Shown here piece after piece: positions 1 to 45,309 of a DNA stretch of 45,309 nucleotides. Position numbers and translations under genes: made by a program. The stretch is from Vulcanimicrobiota bacterium (lineage in GTDB: Bacteria; Vulcanimicrobiota; Vulcanimicrobiia; Vulcanimicrobiales; Vulcanimicrobiaceae), in assembly GCA_003135555.1 (NCBI GenBank), contig PLCF01000025.1, forward strand, positions 1-45,309, given 5' to 3'. Within the stretch, counting starts at the first letter, position 1. Each line of letters begins with the position of its first letter. Under the pieces are notes generated by a model. The model did not search any database. It had not been told where the DNA came from and saw nothing but the letters and a program-made list of their open reading frames with translations.

Positions 1-22
1 GGTTCGAGTCCCTCCCCGCGCA
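1..22 (+). tRNA. 3' end of a tRNA cut by the window edge, probably tRNA-Leu
   Basis: GG-TTCGAGT-CCCTC T-arm, then acceptor 3' strand CCCGCGC and discriminator A, with no encoded CCA. The anticodon is outside the window. Leu is inferred from the GCGCGGG-type acceptor stem and A73. Confidence 0.75.
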
Positions 23-753
23 ACCGATCGCTCCTCGACGCTACGAAGGTGCTTGCGAACAGCGTTGTCGCTCACGCCCAACCTCGCCCCGGCCGCGCGA
101 AACGACGTTGTATTGACCATTTCTCGCACGACCGACACTGTGGGCCAAGCAATCCTCAGGTGCTTCCCGATATTGTTCTTCGCGACTCTGCGGGCGTGTT
201 TCTGGCGGCATTCGCGTAGGCAGGCATTGCACAACAAGCGACGTCCGGGAATCTCTACAGAACACATGGCACACTGGGTCGACGTTAGCTGGCGTTTTCT
301 CTGAGAGCCTCTGCAGTAGGTCGCCGTTTGGCTGTGACAGTTAGGGCAGAGTAGACGCAGGTTCTCGATTCTATTGTCGCTCGGTACTCCGTTTATGTGG
401 TCGAGGTGAAGCACGAGGGACTGCTTCATCCATTCTGATAATCCACAGGTCACACAGCGGTTCACCATTAAGCCCGCGTCGATGAGTCGTTGTCTCAGCC
501 GAGGTGTATACGGTCCTCCGACGACGAGTAGGTCGCTTAAGGTATACGAGCGATTGCGCCACTTCAATCCATTCCAATGGTCGGTGTTCACATTCATCTC
601 TCGTAGCCGTCGCCGAAATATTCGATAGGACCCGCCGGAAACGCGCACCCCCAGAAGGTGCATCAGTGCTCCCATTGACCTGACGCGTGGGACGGCCAGT
701 CGTATCTCTGTATCGGAAACCGACCTGGACGTAAAAATCAGAAGCGTTTCCAT
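1..753 (-). CDS. HNH endonuclease with Zn-finger motifs and a C-terminal HTH-like domain (3' end off-window, not in ORF track)
   Basis: Hand translation from ATG 753 is open to base 1: ...GLMVNRCVTCGLSEWMKQSLVLHLDHINGVPSDNRIENLRLLCPNCHSQTATYC...CAMC...CNAC...IAWPTVSVVREMVNTTSFRAAGARLGVSDNAVRKHL. Upstream in-frame stop at 772-774. Confidence 0.92.
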   Translation of the reverse strand, partial: METLLIFTSRSVSDTEIRLAVPRVRSMGALMHLLGVRVSGGSYRIFRRRLREMNVNTDHWNGLKWRNRSYTLSDLLVVGGPYTPRLRQRLIDAGLMVNRCVTCGLSEWMKQSLVLHLDHINGVPSDNRIENLRLLCPNCHSQTATYCRGSQRKRQLTSTQCAMCSVEIPGRRLLCNACLRECRQKHARRVAKNNIGKHLRIAWPTVSVVREMVNTTSFRAAGARLGVSDNAVRKHLRSVEERSVARGGTRT

Positions 754-780
754 TGCTGTGTTCAAACATTCTCACCGTCG

Positions 781-800
781 TGTGCCAACAGCATGGCACA
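781..800. promoter_or_regulatory. Perfect inverted repeat TGTGCCA-N6-TGGCACA (possible operator or RNA hairpin)
   Basis: Seen directly in the 87-bp gap between the HNH start and tRNA-Gly, flanked by CGTCG...CGACG. Function is inferred. Confidence 0.4.
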
Positions 801-840
801 AGAAAACCGACGCCTTTAAGTCCAATCTCGTTGGCTATTC

Positions 841-914
841 GCAGATCTAACACAGTGGTAGTGTACCGGCGTGCCGAGCCGGAGAGACGGGTTCGATCCC
901 CGTGATCTGCACCA
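841..914 (+). tRNA. tRNA-Gly(GCC), atypical
   Basis: Acceptor GCAGATC/GATCTGC+ACCA, D-stem ACAC/GTGT, anticodon arm CCGGC-GTGCCGA-GCCGG, T-arm ACGGG-TTCGATC-CCCGT. Confidence 0.88.
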
Positions 915-915
915 T

Positions 916-989
916 GCGGGTGAAGCATTGTGGTGATGCTTCTGACTTCCAATCAGAGGAGCGGGGTTCGATCCCCCGCGCCCGCACCA
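916..989 (+). tRNA. tRNA-Gly(TCC), atypical
   Basis: Acceptor GCGGGTG/CGCCCGC+ACCA, D-stem GCAT/ATGC, anticodon arm TCTGA-CTTCCAA-TCAGA, T-arm CGGGG-TTCGATC-CCCCG. Confidence 0.92.
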
Positions 990-1030
990 TTTCGACCACC
1001 ACCACCTCGATCCGCAGAAAGGAGGCGTCC

Positions 1031-1558
1031 ATGTCGGTCCTGCTCCTCAACTTCACCTACGAGCCGCTGGGCGTCGTGGACGTCGCGCGGGCCGTGCGGC
1101 TGCTCTTCGCGCGCAAGGTCGAGCTCGTGCACGCCGGCAGCGGCGAGATCCGCTCCGTGACGGCGGCGTTTCCGCTGCCGTCGGTGGTGCGTCTCCTCTA
1201 CTACGTGGCGCGCCGCCGCAAGAAGGTCGCGCTGACGAAGAAGAACGTGCTGTTGCGCGACGACTACGTGTGCGCGTACTGCGTCGCACCGGGCGGCCGC
1301 GACATGACCGTCGACCACGTCGTGCCGCGCAGCCGCGGCGGCCGCTCGGTGTGGAAGAACCTTGTCGCCTGCTGCTCGGCGTGCAATGCGCGCAAGCGGG
1401 ACCGCACGCCGGACGAGGCGCGGATGCCGCTGCGCCGCAAGCCGCGCGAGCCGCGCTATATCCCGTGGGTGGTCGTGCGTCGCAACACGGCGCCCGACGA
1501 GTGGGGTGCGTACCTCGCACTCTACCACGTCGACATCGAAGAGCGGGTCGGGCGCTGA
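1031..1558 (+). CDS. HNH endonuclease (McrA-like, VLLLN..YEPL family)
   Basis: AAGGAGG before ATG 1031. Motifs MSVLLLNFTYEPL and RDDYVCAYC...TVDHVVPRSRGG...NLVACCSACNARK. Confidence 0.93.
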   Translation: MSVLLLNFTYEPLGVVDVARAVRLLFARKVELVHAGSGEIRSVTAAFPLPSVVRLLYYVARRRKKVALTKKNVLLRDDYVCAYCVAPGGRDMTVDHVVPRSRGGRSVWKNLVACCSACNARKRDRTPDEARMPLRRKPREPRYIPWVVVRRNTAPDEWGAYLALYHVDIEERVGR

Positions 1559-1619
1559 GCGCCCGGCTCGCTTCCGGTCGCGCAGTGAATCGGCGGGTCG
1601 CGGCAGAATAGCGGCCACC

Positions 1620-3641
1620 ATGGCGTCGGCTTGGGCCCTAGTTCGACGGTTCGCCGTGCGCATTCGGACGCAAGCGGTCCTGTTGAGCGTCGTCCCGCTG
1701 ACGTTCTTGGTGGCCCTGTTCGTCATCGCGAGCATCTTGCGGAGCGAGACGGAGCAAACGGCGGCATGGTCGCAGCTCGCGAGCAACGCGCTCAAGCAGT
1801 CGGACCTGGTCCAAAAGACGATCGGCGACGCGAACCGTGCCATCGTGGACTACACCACCAAGAACCACCGGCCGGCGGCGCTGGGCCCATACCGAGCCGC
1901 GTTGCGTGCCTTGGGTCCGCAGGTTGTGGAGCTGCGCCGACTCGTGCGCGACGAACCCTCGCAAGAAGTGCGTGCGGGGCGATTGGGGGCGCTCTCGGCC
2001 GACGTCATGGACCTGCTGACGCAATATCTCGCACTTTGGGATGCCGGCAAGAAAACCCAGGCGCCGGCGATGCTCCAACAGCCGCGCAACCGGAAGATCG
2101 TCAGCGACTGGCTCCTCGCAAAGACCGCCTTCGACGACGCCGAGCGCGCGAACACCATCGGGCGCTTCACCGACCTGCAGCGTGAAGTCGTCCTACTCAA
2201 CCGCATCCTGCTCGTAGCGTCGATCGCGGGTATCCTCTTGACGCTGTTCGTCACGGCGATGTTCGGCTTGCGGATCGCTCGCAGGTTGCAGCGCCTCGCG
2301 GAGAACGCGCAAGGGCTGGGCGAGGGCCAGCAGGCCGCGGTGATCGGCGGCAGCGACGAGATCGCCGACCTCGACCGGGTCTATCACGAGATGACGCAGC
2401 GAATCCGCGACACGCTGCAGCAAAAAGACGAGGCCCTGGCCGCGTACGAGCGCGCGCACCATGTCGCCACGACGCTGCAGCGCGCGCTCTTGCCTCAGGA
2501 GCTGCCGCAGATCGCCGGGATCGTTTTCGACGCCGTATACGAACCGGCCAAGAGCGAGGCGCAAGTCGGCGGAGATTGGTATGATGCGCTGCGCCTGGCC
2601 GATGGGCGCGTGCTGATCTCGATCGGCGACGTCGCCGGCAGCGGCTTGCAGGCAGCGGTGATCATGGCCGCCATGCGTGAGGTCATCCGCGGCGTGGCGC
2701 AGGTCTATGCCGATCCCGCCACCATCATCGACGCCGCCGACCGCACGCTCAAGACGGAGCATCTCGACAGCGTCGTAACCGCGTTCGTCGGCGTGTTCGA
2801 CCCGGTCGCGCGCACCTTGGCGTACGTCTCGGCGGGACATCCGCCGCCGCTGGTCCGCGCGCCCGACGGCACCGTCACCGACCTTCCGTCCCGCGGTCTG
2901 CCGTTGGGCATTCGCTTGCGGAACGACGCGGACGCCCGCACCGCGGCCATCCCCGCCGGCGCCACCGTGATTTTCTACACCGACGGTCTGATCGAGTCGA
3001 CCAAGGACGTCATCGCCGCCGAGCGCACGTTGCGCGCCGCGCTGGCCGATCCCAGCACGGTGGCGCGCCCGCAGGTCGCGCAGACCTTGTACGACCGCGT
3101 CCTGCACGACGGTACGCACGACGACGTTGCGATCCTCGCGATGCGCGTCGACGCTAGCTCGGCCGGCGCCGCATCGGAGGCGGCCGGTGAGCATCATCAC
3201 CGCTGGAGCTTCGACACCGGCGACTTCGCGACGGCGCAACGTTCTCGTCTCGCGTTCGCCTCGATCCTGGCCGACGGTGGGATCTGCGAAGAGGACGTGT
3301 TCACCGCCGAGCTCATCTTCGGAGAGCTGCTCAGCAACGCCGTGCGATATGCGCCCGGGCCGGTCGAAGTCGTGCTCGACCGCAGCGGCGACTCGATCGC
3401 GATCCTGCACTTTCTCGACCTCGGACCGGGTTTCATCGTGATGCCGCGGTTGCCGTCCGACCTGCTGAGCGAGCGCGGACGCGGCTTGTTTCTCGTGTGG
3501 TCGCTGGCCGAAGAGCTCAACGTGACCAAGCGCATCGACGGCGGCTCGCATGCCCGGGTCGTCCTGACGGCGCGCCGCGCCCGCAAACGCGGGGGGTCGC
3601 GGCGTCTCAAGATGGCCCAGGCCGCGACCGACACCGGCTGA
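1620..3641 (+). CDS. Membrane sensor: periplasmic domain, HAMP, SpoIIE/PP2C phosphatase and C-terminal RsbW-like HATPase
   Basis: Two TM segments, DEIADL HAMP, VGGDWYD, IGDVAGSG, YTDGL, DDVAIL, then ELLSNAVRY...DLGPGF...ERGRGLFLV. Confidence 0.88.
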   Translation: MASAWALVRRFAVRIRTQAVLLSVVPLTFLVALFVIASILRSETEQTAAWSQLASNALKQSDLVQKTIGDANRAIVDYTTKNHRPAALGPYRAALRALGPQVVELRRLVRDEPSQEVRAGRLGALSADVMDLLTQYLALWDAGKKTQAPAMLQQPRNRKIVSDWLLAKTAFDDAERANTIGRFTDLQREVVLLNRILLVASIAGILLTLFVTAMFGLRIARRLQRLAENAQGLGEGQQAAVIGGSDEIADLDRVYHEMTQRIRDTLQQKDEALAAYERAHHVATTLQRALLPQELPQIAGIVFDAVYEPAKSEAQVGGDWYDALRLADGRVLISIGDVAGSGLQAAVIMAAMREVIRGVAQVYADPATIIDAADRTLKTEHLDSVVTAFVGVFDPVARTLAYVSAGHPPPLVRAPDGTVTDLPSRGLPLGIRLRNDADARTAAIPAGATVIFYTDGLIESTKDVIAAERTLRAALADPSTVARPQVAQTLYDRVLHDGTHDDVAILAMRVDASSAGAASEAAGEHHHRWSFDTGDFATAQRSRLAFASILADGGICEEDVFTAELIFGELLSNAVRYAPGPVEVVLDRSGDSIAILHFLDLGPGFIVMPRLPSDLLSERGRGLFLVWSLAEELNVTKRIDGGSHARVVLTARRARKRGGSRRLKMAQAATDTG

Positions 3642-4468
3642 TGCGCAGCACCTTCGAGCGCGACGGTTTCGTGGTGCTGCGCGAGTTCAAGGCGCCCGGC
3701 GAGATCGCTGCACTACGGGCGCGTGCGGCTGAGATCGTCGAGGCCTTCGATCCCGGCGAGGCCGGCGCGATCTTCACCACGCGCGACGAGTCGACGACCA
3801 AGGCCGACGAGTACTTCCTGTCTTCCGGTGACAAGATCCGCTGCTTCTTCGAAGAGGAGGCTTTCGACGCGGCCGGCGGGCTACGCCAATCCAAGCCGCT
3901 CTCCATCAACAAGATCGGGCACGCGCTGCACGATCTCGATCCGGTCTTCGAGCGCTTCTCGCGCGACCCGCGGCTCCACGATCTCGCGCTCGCGCTCGGC
4001 CTCGCGCAGCCGCGCGTCTACCAGTCCATGTACATCTTCAAGCAGCCCCGGATCGGCGGTGAGGTGCGCTGGCACCAGGACGCCACGTATTTCGACACCG
4101 ATCCCGTGAGCGTGACGACGCTGTGGTTCGCGCTCGAACGGGCCGACCGCAGCAACGGCTGTCTGTGGGTGCAGCGCGGTGGGCACCGCACGCCGCTGCG
4201 CGAGCGGTTCAGCGTCGACGCCCGCGGCAGCCGGCTCGACGTGCTCGACCACACCCCCTGGCCCAACGAGGCCGTAGCTGAGCCCGTGGAGGTCGAAGCC
4301 GGCACGCTCGTCGTGCTGCACGGCTTGCTGCCCCACTACAGCGCGCCGAACCGTTCGGCCGTGTCGCGCCACGCCTATACGCTGCACTGCGTCGATGCGG
4401 GCGCGCGCTACGCGCCGACGAATTGGCTGCAGCGTTCGACCGCATTTCCCGCCCGCGACTTCGTCTAA
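3641..4468 (+). CDS. Phytanoyl-CoA dioxygenase (PhyH/PHYHD1-like)
   Basis: INKIGHALH, QSMYIFKQP, WHQD, PHYSAPNRS. ATG overlaps the upstream TGA. Confidence 0.92.
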   Translation: MRSTFERDGFVVLREFKAPGEIAALRARAAEIVEAFDPGEAGAIFTTRDESTTKADEYFLSSGDKIRCFFEEEAFDAAGGLRQSKPLSINKIGHALHDLDPVFERFSRDPRLHDLALALGLAQPRVYQSMYIFKQPRIGGEVRWHQDATYFDTDPVSVTTLWFALERADRSNGCLWVQRGGHRTPLRERFSVDARGSRLDVLDHTPWPNEAVAEPVEVEAGTLVVLHGLLPHYSAPNRSAVSRHAYTLHCVDAGARYAPTNWLQRSTAFPARDFV

Positions 4469-4473
4469 GCCGC

Positions 4474-5394
4474 ATGGACGAAACGGGCGCCGGCCTGCTC
4501 ACCTTCACCAGCGACGGGCTCGAGGTGGTCGGCGACCGCCGCCTGCCGGCGGGTGCGCCGCGCGCCGCGGTCATCATCGCGCACGGGATGGCCGAGCACG
4601 CGGCGCGCTACCGCCGTTTCGCCGCCGAGCTCGCCGCGCACGGCTACGCCGTGTATGCGCCCGACCTGCGCGGCCACGGGCGCACCGCCGGGGGTGACGA
4701 GCGGCTGGGCTGGGCCGGCGCCGACGGCTGGAACGCGATGCTGCGCGACCTCGCGCGGCTGATCGAGCTCGCCGGCGAACGTCACCCGGGCGTCCCGGTC
4801 GTCCTGTTCGGACACAGCATGGGGTCGATTCTCGCGCAGCGCGTCGCGCAGCTCGCGGGCGAGCGCCTCGCCGGACTGATCCTGTCCGGCACGACCGGCT
4901 CGGCGCCGAAGCTCGGCGCCGGGATCCTCGCCGCGCGACTGTTGTGCACGCTGCGCGGAGGCCGCGCTCCCTCGCCGCTCCAACGCGTGATGTTCGCCGG
5001 GTTCAACGCCTCCTTCGCGCCGCAGCCCACCGGCTTCGAGTGGCTGAGCCGCGATGCGTCCGAAGTCCAGCGGTACGTCGACGACCCCCGCTGCGGGTTC
5101 ACGTTCTCGAACCGGCTGCTGCTCGACATGCTGCGCGGTTACGCGGAGGTGTGGAAGCCGGAGAACGAGCGCCGAATCCCGCCCGGCCTGCCGGTTTTGC
5201 TCGTCTCGGGCGAGCTGGACCCCGTCGGGGCGAGAACGACCGCGGTGACGGCGCTCGCCGCGCGTTACCGCGCGCTGGGCCTGGGCGACGTGCAGGTGGT
5301 GTTCTATCCCGGCGCGCGTCACGAGATGCTCAACGAGACCAACCGCGACGAGGTCGTCCGCGACGTCGTCGGCTGGCTCGACGCGCGGGTCTAA
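4474..5394 (+). CDS. Alpha/beta hydrolase, lysophospholipase-like
   Basis: HGMAEH, DLRGHG, GHSMG, RHEMLNE. Confidence 0.9.
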   Translation: MDETGAGLLTFTSDGLEVVGDRRLPAGAPRAAVIIAHGMAEHAARYRRFAAELAAHGYAVYAPDLRGHGRTAGGDERLGWAGADGWNAMLRDLARLIELAGERHPGVPVVLFGHSMGSILAQRVAQLAGERLAGLILSGTTGSAPKLGAGILAARLLCTLRGGRAPSPLQRVMFAGFNASFAPQPTGFEWLSRDASEVQRYVDDPRCGFTFSNRLLLDMLRGYAEVWKPENERRIPPGLPVLLVSGELDPVGARTTAVTALAARYRALGLGDVQVVFYPGARHEMLNETNRDEVVRDVVGWLDARV

Positions 5395-6212
5395 TCGACG
5401 AAGATGTCGTCGGTCAGCGGCGTCCCGGGTTCGACCGCGTAGCCGGAGAGATCGGTCACGCCGGCGGTGCGCAGCACGTCTTCGTCGATGAAGGTATTGC
5501 CGGTGCAGCTGCGCGCCTCCCGGCACAGGATCTCGTAGGCCGCGTCCGCGACGACCGCCGGCGTACGCGAGGAGCGGATCATTGCGTCCCCGCCGAGGAG
5601 ATTTTGCACCGCGGCGGTCGCGATCGTCGTTTTCGGCCACAGCGCGTTCGCGGCGATCCCGCGCGCGCGGAACTCCGCAGCGAAACCGAGCGTCAGCAGC
5701 GTCATCCCGTACTTCTTGAACGTATAGGCCGGAGCGCCGGCGATCCACTTCGACTTCAGCGCGATCGGCGGCGAGAGGGTAAGGATGTGCGCGTTGGGCG
5801 ACTTCTCGAGATACGGGAGCGCAGCCCGGGTGACCAGATAGGTCGCGCGCGGACCGATCGCGGTCATCAAATCGAACGCCTTCGCGTCGACCTGCGCCGT
5901 CCCGCCCAGGCGGATCGCGCTGGCATTGTTGACGACCACGTCGATCCCGCCGAAGCGCTCGACGGCGGCTCCAACGGCCTGCGCGATCTGCGCCTCGTCG
6001 CGAACGTCGCATTGCACCGCGAGCGCTTTGCCGCCGGCGGCTTCGATCTCGGCGGCCGCGGTGTAGATCGTGCCCGGCAGCTTGGGGTGCGGCTCGACGG
6101 TCTTGGCGACGACGACGACGTTCGCGCCGTCCCGTGCGGCGCGCAGGCCGATCGCAAGGCCGATGCCGCGACTCGCGCCGCTGATGAAGAGCGTTTTGCC
6201 GGCGAGGCTCAC
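5391..6212 (-). CDS. SDR oxidoreductase (HSDL2-like)
   Basis: GASRGIG, PHPKLPGTI, NNASAI, YTFKK. Confidence 0.9.
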   Translation of the reverse strand: MSLAGKTLFISGASRGIGLAIGLRAARDGANVVVVAKTVEPHPKLPGTIYTAAAEIEAAGGKALAVQCDVRDEAQIAQAVGAAVERFGGIDVVVNNASAIRLGGTAQVDAKAFDLMTAIGPRATYLVTRAALPYLEKSPNAHILTLSPPIALKSKWIAGAPAYTFKKYGMTLLTLGFAAEFRARGIAANALWPKTTIATAAVQNLLGGDAMIRSSRTPAVVADAAYEILCREARSCTGNTFIDEDVLRTAGVTDLSGYAVEPGTPLTDDIFVD

Positions 6213-6967
6213 GTTGCGCTACGGCCGGCCCGCTCGAAGAACGAGCTCATCGCGGAGCGCGCCTCTGCCGAGGCGAGGCGCTCGCGAAACGCGACGGTTT
6301 CACGTGCGATCGCGGCCAAGACCACGTCGCGGTCGTAGGTCAGGAGGCGTTTCGTCGCCCGCACCGCCGCGCGCGGCTTGAGCGCGATCATCCGTGCGGC
6401 CAGCTCGGCGACCGCGTCGAGCTCCTCGTCGGGGACGACCTTGGTGACGATCCCGTCGGCGAAGGCCTGCCCCGCGTTGATCGCCTCGCCCAGGTACAGT
6501 GCGGCTCCGGCGCGCGCGCGCCCGATGCGCCGCGGCAGCAGTACGCTACTGGCGGCCTCGGGGACGAGGCCGAGATCGACGAACGGCACCTTGAACTTCG
6601 CGGTCGGCGCCGCGTAGACGACGTCGCAGTGCAGGAGCATGGTCGTGCCGATGCCGACCGCCGCACCGCGCACGGCGGCGACGACCGGGACGTCGGTCGT
6701 CGCCAAGCCGGTCAGAAAGCGAAACACCGGCGCGTCGTCGCCATGCGGCGGCTGGTCGAGAAAGTCGCGCAGGTCGTTGCCGCCGGTGAACGTGTCGCCG
6801 CGCCCACGGATCAAGAGCGCACCGACGTCGTCGCCGGCGGCCGACGCGACCGCGTCGGCCATGGCGGCGTACATCGCCACGGTCAGGGCGTTCTTCTTGT
6901 CGGGCCGATCCAGTACGACGTGACGGACGCCGTCGCGGTCTTCGACGGAGATGCCGAGCGAGCTCAT
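6209..6967 (-). CDS. Enoyl-CoA hydratase/isomerase family
   Basis: RPDKKNAL, FTGGNDL, AVGIGTTMLLHCD, PFVDLGLVPEA. Start set at ATG 6967. Confidence 0.9.
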   Translation of the reverse strand: MSSLGISVEDRDGVRHVVLDRPDKKNALTVAMYAAMADAVASAAGDDVGALLIRGRGDTFTGGNDLRDFLDQPPHGDDAPVFRFLTGLATTDVPVVAAVRGAAVGIGTTMLLHCDVVYAAPTAKFKVPFVDLGLVPEAASSVLLPRRIGRARAGAALYLGEAINAGQAFADGIVTKVVPDEELDAVAELAARMIALKPRAAVRATKRLLTYDRDVVLAAIARETVAFRERLASAEARSAMSSFFERAGRSAT

Positions 6968-7045
6968 AGCGCGCTGTCCGCGCGCGAAGGCCGGCTTCCC
7001 TCTGCAGCCCAGGAAAAACGGCCGGTTGAGCCCAACCCGCCGTCC

Positions 7046-7846
7046 ATGGGTGCTCATCGGCTCGTCTCCCGCTGTGCCGTTTCGCTCTTCGTGCTGGCGT
7101 CGTTCGCCACGGCGAGCCTGGCCGGGGCACGGGGCCAGCCCAGCCCCACGCCCGCGCCCAAGGCCGACCGCAACGCCGCGATCATCGACCCGCTCACCGA
7201 GATCGGCCGCGTTCGCGCGCGCACGCCCTACTGCGCGGCGCTCGCCGGCGCGCGGCTCGGCGTCGACGCGGCGATCACGTATCAGTACGCGGTTCCCACG
7301 CTGTACCGCGATCTGCGCTATTTCCGGCTCGATTCGTATTTGACCAAACATCAGTCCGAGCAACGGACCGAGCACGATCTGAGCTCGCTGTGGAATTTGG
7401 CCACGGCCGGGCGCGCCGAAGTGCAGGCGCTGCGCTCCGCGGCACTGGCGCCGGGCGTCGATGAAGCCAAGCGGACGGAGATGCTCGGCTTTGCCAACGC
7501 GCTCGACGGTGCGAAAGCGCGCCAGATGGAACTCGCCCGGACGATCGCGCGCACGTATGCCATCCTGGCCGAAGCGCCGGTACGGCTCATCGCCAACGCC
7601 CCCTCCGACGATCACGGCGCGGCCGCGCTACGCGGCGGTCCGCGCGCGGCGAGCATCGGCCTCCCCGGCGGCGCGCCGACCGCGCAGCCGTACACGAGCG
7701 CGCAGATGGAGGGGCTCGAGGACCACTCGCGCGAGCAGGGGTTGTTCGGTACGTTCGGCGCGGAGAGCTTCATCCGCGACGATCTCCAGGAAGCGGCACG
7801 GCACGCGACCGCCGCGATGAAGCTCGGCAGCTGCACGGAGCTCTGA
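7046..7846 (+). CDS. Secreted helical hypothetical protein, paralog A
   Basis: Signal-peptide-like N-terminus and PSPTP linker. Aligns along its length with 9306..10115. Confidence 0.8.
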   Translation: MGAHRLVSRCAVSLFVLASFATASLAGARGQPSPTPAPKADRNAAIIDPLTEIGRVRARTPYCAALAGARLGVDAAITYQYAVPTLYRDLRYFRLDSYLTKHQSEQRTEHDLSSLWNLATAGRAEVQALRSAALAPGVDEAKRTEMLGFANALDGAKARQMELARTIARTYAILAEAPVRLIANAPSDDHGAAALRGGPRAASIGLPGGAPTAQPYTSAQMEGLEDHSREQGLFGTFGAESFIRDDLQEAARHATAAMKLGSCTEL

Positions 7847-7850
7847 GGCA

Positions 7851-9302
7851 ATGCACGCCGGTCCGATCCAAAGCGTCCTGCTCGTCCACGGCTACAGCGT
7901 GCGTTCGCTCAACAGTTGGGGCCGGCTTCCGCAACTGCTGCAGGCCGGCGGGCTCGCGCCTGAGGCGATCTTTCTGTCGGCCTTCGTCTCCCTCGACGAC
8001 TACGTGACGTGCAACGATCTCGCGGCTGCGCTCGAGCACCAGATCGCGGCGATGGAACGCGCCGGGCTCGACCTCGGCACGACCGCGATCATCTGCCACT
8101 CCACGGGCGCGCTGGTCACCCGCCGCTGGCTGCTCGATCGCCGAGCCGCCGGTGGCAAGACACCCAGCCACCTGATCACCGCCGCCGGAGCGAATCATGG
8201 TTCGACCCTCGCGCAGTTGGGCCGCACCGAGCTGGCCCACGTGTTTCGGCACCTCACCGAACAGACCGATGTCGGAAAGCGCGTGCTCGAGGATCTCGAC
8301 TACGGCAGTACGTTCGTACGCACGCTGAACCGCGAGTGGCTCGAGGCGTGGAACGACGGCGGTGCGCCGCTATGGAAAGACGTGTACTGTTTCAGCATGG
8401 GCGGCGCGGATCATAGCTACTGGCAGAACCAGCTGGTTTGGCAGTCGCGCGAGGCAGGCTCCGACGGCACGGTGCGCATCAGCGGCGCGAATCTGAACTA
8501 CCGGTTCCTCGATCTCGCGCCGCCGTACGAAAAAATGACGCCGCTGGTCATGACGCAGCCGGCGCCGCATTTGGTCGCCCAGACGCCCGACAAACGCTAC
8601 TCGCACACCAGTCAGCACGATGCCGACACGTTGGGGATCGTGCTGGGAACGGTCGCCGGGGTCGCAAGCGAGCTCGCGCACCTCGGATCGAAGCCGCAAC
8701 CGGTGTCGCAACAGAGCTTCGGGATTCTCGAGGGGATCGTTGCGCCGGAAGAACGCCCGTTCCGCGCGCTCATCGAAGCGTTTGCCGTGCAGGACTCGGA
8801 CGCATACGTCAAGCTTGCCACGAGCTGGTACGACGAGACCAACGTTTGGGGTGCGGCGAATCCCGACGAGGTGAACGCGACGATCGTGGTGTCGATTGCG
8901 GACGAGCGGAACGCGATCGTCGACGACAGCCTGATCCTCATCCGCGACGACCAAGGGCTCCAGAGCATCTCGGCGAGCTTGCTCGGCGTGCCGATCAAGA
9001 ACGAGGTCACGCCGAGCGTCGTCAGCTTCTACGTCAACGTCCCGAAGTTCCGCGCGGCGCATCCCCACAGCGTTCACATCGAGGCCCGCACCGACACGCC
9101 TTACGTCTCGTACAGCCTCACCCTGGACGGACCGATCTCGGACGACAGCGCCCATTCGGTGACCGACAACCAAGTGACCTACGTCAACGTGCGCACCGTG
9201 CGCGACCCGTCCGCGGCGTTGGTCTTCTACAGTTTGGCGCACCCCGGCCTGGCGGCGATCCTCGACACCAACTACCCGCCGTTCCCCGCCGGCTCAGTGT
9301 AG
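7851..9302 (+). CDS. Alpha/beta-fold lipase/esterase-like protein with C-terminal beta-rich domain
   Basis: LLVHGYS, CHSTG nucleophile elbow, GANHGS, SDGTV, YSH. No signal peptide. Confidence 0.8.
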   Translation: MHAGPIQSVLLVHGYSVRSLNSWGRLPQLLQAGGLAPEAIFLSAFVSLDDYVTCNDLAAALEHQIAAMERAGLDLGTTAIICHSTGALVTRRWLLDRRAAGGKTPSHLITAAGANHGSTLAQLGRTELAHVFRHLTEQTDVGKRVLEDLDYGSTFVRTLNREWLEAWNDGGAPLWKDVYCFSMGGADHSYWQNQLVWQSREAGSDGTVRISGANLNYRFLDLAPPYEKMTPLVMTQPAPHLVAQTPDKRYSHTSQHDADTLGIVLGTVAGVASELAHLGSKPQPVSQQSFGILEGIVAPEERPFRALIEAFAVQDSDAYVKLATSWYDETNVWGAANPDEVNATIVVSIADERNAIVDDSLILIRDDQGLQSISASLLGVPIKNEVTPSVVSFYVNVPKFRAAHPHSVHIEARTDTPYVSYSLTLDGPISDDSAHSVTDNQVTYVNVRTVRDPSAALVFYSLAHPGLAAILDTNYPPFPAGSV

Positions 9303-9305
9303 GCG

Positions 9306-10115
9306 GTGGGCCGGCGCCGTGTGCTCCGCGGCTCGGGCGGGCTCGCCCTCGTCGTCGCTTGCGCCGTGGCGTCGGCGGTGGCTGCGAGTGCTCAGGCGGC
9401 GCCGAGCCCGGTGCCCACGTCGGCGGCCGAGCAGAACGCGGCGATCCTTGCGCCGCTCGTCGAGATCGGGAAGGTACGCGCGCGCAGTCCGTACTGCGCC
9501 GCGCTGGCGCGCGCCCGGCCGGCGATCGACGCAGCGATCGCCTACGAGTACGCGGCACCGGGCGTCGCGCGAGATCTGCAGCACTTTCGGCTCGACTCCA
9601 ACCTGACCAAGGCGCAGTCGCTCGACAAGCTCGAGCGTGACTTGCGCGCGCTGGCCAACCTTACCGACGCCGGTCGCGCCGACATCGCGGCGCTGCGCGG
9701 CACCGCCGCCGCCGAGGGCGACGAGCAGAAGCGCCGCGAGATGGCCGACTTCGCGAACGCGCTCGACGGCGCGAAGAACCGCCAGTTGGCGCTGGCGCGC
9801 TCGATCGCGAAACTCGTCGGGCAACTCGCCGAGACACCCGCCCGCGACGCGGCCAACGCTCCCGGCGACGACCACGGTCCGTCCGGCCTGCGCGGGGGCA
9901 GACGACAGCCCGCCGTCGTCCCGACCCCGACATCCGGGCCGCCGGATCGGCTGGTCACGTACACGACCACGCAGGCCGATGCGATCACCGATCACGATCG
10001 CCTGCAGCAACTGTTCAGCGCCTTCGGACCGGAAGACCTCATTCGCGAGGATCTCAAGACGGCCGCGAAGCACGGCACGACTGCGATCCTGCTCGGCGGG
10101 TGCACCAACAGCTAA
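9306..10115 (+). CDS. Secreted helical hypothetical protein, paralog B
   Basis: Signal peptide and PSPVP linker. Shares EIG(R/K)VRAR(T/S)PYCAALA, FRLDS and FANALDGAK with paralog A. Confidence 0.8.
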   Translation: MGRRRVLRGSGGLALVVACAVASAVAASAQAAPSPVPTSAAEQNAAILAPLVEIGKVRARSPYCAALARARPAIDAAIAYEYAAPGVARDLQHFRLDSNLTKAQSLDKLERDLRALANLTDAGRADIAALRGTAAAEGDEQKRREMADFANALDGAKNRQLALARSIAKLVGQLAETPARDAANAPGDDHGPSGLRGGRRQPAVVPTPTSGPPDRLVTYTTTQADAITDHDRLQQLFSAFGPEDLIREDLKTAAKHGTTAILLGGCTNS

Positions 10116-10148
10116 GGGCTGCTGCGGCGCGGCGCCGCCGCTGACCGG

Positions 10149-11318
10149 CTACGCGTTCGCGGTGCGCGACGGACGATAGAGGTGCGCGGTACCGTACACC
10201 GGGATCCCCCCGACGATCGTCGCCAGAACGTGGTACTCGTCGCTCCATATCGACAAGTCGGCGCGCTTGCCGGCTTCGACCGTACCGAGGTCGCGCTCGA
10301 GGTTGAGCAGCCGGGCCGGGCTCCGCGTCGCATTGACGATCGCGGTTTCGAACGGGATGTCGGCGTACGCCATGAGGTTGCGGACCGCTTGGTCCATCAG
10401 CAGCGCGCTGCCCGCGATCGTCCCGTCCTCGGCCCGCACGACGCCGCCGTCGATGCGGTAACCGCTCCCGGCGGGCGGCATGTTGTCGGTCGCCAGCACC
10501 AAGCGCTCGTGCAGCGTGCGATAGAGCAGGTCGACCATCGGCGGCGACACGTGGTACCCGTCGCAAATCAGCTGGACCGTGGTGCGCGACTCTTGAATGA
10601 ATGCCGCGAGGATCGAGGGGTCGCGGTGGTCGAGCGGCGGCATTGCGTTGAACGCGTGGGTGACGGTCCGAAAACCGAGGCCGATCGCCAGCATCCCCTC
10701 GCGGTAGTGCGCCGCGGTGTGCCCGGCCGAGCACACGATCCCTTGGTCGAAGAAGAAGCGCGCGACGTCGTCGACGCCGTCGGCTTCAGGTGCCATCGTG
10801 ACCAGGACGAGCGCGCCGCGGCAGGCCTCGATCATCTCCTGTGCGCGCTCGGTCGTAGCGGGCAGGATCCATTCGGCACGGTGTACGCGGCGGAACTTCG
10901 GGTTGAGGAACGGACCTTCGAAGTGAATTCCCAGACAGCGCGCGCCGATCGGGTCGCCGGCTTCGACGAGTTGGTTCGCCGCTTCCGACACCTCGGCGGC
11001 GGCGTGCATCATCGATTCCCAGGGTGCGGTCATGATCCCGGCGATGTAACCGCTGGCGCCTTGACGCGCGTACGCCCGCGACGCGACCTCGACCGCGTTG
11101 CCTTGATCGCGGTTGAACAGAAACTCGTCGGCCCCGTTGCTGTGCACGTCGATCATCCCGGGTGCGACGATCGCTCCGTCCGGTGGGCGCAGGTCGCTGG
11201 GACCGTCCTCGGGCAGGATGCGTGCGATTCGGCCCCGGTCGACGGCGATCCGACCGTGGGCCAGCGTGCCGTCGCCCAGCGCGATGCGCGCTGGGCCCAA
11301 AATGTAGGTGTCGGACAC
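10149..11318 (-). CDS. nagA: N-acetylglucosamine-6-phosphate deacetylase
   Basis: PGMIDVH, GIHFEGPF, TMAPE, THAFNAM, DGYHV, IAGS. Confidence 0.92.
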   Translation of the reverse strand: MSDTYILGPARIALGDGTLAHGRIAVDRGRIARILPEDGPSDLRPPDGAIVAPGMIDVHSNGADEFLFNRDQGNAVEVASRAYARQGASGYIAGIMTAPWESMMHAAAEVSEAANQLVEAGDPIGARCLGIHFEGPFLNPKFRRVHRAEWILPATTERAQEMIEACRGALVLVTMAPEADGVDDVARFFFDQGIVCSAGHTAAHYREGMLAIGLGFRTVTHAFNAMPPLDHRDPSILAAFIQESRTTVQLICDGYHVSPPMVDLLYRTLHERLVLATDNMPPAGSGYRIDGGVVRAEDGTIAGSALLMDQAVRNLMAYADIPFETAIVNATRSPARLLNLERDLGTVEAGKRADLSIWSDEYHVLATIVGGIPVYGTAHLYRPSRTANA

Positions 11319-11367
11319 GTCCGGCTCGATTCGGGAACGTCGCGGAGGTGACCCCCTTGCGACCGCG

Positions 11368-14151
11368 CTAACGGCGGCCGAACAGGCGCCGCAAGAACGA
11401 ACCGCGCTCGCTTGCCTCGGGCGGCTCAGACGTTGGAGCGCTGTACGCGAGACGGGCGCGCTCGGCGCGTTCGCGTTCGCCGCGCGCGAGCCGCGCCATG
11501 TGTTCTTCGGCGTGCGCCTCGAGCGTCGCGCGCAGCGCCGGGAGTTCGTTCCAACCCGCCGGCGCGCGCCCGGCGTCGCGCGCTTCGCGATACTCGAGCG
11601 TCGACGTCGTGAAGATGCGCTGCGGGACGATCGCGCGCTCGCGCAAATAGCGGTCGGCGAGCATCACGACGTTGCGCCGTTCGGCGGCGTCCTCGTGATC
11701 GGCGAGGGTGTGCGCGAAGGTCATCGGTTTACCGTCCTCGGCGATCGCTGCGTAGAGCTCGAGTTCGCGGTCCGAGAGCTGGCGTGAGAACAGCGCGACG
11801 ATCTCGCTGGCCGCTTGTGCTGCGGCGCGCACGATCTCGTTCGCCAGCGGAAATCCCGAGTCGAAGGCCGGGGTGTGGACCAGCACCAGCTGGCGCGGCA
11901 GGGTCCACGGCGTTTCGATGAGCACGGGCGTGCGGGTCGATGCATCGAGCGCTGCGTCGAGCGCGATGGCGTTCCAGCCGGCATCGTCGCCGAGCGCGTA
12001 CGCGCGGTGCTGCTCGCCGTAACGCACGTGTACCGGAAACCGCATCTCGACATCGCCGCCTTCGTCGGCGAGAACGCGGCTGCCGGCGATCGCGTTGATC
12101 AGGCTGGACTTGCCGCGCTTGAACGCGCCCAGGACGGCGATCCGCCAGCGCTCCGGACGCAACCCGTGCTCGTAGGTCAAGGGATCGAAGCGCGCCGTCC
12201 CGGCCGGCGAGACGCGCTCGCGGCCGGCCTGGGGGTCCAGCGGAACCGCGGGATCGGCGAGCTCGGCACGCTCGGCCCGGCTCTCGCGGGCGAAGGCTTC
12301 GGTGCGCGTCTCGACCCGCGTCGCGAGCCCGCTCAGCGTTTCGGCGCGGGCGCGCGCGTCGCGCGCGGCGGCGGCGCGGTCGAGACCCGCGGCATGGGCG
12401 TCGAGCGCGCGGTCGAGCGGCCCCAGCGCTTCGGCGCGCACGTGCGGCGCCAGGGCGGCGATGCGGGCTCCCAGATGGTGTGCGATCGTCTCGATGCGCG
12501 CCGCGATCGCGTCGACGTACGCGCGCAGTTCGCCGTCGAAGGCGCGGTAGATGCCGGCGGCGAGGTCAGCGAGCAACTCGCGCTTCATGTACGTGCCCGC
12601 GGGCGCAGCGGCGAAGCGGCGCGCGATCGCGTCGACGAATCCGACCGCGGGGCCGCCGAGTGCACCCAGCACGATCGAGCTGCGCAGCCCGGTCTCGAGG
12701 TCGGTGCTCCATGCGCCGCTCGAGGCGTCGGCGCCGAACGCGCGCGCGGCGTCCTCGGTGACCGGAAGGCGTTCGGCGGCGAGCGCGTCGAGCAGCGGTG
12801 CCATCACTCCGCCGGCGTCCGCGCCGCGCGCAGCATCGATGACCGAGGCCGAAGCGGCCTTCGCTTCGTCGCGCACCTGCTTCGCGACCGCCTCGGCGGC
12901 GTCGGCGGCGAAGCGTCCGACGGCGGTGGCCAAGACATCGTCGACGAGGATGTGCAGCTTGGCGCGATCGCGCAGCCGGGCGATGTCGGCGGTGTCGAAG
13001 GTCCGCATCAGCGTGCGGGCCAAGGCCGTGCGCGTCTCGGCACCACGGGCGCCGATCGCGGCGGCGAGCTTCGCACCGGCATCGGCGAGCCGCAGTTGCG
13101 CCGCGCTCGCGGCCTCGTCGAAGGCGTCGAGCGCAGGCGCGATGGCCGAACGGCGCGCGCGCAACTCGTCCGCGGGCAATTCCAGCGCGGCGGCGTCGAA
13201 CGACAGCGCGTCCGCGGCGCGCGTTGCGATGCGCCGCGCCTCCGCGGCGGCGCGCCGCAGCCGCGACCGGCCGGTCGTTGCCACCAACGAGGCGTCGAGC
13301 GCGCCGCGAAACTCGCCGAAACGGCTCTGTGTGACGAGCGCGGCGTCGCCGGTCAGAAAGCCCTCCGCGTATTCGCGGGCCGAGAGCGGGTAGACCGGCG
13401 TTCCCGGAGCGTGCAACGCCGCTTGCGCGACGATGCGCTGCGCCGCCGCTTGCCACGCCTCGTCAGCCTGTCCTGACGTGGTGCCACCTGCGGGTGTGCC
13501 TGTCGAAGAACCCTCCCGCATCCGCCACAGGTCGATCTTCGTCTGCACGATGAAGACCGACTCGATGTAGCGTCGCACGATCCCCAAGAACGACGCATCG
13601 CCGTCGGTGAACGGCTGTTGGGTATCGATCAAGTAGAGCACGGCGTCGGCGCGGGGCAGGTACGATAGGGTGGCCCGGCGATGCGCGGGGTTGATCGAGG
13701 CTAGGCCGGGGGTGTCCGCGACGACGAATCCGCCGTTGAGAAAAGCCGAGTCGACTGCGACGCGCACCAGCACCGGCGCGCCCGACTCCTCGTCGCCGGT
13801 CGCATCGTGCAACTTGCCTTCTTCGCCGACCGCGACGAAGCGCGCCAACCGGCCAAGCGGGATGCGTTCTTCGCGCCCGTTCGAATAGACGGCGGTCGCC
13901 GACTCGTCGGCCGCGTAGGTCAGCTCGGTGATCGTCGCGGTCGACGGGTTGATGTCGGTCGCCAAGAGGCCGGCGATGCGCTTACCGCCGGGGCGCTCCT
14001 CGAACTCGACCTTCTCGAGCAGCGCGTTGAGCAGGAACGACTTTCCGCTGGAGAACTCGCCAACCACGGCCAGCACGAAACGGCCGTCGCGTAGCCGCGC
14101 GATCGTGCGTACGAGCGCCTCTGCATCGGCGGCCGCGTCGTGGCGGCGCAT
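11368..14151 (-). CDS. Dynamin-like protein with two GTPase domains (true start possibly near 14241)
   Basis: First domain GEFSSGKS/DTPG/TKID, then a helical stalk, then a second P-loop GAFKRGKS near the C-terminus. Confidence 0.85.
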   Translation of the reverse strand: MRRHDAAADAEALVRTIARLRDGRFVLAVVGEFSSGKSFLLNALLEKVEFEERPGGKRIAGLLATDINPSTATITELTYAADESATAVYSNGREERIPLGRLARFVAVGEEGKLHDATGDEESGAPVLVRVAVDSAFLNGGFVVADTPGLASINPAHRRATLSYLPRADAVLYLIDTQQPFTDGDASFLGIVRRYIESVFIVQTKIDLWRMREGSSTGTPAGGTTSGQADEAWQAAAQRIVAQAALHAPGTPVYPLSAREYAEGFLTGDAALVTQSRFGEFRGALDASLVATTGRSRLRRAAAEARRIATRAADALSFDAAALELPADELRARRSAIAPALDAFDEAASAAQLRLADAGAKLAAAIGARGAETRTALARTLMRTFDTADIARLRDRAKLHILVDDVLATAVGRFAADAAEAVAKQVRDEAKAASASVIDAARGADAGGVMAPLLDALAAERLPVTEDAARAFGADASSGAWSTDLETGLRSSIVLGALGGPAVGFVDAIARRFAAAPAGTYMKRELLADLAAGIYRAFDGELRAYVDAIAARIETIAHHLGARIAALAPHVRAEALGPLDRALDAHAAGLDRAAAARDARARAETLSGLATRVETRTEAFARESRAERAELADPAVPLDPQAGRERVSPAGTARFDPLTYEHGLRPERWRIAVLGAFKRGKSSLINAIAGSRVLADEGGDVEMRFPVHVRYGEQHRAYALGDDAGWNAIALDAALDASTRTPVLIETPWTLPRQLVLVHTPAFDSGFPLANEIVRAAAQAASEIVALFSRQLSDRELELYAAIAEDGKPMTFAHTLADHEDAAERRNVVMLADRYLRERAIVPQRIFTTSTLEYREARDAGRAPAGWNELPALRATLEAHAEEHMARLARGERERAERARLAYSAPTSEPPEASERGSFLRRLFGRR
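13466..13508. repeat. 43-bp REP-like element, copy 1 (inside the dynamin CDS)
   Basis: GCCTGTCCTGACGTGGTGCCACCTGCGGGTGTGCCTGTCGAAG, 40/43 identical to 23016..23058. Confidence 0.85.
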
Positions 14152-14250
14152 GAACTCGCCGCCGACCTGCTCGCGCAGCTCGTCGAGCGTCGCCGCGACG
14201 TCGTCCCGCGCGGCGCGATATCGCTCCAGCGGATCGTAGATGCGAGCGCC

Positions 14251-15603
14251 TCAGCCGCGCAGGACGGCGAGGGCTTCGTCGCGGCCCTTTTCCATGAGCG
14301 CCGGCGTATCGCCCTCGACGTTGAGGCGCAGGAGTGGCTCGGTGTTCGACTTGCGCACGTTGAGCCACCAGTCGGGGTATTCGATCGTGACGCCGTCGAG
14401 ATGGTCGATCGTGGCGTCGTTGAAGTGCTGCTCGATGTGCGTCATCTTGGTGTCGGCATCGGCGACGGTCGTATTGATCTCGCCCGAGCGAAAGCGCGTG
14501 TTGTAGGGAGCGATCGCGTCGGTGATCGCGCCGTCGATATCGCTGAACAGATCGAGGCATTGCAGGAGCGCGATCATCCCCGAATCGGCGAACCAGTTCT
14601 CGCGAAAGTAGAAGTGCCCGCTGTGCTCGCCGCCGAACGGGATGTTCTGCGCGCGCATCTCGGGCTTGATCAACGAGTGCCCGACCTGCGAGCGTACCGG
14701 TATCCCGCCGTGCTGCAGCACCGCCTCCGGGACGCTGCGCGAGCAGATCAAGTTGTAGAGGATCTTCGAGCCGGGGTACTTCTTGAGCGTGGCCACGCCG
14801 ACTGCGGCGGTGACGATGCTGCCGTCGGGGAAGCCGCCCCGTTCATCGACGATGAACATGCGGTCCGCGTCGCCGTCGAAGGCGGCTCCGAGGTCGCAGT
14901 TTTGTTCGATCACCGCCTTGCGCAGCGCGAGCTTGTTCTCGTCCTCGATCGGCGACGCGGGATGGTTCGGAAACGTGCCGTCGAGCTCGAAGAAGAGCGG
15001 GATCACCTCGCATTGCGGCAGGTACTTGAAGACGTATGGAACCGTGAGCCCGGCCATCCCGTTGCCGGCGTCGATGGCGATCCGGTACGGCTTGATCGTG
15101 GTTACGTCGCGGATGAACGAGACGCAGTGCTTGCCGAAGTCATCGAGGATCTCGCGCGCCGTAACCGTGCCGCGGCGCTTGGGAGCGGTGAAGGCGCCCG
15201 AAACGGCGAGGTCGCGAATCGCACCCAAACCGGTATCGAGCGAGATAGCCTGCGCTTCGTCGCGGCAGAATTTCAGGCCGTTGTACTGCGCGGGGTTGTG
15301 CGACGCCGTGATCATCACGCCGCCGTCGAAGCCATAGTGTCCGACGGCGAAGTACAGCGCGTCGGTCGAGATCAGCCCGATGTGCGTGACGTCGGCGCCG
15401 CCGTCGACGGCGCCCCGCGTGAGCGCCTCGAGCAGATCGGTCCCCGAGGGGCGCATGTCGCGCCCAATGCAGATGTTGGCGCGGCCGAGGGCTTGCACGA
15501 ACGCGCGACCGATCAGATATGCCGTGTCCGGGTTGAGCTGGGTGCCGACGATACCGCGGACGTCGTAACTCTTGAAGATCGATGTATCGAACGCGTTGGC
15601 CAT
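14251..15603 (-). CDS. manB: Phosphomannomutase/phosphoglucomutase
   Basis: FKSYDVRG, TASHNP, FDGDADR, GGEHSGH, RKSNTEP. Start at ATG 15603. Confidence 0.93.
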   Translation of the reverse strand: MANAFDTSIFKSYDVRGIVGTQLNPDTAYLIGRAFVQALGRANICIGRDMRPSGTDLLEALTRGAVDGGADVTHIGLISTDALYFAVGHYGFDGGVMITASHNPAQYNGLKFCRDEAQAISLDTGLGAIRDLAVSGAFTAPKRRGTVTAREILDDFGKHCVSFIRDVTTIKPYRIAIDAGNGMAGLTVPYVFKYLPQCEVIPLFFELDGTFPNHPASPIEDENKLALRKAVIEQNCDLGAAFDGDADRMFIVDERGGFPDGSIVTAAVGVATLKKYPGSKILYNLICSRSVPEAVLQHGGIPVRSQVGHSLIKPEMRAQNIPFGGEHSGHFYFRENWFADSGMIALLQCLDLFSDIDGAITDAIAPYNTRFRSGEINTTVADADTKMTHIEQHFNDATIDHLDGVTIEYPDWWLNVRKSNTEPLLRLNVEGDTPALMEKGRDEALAVLRG

Positions 15604-15705
15604 GACCGGGCGGCTTTCGGAGAGCAAAACCGTGACCCCTCGAAATCGCCGGCCGCCCCCACACCACGCGCATACGATCGCCGTCGCGCGGGCACCGGCG
15701 ACGGC

Positions 15706-16869
15706 ATGCGAGCATCCGAGGCGGGTTTCTCGCTCATCGAGGTCTTGCTTGCAACGGCGCTGTTCATCGTGGTTGCGCTCGGAGCGTTCGAGATCGTGCG
15801 GCAGCTGCTTGCGGCTGCGCAGCACTTGGGCGCGCGCGACCAAGCCTACACCGCCCTCGAGCGCCTCAGCTCGCAGTTGCGCGCCGAAGCGCGAACGGCG
15901 ACGGCGATCTGGATCAGCTCGCCGGCCGCCGGGGCCGGCAGCGATGACTGCGTGCAACTCGATTTCTTCACCGCGGACGCCGGCGGCGCGAAGTTCTGGA
16001 GCTACCGCAACTTCCCCAATCACGGTGGCGCCGGCGACGCGCTCGAGCGGCTCGCCGGGACGGCACCGATCGGGCCGTGCGACGCGTCGCGACACGGCGA
16101 GGTCGTCTTGACGAAGCTGCAGTCGCCGCCCGCGGTCGCGCAAATCGCCGCGAACGCCTTGCCGGCGCATCAAGACCGCTACTCGTCCGAGGCCGACTCC
16201 GGGTTCGTCGCCGCGACCGTCCCGGCGACGCCGGCGCTGCCGCTGGGAGTGCTCGACGCGAGCGGCGCGCCGGTACGCGGCGGCAACGCCGTCATCGAAC
16301 TGCGCGTCGACACCGCCGCTGCGTCACGCGTCGTCGATCTGCTGCCCGGCGTTTTTCCCAACGGTTTCAACGAGGTGCTGCGCTACACGTGCAGCGAGCG
16401 CTGCGACATCGGCCACGACGGGAACGCGCCCAAGACGCTGACGACCTGCGCGATGAGTTGGCAGCCCGGCTGGAGCACGTTCGTGCGCTGGAGCGACTTC
16501 ACCACCGACCCCGACGGATCGTTGCGCTTTCCGGCGGGCTGGTTCATCGCCGGAGCGTTCGTCTTCACCTACGGCGGGACGCGCGCCTCAGACGGCGGTG
16601 CCGACACGCTGGTGCGATCGTACCTGGCGACCAATTGGGATGCGGCGCGCGATTACGTCGCGTTCCCACCCGACCGGGCCGCCGCCGACGGCTCGACTGC
16701 GGGCAGCTTCGCACCCTGGGACGTTCGCAGCGAGCCGCCGGCGGCGTGGTTCGCGGACTTGACGCCGTATCTAGCCGCCGGCGAACGCGGCCCGATCGCG
16801 ACCGAGCAACAGCGCTGCGACGCCGTCGCGCGCCAAGGAGCGAGTGGTGGATTCTATCCGAACGGCTGA
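15706..16869 (+). CDS. Prepilin-type N-methylation domain protein (large minor pilin)
   Basis: MRASEAG|FSLIEVLLATALF class III signal peptide and a Cys-containing head. Confidence 0.85.
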   Translation: MRASEAGFSLIEVLLATALFIVVALGAFEIVRQLLAAAQHLGARDQAYTALERLSSQLRAEARTATAIWISSPAAGAGSDDCVQLDFFTADAGGAKFWSYRNFPNHGGAGDALERLAGTAPIGPCDASRHGEVVLTKLQSPPAVAQIAANALPAHQDRYSSEADSGFVAATVPATPALPLGVLDASGAPVRGGNAVIELRVDTAAASRVVDLLPGVFPNGFNEVLRYTCSERCDIGHDGNAPKTLTTCAMSWQPGWSTFVRWSDFTTDPDGSLRFPAGWFIAGAFVFTYGGTRASDGGADTLVRSYLATNWDAARDYVAFPPDRAAADGSTAGSFAPWDVRSEPPAAWFADLTPYLAAGERGPIATEQQRCDAVARQGASGGFYPNG

Positions 16870-17395
16870 GCGCGGCTTCAGCCTGCTCGAGCTGCTCGTG
16901 TGCGTCGGCATGCTGGCGGCGGCGAGCGCCGCGACGGCGGGAGCCTTGGCCGCGATCGCGCGCAACGCCGGCCCGTCCGCGACGCGTGATGCAGCGCTGA
17001 TGGTCGCACAGAACGCGCTGGTGCGGGCGCGTGCGGCGATCGCCTACGCCTCCTCGTCGGCACTGGACGGACCGGCGCTGCTGCGCGATCGCTCCTGGGG
17101 CCTGGTTCCGGGTGCGACGCAGTACGTCGCGGGCGGCGAGTTGCGCGCCGCTACGCCATGCGGGGCCACGGAACCGCGACCGCTGCGGCTGCCCGTGACG
17201 ACGGCGTACGATCCGGCCACGGAGCGCTTCAGCGTCGTGGTCACCTACCCGCGCGATCCGTGCGCGCTCTCCAGCGACGGAACGATCCCGCCGGGTCAGG
17301 CCCGCACCGTCAGCCTGACCGAGACGCTGCCGCCGTCCGCGTATCCGCCCGGCCAAACGGTCTATCGCGACGTGCCGACGCCGGCGCGAATGTAG
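16844..17395 (+). CDS. Prepilin-type minor pilin/pseudopilin
   Basis: AERG|FSLLELLVCVG. Confidence 0.85.
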   Translation: MVDSIRTAERGFSLLELLVCVGMLAAASAATAGALAAIARNAGPSATRDAALMVAQNALVRARAAIAYASSSALDGPALLRDRSWGLVPGATQYVAGGELRAATPCGATEPRPLRLPVTTAYDPATERFSVVVTYPRDPCALSSDGTIPPGQARTVSLTETLPPSAYPPGQTVYRDVPTPARM

Positions 17396-17396
17396 C

Positions 17397-18191
17397 GTGC
17401 TCGGCACCACGCTGTGGCTCGTGACCGTGCTCGGTTTGCTGGCCACCGTTTCGATCGACGCGGCGGCGGCTTTCGGCCGCGCGAGCCTGCACGCGGCGGC
17501 CGACCACGCCGTCGAGGGTGCGATGCACGATGCGGTCGCCGAGTATCAGAACGCGCTGCAGGCGGCCGTCGCCGTTGCAGCGCCGGCGCAAGGCAGCTAT
17601 GCGGCGGCGCTGGCGACGCTGCCCAACCCGCTCGCCCGGACGGTGCCGCCCGACCCGGCTCCTGATTCGGCCGCGCCGCGCTTTACCGTCAGCTATGCGG
17701 TCACGCCTACGACGCTGGCGCCGCCGGCGTGCTCGGCGGGCGGCCAAAGCACGTCCGCGCCCGACACGATCGCCTGGCTGCAGTGCCATCCCGCGGTGCA
17801 GGAATCGCGCTTGTCGCTGCACGTCACGGTGCGCATCCTCGACGCCGCGGGCAACCAGACGATCGCCCAGCGCGGCGACGACGTGACGTTGCGGCTCTTC
17901 GCCGAACCGCCGTACAGCGCGCTGGTCGGTCGAAACGACACGGCAGCGGGGGATCCGACGCACGCGGGGGTGCTCGTGCCGGTGCACGAGGGGGACCTGG
18001 GCGGGGATACCGTCAGCGGTGCGTCGCCGGCGCCGGGGCCGAGCTCGTGGCCGGCCGGGGGCACCCTCATCCACGTCCGGTACGAATGCCATGACGGGGC
18101 GGGCGGCTGCGCCGGCGCCGCACCCCCCGATCCCGACGCCGCGCTGCGGCCGGGGGTGGTCTGGGCCAACGGCAACGGGCCGGCCCCATAG
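17397..18191 (+). CDS. Pilin-associated protein (PilX/GspK-like position)
   Basis: N-terminal hydrophobic helix, paired Cys, starts 1 nt after the previous gene. Confidence 0.65.
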   Translation: MLGTTLWLVTVLGLLATVSIDAAAAFGRASLHAAADHAVEGAMHDAVAEYQNALQAAVAVAAPAQGSYAAALATLPNPLARTVPPDPAPDSAAPRFTVSYAVTPTTLAPPACSAGGQSTSAPDTIAWLQCHPAVQESRLSLHVTVRILDAAGNQTIAQRGDDVTLRLFAEPPYSALVGRNDTAAGDPTHAGVLVPVHEGDLGGDTVSGASPAPGPSSWPAGGTLIHVRYECHDGAGGCAGAAPPDPDAALRPGVVWANGNGPAP

Positions 18192-18286
18192 TGTGCGCCC
18201 GGACGCATCGTCCGCGCTACACCTTGCACTTCGACCGGCCGATACGATTGGTGCCGGGTGTTCATGGATGAAGGGGACATAGCACG

Positions 18287-18481
18287 ATGCTGTACGGTGG
18301 ACCGTTGACGGACGCCGATGAACGGGCGTTCTTCGCTTGGGCCGATCGCGAACGCGCGATCACGCGCCTGCTCTATGCCGGGAAGATCGGCTTCGCGGAG
18401 CTGGCCCTGCGGCGCCAGATGAGCTACGACAGATTGCTGATCGAGTCGGAAGCGGTCCGCGACAGCTCCAAGAATCAGTAG
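18287..18481 (+). CDS. Small hypothetical protein (64 aa)
   Basis: AAGGGGA before the ATG, protein-like composition. Confidence 0.55.
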   Translation: MLYGGPLTDADERAFFAWADRERAITRLLYAGKIGFAELALRRQMSYDRLLIESEAVRDSSKNQ

Positions 18482-18482
18482 C

Positions 18483-18707
18483 TCAGCGCGGGACCCCGGC
18501 GGCTTTGAGGAAGGCCCGGCGGTTGAGGTCGCCGTGGAGCTCGCACGGGATGAGGTTGCAGGTCCCCTGCTGCTGCCGTGCCGCGCAGCCACAGCGCCAA
18601 ACGTGGTCCTCGGTGTTCGGGGCGCCGCCGTGCGCATACGAAATCGTCCGGCTGGGCAGGCCCAGGACGGAGCGCAAGTAGACGAAGGTGTGCGCAAAGA
18701 TCGCCAC
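18483..18707 (-). CDS. Small Cys/His-rich hypothetical protein (74 aa)
   Basis: H..H.W.CGC...C....C..H pattern. TACGCT lies 8 nt before the GTG. Confidence 0.55.
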   Translation of the reverse strand: MAIFAHTFVYLRSVLGLPSRTISYAHGGAPNTEDHVWRCGCAARQQQGTCNLIPCELHGDLNRRAFLKAAGVPR

Positions 18708-18804
18708 GCGAACCCAGCGTAAGCGAGCGAGCGGGTCCTGGCAAGCGGCTTCGCAGGAAAGCGTGCGTTTGTACGCCAGGTTTAACGCAGCACCGGCGAA
18801 TCGT

Positions 18805-19761
18805 TCAACGCGCGAGCGGGCTGAGGAACGTTTCGAGGGCGGCGTCGACCGCCTCGGGTTCCTCCTCGTGCGGTAGCAGGCCGCTTTCTGCGAAGGTCAC
18901 CAGACGGGCGTTGCGTGCCAGCCCCATGAACTCGTCGGCATTGGAGCGCGGGGAGATGGCGGGTGCTTTCTCGCCCCACAGCAGCAGGACGGGCACGTCC
19001 AAGAACGGCAGATCCCGGGCCGCGTCGCAGTTGAGCGCGCCGCCCACGAACGCCGCCGGGACGTAGCGCGCGCCGGGCTGATGCGTCACGGCGTAGTAGT
19101 GATCGACGACCTCGCGCGTGGCGTGCGAGGCGTCGGCATACACCTGCTTCGCGAGGAACGAGCGCAGCGTCGGCTTCGAGGAGAGTGCGTTGAACGCAGC
19201 TTCACCGAGCAGCGGCGACCGGATGAGCGCCGTGATCGCCGAACCGGCGGTCGTCGGCGCTCTGTCGAGCGTTCCGCCCAGCCCGGCGGGGCAGATGGCG
19301 GCAAGCCGTTCGATGCGAGCGTTCGAGCGCGTCGCGGCGCGAATCGCGAACGTCGCCCCGAGCGACGATGCGACCAGCGCCGCCGGCCCGGTGCCGAACG
19401 CCTCGAGCGCCGCGCCGATCTGCTCCACGAACAGCTCGCCGTCGTAGGTCAGGTTCGGTTTCGCGGACAGGCCGCAGCCCAGCAAATCGAAGGCCACCAC
19501 GCGATGCCGGCGCGCCAGCAGCGGAAAGAGCTTGCGAAACTCGTACGACGAGGCGCCGGCGTGCAACCCGTGGATCAGGATCACCAGCGGGCCGGAGCCC
19601 GCCTCGCAGGCGAATATCTCGTAACCGCGCCAGGTCCACGGCCGGCGCGTCCCGCCCAACGCGTTGGTCGGGAGCGGGGCGTTGCTCAGCGCGCGGTTCG
19701 TCGCGGCGATCGCGCCGGTCACGCCGGCCCCGGCAAGCAGCGGACGTAGGAGTTTCTTCAC
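18805..19761 (-). CDS. Alpha/beta fold hydrolase
   Basis: LIHGLHAG, DLLGCG, ASSLG, LLPHEE. Confidence 0.88.
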   Translation of the reverse strand: MKKLLRPLLAGAGVTGAIAATNRALSNAPLPTNALGGTRRPWTWRGYEIFACEAGSGPLVILIHGLHAGASSYEFRKLFPLLARRHRVVAFDLLGCGLSAKPNLTYDGELFVEQIGAALEAFGTGPAALVASSLGATFAIRAATRSNARIERLAAICPAGLGGTLDRAPTTAGSAITALIRSPLLGEAAFNALSSKPTLRSFLAKQVYADASHATREVVDHYYAVTHQPGARYVPAAFVGGALNCDAARDLPFLDVPVLLLWGEKAPAISPRSNADEFMGLARNARLVTFAESGLLPHEEEPEAVDAALETFLSPLAR

Positions 19762-19791
19762 GGTCCTTCAGAGCGTACCCACAAGGACCGC

Positions 19792-20205
19792 GTGCGGCCG
19801 TCGTCGCAACGGCCGGTCGTGGTCGCCCGCGTCCTCAGCGCACTTGGTTTGCTGGCCGCGCTGAGTTCTTCCGTGCAAGCGGCGCCGTGCGGCGTCCCGC
19901 TCGGCCATGTGGTGTTCCTCAAATCTACCGACCTAGACCCCGACGTTTTCGTGTGGGATGCGAAGCAGCGAATCGTCGAATACGCGGGCGGCGTCTGGCA
20001 CGACACGCACGACGTCCTGACGCATACGCTGCTGGCCAAGCCCGGCACCCGCGCGGTGATCGTCCAGTGCGCTCCGGGCGCCGTCCACACCAAGTACGGT
20101 ACGGACGCGCACGACGCGATCGGGATCCGGCTCACCAACGGGCCGAACAAGGGCCGTTACGGCTGGGTGACGTCGGAAGATATCCACGAGGTCGCCCAGC
20201 GCTGA
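19792..20205 (+). CDS. Secreted hypothetical protein (SH3-like C-terminus)
   Basis: Signal peptide ending VQA, and GPNKGRYGWV. Confidence 0.7.
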   Translation: MRPSSQRPVVVARVLSALGLLAALSSSVQAAPCGVPLGHVVFLKSTDLDPDVFVWDAKQRIVEYAGGVWHDTHDVLTHTLLAKPGTRAVIVQCAPGAVHTKYGTDAHDAIGIRLTNGPNKGRYGWVTSEDIHEVAQR

Positions 20206-20217
20206 ACGCGCGCCATT

Positions 20218-20246
20218 TGGACAAGCGTTGGGCGCCTATGTAGGGT
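20218..20246 (+). promoter_or_regulatory. Candidate sigma70 promoter upstream of amt
   Basis: TGGACA-N17-TAGGGT. A second -10-like TAGAAT lies 5 nt before the GTG. Confidence 0.4.
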
Positions 20247-20364
20247 ACCGCGGCCGGTTGATGCGCGCGTTCCGACAAATATCGCCGACACACGTCGCGC
20301 CGCGGCGCTGATCTGTTCGCCATTTCCCCAATGGCGGCTGCGCGCCACAACCGTAGAATGAGGC

Positions 20365-21606
20365 GTGGATAAGATCAGCGCCGGCGACACCTCCTGGGTA
20401 TTGGCTTCGGCCGCCCTGGTGATGATCATGACACCTGGTCTGGGCTTTTTCTACGGCGGCCTGGTGCGTCGGAAGAACGTCCTCTCGACGGTGATGCACA
20501 GTTTCTTCATCCTGTGCCTGATCAGCGTGCAATGGGTCCTGTGGGGGTACTCGCTCGCCTTCGGTCCGGACTGGAAGGGTCTGGGCATCATCGGCGATCT
20601 GTCGTGGATCGGACTCAACGGCGTCGGTCTCAAGCCGAATCCGGACTACTCCGCGACGATCCCGCACCAAGCGTACATGGTGTTTCAGTTGATGTTCGCC
20701 GTCATCACGCCGGCGCTCATCAGCGGCGCGTTCGCGGAACGCAAGCGCTTCAAGGCGTTCGTCTTGTTCAGCCTGCTGTGGGCGACGTTCGTCTACGATC
20801 CGCTCGCGCATTGGGTGTGGGGACACGGCGGGTGGCTCAATAAGCTGGGCGCGCTGGACTTCGCCGGCGGCACCGTCGTGCACATCTCCTCCGGTGTGTC
20901 GGCGCTGGTCGCGGCCTGGGTGCTGGGCAAACGCATCACGCACAAGACCGGCGAAGACGTCGAACCGCACGACATCCCGATGGTCGTCCTGGGCTGCGCG
21001 CTGCTGTGGTTCGGCTGGTTCGGTTTCAACGCCGGCAGCGCGCTTGCCGCCAACGGTCTGGCCGTCAGCGCGTTCGTCAACACCAACACTGCTGCGGCGA
21101 TGGCCGCCCTGACCTGGCTGACGATCTCGTGGGCCCACAAGGGCCAGCCCAGCGTCGTCGGCGCGACCGCCGGCGCGGTCGCCGGGCTCGTAGCGATCAC
21201 GCCGGCCGCCGGGTACGTGACGCCGGCCGCCTCGATCCTCATCGGGTTGATGGTTTCGCTGGTCTGCTACGCCGCCGTGATGCTGCGCGACAAGATGAAG
21301 GTCGACGACGCCCTCGACGTGTGGGCCGTGCACGGCGTCGGCGGAACGGTCGGCGCGCTGGCCACCGGCTTGTTCGCAACCGTCGCGATCAACTCGGGCG
21401 CCGCGAACGGCCTGTTCTACGGCAACCCGGTGCAGCTCAAGATTCAAGCCATCGCCGTCTTCTCGGCGTGGATCTTCAGCGGCGCCATGACCTTCATCAT
21501 CCTCAAGGTCGTCAACGTGTTCGTCCCGCTACGCGTCACCGAAAAAGAGGAAGCCATGGGGCTCGACCTCTCGCAGCACTCAGAAGTCGCTTACAGCCCG
21601 TCGTAA
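20365..21606 (+). CDS. amtB: Ammonium transporter
   Basis: MTPGLGFFYGG, DFAGGTVVH, LWFGWFGFNAGS, GLVAITP, DDALDVWAVHG. Confidence 0.97.
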   Translation: MDKISAGDTSWVLASAALVMIMTPGLGFFYGGLVRRKNVLSTVMHSFFILCLISVQWVLWGYSLAFGPDWKGLGIIGDLSWIGLNGVGLKPNPDYSATIPHQAYMVFQLMFAVITPALISGAFAERKRFKAFVLFSLLWATFVYDPLAHWVWGHGGWLNKLGALDFAGGTVVHISSGVSALVAAWVLGKRITHKTGEDVEPHDIPMVVLGCALLWFGWFGFNAGSALAANGLAVSAFVNTNTAAAMAALTWLTISWAHKGQPSVVGATAGAVAGLVAITPAAGYVTPAASILIGLMVSLVCYAAVMLRDKMKVDDALDVWAVHGVGGTVGALATGLFATVAINSGAANGLFYGNPVQLKIQAIAVFSAWIFSGAMTFIILKVVNVFVPLRVTEKEEAMGLDLSQHSEVAYSPS

Positions 21607-21625
21607 CGCAAAGGAGCCCCTTTCC

Positions 21626-21754
21626 GTGGAACTCATCGCCTCGATGGTCGCCTTCTTCGTCCTAGTCGGTTCGTGGTTCGTTCTGCCGGCGACGTCGCGC
21701 ACGATCGAACCGGCCGCGCACCCCGTCCCCGAAGGACTCCCGACGGCGGCGTAA
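21626..21754 (+). CDS. 42-aa single-pass membrane peptide (not in ORF track)
   Basis: AAGGAG at 21611, then GTG. Translation MELIASMVAFFVLVGSWFVLPATSRTIEPAAHPVPEGLPTAA*. Confidence 0.72.
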   Translation: MELIASMVAFFVLVGSWFVLPATSRTIEPAAHPVPEGLPTAA

Positions 21755-21808
21755 CGCGGCGCCGGCCGGGCTTTTCTCTTCCCTTTCTGCCCCTCGTTAG
21801 GAGAACGT

Positions 21809-23014
21809 TTGCGAACCTTCATAGCGGCCTTGACAGCCGCATGCGCCCTCGGCACAACCGCCGCGCTGGCGCAGACGGCGGCTCCGACAACGGCGCCCAG
21901 TGCGGCGCCGACACCAACGCCCTCGCCCTCGCCGACGCCGCGCGCGTGGCAGGCGTCGGGATTCGCGGCAGCGTCGTACAATGGTTCGTCGCTAGGCCCG
22001 GGCACGGCCGGCTTCTCGTTCGCCAACGGCGGTGCGTCGCGGGTCTTCGACACGCTGAGCCGCCAGCCGATGCTCAATGCGATCAACGTGCAGCTGCAAA
22101 AGAACGGCGCACTCTCGGGCAAGCTCGAGCTGACCGCGGGGACGAATGCCAACGTCATCGCGTCGTATCCCTACGCCAACAACCCGAACGCGTTGCAGAC
22201 GGCGTTCGACGTCACCCAGGCGTACGCCGGCTACACCAGCGGCTTGTTCACGCTCATCGGCGGCAAGTTCGCCACGCTCGCGGGCGCCGAGGTGATCGAG
22301 GATCCGGCCAACGCCAACATCTCGCGCTCGATCCTGTTCGGCTATGCGATCCCGTTCACGCACACCGGCGCGCGGCTGACATATGCGCCATCGTCGCTGA
22401 TCTCGCTGATCGCCGGGGTCAACAACGGCTGGGACAATCTCAAGGGCCCCGGCGGCCCCAGGACGGCCGAGCTGGGTGCGGCGTACAACGGCAGCGTCAT
22501 CTCGGTGGCGGCCCAAGGCTATCTCGGGATGGAGCGCTACTCGAACAGCATGTGGTCGGCGACCGGCGACTCACCCGCCGGACACCGCGCGTTGATCGAC
22601 GTCGTCGGAACGTACCACGTCACGCCGAAGCTGACGTTCGTCGGAAACGTCGACAGCGGACGGCAGACCGCGGTCCCGTTGCTGGATGCGACCGGCGCGG
22701 TCATACCCATACCGGGCGGTCTGGGCATCGCAACCTGGAACGGGGTCGCGGCCTACGCGCAATACCAGCTCACCGCGAAGCTCTCGGCGGCACTGCGCGG
22801 CGAATCGTTCAGCGACCACGGCGGCTACCGCACCGGGTACGACCAGCAATGGCGCGAGGCGACGCTCACCTTTGCCTACGCCCCGTCGGCACCGGTGGTT
22901 TTTCGACTCGAAGGACGCACCGACAGCTCGAACCATCCGGTTTGGTCGGACCCGACGCTGGGCTTGCACACGGCGATGCAAAGCGTCGCCGCGCAAGTGC
23001 TGGTGAAGTTCTAA
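21809..23014 (+). CDS. Outer-membrane beta-barrel porin (OmpL-like/BBP2 type)
   Basis: AGGAG RBS, signal peptide, GKFATLAGAEVI...NISRS..F.YAIPFTHTG, C-terminal Phe. Confidence 0.88.
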   Translation: MRTFIAALTAACALGTTAALAQTAAPTTAPSAAPTPTPSPSPTPRAWQASGFAAASYNGSSLGPGTAGFSFANGGASRVFDTLSRQPMLNAINVQLQKNGALSGKLELTAGTNANVIASYPYANNPNALQTAFDVTQAYAGYTSGLFTLIGGKFATLAGAEVIEDPANANISRSILFGYAIPFTHTGARLTYAPSSLISLIAGVNNGWDNLKGPGGPRTAELGAAYNGSVISVAAQGYLGMERYSNSMWSATGDSPAGHRALIDVVGTYHVTPKLTFVGNVDSGRQTAVPLLDATGAVIPIPGGLGIATWNGVAAYAQYQLTAKLSAALRGESFSDHGGYRTGYDQQWREATLTFAYAPSAPVVFRLEGRTDSSNHPVWSDPTLGLHTAMQSVAAQVLVKF

Positions 23015-23871
23015 GGCCTGTCCTGACGTGGTGTCACCTGCGGGTGAGCTTGTCGAAGGACGGCGTTGCGGTGGAACGCCAGCCCGCCGGGCCGGCGCTC
23101 CACCGTCACGGCGACGTCGTACGCGCGCTCGATCGACTCCGCGGTAAGCGCGCCTTCGGGCGAGCCGTCGGCGACGATCCCCTCGCAGCCCAGCACGATG
23201 ACCCGATCGGCGAACGCGGCGGCTTCTTCGAGCTGGTGCAGTACGGCGATGACGAGCGCGCCGTCGCGGGCCAATTCGCGGATCAGTTGCAGCGTCTCGA
23301 CGGAGGCCTTGAGATCGAGGTGCGAGGTGGGCTCGTCGAGTAGCACGACCGACGCGCGCTGCGCGATCGCCAGCGCGATCCACACGCGCTGGCGCTCGCC
23401 GGCCGAGAGCGTTCCGAGCTCGCGCGCGCGGAACGTCGTCAGCCCGGTGCGCCGCAACGCCTCGTCGACGGCGGCCTCGTCTTGCGGTGTCGCTTCCCAC
23501 TCCCACCAGCGATGATGGGGAAACCGCGCCGCGGCGACGGCGCCGGCGACGGTGAGCGCGGCGAGAACCGGCTCGGTCGGATCGACGAGCGCGATCTGCT
23601 GCGCGCGCTCGCGCGCGTGGAGCGTGCGCACCGGGACGCCGTCGAGCCGGACCGCGCCGGCAGCGGGCGCCAGCGCGCCGGCGATCGTGCGCAGCAGCGT
23701 CGTCTTCCCGACCCCGTTGGCGCCGACGAGCGCGATGACGCCGCCATCGAGCACCAGCGAGACGTCGCGCAGCAGCGTGCGACCGCCGCGCTCGATCTCG
23801 ACGTCTTCGAGGGCGAGCTTCACTTGCTTGGGTACGGCTTCGGCTCGTAGCGGACTCGTCGGTTTACGCAT
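23011..23871 (-). CDS. ABC transporter ATPase (BtuD/FecE-like)
   Basis: GANGVGKT, LSAGERQR, LLDEPTSHLD. Confidence 0.9.
   Translation of the reverse strand: MRKPTSPLRAEAVPKQVKLALEDVEIERGGRTLLRDVSLVLDGGVIALVGANGVGKTTLLRTIAGALAPAAGAVRLDGVPVRTLHARERAQQIALVDPTEPVLAALTVAGAVAAARFPHHRWWEWEATPQDEAAVDEALRRTGLTTFRARELGTLSAGERQRVWIALAIAQRASVVLLDEPTSHLDLKASVETLQLIRELARDGALVIAVLHQLEEAAAFADRVIVLGCEGIVADGSPEGALTAESIERAYDVAVTVERRPGGLAFHRNAVLRQAHPQVTPRQDRP
23016..23058. repeat. 43-bp REP-like element, copy 2
   Basis: GCCTGTCCTGACGTGGTGTCACCTGCGGGTGAGCTTGTCGAAG, with internal hairpin TCACC-TGCG-GGTGA. Confidence 0.85.
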
Positions 23872-24844
23872 AGGCGCGCGCCGCACCGCGCAGATAGAGC
23901 ACCAAGAACGTCGGGACGCCGACAAAGGCCAGCAGCACGCCCAACGGAATCTCGGCCGGCGCGGCGAGGGTGCGCGCGAACGTGTCGGCCAGGACGACGA
24001 GCGACGCGCCGGCGAGAACGCTCGCCGGGACGAGCGCGCGCAGATCCGGCCCGACGACGCGCCGCGCCAGATGCGGCACGACCAGTCCGACGAAGCCGAC
24101 CAGTCCGGCCAGCGCGACGGCCGCCGCGGTCAGCAGCGTCGCCGCGACGAGCAGCGCCCATTGCAGGCGCGTTACGTCGACGCCGAGTGCGGCGGCTCGG
24201 CCCTCGCCCAGGCGCAGAACATTGAGCGACGGGATCGTCGCGACGCCGATGACCACGCCCAAGATCGCCTCGGGCGCCGCCGCGCCGAGGTCGGCCCAAC
24301 CGCGACCGGCCAGCGACCCGGCTAGCCATGCCAGGATCGCCTCGCTCGCGGTGCCGCGCGCCAACCGCTCCAGCGCCAGCGTAACGAACGCCGACAGCAG
24401 CGCGGAGAGTGAGACCCCCGCGAGCACGAGCCGCTCGGCATCGAGCCGCGGTCCGCGCCGCGCGAGCACGGCGACGAGAATCGCGGTGGCCAGCCCGGAG
24501 ACGAAGCCCAGCGGTGGAACCAGCGCCGGCGCGACGCCGGCCGTCGCGGCGATGGCGATCGACGCGCCCGCGCCGCTGGACACGCCGGTGAGATACGGGT
24601 CCACGATCGGATTGCGCAGGAGCGATTGCAGCAGCACGCCGGCCAGCGCGAGCGTCGCACCGACCGTCGCCGCGATCGCGACGCGCGGGATGCGCAACTG
24701 CCAAATGATCGTGGCCGCATCGCCGCCCGCCGACGGATGCGCGAGCGCGTTCCAGAGGACGCCGGGCGCGAGCGCTGCGCCGCCGAACGCGATGCCGATC
24801 AGCATCGTGAGCGGGACGAGCGCGGCGAGCGCCCCGATCCTCAC
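23864..24844 (-). CDS. btuC: FecCD/BtuC-family permease
   Basis: LRIPR, QSLLRNP, GVSSGA, GFVGLVVPH. Located in the riboswitch operon. Confidence 0.88.
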   Translation of the reverse strand: MRIGALAALVPLTMLIGIAFGGAALAPGVLWNALAHPSAGGDAATIIWQLRIPRVAIAATVGATLALAGVLLQSLLRNPIVDPYLTGVSSGAGASIAIAATAGVAPALVPPLGFVSGLATAILVAVLARRGPRLDAERLVLAGVSLSALLSAFVTLALERLARGTASEAILAWLAGSLAGRGWADLGAAAPEAILGVVIGVATIPSLNVLRLGEGRAAALGVDVTRLQWALLVAATLLTAAAVALAGLVGFVGLVVPHLARRVVGPDLRALVPASVLAGASLVVLADTFARTLAAPAEIPLGVLLAFVGVPTFLVLYLRGAARAYA

Positions 24845-26706
24845 CGGGTCGAGAGCTCCAGCGTGAACGAGCGCCCCGGAAGCGGGAAGCCGCCGACCTC
24901 TTCGTAGCGCTCGTTGCCGAGGTCGTAGACGCGTAGCGAGATCAGCGTCCCCGGCGCGATCCGCAGGCGCGTGTATGCGTCGACACGCGTGAAGGGCGCA
25001 GCCGCACCGAACGCGTCGGGATTGAACCCCACCGAGTGCGCGACGATCCCCGCCGACGCCAGGACCGCCCGCGGCGTTCCGGCGTAGGCGAGTTCGACGT
25101 TGGACGCGAGCACCGGCCGCCGCGGCAGCCGTTGCTCCGAGCCGGTCAGGTTCTGCGCACGGTAGAGGTCGGACAGGTTGACGCGCGCGGTGAAACCGTG
25201 GAACGGTCGGGTGCGCACATCGAGCGACAGCCCGGCGATCACCGCGCGCTGCACGTTCTCGACGCTCGACGAGGTTGCGACGATCAGGTCGTTGCCCGCG
25301 GTCAAGAACCAGCCGAGGCTTGCTCCGCCCAGCACGTGCGCGGCATCGATCGAGAAGTCGAGATTCTTGGTGCGCTCCGGGCGCAGATTCGGGTTGGAGA
25401 AACCGGGATAGTACAGGTCGACCGCGGTCGGCGCGCGGAACGCGGTCGAGGCGTTCGCCCGCAGGGCCAGCCCGTCGCCGAAGCTCCAGGTACCGCCCAG
25501 CGACGGCGCTAGCGCGCCGCCTTGCGCGCCGTCGCGCTCCGCCCGCAGCCCGGCGTAGGCGCGCAGGGCCGCGCTCAAGCGCACTTGGTCCTGCGCGTAG
25601 AGCGCGGTCTGCGCGAAGCCGTGCACCGGGGGGTTCCCGTCGCCGGCGTCGATGCGGTCGCTGCCGCGCGCGAGATCGAGTCCGTAGACGAGCGCGCCGC
25701 CGTCGTTCTGCACGACGTTGCGCAGCGACGCCTGCGCGCGTGCCTCGACGTTCAAGAACGCGAACGGGGCGCCGGTGAAGCTCTCCGCGGCGACCGGATC
25801 GCGATACACGAGCGCAAGCCGCGTGGCGGCCAGGTCGAGCGTGGTCGCGGCGCGCGCGCTCGTGCGCGAGAGCGATGCGCGGGCGTCGGCGTCAACGTCA
25901 TCTTGACGCGCGTTGGGCGTGATGAACGCCGCCGGCCCGGGGACGCCGAGATGGCGTGAAACGATGCCGGCGTCGAGACTGAGCCCGAGCGTTCCCAGCC
26001 GTGTCGCGGTGCGGCCGCGCAACGACGTCGAGCCGAGGTCGACGTCATCCCGCACGCCCGCCGGGTCGCCGCCGTAGGCCGGATACGCGAAAGCACTGCC
26101 CGCGACGCGGCGCTCGAACGCGAAGTTGGGTGTGTCGATCACCAAGGCGTGTTCGCCGAACGTCCCGGTCGAGAGCGACGCGATGGTGTCGCGGCGGTTG
26201 CGGGCTGACGTCACGATGTTGATCACGCCGCCGATGGCGCCGGTGCCGTAGAGTGTCGCGCCGCCGCCTTCGACGATCTCGATGCGCTCCACCCCGGCGG
26301 TCGGCAGCGCGCCGAGATCGAGCGTGCCGATCTGCGCCCCGGCCAGTGGACGTCCGTCGAGCAGCACCAACGTTCGGTTCGAGCCGGTACCGCGCAGCGA
26401 GATGGTCGCCGACGACCCGATCGGGCCGCTGCGCGTCACGACGATCCCGGGAACGTCGTCGAGCGCCGCGGCGACGGTGCTGAAGCCGCGCCGCACGATG
26501 TCGGCTTTGGTGACGACGTACGTCGTCTTGCTGGTGGCGCCGAGCGGTTCGTCGCGCCGGTCGCTGGTGACGACGCGGCCGATCTCGCCCAGCGCGGGTT
26601 CGGGCGATGGGCTGGCGGCCGGCTGCGGCGCAGGTTGCGCGAGCGCGGGGGCGGCGTGCAACGCCGCGATTGCGGCGCAGAGCGCCGCGGTGGAGCGGAA
26701 CGACAT
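24841..26706 (-). CDS. btuB: TonB-dependent cobalamin receptor
   Basis: Plug motifs LVLLDGRP, ERIEIVEG and LYGTGAIGGVINI, plus NPNLRPE. Downstream of a B12 riboswitch. Confidence 0.9.
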   Translation of the reverse strand: MSFRSTAALCAAIAALHAAPALAQPAPQPAASPSPEPALGEIGRVVTSDRRDEPLGATSKTTYVVTKADIVRRGFSTVAAALDDVPGIVVTRSGPIGSSATISLRGTGSNRTLVLLDGRPLAGAQIGTLDLGALPTAGVERIEIVEGGGATLYGTGAIGGVINIVTSARNRRDTIASLSTGTFGEHALVIDTPNFAFERRVAGSAFAYPAYGGDPAGVRDDVDLGSTSLRGRTATRLGTLGLSLDAGIVSRHLGVPGPAAFITPNARQDDVDADARASLSRTSARAATTLDLAATRLALVYRDPVAAESFTGAPFAFLNVEARAQASLRNVVQNDGGALVYGLDLARGSDRIDAGDGNPPVHGFAQTALYAQDQVRLSAALRAYAGLRAERDGAQGGALAPSLGGTWSFGDGLALRANASTAFRAPTAVDLYYPGFSNPNLRPERTKNLDFSIDAAHVLGGASLGWFLTAGNDLIVATSSSVENVQRAVIAGLSLDVRTRPFHGFTARVNLSDLYRAQNLTGSEQRLPRRPVLASNVELAYAGTPRAVLASAGIVAHSVGFNPDAFGAAAPFTRVDAYTRLRIAPGTLISLRVYDLGNERYEEVGGFPLPGRSFTLELSTR

Positions 26707-26750
26707 CGGGGGCCTTCCCTTTACGCGAGGGTGAGGTGATGGCGTCCGCG

Positions 26751-26900
26751 CGACGGTATCCTGACTTCGCGGATCGGTGCTGGTGCTGCGGCCTTCCAGC
26801 CCTTTCGGACCGTGACGCGCAGCGGCTCCCCGCTGACAGTGGCGCGACCGTGCCGGATTCCCACCGGCTTCCCGCGCACGCGAACTTCCCCGCCCTTCGA
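26751..26900 (-). ncRNA. Cobalamin (AdoCbl) riboswitch
   Basis: Minus strand GGGAAGCCGGTGGGAATCCGGCACGGTCGCGCCACTGT...GGAAGG...AGTCAGGATACC (B12 box). Ends are approximate. Confidence 0.93.
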
Positions 26901-26936
26901 CGAGGTGTGCCGCCGCTCCCGGCGTATCGCCCGGCG

Positions 26937-27809
26937 GTGATCCCGCGTTCCCTCGCGCTCGCCGCCCTCGCGCTCGCAGCGTGTGCGCGTCCGAGTGCGA
27001 TCGACCTGCACCCGAGCCGCATCACGGTGAGCGTCTCGGGCGAGAGCCGGCCGTTCAAACGCGTCGTCTCACTGGTGCCGTCGGTAACCGAGGACCTTTT
27101 CGCCGTCGGCGCCGGCGCGACGGTGCTGGGCGTGTCGGAGTACACCGACTATCCGCCGCGCGCGCAGCGTTTGCCGGTCGTTGCGACGTTCGCCTCGATC
27201 GCCACCGAACGGATCGTCGCGCTCCATCCCGACGTGGCGATCGGGATCACGGCGCAAGACCGGCTCGCGGGCGATCTGCGGCGCGCCGGCGTGAACGTCG
27301 TGCTGCTCCACGATGACAGCTTCGCCGACATCTTCGCGAACCTCGTCGAGCTCGGCGCAATGACCGGTCACGAACGGGATGCGAAAGCGCTCGTCGCCCG
27401 GCTGCACGCGCGCACCGCCGCGCTGGTGCGAACGGTGAAGCGGCGCGGTTCAAAACCGGCAGTCTTCGTGGTGCTCGGTACCGCCCCGGTGTTCACGGTT
27501 GGCGCAGGCTCGTACATCGCGAACCTGATCGAGATGGCCGGCGGCCGCAACGCCGCCGGCGACATCCGAGCCGCGTATGCGCGCTACAGTGCCGAAGCGC
27601 TCGTCGCGCGCCAGCCCGATCTGCTCATCGTCGACCCGACGGTGCGCCTCAACGACGTGCTCGGTCAGGCGCCCTGGAACGCACTGCGCGCAGTGCAGCG
27701 CCACCGCGTCTACACGCTACCCGACGCCGCGATCCTCGAGCGCCCCGGCCCACGCTACAATGAAGGGCTAAGCTGGCTGATCGCGACCCTCGACCAGGCC
27801 GGACGCTAA
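26937..27809 (+). CDS. btuF: Cobalamin-binding lipoprotein
   Basis: LAAC lipobox, RVVSLVPSVTE.LFA.G, ILERPGPR. Confidence 0.88.
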   Translation: MIPRSLALAALALAACARPSAIDLHPSRITVSVSGESRPFKRVVSLVPSVTEDLFAVGAGATVLGVSEYTDYPPRAQRLPVVATFASIATERIVALHPDVAIGITAQDRLAGDLRRAGVNVVLLHDDSFADIFANLVELGAMTGHERDAKALVARLHARTAALVRTVKRRGSKPAVFVVLGTAPVFTVGAGSYIANLIEMAGGRNAAGDIRAAYARYSAEALVARQPDLLIVDPTVRLNDVLGQAPWNALRAVQRHRVYTLPDAAILERPGPRYNEGLSWLIATLDQAGR

Positions 27810-27810
27810 G

Positions 27811-28059
27811 CTACAACAGATCACGCAGGCGCTCGACCGACAGGCCGGCTTCGTCGAGGATCGCAGCAAGCGTCTTCGGCTTGAGAATCTGACCGCTGTG
27901 AAGCGGGATCGTGACGGAATGTGAACCATCGGCAGAACGGAGTCGAATGTGGCTACCGGATTGTCGTAATACACGAAAATGAGCGCGGAGGAGCACCCGC
28001 AACACCTCAGCCGATGTTACGCGGGGCTGCCTGAGCGCCGAGAAGGTCGGCGCAGCCAT
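27811..28059 (-). CDS. hicA: HicA-family toxin
   Basis: RQSGSHI, VTIPLH, LKPKTLAAIL. Alternative start at 28071. Confidence 0.9.
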   Translation of the reverse strand: MAAPTFSALRQPRVTSAEVLRVLLRAHFRVLRQSGSHIRLRSADGSHSVTIPLHSGQILKPKTLAAILDEAGLSVERLRDLL

Positions 28060-28076
28060 TGAGAAGCCCACGGTGG

Positions 28077-28298
28077 TTACGAGACCGCGACGTCAATCGT
28101 AAACAGCTTCGCCCCGTCGGTGAGGGTGGGCCGATCGCCTTCCGAGGCCAAAGTCAGGGCAATGGCGTCACGGGCGTTCTCCAACGCCTCCTCGACCGTC
28201 TCACCTTGAGTGATCACGCCAGGAAGACTTGGAACAAGGACCGTGAACCCACCATCCACATCGGGTTCCAACACAACGGCGAATTGACATGTTGCCAT
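28077..28298 (-). CDS. hicB: Short HicB-family antitoxin
   Basis: GGFTVLVPSLPGVITQGETVEEALENARDAI. Confidence 0.9.
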   Translation of the reverse strand: MATCQFAVVLEPDVDGGFTVLVPSLPGVITQGETVEEALENARDAIALTLASEGDRPTLTDGAKLFTIDVAVS

Positions 28299-28356
28299 AT
28301 AGAGAATCATACCACATTGTGCCAATCTCCAACCCCGCCGCCGAAACAGTACAAAC

Positions 28357-29460
28357 GTGAACGAAAACCGTCGCCTTCATCCATCCGTCGCGGCGCCGCA
28401 GCGGGCCTTTGTCGTCGCCGTCGATCTGCAAGATCCTCAGCGCCCGCTCGCGCCCGAGCTGGCCGAGTTCGTCGCGCTCGCCAAAGCGGCCGGTGCAATC
28501 GTGGTCGGCGAAATCGTGCAGAAGCTGGCGCGCGTCGATCCCGCGACGTTGATCGGCAGCGGTAAGGCGCTCGAAGTAGCCGAGCGTGCGCAGGAACTGC
28601 GGGCCGACGTGCTGTTCGTGTTCAACGATCTGCGCCCGCGCCAGCGCAACAACCTCGAAAAGGTGATCCCGCTTCCGATCGTCGACCGCACGATGCTCAT
28701 CCTCGACATCTTCGCTCAGCACGCGCGGTCGCGCGAAGGCCAGCTGCAGGTCGAGCTCGCGCAGCTGCGCTACCGGCAGTCGAACCTCATCGGCGCGGGC
28801 GAGGCGCTGTCGCGCTTGGGCGGCGGCGTCGGTACGCGCGGCCCCGGCGAGACCAAGCTGGAAGTCGACCGTCGCAAGATCCAGCAGCGCGTCTCGTTGC
28901 TGCAGGCGCAGCTCGAAACCGTTCGCAAACAGCGCGAAACACGGCGCGCGGGCCGCAACCGCGACCCGTTCGTTGCACTTGTCGGCTACACCAACGTCGG
29001 CAAGTCGTCGTTGCTCAACCGGCTGGCGGGCTCGGGCCAAGGGGAGGGCGCGTTCGTCGCCGACCAGCCGTTCGCGACGCTCGACCCGACGCTGCGCCGC
29101 GCCTACGTCGCGCCGGGCGTGAACGTGCGGCTCGCCGATACCGTCGGGTTCATCACGGCGCTCCCGCAGGAGCTGATGAACGCGTTCCGCGCGACCCTCG
29201 AAGAGCTCGACGCCGCCGACCTGCTGCTGCACGTCCACGACGCGGCGAATCCGGACTGGCCGCGTCAGAAGGCCTCCGTGGAAACGATCCTGGGGGAGCT
29301 CAAGCTGGGCGAGAAGCCCACCATCGAGGTGTTCAACAAAGTCGACCGCCTCGACGCCGGTGCCCGGGCCGTGCTGGCGCCCGACGGGATCGAGGTCAGC
29401 GCGCGCAACGGCGACGGGATCGACGCGCTGCGAGCGGCGATCGCGAAGCGTTTGGAATGA
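28357..29460 (+). CDS. hflX: GTPase HflX
   Basis: LILDIFAQHA, GTRGPGETKLE, GYTNVGKS, FATLDPT, DTVGF, NKVD. Confidence 0.96.
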   Translation: MNENRRLHPSVAAPQRAFVVAVDLQDPQRPLAPELAEFVALAKAAGAIVVGEIVQKLARVDPATLIGSGKALEVAERAQELRADVLFVFNDLRPRQRNNLEKVIPLPIVDRTMLILDIFAQHARSREGQLQVELAQLRYRQSNLIGAGEALSRLGGGVGTRGPGETKLEVDRRKIQQRVSLLQAQLETVRKQRETRRAGRNRDPFVALVGYTNVGKSSLLNRLAGSGQGEGAFVADQPFATLDPTLRRAYVAPGVNVRLADTVGFITALPQELMNAFRATLEELDAADLLLHVHDAANPDWPRQKASVETILGELKLGEKPTIEVFNKVDRLDAGARAVLAPDGIEVSARNGDGIDALRAAIAKRLE

Positions 29461-30182
29461 AGTACTTCCTCACCGCGCTCGCCGTGGGCGCCGTGCTCGC
29501 GGGTTGCAGCGGACGCGCCGATCGCGCTGCGGGGCCGCCGCGCGACCGCTACGTCGTCGCCTACGAAGAGCTGCACCCGTCGGTCGTGTTCTTCACCATG
29601 AAGATTCCCGCCCAGGATCCCAAGCGGAAGGGCGAGTGGGACGATGCCTACGGGAGCGGGGTCGTGGTCGAGAGCGGAGCCTGGGGCTCGCGCATCCTCA
29701 CCGACGCACACGTGGTCGAGGGTGCGCGCAATCTCGTCGCGACGATCGGCGACGGACCGCATGCGCCGGCGCGCGTCGTCGCGCGAACCGGGCAGAACGA
29801 AGACCTCGCGATCGTCGACGTGCGGCTCAAGAATCAAAAGGCGGCGCGGCTCGGGAGCACGGCGTACCTCCGTCCCGGCACTGCGATCGGCGTGCTGGGG
29901 TACCCGATCCCCGACGCGTTCGACGACGAGCACCTCGGCCGCACCGTCTCGTTGTACAGCGGCCGCGTCGCGAGCCTGCGTCCGGGAGCGCTCGAGATCG
30001 ACGTCCCGATCATCCCGGGCGAGAGCGGTGGCCCGGTCTTCGACGTGAACACCGGCGACGTCATCGGCATCGCGGAGTCGCGTTTCGAAGAGGAACGCGC
30101 GATCGGCTTCGCCACCCCGATCGACGCCGCGACGCGGTTTCTCGCCGCGCACCCGCGCACGGAAGCCGCATCGCGCCGCTGA
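29457..30182 (+). CDS. Trypsin-like (S1) serine protease lipoprotein
   Basis: LAGC lipobox and catalytic triad TDAHVV, DLA, GESGG. Confidence 0.88.
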   Translation: MKYFLTALAVGAVLAGCSGRADRAAGPPRDRYVVAYEELHPSVVFFTMKIPAQDPKRKGEWDDAYGSGVVVESGAWGSRILTDAHVVEGARNLVATIGDGPHAPARVVARTGQNEDLAIVDVRLKNQKAARLGSTAYLRPGTAIGVLGYPIPDAFDDEHLGRTVSLYSGRVASLRPGALEIDVPIIPGESGGPVFDVNTGDVIGIAESRFEEERAIGFATPIDAATRFLAAHPRTEAASRR

Positions 30183-30211
30183 GCCGGTGACGTGGAAGGA
30201 GCGCTGTTACG

Positions 30212-31294
30212 TCAGCGCGGCGCGCCGACGTTGACGTGGGCGCGGATGCGCGAGCGGTCGCCGATCCAGCGCGCCGGCGGGATCCGCCACCAGCGCGCCA
30301 TCGTGTCGAGTTGCGTCGCGTAGCCGGCGCGCTTCTGGGCGAACGCGGGCCACGCGTCTTCGAGCGGATGGAGCGGTGCGCCCAGCTCGCCTAACGTCCG
30401 GTACGCGGTGGCGAACTCGTCGAACTCGACCCCCGCGGCGTCGCCGGCCGGGAGCCTGAAGAAGCCGGTGAAATCGCGCACCAGATGCGAGCCCAAGCGC
30501 AGGGTGATCTCGGCCTGGCCGCGGTGGTCGGCGTCGAGCGTGGTGATGAGCAGCGTGGAGGCGTCCAGCAGTGCGCCCAGCGTTCCGACCCACGACTCGT
30601 CGTCGTGGCTGGACCGAAAATAGGTCAGCACCGGATAGGCGAGGTGCGTCTCCATCACCTCGGCGATCCACTGCTGCGCTTCGCGCAAGATCGGCCCAAG
30701 GTCGCTCATGAGGCCGAGCTTCACGTGCCGAATGACGAACTCCAGGCCGCTGGGCGGCGCGCCGGTGCGCTCCGAGATCGTCACGACGAAGGCTTCGCGC
30801 TTCTGGAACGCCGCGAACGTCTGGAACAGGAAGGTCGCGACGATCGCGATGGTCGCCAGCCCGCCGCCGGCGGCGACGAGCGCGAGCAGACGCGTGTACC
30901 AGTGCAGCGGTACGATGTCGCCGTAGCCGATCGTCATCAGCGAGGTTCCGGCAAAGTAGATCGCCCCGCCCAGATGCGGCTCGGGCTGGAGCCCGGCGCG
31001 CAGCGCCCAGAAGATCAGCCCGTAGCCCACGATCTGCGAGAACACCCAATAGGCGAGCAGCGTCATCATGAAGGTCGGCGCGAAGATCGCGAGCGTGTCT
31101 TCGCGGCGCTCTTGATCGGCGATGCGCATCGCGCCGTCGCGCCAGAGCCGCCAACCCAGGCGCACCATGAGTACGCTGGGCCGAAAACGCCCGCCGACCG
31201 AGCGCGGGACGACCACCGACTGGAACAGGTCGGCCAGCGACCAGACCACCAGCGCCGCGCCGGCGAGCGCGGCTAGCACATCGAGCAGGATCAT
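30212..31294 (-). CDS. Potassium channel family protein
   Basis: TIGYGD selectivity filter and [14 protein letters not shown]. Start at ATG 31294. Confidence 0.88.
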
Positions 31295-31340
31295 CGAGAT
31301 TGTGGACCCGCGCGGACCGCCGGCGGTTGGCCCGCTCCGG

Positions 31341-31688
31341 CTAGAGTCCCGTGGTCGACTGCAGGCCGATGACGCCGAGGTTGATCGGGTCACCCTTGCG
31401 CACCACCACCGGCGCCGAGTAGGTGTTGAACCCCGGCGAGCTGATGGAGATCGTCTGCGTCCCGGTCGGCACGTTGTTCAGGGTGAACATCCCCTTGTCG
31501 GACGGGGAGAGCCGGTTGACCTGGAGGCCGATCTGGATCGTCGCCGTGTTGACCGGCTCGGTCGGATGGGCAGCGTCGACGACCGTGCCCACGATCGTGT
31601 TGGTGTCGGTCACCCCTTGCCCGTTGGGGTTGGGCGCGCAGGCCGCCAGCAGCGCAAACAGCGCCAGGACGGAGGCACGCCGGGTCAC
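31341..31688 (-). CDS. Lipoprotein with carboxypeptidase-regulatory-like domain
   Basis: LAAC lipobox, [24 protein letters not shown]. Confidence 0.78.
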
Positions 31689-31710
31689 GTTCGTGTATAT
31701 TCTCAGGTCG

Positions 31711-32064
31711 ATGTCCCCCTACGGTCCGGTCGCTATCTATCTCGCGGTTGCGTTCGCCGCCGCCCTTGGGTTCAGCATCCTGCCTGGGCTGTTCGCTCGC
31801 AAGAAGCCCAACCCGGTCAAGTCCGAAGCGTACGAGTGCGGTGTCGAACCGACCTCCGACGTCTCGGGCCGGTTTCCGGTCCGCTTCTACCTGATCGCGA
31901 TGCTGTTCGTGATCTTCGACGTCGAGGCGGCCTCGTTCTACCCCTGGGCCGTGCAGATGCACCAGCTGCGCCTCTTCGGCCTGGCCGAGATGCTCTCGTT
32001 CGTCATCGTGCTGGCGATTGGGTATGCCTACGTCTGGAAGCGAGGCGGTTTCGAATGGCGTTAG
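31711..32064 (+). CDS. nuoA: NADH-quinone oxidoreductase subunit A
   Basis: [23 protein letters not shown]. Confidence 0.95.
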
Positions 32065-32537
32065 GCAGCGGCGGCGACTTCATGCTCACCACCGTCGATT
32101 CGGTCGCCCGTTGGGCCCAGTCGTCGAGCGTGTGGCCCCTCACCATGGGCCTGGCCTGTTGCGCGATCGAGATGATGACCGCGACGGCCCCCGAGTACGA
32201 CATGGCCCGCTTCGGCTCCGAAGTCTTTCGGGCCTCACCGCGCCAGGCCGACCTCATGATCGTCTCGGGGCGCGTCGCGCGCAAGATGGGGCCGATCGTG
32301 AAGCGCCTCTACGACCAGATGGCCGATCCCAAGTGGGTCATCTCGATGGGTGCCTGCGCGTCGAGCGGCGGCGTGTTCGACAACTACGCGATCGTGCAGG
32401 GCGTCGACACCATCATCCCGGTGGACGTCTACGTTCCGGGCTGCCCGCCGACGCCCGACGGTCTGCTCTACGCGGTGAACCTCATCCAGCAGCAGATCAA
32501 ACAAGGCGGCCGGGGCGGAATCCTCGCGCGAGCATAA
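32055..32537 (+). CDS. nuoB: NADH-quinone oxidoreductase subunit B
   Basis: [26 protein letters not shown]. Confidence 0.96.
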
Positions 32538-33163
32538 TGCCAAGCACGCAGACTCCGCCGGTCGGGACGACCGCACTCGACCCGACCGCGGTTCGGCCCG
32601 ACATCGCCGACGCGCGCGTCGTGCGCGTGACGCCGGCGGAGCTGCGCGCGACCCTCGACGGCCTACGCGCCGGCGGGTTCGCGATGTTGCTCGACATCGG
32701 CGGCGTCGACTATCTCGGCCGCGAGCCGGCGCGCTTCGACGTCGTCTACCATCTCTTGCGGCTGGCCGCGCAAAACGCGACCGTCGCCGAAGTCGGCACG
32801 CCGGAGCGCGTGCGGGTGCTGTGTGCCGTGCGCGAAGACGCGGCGGTCGTGCCGACGATCACCGACCTGTGGCCCAGCGCGGACTGGGCCGAACGCGAGA
32901 TCTTCGACCTCTACGGCATCCGCTTCGACGGCCACCCCGACTTGCGGCGCATCCAAATGCCCGACGATTGGGAAGGCCATCCGTTGCGCAAGGACTACCC
33001 GTTGCGCGGGCCGGCGCGCGAACGCACCCCACGCCCGTCGTTCGCGCTCAAGTCGAACGTCGCTGCGGGCACACCGGCCTCGGGCAAGACCGCCGCGGCG
33101 CTGCAGAAGCAGATCGCGCAGGCACGCGGCGGCTCGAACCAGCCCAAGGACGGCACCCCGTGA
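32537..33163 (+). CDS. nuoC: NADH-quinone oxidoreductase subunit C
   Basis: EREIFDLYGI.F.GHPDLRRI, GHPLRKDYP. Confidence 0.95.
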   Translation: MPSTQTPPVGTTALDPTAVRPDIADARVVRVTPAELRATLDGLRAGGFAMLLDIGGVDYLGREPARFDVVYHLLRLAAQNATVAEVGTPERVRVLCAVREDAAVVPTITDLWPSADWAEREIFDLYGIRFDGHPDLRRIQMPDDWEGHPLRKDYPLRGPARERTPRPSFALKSNVAAGTPASGKTAAALQKQIAQARGGSNQPKDGTP

Positions 33164-34392
33164 CGACCCCGGACGTCATGCCCGACGCAGCATACTCGGT
33201 CGACGTCATCGAGCGTACCGACAATCGGATGGTGCTGTCGCTGGGACCGCAACACCCGTCGACCCACGGCGTGCTGCAGGTCGTCACCGAGATCGAAGGC
33301 GAGATCATCACCAAGGCGTCGCCCGAGATCGGCTACTTGCACACCGGGATCGAGAAGAGCGCCGAGAACCTGTTCTGGTCGCAGGCATCCACCGTGATCG
33401 AGCGGATGGACTACCTGTCGCCGCTCACCAATGCCCTGTGCTATTACCTGGCGGTCGAGAAGCTGCTCGGCATCGACGCGGCGATCCCACGGCGCGCGAA
33501 CCAGGTTCGCGTCCTGTTCAGCGAGCTGTCGCGGATCGCTTCGCACTGCGTGTGGCTGGGCACCGGCGGGATCGACATCGGCGCGCTCACCCCGTTTTTC
33601 TATTGCTTCGACATGCGCGAGCGCATCTTGGATCTGTTCGAGATGTCGGGCGGTGCGCGCATGCACCCCAACTACATCCGCGTCGGCGGCCTACGCGACG
33701 ATCTGCCTGAAGGCTTCCTGGGCAAGCTCGACGGCGTGATCGCGACGTACGAGCCGCGGATGCGTGACCTGCGCGGGCTGCTGCAGAAGAACCCGATCTT
33801 CCAGGACCGGACGATCGACATCGGCATCATCGACACCGCCGACGCGGTCGCGTGGGGGCTCACCGGCCCGGTGCTGCGTGCCAGCGGGATCGCGTACGAC
33901 GTGCGCAAGGCGTTTCCGTACAGCGGCTACGACGAGTACGAGTTCGACGTGCCGACGCGCACCGAGGGCGACGCCTACGCACGCTTCTTGGTGCGCCTGG
34001 ACGAGATGGACGAAGCGATGCGGATCGTGCGCCAAGTGCGCCGCAGACTCGACGAGCCCGGTCCGGTGCAAATCCCCGATACCAAGTTCGTGCCGCCCCC
34101 CAAAGAGACGATCGCGCTGTCGATGGAGGCGCTGATCCATCACTTCAAGCTGGTGTCGGAATCGTTTCGCGTGCCGCCCGGCGACGTCTATCAAGCCGTC
34201 GAGGGACCGCGCGGCGAGCTCGGGTACTACGTCGTCTCCAACGGCGACAACCGGCCCTGGCGGGTGCGCACGCGGCCGCCCTCGATGTACAACTTACAGG
34301 TGCTCAAGAAGCTCGCGGTCGGCGAGCTGATCGCCGACATGGTGGTCTGCATCGGCTCGCTGGACCCCGTCTTCGGCGAAGTCGACCGCTAA
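33160..34392 (+). CDS. nuoD: NADH-quinone oxidoreductase subunit D
   Basis: GPQHPSTHGVL, GYLHTG, ERMDY, EGPRGE, GEVDR. Confidence 0.96.
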   Translation: MTTPDVMPDAAYSVDVIERTDNRMVLSLGPQHPSTHGVLQVVTEIEGEIITKASPEIGYLHTGIEKSAENLFWSQASTVIERMDYLSPLTNALCYYLAVEKLLGIDAAIPRRANQVRVLFSELSRIASHCVWLGTGGIDIGALTPFFYCFDMRERILDLFEMSGGARMHPNYIRVGGLRDDLPEGFLGKLDGVIATYEPRMRDLRGLLQKNPIFQDRTIDIGIIDTADAVAWGLTGPVLRASGIAYDVRKAFPYSGYDEYEFDVPTRTEGDAYARFLVRLDEMDEAMRIVRQVRRRLDEPGPVQIPDTKFVPPPKETIALSMEALIHHFKLVSESFRVPPGDVYQAVEGPRGELGYYVVSNGDNRPWRVRTRPPSMYNLQVLKKLAVGELIADMVVCIGSLDPVFGEVDR

Positions 34393-34398
34393 CGCCGC

Positions 34399-34512
34399 TT
34401 AGTCCCGGGCGCCCAGGGTGAAGCGTTCCACGAGGCTCTGGAGCGTCTCGGCTTGGGTCCGAACGTGTCGTGCCGTCACCGCGATCTGGTTCGTTTGCGC
34501 GGCTAACTCGGG
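34399..34512 (-). pseudogene. C-terminal remnant resembling a methyl-accepting chemotaxis protein
   Basis: ELAAQTNQIAVTARHVRTQAETLQSLVERF* resembles MCP termini. It has no start of its own. Confidence 0.55.
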
Positions 34513-34699
34513 ACGTGTTGGCGATGACGTGCGTGTAGGTCGTGACGCCGGCGGCGGCGGCGTAGTCGATGGTCGTCTCGAGCGCGTTGGCCGAGTTCCA
34601 CCAGCCCGTGGTCTGCCACAGCCCCTTGACGTCGTCATAGAAACCCGCCAGCGTCGCTAGCGCCGCGTCGGCCCGACTACGATACTTTCCAACTGCCAC
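34513..34699 (-). pseudogene. N-terminal remnant of glycoside hydrolase family 76
   Basis: FYDDVKGLWQTTGWWNSANALETTIDY. Similarity ends after about 62 codons. Confidence 0.7.
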
Positions 34700-34736
34700 C
34701 GCACGTCCTCACCCGCGAGACCGTTCGACCGGTCCG

Positions 34737-35279
34737 CTATTTGATGGTGTCGGCTCCGGCCTTGCAGACCGTCGCATCCTGGTCACCGGTGCCGCCGCTG
34801 CAGCCGACCGCGCCGATGATCTTACCGGCCTCGATCAGCGGAAAACCACCCGGCGACGCGACGAGTCCAGGGTCGAGCGTGTGCACGTATTCATGACCCG
34901 TCTCGAACGCGTTGTAGAAGGCGCGGCTCTCGCGGCGGAAGCGCGCAGCCGTCCGCGCCTTACCTTGCGAGATCGAGATCGATCCGAACTGGGTGCCGTC
35001 CATCCGGTAGAAGTAGACGAGCTCGCCCGACACGTCGACCACCGTGATCGCAAACCTCCAGGTGGGATGCTTGCCGGCCTCGGCCAGCACGGCGGCGACC
35101 ACCTTCGCGGCGCGATCCGCGGTGATCGACGTCCCGTAGGGCGTAGCGAAGGGCATCTGTTCGGGCGTTCCGCCCGACGGCGGCTGGGTCGGGGCCGGCG
35201 CGGGAGCGGTCTGCGCGAGCGCCTGAGCGCCGAGCAGCATCGCAGCACCAAACATCAAGGACGTCGTCAACAAGCGCAT
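34737..35279 (-). CDS. GlcG/HbpS-family heme-binding protein, secreted
   Basis: ITVVD.SG, KARTA, GGFPL...GAVGCSGG. GGAGG RBS. Confidence 0.88.
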   Translation of the reverse strand: MRLLTTSLMFGAAMLLGAQALAQTAPAPAPTQPPSGGTPEQMPFATPYGTSITADRAAKVVAAVLAEAGKHPTWRFAITVVDVSGELVYFYRMDGTQFGSISISQGKARTAARFRRESRAFYNAFETGHEYVHTLDPGLVASPGGFPLIEAGKIIGAVGCSGGTGDQDATVCKAGADTIK

Positions 35280-35337
35280 CGGTAACCTCCGGAGCCAGGA
35301 CTTCCAGGGCTAGCTTGCTTCGCCTGCAGGCCGTTCT

Positions 35338-36666
35338 TCAACGTTGCGGAGCGGTCGTCGCCAAACGTTCGAGCCGCGCGCGGGCGTCGGCGGCGCCGTC
35401 GGGGTGGAACTGCGGGTTGAGCGCGAGCGCGAGTTGCAATCGCCGCACGGCATCGGCGCGGTCGCCGGTCTCCATGGCGATCACGCCGGCGTGGTACTGC
35501 AAGCGCGCGTCTTGCGTGTTACGCCGCACCGCCTTGCGCGCGGCGCTGCGCGCGTCGTCCCAGCGGCCGTCGCGCGCGAGCGCCCACGCCAACGTGTCCT
35601 CGGCGAACACGTCGTCGCGGGCGGCGACGTCGCGGCGCGCGATCGCGACGGTCTCGTCGGGCCGCTCGTGGTGATCGGCGAAGTAGAGCGCCAAAGCCCG
35701 GTCGGCCGGCGCACCGGCTGTGCCGATGCGCGCGATCGCCGCGATGAGATCGTCGGTCGATCGCGCCGCCGCCTCGTCGCCCAATGCGCGTTGCGCGTCG
35801 GCTTTGTAGCCCAGCGTCTCGGGGAGCGGGACCACGTCGGCGGCCCGCGTCGCGGCTTCGAGCGCGGCGGGCCATCGGCGTTCGCCCCAATACATGCGGG
35901 CCAGCCCGTTTTGTGCACGCGAATAGTTCGGCAGGATCGCGAGCGCCTCGCGAAAGCGGCGCTCGGCAGTCGTGCCGTCGCCCGACGTCCAGGCCAGCTC
36001 GCCGGACCGGAAGTGATACCACGCCCGCGTCTCAGCCGGGCTGTCGATGATGCTGTCGGTCTGCGCCAGGGCGAGGTCGATCAGCTTGCGTGCCGTCGCG
36101 ACGCTGCCGCAGAGTTCGTCGTAGCGCGCCAGGGTTGGGTAGAGCCCGGCGTCGATCTCGCGCCCCGCGTGTACGGAGCGCAGCCGCCGGTCGGCCTCGT
36201 CGTAGCGCCCGAGCTCGACGAGCGTTCCCGCGACGTGCGCGACGGCATTGGTGTTGCCGGGCTCGATGCGCACGGCGCGCTCCGCGTGGCTGAGCCCGTC
36301 GCGGAAACGGTGCAGCGAGACCAGTGCCGTTGCCAGCGCTAGCTCGGCGCCGGTGTTGAAGCGAGGCTGGAGCGCGAGCGATTGCTCGGCCGCGCGTTGT
36401 GCCCGCGCCAGGTCGCCGGCGTCGCCGCGTTCGCGGAAGCGTTGCAGGTACTGCGACGCCAGCAGCCGCGTGACGATTTGATCGGGGTGTCGGCGCACGG
36501 CGTCTTCATAGAAGGCGACGAGCCGGCCGCGCTGGAGGTAGTCCGCGAGCACGGGCGCAGGCGTCGGGGTCGACGCCTGCGCCGTGCGCGTCTCGACGAA
36601 GCGTGGCCACGCGGCGAGGCCGATGACGGCCAGCGCCGCGAGGACCACCAAGGGTCGAGCGTTCAT
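35338..36666 (-). CDS. Tetratricopeptide repeat protein with N-terminal anchor
   Basis: Multiple TPR-like helices, YHAG.IA...ALALNPQF. Typical partner of DUF4331. Confidence 0.85.
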   Translation of the reverse strand: MNARPLVVLAALAVIGLAAWPRFVETRTAQASTPTPAPVLADYLQRGRLVAFYEDAVRRHPDQIVTRLLASQYLQRFRERGDAGDLARAQRAAEQSLALQPRFNTGAELALATALVSLHRFRDGLSHAERAVRIEPGNTNAVAHVAGTLVELGRYDEADRRLRSVHAGREIDAGLYPTLARYDELCGSVATARKLIDLALAQTDSIIDSPAETRAWYHFRSGELAWTSGDGTTAERRFREALAILPNYSRAQNGLARMYWGERRWPAALEAATRAADVVPLPETLGYKADAQRALGDEAAARSTDDLIAAIARIGTAGAPADRALALYFADHHERPDETVAIARRDVAARDDVFAEDTLAWALARDGRWDDARSAARKAVRRNTQDARLQYHAGVIAMETGDRADAVRRLQLALALNPQFHPDGAADARARLERLATTAPQR

Positions 36667-36673
36667 TCCGAAC

Positions 36674-37936
36674 CTACGTCGGTTCTCCGATGTACGGGAA
36701 GGCGTCGCTGAAGTGGTGACCGCCGGGGCCGACGTTGTCGGTCGTGAGGCACTTCGATTCCTTGCCGTCGTCGGGCGCGAGTTTGAGCGCCGAAATGGTG
36801 TTCCCGAAGATCGCGCCGAGCGAGATGTCGATGACGTTGTCGGTCAGGCCGCGCCCGCCGAACTTGCTGCCCGTCGCACCGCCGGTCTCGGTGCCGAGGT
36901 AGGCCGCCTTCACGCCGGTCTGCGACAGGTCGGCGAGCATCTCGTCGGGGGTGAGCACCGCTTTGAGAACGCCCGCGGTTTCCGCCGAACGGCCCGCGGC
37001 CGTCGTGGTGAAGCTGACGATCGCGTCGGCCAGCGCCGGGTCGTTGGTCGGGGCGCTGCGATTGGTCTTGTCGTGGTTGTCGAACGATTCGAACGCCTCT
37101 TTGACGGCCGGACGTGCCAGGCGCTCGATCTGCGCGTAGCTCGCGCCGTACGGCGACGACGGGTCCTTGACCGACGCGCTGGCCCAGACGCTGATCTTAC
37201 CGGGGGCGCCGCCGGCCGGGGCCAGCATCGCGCGCGGCAGTTCGACCACCAATGAGAGGACGTTGAACTTGTTGGCGGCGAGGAAGTCCTGCGATGCGCT
37301 GGTGTCGCAGCCGCTGCCCGCGGCGAACCCGCGGAAGCTGCTCGCCGACGCCGCGGGGACGGACTTGCCGGCGCCGTGGTTGCCGAAATTGCGATCCGGA
37401 ACGATCTTGAAGAACTGGGCCAAGTCGAAGAAGAACGGATCCTCGCGCGGTCCCGCAAACACCTTGATGCCCTTCACGCTGGCGTTCTTGTCGTTGTACT
37501 TGAACGTGGCGGTGCTTGCGGTCCACGTCGACGACGTCCCGGTCTGGTTCGGCTTGGCGGGACCGTACATGGTGATCGTCTGCGAACCGTTCTGAGGGGC
37601 GCTCGCCGAGAACTGAATCACCAGGTCCTCGACCTTGTCGCCGCTGTTGTCGATCTTGAACTGATACATGACGCCGGGGTCGAAATAGGTCGATGCGCCC
37701 ATGCCGGGCGCGATGAGCGGATGCGCGTCGACCGCGAGCACGACGTTGGCGTCGTTGCGCGGCGAAGGAAAGACGTAGACGTCGGTGAGATCGGCGCCCG
37801 GACGCGCGAGCACGGCCGGCGAATCCGCATGGTCGGACCCGATCGCCCCGCGCACGCCGTAGAGCGACCCGACCCCGGCGGCGAGCGCGACGAGCGCGGC
37901 CGCGACGAGTGAGGACCGAAGAGTCCTGGGTGACAT
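36674..37936 (-). CDS. DUF4331-family secreted protein
   Basis: SDHADSP, DLTDVYVF, FAGPREDPFFFDL, GGRGLTDNVID, FPYIGEP. Confidence 0.88.
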   Translation of the reverse strand: MSPRTLRSSLVAAALVALAAGVGSLYGVRGAIGSDHADSPAVLARPGADLTDVYVFPSPRNDANVVLAVDAHPLIAPGMGASTYFDPGVMYQFKIDNSGDKVEDLVIQFSASAPQNGSQTITMYGPAKPNQTGTSSTWTASTATFKYNDKNASVKGIKVFAGPREDPFFFDLAQFFKIVPDRNFGNHGAGKSVPAASASSFRGFAAGSGCDTSASQDFLAANKFNVLSLVVELPRAMLAPAGGAPGKISVWASASVKDPSSPYGASYAQIERLARPAVKEAFESFDNHDKTNRSAPTNDPALADAIVSFTTTAAGRSAETAGVLKAVLTPDEMLADLSQTGVKAAYLGTETGGATGSKFGGRGLTDNVIDISLGAIFGNTISALKLAPDDGKESKCLTTDNVGPGGHHFSDAFPYIGEPT

Positions 37937-38104
37937 GAAAAGCCTCCGAATATGCCGGCGACCGCCCGCGGCGGCCGTCGGCGGCGAGATGCCCGAGGTA
38001 ACGGCCCGCCCCCTCTGTTGGATTGGAGGCTCGGAGAGGCGGCGCGGCCCCGGGGCGATAAGGGCCGTGTACGTTCAAGAAGCTGCAAGCCGGGTACGTT
38101 TAGG

Positions 38105-39172
38105 GTGGATCGCGCAGTCCTCTTCGTCGCGCTGCTGGTCATCGTCGGGATCATCGAACTCAGCGTCTGGACGTCGATACGTGCCTATGCCTCACCCTAC
38201 GTGGTGGGCGGGTCCGAGATCGCCCAGCTGATCGATTCCGAAGTCGGTGACATGATCGCCGCGCGCTTTCCGGCCGCGGCAGTGGGTGCTGCAGAATGCC
38301 CGAACTTGCTGGACCTCACCGAGCGGCGCAGCGCGCGGTGTACGGTCCCGGTTTCCGGCAGCCTGCTGCGGATCGACGTGCTGCGCGCGTGGGACGGCCG
38401 GCGCGCCGACTTCCAGGCCGTCGATGGGCTGGTGGTCTTGCCGGACGCGCAACGCGCCGTTGCCGACGACTTGGCGTACGCCTACGGCGAGACGTTCAAC
38501 GTGCGGTGTCTCGGACCGGCGGTTCGCGTACTACCCCCCAAGACGACGTTCATCTGCTCGATCGAAGCCCCCGACGTCATGCGCCGGAACCTCGAGGTGA
38601 GCGCGAGCGGATACAACGGCGACGTCTTTCCCTTTGAGCTCGACGGGGTCGCGCAGCGGCAGGTGCGGATCCTGGGTCGCGAAGTGAGCGAACAGCGCGA
38701 GGGTGGCATCACCGTCGACGGACGCGCGTTGGAGCGGTACGTGCTGGGGAGTGCCGCTATCGAGGCGCGTGGTGAAGTGCGCCGCCGCGGCCTCCTCGGC
38801 GCTGCGCGCTGTCCGCGGCGCGTCGCGCTCAAGGGATTGGAGCACGCGACTTGCACGGTGCGCGTCGGCGGCCGCACGCTGCGGTACGACGTGCGGTTCG
38901 ACGAGGGACGCGGGCTCGTGATCGATACGCAGCAGGCGGTCGAGGTCATGCCGGTGTTGCGCGACATCGCCGCAGCGTACTTCGAGCGCAGCCGGCGCAC
39001 CGGCGGAAAACCGTTGCGTGCGCAGATCGACTGCGGCACCGAGCTCGTCCTGCTCGTAGAACCAGGCACTTCGCTGCCGTGCACGGCAAAGGTTGGCGAC
39101 GAGAGCTTCCCGTTCGCTTTCCAAATCGCCGATCCACAGGGCGGGTTCACCATCGAGACACCGCAGGAATGA
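38105..39172 (+). CDS. Membrane-anchored protein with four DUF4333-like Cys-pair repeats
   Basis: TM helix followed by ECP..RCTV, RCL..ICSI, RCP..TCTV and DCG..PCTA. Confidence 0.7.
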   Translation: MDRAVLFVALLVIVGIIELSVWTSIRAYASPYVVGGSEIAQLIDSEVGDMIAARFPAAAVGAAECPNLLDLTERRSARCTVPVSGSLLRIDVLRAWDGRRADFQAVDGLVVLPDAQRAVADDLAYAYGETFNVRCLGPAVRVLPPKTTFICSIEAPDVMRRNLEVSASGYNGDVFPFELDGVAQRQVRILGREVSEQREGGITVDGRALERYVLGSAAIEARGEVRRRGLLGAARCPRRVALKGLEHATCTVRVGGRTLRYDVRFDEGRGLVIDTQQAVEVMPVLRDIAAAYFERSRRTGGKPLRAQIDCGTELVLLVEPGTSLPCTAKVGDESFPFAFQIADPQGGFTIETPQE

Positions 39173-39212
39173 GCCCCGGGCACCGAAATTGCCGGGAGAG
39201 GGAGGGACGCAA

Positions 39213-39635
39213 ATGCGAGCCTATCAACGTCTAATGTGCGCGGCTGCCTCGGTCCTCGCGGCCGGCTGTGTGACGGTCGCGACGTGCGTTGCGTCGGACT
39301 ACGGCGAGTTCCGAACGCCCTCGGGCGGGATCGGCTGCGAGTACTACGACAACTCGCTGCGCTGCGACGTCATCGGCGGCGTCAAACCCCTGCCGCCGCA
39401 ACCGAGGAGTTGCGAATTCGACTGGGGCCAAGGGTTCCGGCTCAACCCGCACGGCGCCGCATTCATCGTCTGCGCCGGCGACACGGCACTCAACCACTCG
39501 CCGCACGTCGTCGCGTACGGGACGATCTGGCGGCGCGGCAGCTTCGCGTGTAGCTCGTCGACCAACGGGCTGCGCTGCACCAACGCCGACCGCCGCGGCT
39601 TTTTCATCTCGCGCGGGGAAGCGTACCGCTTTTAG
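39213..39635 (+). CDS. Small Cys-rich secreted protein (DUF6636-like)
   Basis: FRTPSGGIGC, CEFDWG, CAGDT, CSSSTNGLRCTN..GFFISR. GGAGG RBS. Confidence 0.8.
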   Translation: MRAYQRLMCAAASVLAAGCVTVATCVASDYGEFRTPSGGIGCEYYDNSLRCDVIGGVKPLPPQPRSCEFDWGQGFRLNPHGAAFIVCAGDTALNHSPHVVAYGTIWRRGSFACSSSTNGLRCTNADRRGFFISRGEAYRF

Positions 39636-39650
39636 GCCCGCCCGATGTCA

Positions 39651-39667
39651 GGGTGAGCATGTCGAAG
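39651..39667. repeat. Partial third copy of the REP-like element
   Basis: GGGTGAGCATGTCGAAG, 16/17 identical to 23042..23058. Intergenic. Confidence 0.55.
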
Positions 39668-39797
39668 CACGCAGGTGCGACAAAGGTCGCGGACGAGCCG
39701 GTGCGCGTGCGAAGGCGCAGCGGCTTTACCATCCGAAAAGGTGCCGGTCGATGCCGCTTTGCTCGCGCTTTTCCATGGAACAACAGGCGGACCACCG

Positions 39798-40631
39798 GTG
39801 AGCACCCAGACCGACGCCGCGACCGGCGTTCACCCCGGCCTCGATGCCGCAGCGGCCGTGGCCCTCGCGGGCTGGTCGCCGCACGTCCGGCGGCCGGGCG
39901 ACCCCTTCGACGAACTCTACGCTCGCCTGCTCCCCGAGATCGAGCCCCTCATCGCCCAATACGAGGAGAAGCGCTCGGCGCTGATCCCGCTGGCGCAGCT
40001 GTTCCAAGAGCACGAGGGCTACCTGGGCGCGGATGCGCTGGCCGCGATCGCCTACCTCGTCGGCGAGTCGTCGGCTCAAGTCGAGTCCACCATCTCGTTC
40101 TACACGCTGCTGTTCCGCAGGCCGGTCGGCAAGTACATGTTCCAGGTCTGCCGCAACTTGTCGTGCATGCTCAACGGCGCCGAGGCGATGATGGCATACG
40201 CCCGTGAGAGCCTCGGCATCGAGCATCTCGAGACAACCGGCGACGGCTTGATCTCCTACGAAGAAGTCGAGTGTCTGGCCGCCTGCGACCGCGCGCCTTG
40301 CGCGCAGGTCAACCTGGAGTTCGTGTACGACCTCACGCGCGAAAAGATCGATGCCATGCTCGCGGCGATGCGCGCCGGTACGTTCGAGATCGCGCCGCTC
40401 GTCCAAACGGTCAAGCCCGGGCGCACCTGGAAGGTCGAGCAGGACACCGGCTTCAAGTCGGCCGGCGCGATGGGCGTCAGCAACCCCAACAACGCGGGCG
40501 GCGTCGGCGACGCGAGCGGGATGGTGATGTTCGACCTCATCGTCGGCAAGCCGCAGTACGAGCAGCGCTCCAACGAGCGTCTGCTGCGCGAAACGCGCCT
40601 GCGCCCCGAGCTGTCGGAGAACGGGCGATGA
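39798..40631 (+). CDS. nuoE: NADH-quinone oxidoreductase subunit E (with terminal extensions)
   Basis: SFYTL, VCRNLSC, ECLAACDRAP. Confidence 0.92.
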   Translation: MSTQTDAATGVHPGLDAAAAVALAGWSPHVRRPGDPFDELYARLLPEIEPLIAQYEEKRSALIPLAQLFQEHEGYLGADALAAIAYLVGESSAQVESTISFYTLLFRRPVGKYMFQVCRNLSCMLNGAEAMMAYARESLGIEHLETTGDGLISYEEVECLAACDRAPCAQVNLEFVYDLTREKIDAMLAAMRAGTFEIAPLVQTVKPGRTWKVEQDTGFKSAGAMGVSNPNNAGGVGDASGMVMFDLIVGKPQYEQRSNERLLRETRLRPELSENGR

Positions 40632-40755
40632 CGATGCGGTTGCGGTCCCCCTCGGGGACTGTTGCTTCGTCGCCATGTGCGCGGGACCGCGCTGTGTGGG
40701 GGCCCCGCGTCGCAGACGCGGGGGGCGCGCAGCCGGGGGCGGAGCGCCGTTAGAC

Positions 40756-42033
40756 ATGCCCGATCTGATCACTCCGGTTCTCACCAAGGGCATCGGCGAG
40801 CTCGACCTGCGCGACATCGCCGTGTATCGCGCGCAGGGCGGCTACGAGCAGTGGCGCCGCGCCGTCACCGCGCTCGCGCCCCAGGACGTCGCGGCGATCT
40901 GCAACGGCTCGAACCTGCGCGGCCGGGGCGGCGCGGGCTTCCCGACCGGGCGCAAATGGTCGTTCTTGCCGAACAACGGTCGACCGCGCTACATGGTCTG
41001 CAACTGCGACGAGGCCGAGCCCGGAACGTTCAAGGACCGCATGCTGCTCGAGGAGACCCCGCACCAGATCATCGAGGGGATCCTCATCGGCGCGTACGCG
41101 ATCGGCTGCACGCACGCCTACATCTATATTCGCGGCGAGTTCAAGCGCGGATACCAGGCGATGCGCGACGCGGTCGCCCAGGCGCGCGCCGCGGGTTTCA
41201 TCGGCGGCGACGTGTTCGGCAGCGGGAAATCCTTCGAGCTCACGATCCATCGCGGCGCGGGCGCGTACATCTGCGGTGAGGAGACGGGGCTGCTCAACTC
41301 GCTCGAAGGCAAGCGCGGCGAGCCGCGTCTCAAGCCGCCGTTCCCGGCGATCAAAGGCCTCTACGGCGAGCCGACCGTCGTCAACAACGTCGAGACCCTG
41401 GCCTACTTGCCCTACATCATGCGCAACGGTGCGGAGTGGTTCGCCAAGGCCGGCCCCGAGCGCTCGCCCGGCTTCAAGGTCGTTTCGATCTCCGGCCACG
41501 TGCGCAAGCCGGGCAACTACGAGGTCGCGCTGGGAACGACGATCCGCCAGCTGATCTACGATTGCGCCGGCGGCTTGCGTCCCGGCCGCACCTTCATGGG
41601 CGTGCAGCCCGGCGGCGGTTCCTCGGCCTGCCTCTTCGAAGAGCACCTCGACGTCTCGTACGATTTCGACAGCGTCGTCAAAGCCGGTTCGATGCTCGGC
41701 TCGGGAGCGATGGTGGTGTTCGACGACACGACCGATTTCGTCAAAGCGGCGTACGCGCTGATCCGCTTTTTCTCGCACGAGTCGTGCGGCCAGTGCACGC
41801 CGTGCCGCGAGGGCGGTCACTGGCTCCAGCGCACGCTCGAGCGCATCCTCGACGGCCGCGGGGTCGATTCCGACATCGACGTCATCGCGTCGGCGGCGCA
41901 TCAGCTCACCGGTCTGAATCTGTGCGCGCTGGGCGATTCGATCGAACCGTTTCTCGCTTCGGTGATCACGCGCTACGAGAGCCAGTTCCGCGCCTACATC
42001 AAATCCAACGACGCCGTGCCGGTGGCACCGTGA
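40756..42033 (+). CDS. nuoF: NADH-quinone oxidoreductase subunit F
   Basis: GRGGAGFPTG, DEAEPGTFKD, YICGEET, ESCGQCTPCREG. Confidence 0.96.
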   Translation: MPDLITPVLTKGIGELDLRDIAVYRAQGGYEQWRRAVTALAPQDVAAICNGSNLRGRGGAGFPTGRKWSFLPNNGRPRYMVCNCDEAEPGTFKDRMLLEETPHQIIEGILIGAYAIGCTHAYIYIRGEFKRGYQAMRDAVAQARAAGFIGGDVFGSGKSFELTIHRGAGAYICGEETGLLNSLEGKRGEPRLKPPFPAIKGLYGEPTVVNNVETLAYLPYIMRNGAEWFAKAGPERSPGFKVVSISGHVRKPGNYEVALGTTIRQLIYDCAGGLRPGRTFMGVQPGGGSSACLFEEHLDVSYDFDSVVKAGSMLGSGAMVVFDDTTDFVKAAYALIRFFSHESCGQCTPCREGGHWLQRTLERILDGRGVDSDIDVIASAAHQLTGLNLCALGDSIEPFLASVITRYESQFRAYIKSNDAVPVAP

Positions 42034-42254
42034 ACGACCTGGCGCGCCGGTATTTTCTGTTCGCCGGTACGGCTCGCGGCAAGAAGACGATCGCGGCCGT
42101 TTTTATCGGCGTCGCGCTGGCGCTGGATCTGGTCGCCTCGCTACTGGCCTCGGACGGTCGCCACGGCCGCGAAGCCGGGACGCTCTACAGCGTGGCGACC
42201 GGCGTCATCTTGGTCGGCGTGGTCTTCATTCTGCTCAACCGGAGAGCGCCGTAG
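42030..42254 (+). CDS. 74-aa two-TM hypothetical protein between nuoF and nuoG
   Basis: GTGA overlap with the nuoF stop. Its own stop abuts the nuoG ATG. Two hydrophobic helices. Confidence 0.7.
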   Translation: MNDLARRYFLFAGTARGKKTIAAVFIGVALALDLVASLLASDGRHGREAGTLYSVATGVILVGVVFILLNRRAP

Positions 42255-44498
42255 ATGTCGGTCACTGTTGCGCAGGCCGGTCTGGTCACGCTCTCGATCG
42301 ACGGCGTCGAAGTCCGCGTCCCCAAGGGCACGTTGCTCGTCGAGGCCGCCAAAACGATCCACACCGACATCCCGGTCTACTGCTATCACGAGAAGCTCGG
42401 GCCGGCGGGGCTGTGCCGCATTTGCTTGGTCGAGATCGAAGGGATGCCCAAGCTGCAGATCGCGTGCAACACGGAGGTCGCGGATGGCATGAAGGTCCAC
42501 ACCCGGAACGCCCGCGTCGACGACGGCCGGCGCGCGATTCTGGAGTTTTTCTTGCTCAACCATCCGCTGGACTGTCCGATTTGCGACAAAGGCGGCGAGT
42601 GCGATCTGCAGGACTACGCCATGGCCTGGGGCCAGGGCGCGTCGCGCATGCTCGAGCCCAAGATGCCCAAGCCCAAAGCGGTCGATCTCGGTCCGACCAT
42701 CGTGCTCGACGAAGAACGCTGCATCGTGTGCCAGCGCTGCGTGCGCTTCGATCAGATCATCACCCGCGAAGACTCGCTGCGCACCGACGACCGCGGCGCG
42801 CATACGATCATCGCCACCGCCACCGGAAAGCCGTACGTCTCGGATTTCACCGGCAACGTCACCGAACTGTGCCCGGTCGGCGCGCTCACCTCCAAGACCT
42901 ACCGCTTTCGCTCGCGGCCGTGGGACAATCATCGTACGACCACCTCGTGCACCCAGTGCAGCGTCGGCTGTCAGATGCACGTCGACGAGCGTGACAACAC
43001 GCTGTTGCGCACCATGAGCGTCGCCGAGGATGATGCGCTCTCCGACGCCTGGCTGTGCGACCGCGGGCGCTACAACATCGGCTTCGTCGGCGACGAGCGC
43101 CGCATCGCGTCGCCGTTGCTGAAGGTCGACGGCGCCTGGAACCAGATCGCGCGGGAAGACGCGATCGCGCTGTGGGCTTCCAAGATCACCGAGGCGCTCG
43201 CCCAAGGCGGCCCGGCGCGCGTCGGCGTGATCGGCGGCGGCCGGCTTCTCAACGAAGAGATCCTGCTTGCGGCGCAGCTGCACCGGGCGCTGGGCATCGA
43301 GAACCTCGACCACCGGGTCGGCATGCAGACGATCGTCCACCACGACGGCTTCGCCAACCACGTCGATCTCGAAGGCGCGAACACGATCGTCACGCTTGGC
43401 CGGCCACCCTCGCAGCTCGCACCGATCCTCGATCTGCGCATCCGCAAGGCGGTGTCGCGCAACGGCGCGCGGCTGATCTCGGTCGGCGACTACTACGCCG
43501 GCAGCTTCGTCCCCGAAACCCACGTCACGACGGCCGAGCAGCTCAAAGCGGCCCTGGGCGAGCAGCCGGGACGCGTCGCGATCATCTGGGACGGCGTGTT
43601 CTTCGAAGGCGGTCCCGAGCTGACCGCGCCGATGCACGATCTGCCGCAGGCCGAACGCGTCGACCGCTACGTGCTGCCCGAGTCGCCCAACGGCCGGGGC
43701 GCCGACGCGCTCGGCCTGCGCCCGCGCGACGGCGGCCTGGACACGCGCGGGATGCTCGCGGCTGCGCGCGATGGCGAGCTGTCGGTGTTGGCAATCTTGG
43801 GTGCCGACCCGATGCTGCGCTTTCCCGATCGCGCGCTGGTCGAAGCCGCGCTGCGCAACGTCCCCTTCGTCGTCGTCACCGATCTCTTTCTCACCGAAAC
43901 CGCCGAGTTCGCGAACCTGGTGCTGCCGGTATGCAGCGCGTTCGAGAAGACTGGAACCACGACCGATCTCGCCGGCGACGTGCTGCCCGTCGTCGGCGCG
44001 GTGCGCGTCCCCGAGGGCGTGGTCGCCGACGGGGACCTCATCGTCGAGCTGGCGGAACGTCTGGGCGTCGCGCTGCCGCTCCCCGAGGCGATGCAGGAGC
44101 AGATCCTCCGGCTGGTGCGCACGCTGCCCGCGCCGCCCGGCGCACCGCCCTACCTGCGCAAGACCGCCGCCGTGCCGGGTGCGCTGCGCGTCGTCCCCGA
44201 GACGACGATCTTCACGGGGGGTGGAACCTTGGCGTTCGACCCCCGCATCGCCGAACTGCGGACCGGCGCCCGCGCCACGATCCATCCCGATGACGCGCGA
44301 TCGCTGCAGCTCAGCGACGGCGACCGCGTCGACGCGGTGGGTGCGCACGGGACGCGCCTGCGCGACCTCGCGGTCCGGATCGATCCGCGGGTGGCCGCCG
44401 GCGCGGTGGCGCTCGTCGACGGCATCGTCGCCGCGCCGCTGAACGCGCTCGGCGACGCCGCGTCGGTGACCCTGGAAAAGGCGGCAGTGCTCGCATGA
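42255..44498 (+). CDS. nuoG: NADH-quinone oxidoreductase subunit G
   Basis: CYH..CRIC, HPLDCPICDKGGEC, CIVCQRC, and N7-type CTQCSVGC...C. Confidence 0.95.
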   Translation: MSVTVAQAGLVTLSIDGVEVRVPKGTLLVEAAKTIHTDIPVYCYHEKLGPAGLCRICLVEIEGMPKLQIACNTEVADGMKVHTRNARVDDGRRAILEFFLLNHPLDCPICDKGGECDLQDYAMAWGQGASRMLEPKMPKPKAVDLGPTIVLDEERCIVCQRCVRFDQIITREDSLRTDDRGAHTIIATATGKPYVSDFTGNVTELCPVGALTSKTYRFRSRPWDNHRTTTSCTQCSVGCQMHVDERDNTLLRTMSVAEDDALSDAWLCDRGRYNIGFVGDERRIASPLLKVDGAWNQIAREDAIALWASKITEALAQGGPARVGVIGGGRLLNEEILLAAQLHRALGIENLDHRVGMQTIVHHDGFANHVDLEGANTIVTLGRPPSQLAPILDLRIRKAVSRNGARLISVGDYYAGSFVPETHVTTAEQLKAALGEQPGRVAIIWDGVFFEGGPELTAPMHDLPQAERVDRYVLPESPNGRGADALGLRPRDGGLDTRGMLAAARDGELSVLAILGADPMLRFPDRALVEAALRNVPFVVVTDLFLTETAEFANLVLPVCSAFEKTGTTTDLAGDVLPVVGAVRVPEGVVADGDLIVELAERLGVALPLPEAMQEQILRLVRTLPAPPGAPPYLRKTAAVPGALRVVPETTIFTGGGTLAFDPRIAELRTGARATIHPDDARSLQLSDGDRVDAVGAHGTRLRDLAVRIDPRVAAGAVALVDGIVAAPLNALGDAASVTLEKAAVLA

Positions 44499-45309
44499 CC
44501 TCCGCCGTTCCGATTTGGCTCATCGTGCTCGTCAAGGCGCTCATCGTGTTGTTCGTGGTCATCACGACCTTCGCGTATTCGATGCTCTTCGAGCGCAAGA
44601 TCATGGGCTGGATGCAGCTGCGCCCGGGACCGAACCGGGTCGGCCCCTGGGGGATGCTGCAGCCCGCCGCCGACGCGGTGAAGATGATCTTCAAGGAAGA
44701 CCTGACGCCTGATACCGCCGATCCGCTGATCTACCGGCTCGCGCCGTTCATCTCGTTGATCTGCGCGATGGGCACCTTCGCGATCATTCCGTTCTCGGCT
44801 AACGCCGACGGCACGCTGTGGTCGGTCGGGAACGTGAACGCCGGGATCTTGTTCATCTTCGCGCTGACCTCGATCGGCGTGTACGGGATCTCGCTGGCCG
44901 GGTGGGCGTCGGGGTCGAAGTTCCCATTGCTGGGCTCGGTGCGCTCGACCGCGCAGATGATCTCGTACGAGCTGTCGATGTCGATGTCGGTGATCGGCGT
45001 TCTGATCTTGGCCGGCTCGACGGCGCTGGGCGACATCGTCAACGCGCAATACCGCCTGTGGTTCGTGGTCCCGCAGATCGTCGGGTTCGTCATCTACCTC
45101 ATCACGGCGATCGCTGAGACCAATCGCGCACCGTTCGATTTGGTCGAGGCCGAGACCGAGCTCGTCGGCGGCTTCCATACCGAGTACTCCGGTTTGCGCT
45201 TCGGGTTGTTCTTCATCGCCGAGTACCTCAACATGATCACGGTCTCGTGTCTGGCGACGCTGCTCTTTCTGGGCGGCTGGAACGGCCCGTTCGGGCTCCC
45301 GTCGGGCGG
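44495..45309 (+). CDS. nuoH: NADH-quinone oxidoreductase subunit H (runs off the window)
   Basis: Hand translation: FERKIMGWMQLRPGPNRVG, AQMISYE, AETNRAPFDLVEAETEL. Confidence 0.95.
   Translation, partial: MTSAVPIWLIVLVKALIVLFVVITTFAYSMLFERKIMGWMQLRPGPNRVGPWGMLQPAADAVKMIFKEDLTPDTADPLIYRLAPFISLICAMGTFAIIPFSANADGTLWSVGNVNAGILFIFALTSIGVYGISLAGWASGSKFPLLGSVRSTAQMISYELSMSMSVIGVLILAGSTALGDIVNAQYRLWFVVPQIVGFVIYLITAIAETNRAPFDLVEAETELVGGFHTEYSGLRFGLFFIAEYLNMITVSCLATLLFLGGWNGPFGLPSG

Follow-up and report, generated by a model that had tools for sequence, protein, structure and literature searches.

Accessory tRNA arrays of considerable length are widespread and often come with an HNH endonuclease gene. 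The contig analysed here (45,309 nt; its whole length is called the window) opens with a short group of tRNA genes and two HNH genes, and the question is what this group belongs to and what its nucleases do. An initial annotation, made from the letters alone, had put the locus forward as a candidate for an undescribed system. Our preferred explanation, which we hold to be reasonably probable as a whole, is that an accessory tRNA-array island ends here, that the second HNH gene (HNH2) is its last gene and that the first (HNH1) is a separate invader. The features are as follows.

1..25, + strand: 3' end of an array tRNA truncated at the contig start, with T-arm and acceptor 3' strand; read by eye
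1..765, − strand: HNH1, at least 255 aa, predicted HNH homing endonuclease gene of the free-standing phage type; Pfam HNH_3, HNH and weak HTH; phrog_10822
841..914, + strand: array tRNA-Gly(GCC); ARAGORN; Rfam tRNA 61.2 bits (gathering score 29); CCA encoded; discriminator A73
916..989, + strand: array tRNA-Gly(UCC), the array's last tRNA; ARAGORN; Rfam tRNA 55.1 bits (gathering score 29); CCA encoded; discriminator A73
990..1030, + strand: 41-nt spacer from tRNA-Gly(UCC) to the HNH2 ATG; Shine-Dalgarno GAAAGGAGG at 1017-1025
1031..1558, + strand: HNH2, 175 aa, terminal gene of the array unit; Pfam HNH_5, E 1.4e-13; kept at array ends
1031..1219, + strand: HNH2 residues 1-63, predicted PLMP-like domain (four strands, one helix) resembling the PLMP of IscB/IsrB; model pLDDT 86.9
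1220..1453, + strand: HNH2 residues 64-141, HNH domain of IscB/Cas9 type; zinc site C81, C84, C115, C118; D95-H96, N119
1559..1619, no strand: right border of the accessory island, set by the empty site in G007; the genes downstream are conserved flank
1620-3641: SpoIIE-type phosphatase, conserved downstream of the island (conserved flank; PhyH also downstream)

ARAGORN found exactly two tRNA genes in the window, both on the + strand and 1 nt apart. Together with Rfam, the open reading frames and the Shine-Dalgarno sequence, which ends 5 nt ahead of the HNH2 ATG, this agrees with the layout first described: a tRNA 3' end, an antisense HNH gene, tRNA-Gly(GCC), 1 nt, tRNA-Gly(UCC), 41 nt and a second HNH gene with a ribosome binding site. 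Bases 1-25 (read by eye; too short for tool calls) hold GGTTCGAGTCC, then T-stem and acceptor 3' strand, with no clean CCA after them, and this fragment was compared with the tRNA that stands immediately before Gly(GCC) in relatives. GOLLD, for which a search had been proposed, and ROOL gave no Rfam match. At the gathering score Rfam reported tRNAs and one c-di-AMP riboswitch, nothing else.

The locus was compared across 31 genomes (30 relatives; 18 congeners and 12 from other genera). In this comparison, an optional genomic island of an Eremiobacterota genome (G000, assembly 84% complete) is predicted to have its distal end at positions 1-1619 of the window. The proximal part of the island lies on a second contig of the same genome (C83; the window is C40), which terminates in 16 tRNAs and a cut 17th. 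RtcB and Rsr, a TROVE/Ro60-like protein, are encoded immediately upstream of the array on C83 and in relatives, so the search for rtcB and TROVE partners that the initial annotation had suggested found both. The island is at least 8 kb long. Its order is two small ORFs and orf192 (no NCBIfam match), next Rsr-RtcB on one strand, then a leader, the tRNA array and HNH2 on the opposite strand. Six loci of relatives carry TROVE and/or RtcB, the array and HNH2 in this order, each on a single contig, and in four of these six loci HNH2 is followed by the SpoIIE gene and PhyH. The tRNA order common to relatives is Trp-like ... Arg(CCG)-Gln(UUG) ... Gly(GCC)-Gly(UCC). G007 has an empty site, where the C83 flank adjoins the SpoIIE gene with no tRNA and no island. 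The C83 array, the relatives' loci and this empty site bear out the earlier view that the window starts with the 3' end of an accessory tRNA array. A comparison of all contig ends with the head of C40 gave no overlap of 12 nt or more, the end of C83 included; the gap between C83 and C40 is unsequenced, and the join rests on synteny and the empty site. When the empty site was compared with the G000 borders by blastn, flank homology was the sole result and no direct repeats were found. The island contains no phage genes.

The array of G000 comprises 18 complete and 2 cut tRNA genes, flanking the assembly gap. Uncut arrays, five in four relatives, hold 21-25 tRNAs in about 2.2-3.3 kb; an L-array, as defined in the cited part of Tran et al., has at least 20 tRNA genes at a density of at least 2 per kb. 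A non-array copy with the same anticodon exists for 13 of the 18 array tRNAs in this 84%-complete assembly, at 55-82% identity. For the array Gly(UCC), identity to its non-array counterpart on contig C64 is 76%. The array Gly(GCC) shares 68-81% identity with its counterparts in the arrays of four congeners. Between congeners, array Gly tRNAs are 68-81% identical, whereas non-array tRNAs are 76-100% identical. Both array Gly tRNAs have A73 as discriminator, in contrast to U73 in the non-array Gly tRNAs. Judged from these identities, the array tRNAs form a second set that is redundant and evolves fast, supernumerary to the housekeeping tRNAs and probably to be classed as an L-array (tRNA array unit). 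That the two Gly tRNAs are themselves housekeeping genes is ruled out by their divergence from the non-array copies, the congener identities and the empty site. Distribution is patchy: the HNH2 of this genome and its relatives (group A in the family tree) occurs with an array in 8 of the 18 congeners and in none of the 12 genomes of other genera.

HNH1 and HNH2 belong to different Pfam and PHROG families and are unrelated outside the HNH core, as had been noted. HNH1 is predicted to be a sporadic invader, an intact phage-type homing endonuclease gene lying antisense between two array tRNA genes. It matches Pfam HNH_3 above the cut-off (E 4e-6), also HNH and weakly HTH, and phrog_10822 at E 1.9e-42 over residues 13-242 of 255. 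The motif HLDH...N...NCH is intact; at its C-terminus the protein is cut by the contig end, where its gene overlaps the upstream tRNA in antisense. Over most of the gene GC content is about 52-57%, compared with 68% for the genome. By tblastn HNH1 was found in none of nine array loci of relatives, and no full-length ortholog was present among the 30 relatives. Two of three phage homologs checked lie inside phage tRNA clusters, and the best one, annotated 'H-N-H endonuclease F-TflIV', is located between tRNA-Asn and tRNA-Ser. HNH enzymes of the T5 tRNA region (the F-Tfl family) are homing or nicking endonucleases among phage tRNA genes. SegB of phage T4, a further endonuclease of this sort, is cited in PMC8421152 as promoting the inheritance of that phage's tRNA region. 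HNH1 resembles these enzymes in its full-length phrog_10822 match and in having a phage homolog among tRNA genes, but it is located in a bacterial chromosome, antisense to an array. Arrays or islands of relatives carry other invaders elsewhere, namely LAGLIDADG and HNH genes and an intein in RtcB. The initial annotation had taken the two HNH genes together as a candidate tRNA-linked nuclease system. This does not hold: a two-part system of HNH1 and HNH2 is ruled out because HNH1 is sporadic and missing from all nine array loci of relatives.

In 7 of 9 loci (the window and eight relatives) the spacer before HNH2 is 27-57 nt long with a conserved Shine-Dalgarno sequence, and the motif CACGAAAGGAGGCGA is common to the group-A relatives. 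At least seven same-strand tRNAs stand directly upstream in 7 of the 9 group-A loci and a single tRNA in one. A tally of tRNA neighbours, which had been proposed for homologs of 1031..1558, therefore gives 8 of 9 loci with tRNAs directly upstream, compared with 0 of 21 for the core paralog described below. Consensus scans found no sigma-70-like promoter in 1-3800 and no terminator-like site in 989-1031 or 1558-1620; the latter result matches the earlier remark that no terminator was evident. Co-transcription of HNH2 with the array is plausible, and the protein is probably translated from the array transcript. Three metatranscriptome runs from one study contained almost nothing of positions 700-2200. 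In this genome Gly-Gly-HNH2 is separated from the other array tRNAs by HNH1, an antisense gene (815 bp), so read-through from the array promoter is less certain than in relatives. G010 keeps HNH2 though its array is gone, and G011 keeps it with an array reduced to one tRNA. The dN/dS of HNH2 is 0.32, a value that indicates purifying selection, and its catalytic and zinc residues are invariant.

Sequence comparison identifies HNH2 as a paralog, by duplication, of a core chromosomal gene of the class. The core paralog is present in 28 of 31 genomes and is vertically inherited in non-mobile, non-tRNA contexts; its neighbours, examined at 15 loci in several phyla, include neither a conserved partner nor a mobile-element gene. 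In the family tree, the sister of group A is the core clade of the same class, and the plasmid array HNHs branch elsewhere, which indicates that the gene did not travel with arrays between phyla. Most family members lack a nearby tRNA: this holds for at least 62 of 80 loci and for all 21 core loci. Members follow tRNA clusters directly in Anaerolineae (6 loci) and in one Bacillota-labelled MAG, and in Nostoc and Mycolicibacterium they adjoin arrays. Mapped on the tree, tRNA adjacency requires at least five changes.

Group-A HNH2 also keeps company with Rsr. Rsr matched NF041674 at E 1.1e-160 and RtcB matched its models at E 4e-51 to 2e-127, all under the NCBIfam curated cut-offs. The two genes are adjacent in five relatives' loci. 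Of the 31 genomes, 11 gave a match for Rsr and 9 for group-A HNH2, and these 9 are all among the Rsr carriers; the 12 genomes of other genera gave a match for neither gene. In all nine group-A genomes Rsr or remnants of it lie on the same contig as HNH2 (on a neighbouring contig in G004), and none of the 20 Rsr-negative genomes has a group-A HNH2.

The build of HNH2 was examined in a structure model (pLDDT 86.9); an earlier model from a 21-sequence alignment (pLDDT 61.8) was discarded as too poor. In VIA-align the N-domain of the model matched 9k2z_A, residues 2-51, with Z 6.9 and an rmsd of 1.4 Å over 50 residues. Further matches were 9k30_A (Z 5.8) and 8dmb_P (Z 5.0), with rmsd values of 1.4-2.9 Å over 50 residues; all three are matches to N-domains of IscB and IsrB. 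Full-length hhalign of the family against IscB gave the HNH block only, and the N-domains were therefore compared alone. The family N-domain then matched IscB N-termini in register with a probability of 72% (E 3.4e-5), compared with 0.1% for controls. Foldseek on the same model matched the HNH part and nothing beyond, a search of the ESM Atlas with residues 1-64 gave no usable match, and the family motif is EPLG/EALN, not PLMP. With Z scores of 5-7 and one 72% profile match, there is moderate support for a PLMP-like N-terminal domain. The HNH domain of the model reached Z 10.3 to 9k32_A, and the domain matched TbaIscB at E 3.6e-17 and an IscB of the same phylum at 99% in hhalign. Nothing in HNH2 aligned with the RuvC parts of IscB in the hhalign controls. 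The model thus predicts an IshB architecture, PLMP-like plus IscB/Cas9-type HNH without RuvC, and HNH2 would be built as a cut-down relative of the ancestors of Cas9. IshB proteins are RuvC-less IscB relatives of about 180 aa with PLMP and HNH domains, named by Altae-Tran et al. 2021, as described in PMC10734217 and PMC11610941. HNH2 is like them in its length of 175 aa, its PLMP-like domain, an HNH closest to IscB/Cas9d and the lack of RuvC. It differs in that no IS200/IS605 context, transposase or omega-RNA was seen around it, among the named island genes and the neighbours at 15 family loci; Pfam matches of the neighbours at these 15 loci included no transposase domain. In contrast to IshB, the HNH2 family consists mostly of stable chromosomal genes, some of them tRNA-linked. 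Among the literature matches listed, we found no paper that ties the PLMP-HNH or IshB architecture to tRNA arrays.

Arrays of this kind have been described before. In cyanobacterial L-operons an HNH gene lies upstream of the array and is co-induced and co-regulated with rtcB (PMC8421152), and in the mycobacterial tRNA arrays of Morgado and Vicente (2018) an HNH endonuclease is the most widespread coding sequence (PMC5966550). Since L-arrays linked to HNH and rtcB are already published, the locus is not an undescribed system, contrary to the initial annotation, and HNH2 is itself a homolog of the array HNH of Anabaena PCC 7120. The HNH that directly precedes 24 tRNAs on pCC7120delta is 36% identical to HNH2 (E 1e-32, both domains covered); from its position, the gene at 52366-52902 of NC_003273.1 would be all8564 of PMC8421152. 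The Anabaena array is, like the one here, dense, with more than 20 supernumerary tRNAs and a patchy distribution, and it has an HNH of the same family and a functional link to rtcB (PMC8421152). The differences are that the Anabaena HNH comes before the array and HNH2 after it, that RtcB and Rsr are here physically adjacent and divergent, that the present array lies in a chromosomal island of Eremiobacterota, a phylum without mention in PMC8421152, and that HNH2 duplicates a core gene of the phylum's own. The mycobacterial array on pCBMA213_1 has an HNH homolog of HNH2 embedded in it (37.6% identity). Mycobacterial arrays are on plasmids or phages with the HNH within the array, whereas HNH2 is terminal, and Rsr-RtcB, present here, is not noted for them in the cited parts of PMC5966550.

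By analogy with Anabaena, the array and rtcB might be responsive to stress from impaired translation or damaged RNA; the extra tRNAs would then top up or protect the tRNA pool, and RtcB would reseal cut tRNAs. A conserved promoter-like region would drive the leader, the array and then HNH2, which would be translated from the array transcript as the conserved last gene of the unit. For HNH2 itself we lean, at a little short of even confidence, to the reading that it introduces nicks or cuts into DNA in or close to tRNA-gene sequences, and that the array is kept, reshuffled and spread by the recombination or gene conversion that this sets off. Several observations argue against such a homing or spreading role. 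The closest kin of HNH2 is the vertically inherited core gene in non-mobile, non-tRNA contexts, and group A is not sister to the plasmid array HNHs. Its fixed position and purifying selection are unlike those of typical homing endonucleases, and it persists without an array in G010 and with one tRNA in G011. An RNA-associated nuclease, which we consider rather unlikely, would fit the predicted PLMP-like fold and its profile match. Here the PLMP-like domain would bind a structured RNA encoded upstream (a tRNA, the array precursor or the leader), and the bound RNA would target, activate or restrain the HNH. The protein would then act on RNA state, by processing, damaged-tRNA sensing or RNA-directed DNA cutting, and not as a homing enzyme. 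In IsrB the PLMP contacts omega-RNA hairpins, the terminal hairpins of the guide RNA, and the Shine-Dalgarno (PMC9581776); the succession of structured RNA, Shine-Dalgarno and PLMP protein recurs in the 7 of 9 loci with 27-57 nt spacers. The tRNA clusters and arrays beside the family in Anaerolineae, the Bacillota-labelled MAG, Nostoc and Mycolicibacterium, the five or more origins of adjacency and the RNA-repair neighbours also point in this direction. However, the IsrB PLMP also scaffolds the RuvC that is absent from HNH2, the Nostoc HNH lies upstream of its array and not after it, and tRNAs are missing near most family members and near all core loci. The same adjacency would also result from homing enzymes directed at tRNA genes. 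The broader version, in which the whole tRNA-array HNH family, that of Anabaena included, consists of RuvC-less IscB cousins whose PLMP holds tRNA or array-precursor RNA made upstream, seems to us unlikely.

It is also conceivable, although improbable, that HNH2 is a passenger, a duplicate of the core HNH that landed beside the island in an ancestor of the genus and was inherited without a functional tie to tRNA. The sister relation of group A to the core clade of the same class, the survival of HNH2 in G010 and, nearly without an array, in G011, and core copies without tRNA or mobile context are consistent with this. Against this, members of the family are linked to arrays in at least four further lineages, the array and the HNH homolog of Anabaena are co-regulated (PMC8421152), and group-A HNH2 is confined to genomes with Rsr or its remnants (9 of 9, with no case among the 20 Rsr-negative genomes). 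An operon would also agree with the close spacing and the conserved Shine-Dalgarno sequence. Very improbable, in our judgement, is an island that is chiefly defence or counter-defence cargo, in which the spare tRNAs would deflect anticodon nucleases as decoys or make good the losses, damaged RNA would be repaired or cleared by RtcB and Rsr, and HNH2 would be a DNA-cutting effector. Such arrays have been termed putative anti-defence systems (PMC12803027), and a sponge idea is discussed in PMC8421152. The divergence of the array tRNAs, including A73 in place of U73 in both Gly tRNAs, and the RNA-repair neighbours agree with this. On the other side, no defence model was matched, NCBIfam giving weak HNH-core matches to PtuB and ZorE, the island has no phage genes, and the role of HNH2 there is pure conjecture.

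The locus provides a chromosomal example from a barely studied phylum, in which the array, HNH, RtcB and Rsr form one island defined by an indel. This physical linkage strengthens the published link between array, HNH and rtcB. Two points go beyond the cited parts of the literature. The array HNH family has the predicted PLMP-plus-HNH build of IscB relatives, and it is a family of core chromosomal genes that became tRNA-linked several separate times. This build and the repeated tRNA linkage make the role of the array HNH directly testable in Anabaena, where genetic tools and a phenotype exist. If HNH2 does hold an RNA, arrays and HNH would be a natural tRNA-coupled nuclease system, with DNA cutting tied to the state of the tRNA pool, and array HNHs would represent a surviving offshoot of the line from which Cas9 arose.

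The Salmonella rsr-yrlBA-rtcBA RNA-repair operon combines Rsr/Ro60, Y RNAs and RtcB. The island is like it in the adjacent Rsr and RtcB and in a tRNA-like element nearby, and would differ from it in having a whole tRNA array in place of Y RNAs. No Y RNA was matched by Rfam at the gathering score, nor at E up to 1 in positions 7900-9000 of L042. Rsr-RtcB point away from the structured leader of about 214 nt, which stands ahead of the array and is preceded by the conserved promoter-like region, so that they are divergent from the array unit. The tRNA-like element, weak at 26.8 bits, is present as well as this conserved leader. In the same search of L042 7900-9000 at E up to 1, the only match was a weak one, to BjrC68, and it falls on the terminator-like hairpin.

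The features that the initial annotation had described at the start of the window, namely a tRNA 3' end, an antisense HNH gene, two tRNA-Gly genes and a second HNH gene, all stand as described. ARAGORN found two tRNA genes in the whole window, both for Gly.

Features of window 1-1619
1-25: T-arm and acceptor 3' strand of a tRNA truncated by the contig start, read by eye from the sequence
765..1, minus strand: HNH1 ORF, 255 aa, running off the contig, with HNH_3 and HNH matches and a weak HTH
841-914, plus strand: tRNA-Gly(GCC) (ARAGORN; Rfam 61.2 bits)
916-989, plus strand: tRNA-Gly(UCC), 1 nt after tRNA-Gly(GCC) (ARAGORN; Rfam 55.1 bits)
Between tRNA-Gly(UCC) and HNH2: 41-nt spacer carrying GAAAGGAGG, from sequence reading
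1031-1558, plus strand: HNH2 ORF, 175 aa, HNH_5 match

Consensus scans found no promoter-like site in window 1-3800; terminator-like sites were missing from the tRNA-HNH2 spacer and from the stretch just past HNH2. GC content is 0.52-0.62 at 1-900 and 0.69-0.73 at 1000-1600; that of the genome is 0.68.

The source genome, G000, is assembled in 98 contigs with a completeness of 84%. Another of its contigs, C83, ends in 16 densely packed tRNA genes and the 5' part of a 17th, and genes for an RtcB ligase and a TROVE/Rsr protein lie directly before this array on the opposite strand (NCBIfam NF041674, E 1.1e-160; RtcB models, E 4e-51 or better; all below curated cut-offs). The tail of C83 and the head of C40, the contig whose first 45 kb make up the window, do not overlap. 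In six loci of the same genus, TROVE and/or RtcB, an array of 14-25 tRNAs with a Trp-like element first, and HNH2 are found on a single contig. L039, L042 and L043 have the complete order orf192-TROVE-RtcB, array, HNH2, SpoIIE-type phosphatase and PhyH, and so does L044, except that orf192 is unmatched. In L040 and L041 no SpoIIE was matched and PhyH directly follows HNH2; RtcB is unmatched in L040, and in L041 both RtcB and TROVE are fragments only. The tRNA order in these relatives agrees with both G000 halves. In G007 (4 contigs, 94% complete), the genes flanking the island on C83 directly adjoin the phosphatase gene, and this empty site has no tRNA, Rsr, RtcB or HNH2 between the flanks. 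C83 and C40 were joined because of the single-contig loci and the empty site, so that the start of the window forms the distal end of an island reaching from after about C83:43,690 to about window 1,600. Our analysis establishes the island and its layout, and bears out the proposal that the window begins with the 3' end of an accessory tRNA array; the upstream tRNAs, rtcB and TROVE gene that this proposal called for are on C83. Two alike small ORFs on the minus strand (G000:C83 about 43,700-44,200) mark the left edge of the island, ahead of orf192. G015 has two complete island copies (C8, L043; C20, L039), which could reflect genuine duplication or a mixture of strains, the MAG being 70% complete and 3% contaminated.

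Rsr was found in 11 of 31 genomes of the class, every one of this genus; absence from an incomplete genome is read here as "not found". An HNH2 form was matched in 28 of the 31. The close form, group A (71-88% identity to the window HNH2; nine loci in eight congeners), was found in nine genomes including G000, all of which carry Rsr or Rsr remnants, and in none of the 20 Rsr-negative genomes. Rsr without close HNH2 occurs in G008 and G014, both fragmented (410 and 200 contigs). Group B, the core paralog, has 54-58% identity to the window HNH2 and includes the second G000 copy, on C66. Tallying tRNA neighbours within 1.5 kb, as the initial annotation had proposed, linked eight of nine group-A loci and none of 21 group-B loci to tRNAs. 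In seven of the nine, 7-16 tRNAs of the same strand immediately precede the gene, G011 has a lone tRNA-Pro between RtcB and the HNH gene, and G010 has no tRNA and adjoins a decayed TROVE gene. In seven of nine loci (window and eight relatives), the tRNA-HNH2 spacer is 27-57 nt with a common Shine-Dalgarno; in G015 an 815-bp low-GC insertion, LAGLIDADG-type by motif only, lies between the last tRNA and HNH2 (L011 spacer 2029-2843). HNH2 is conserved, with zinc and catalytic residues invariant in 84 family members, and its median dN/dS of 0.32 in group A (36 pairs; 0.15 in group B) indicates purifying selection on group A. The unpublished genome G030 contributed one group-B row (L033) to the tally, alignments, tree and folds, and one RtcB match; the conclusions are independent of it.

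HNH1 matches phrog_10822 end to end (E 1.9e-42) and 222 phage records. Three of the best phage homologs were looked at in context: one in an Enterococcus phage, annotated F-TflIV-like, lies between tRNA-Asn and tRNA-Ser, one in a Rhodococcus phage follows tRNA-Phe, and the third has no tRNA nearby. Weaker paralogs adjoin non-array tRNAs in G000 and its relatives. A 192-aa gene (G000:C69:28962-29540; L008 1471-2049) is directly upstream of tRNA-Gln(CUG)-tRNA-Glu(CUC), with counterparts in 11 relatives' loci throughout the genus (L054-L063, L066), and another paralog lies beside Thr/Tyr/Gly tRNAs in G000 and G015. HNH1 was found in none of nine array loci of relatives, and no full-length ortholog was found in 30 relatives, so it was rejected as a partner of HNH2. 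Taken with the tRNA-side phage homologs and paralogs, this absence shows that HNH1 is an ordinary invader of tRNA gene neighbourhoods. The C69 gene overlaps the tRNA by 15 nt, three copies have an in-frame TGA, and the adjacent tRNA-Gln is unusually variable (76-92% identity between congeners). Relatives' arrays and islands carry other insertions at other positions: another HNH ORF, a low-GC ORF of LAGLIDADG type by motif only (G002, L040 5271-5831), a DIP1984-family gene on the array strand in three arrays (NF038048; L040 6902-7390, L041 6767-7276 and L042 6916-7377, the last with E 5.7e-42), and an intein of about 320 aa with an HNH motif that splits the G015:C20 RtcB (L039 9526-10611). The best NCBIfam model for the uninterrupted G000 RtcB is likewise an 'intein-containing RtcB' family.

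The claim of an undescribed system has to be given up, since passages of PMC8421152 and PMC5966550 already describe tRNA arrays linked to HNH genes and rtcB. The window locus belongs to this published kind, and comes from a phylum, Eremiobacterota (another name in use is Vulcanimicrobiota), that the passages on arrays in these papers do not mention. By tblastn, HNH2 has homologs on 87 plasmids and 121 phages. Among five looked at in context, that of Mycolicibacterium pCBMA213_1 is within an array of 29 tRNAs, that of a Nostoc plasmid is directly ahead of 21 tRNAs, and that of Synechococcus phage S-CRM01 has tRNAs scattered around it. The remaining two, from Acaryochloris pREB6 and a Gordonia phage, lack any tRNA out to 5 kb. 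The homolog on pCC7120delta of Nostoc sp. PCC 7120 (36% identity over 144 residues, E 1e-32) is directly ahead of 24 tRNAs and by position is all8564 as described in part of PMC8421152. In public genomes, 18 of 80 family loci have a tRNA within 4 kb, and seven have a same-strand tRNA cluster directly upstream, six from Anaerolineae and one from a MAG labelled Heliomicrobium. The Anaerolineae members (L090, L091, L092, L098, L106, L117) are single, after a short cluster of Leu-Ala-Gly-Phe-Gln-His or part of it; the Heliomicrobium-labelled one (L134) is 23 nt after 11 tRNAs. A quick maximum-likelihood tree of 89 rows placed all Eremiobacterota rows in one starred clade (99), which divides into groups A (94) and B (90). 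Array HNHs from plasmids form separate long branches, because of which deep placements are unsure, and tRNA adjacency takes at least five changes, even counting starred branches alone. The genes around the core form vary from phylum to phylum, and no mobile-element gene is among them.

The intergenic region between RtcB and the array is kept in six genomes (L001, on G000:C83, about 8093-8410; aligned in L039 and L042-L045). It has two invariant TTGACA boxes in opposite orientation (L001 about 8093-8100 and 8164-8173) and an invariant TAGGAT (L001 8191-8196) 17-18 nt past the array-facing box. Next comes a leader of about 214 nt that has covarying hairpins and, just before the first tRNA-like element, an invariant GC-rich hairpin and T-run. 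The conserved opposed boxes and this leader point to divergent transcription, with the repair genes on one side and the array on the other, and possibly to attenuation. The region, next to rsr, has no Rfam match and may encode a Y-like RNA or act as an attenuator. According to passages of PMC8421152, translation inhibitors jointly induce the array, array HNH and rtcB of Anabaena; by analogy, the island may be a translational-stress or RNA-damage module.

AlphaFold modelled HNH2 from an 84-row alignment with a pLDDT of 86.9. Residues 64-141 match the HNH domains of Cas9d, IscB and Cas9 and the Gme nicking enzyme (best Foldseek E 2e-4; VIA-align Z 10.3 to 9k32_A), and their best solved relative by sequence profile is TbaIscB (E 3.6e-17). 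Residues 1-63, with four strands and one helix, align to the N-terminal domain of IscB/IsrB (9k2z_A residues 2-51, Z 6.9, rmsd 1.4 A over 50 residues; 9k30_A, Z 5.8; 8dmb_P, Z 5.0). These Z values (5.0-6.9) are middling by the aligner's own scale, and the N-domain was therefore compared separately with ten IscB genes of the same phylum. The hhalign match was in register (probability 72%, E 3.4e-5), with VLLLNxxxEPL of the HNH2 family against VFVLDxxxKPLMP of IscB; control comparisons with two other IscB segments yielded a probability of 0.1%. HNH2 is thus predicted to fold as a PLMP-like domain and an HNH domain, and we assign residues 1-63 to the former with moderate confidence. IshB, credited to Altae-Tran et al. 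2021 in passages of the reviews PMC10734217 and PMC11610941, is PLMP plus HNH without RuvC in about 180 aa. HNH2 resembles it in domains, lack of RuvC and length (175 aa), but no insertion-sequence context was seen for HNH2. A PLMP or IshB nature of the array HNH family was not found in print in the literature examined. Of 301 genomes sampled from the phylum, 7 have full-length IscB genes (L151-L163; NF040563 above cut-off); none was found in the 19 of this genus in the sample.

HNH2 would act on DNA, maintaining, reshuffling or spreading the array, a predicted role in which we have modest confidence. Its main rival is an RNA-coupled role in place of the DNA-level one; the PLMP domain of IsrB touches the terminal hairpins and Shine-Dalgarno of the guide RNA, as described in part of PMC9581776. 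We favour the DNA-level role.

The array tRNAs are redundant. For 13 of 18 complete array tRNAs, the incomplete G000 assembly has a non-array gene with matching anticodon, at 55-82% identity. Identity between the array Gly tRNAs of congeners is 68-81%, and nine non-array comparisons gave 76-100%. Bacterial GlyRS is reported to require U73. Both array tRNA-Gly genes (841-914, 916-989) have discriminator A73, whereas the two non-array tRNA-Gly genes (G000:C64:1410, C19:52963) have U73, which is also present in array Gly tRNAs of several relatives. The first array element everywhere (L001 8407-8475; L042 8288-8355) is a 69-71-nt 'tRNA-Trp(CCA)' call with a shortened D-arm and an Rfam score of only 26.8 bits, possibly a tRNA-like module and not a working tRNA. 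The G000 array also has a CUA-anticodon tRNA of amber-suppressor type, called 'Pyl' by ARAGORN (G000:C83:49917-49991; L001 9637-9711), and the G009 array has a tRNA-like gene called with a four-base anticodon, aaac (L044 5547-5623). Elsewhere in G000, the distance between a c-di-AMP riboswitch (69.7 bits; L003 1225-1365, on C87) and a non-array tRNA-Gln(UUG) at the contig start is about 1.1 kb.
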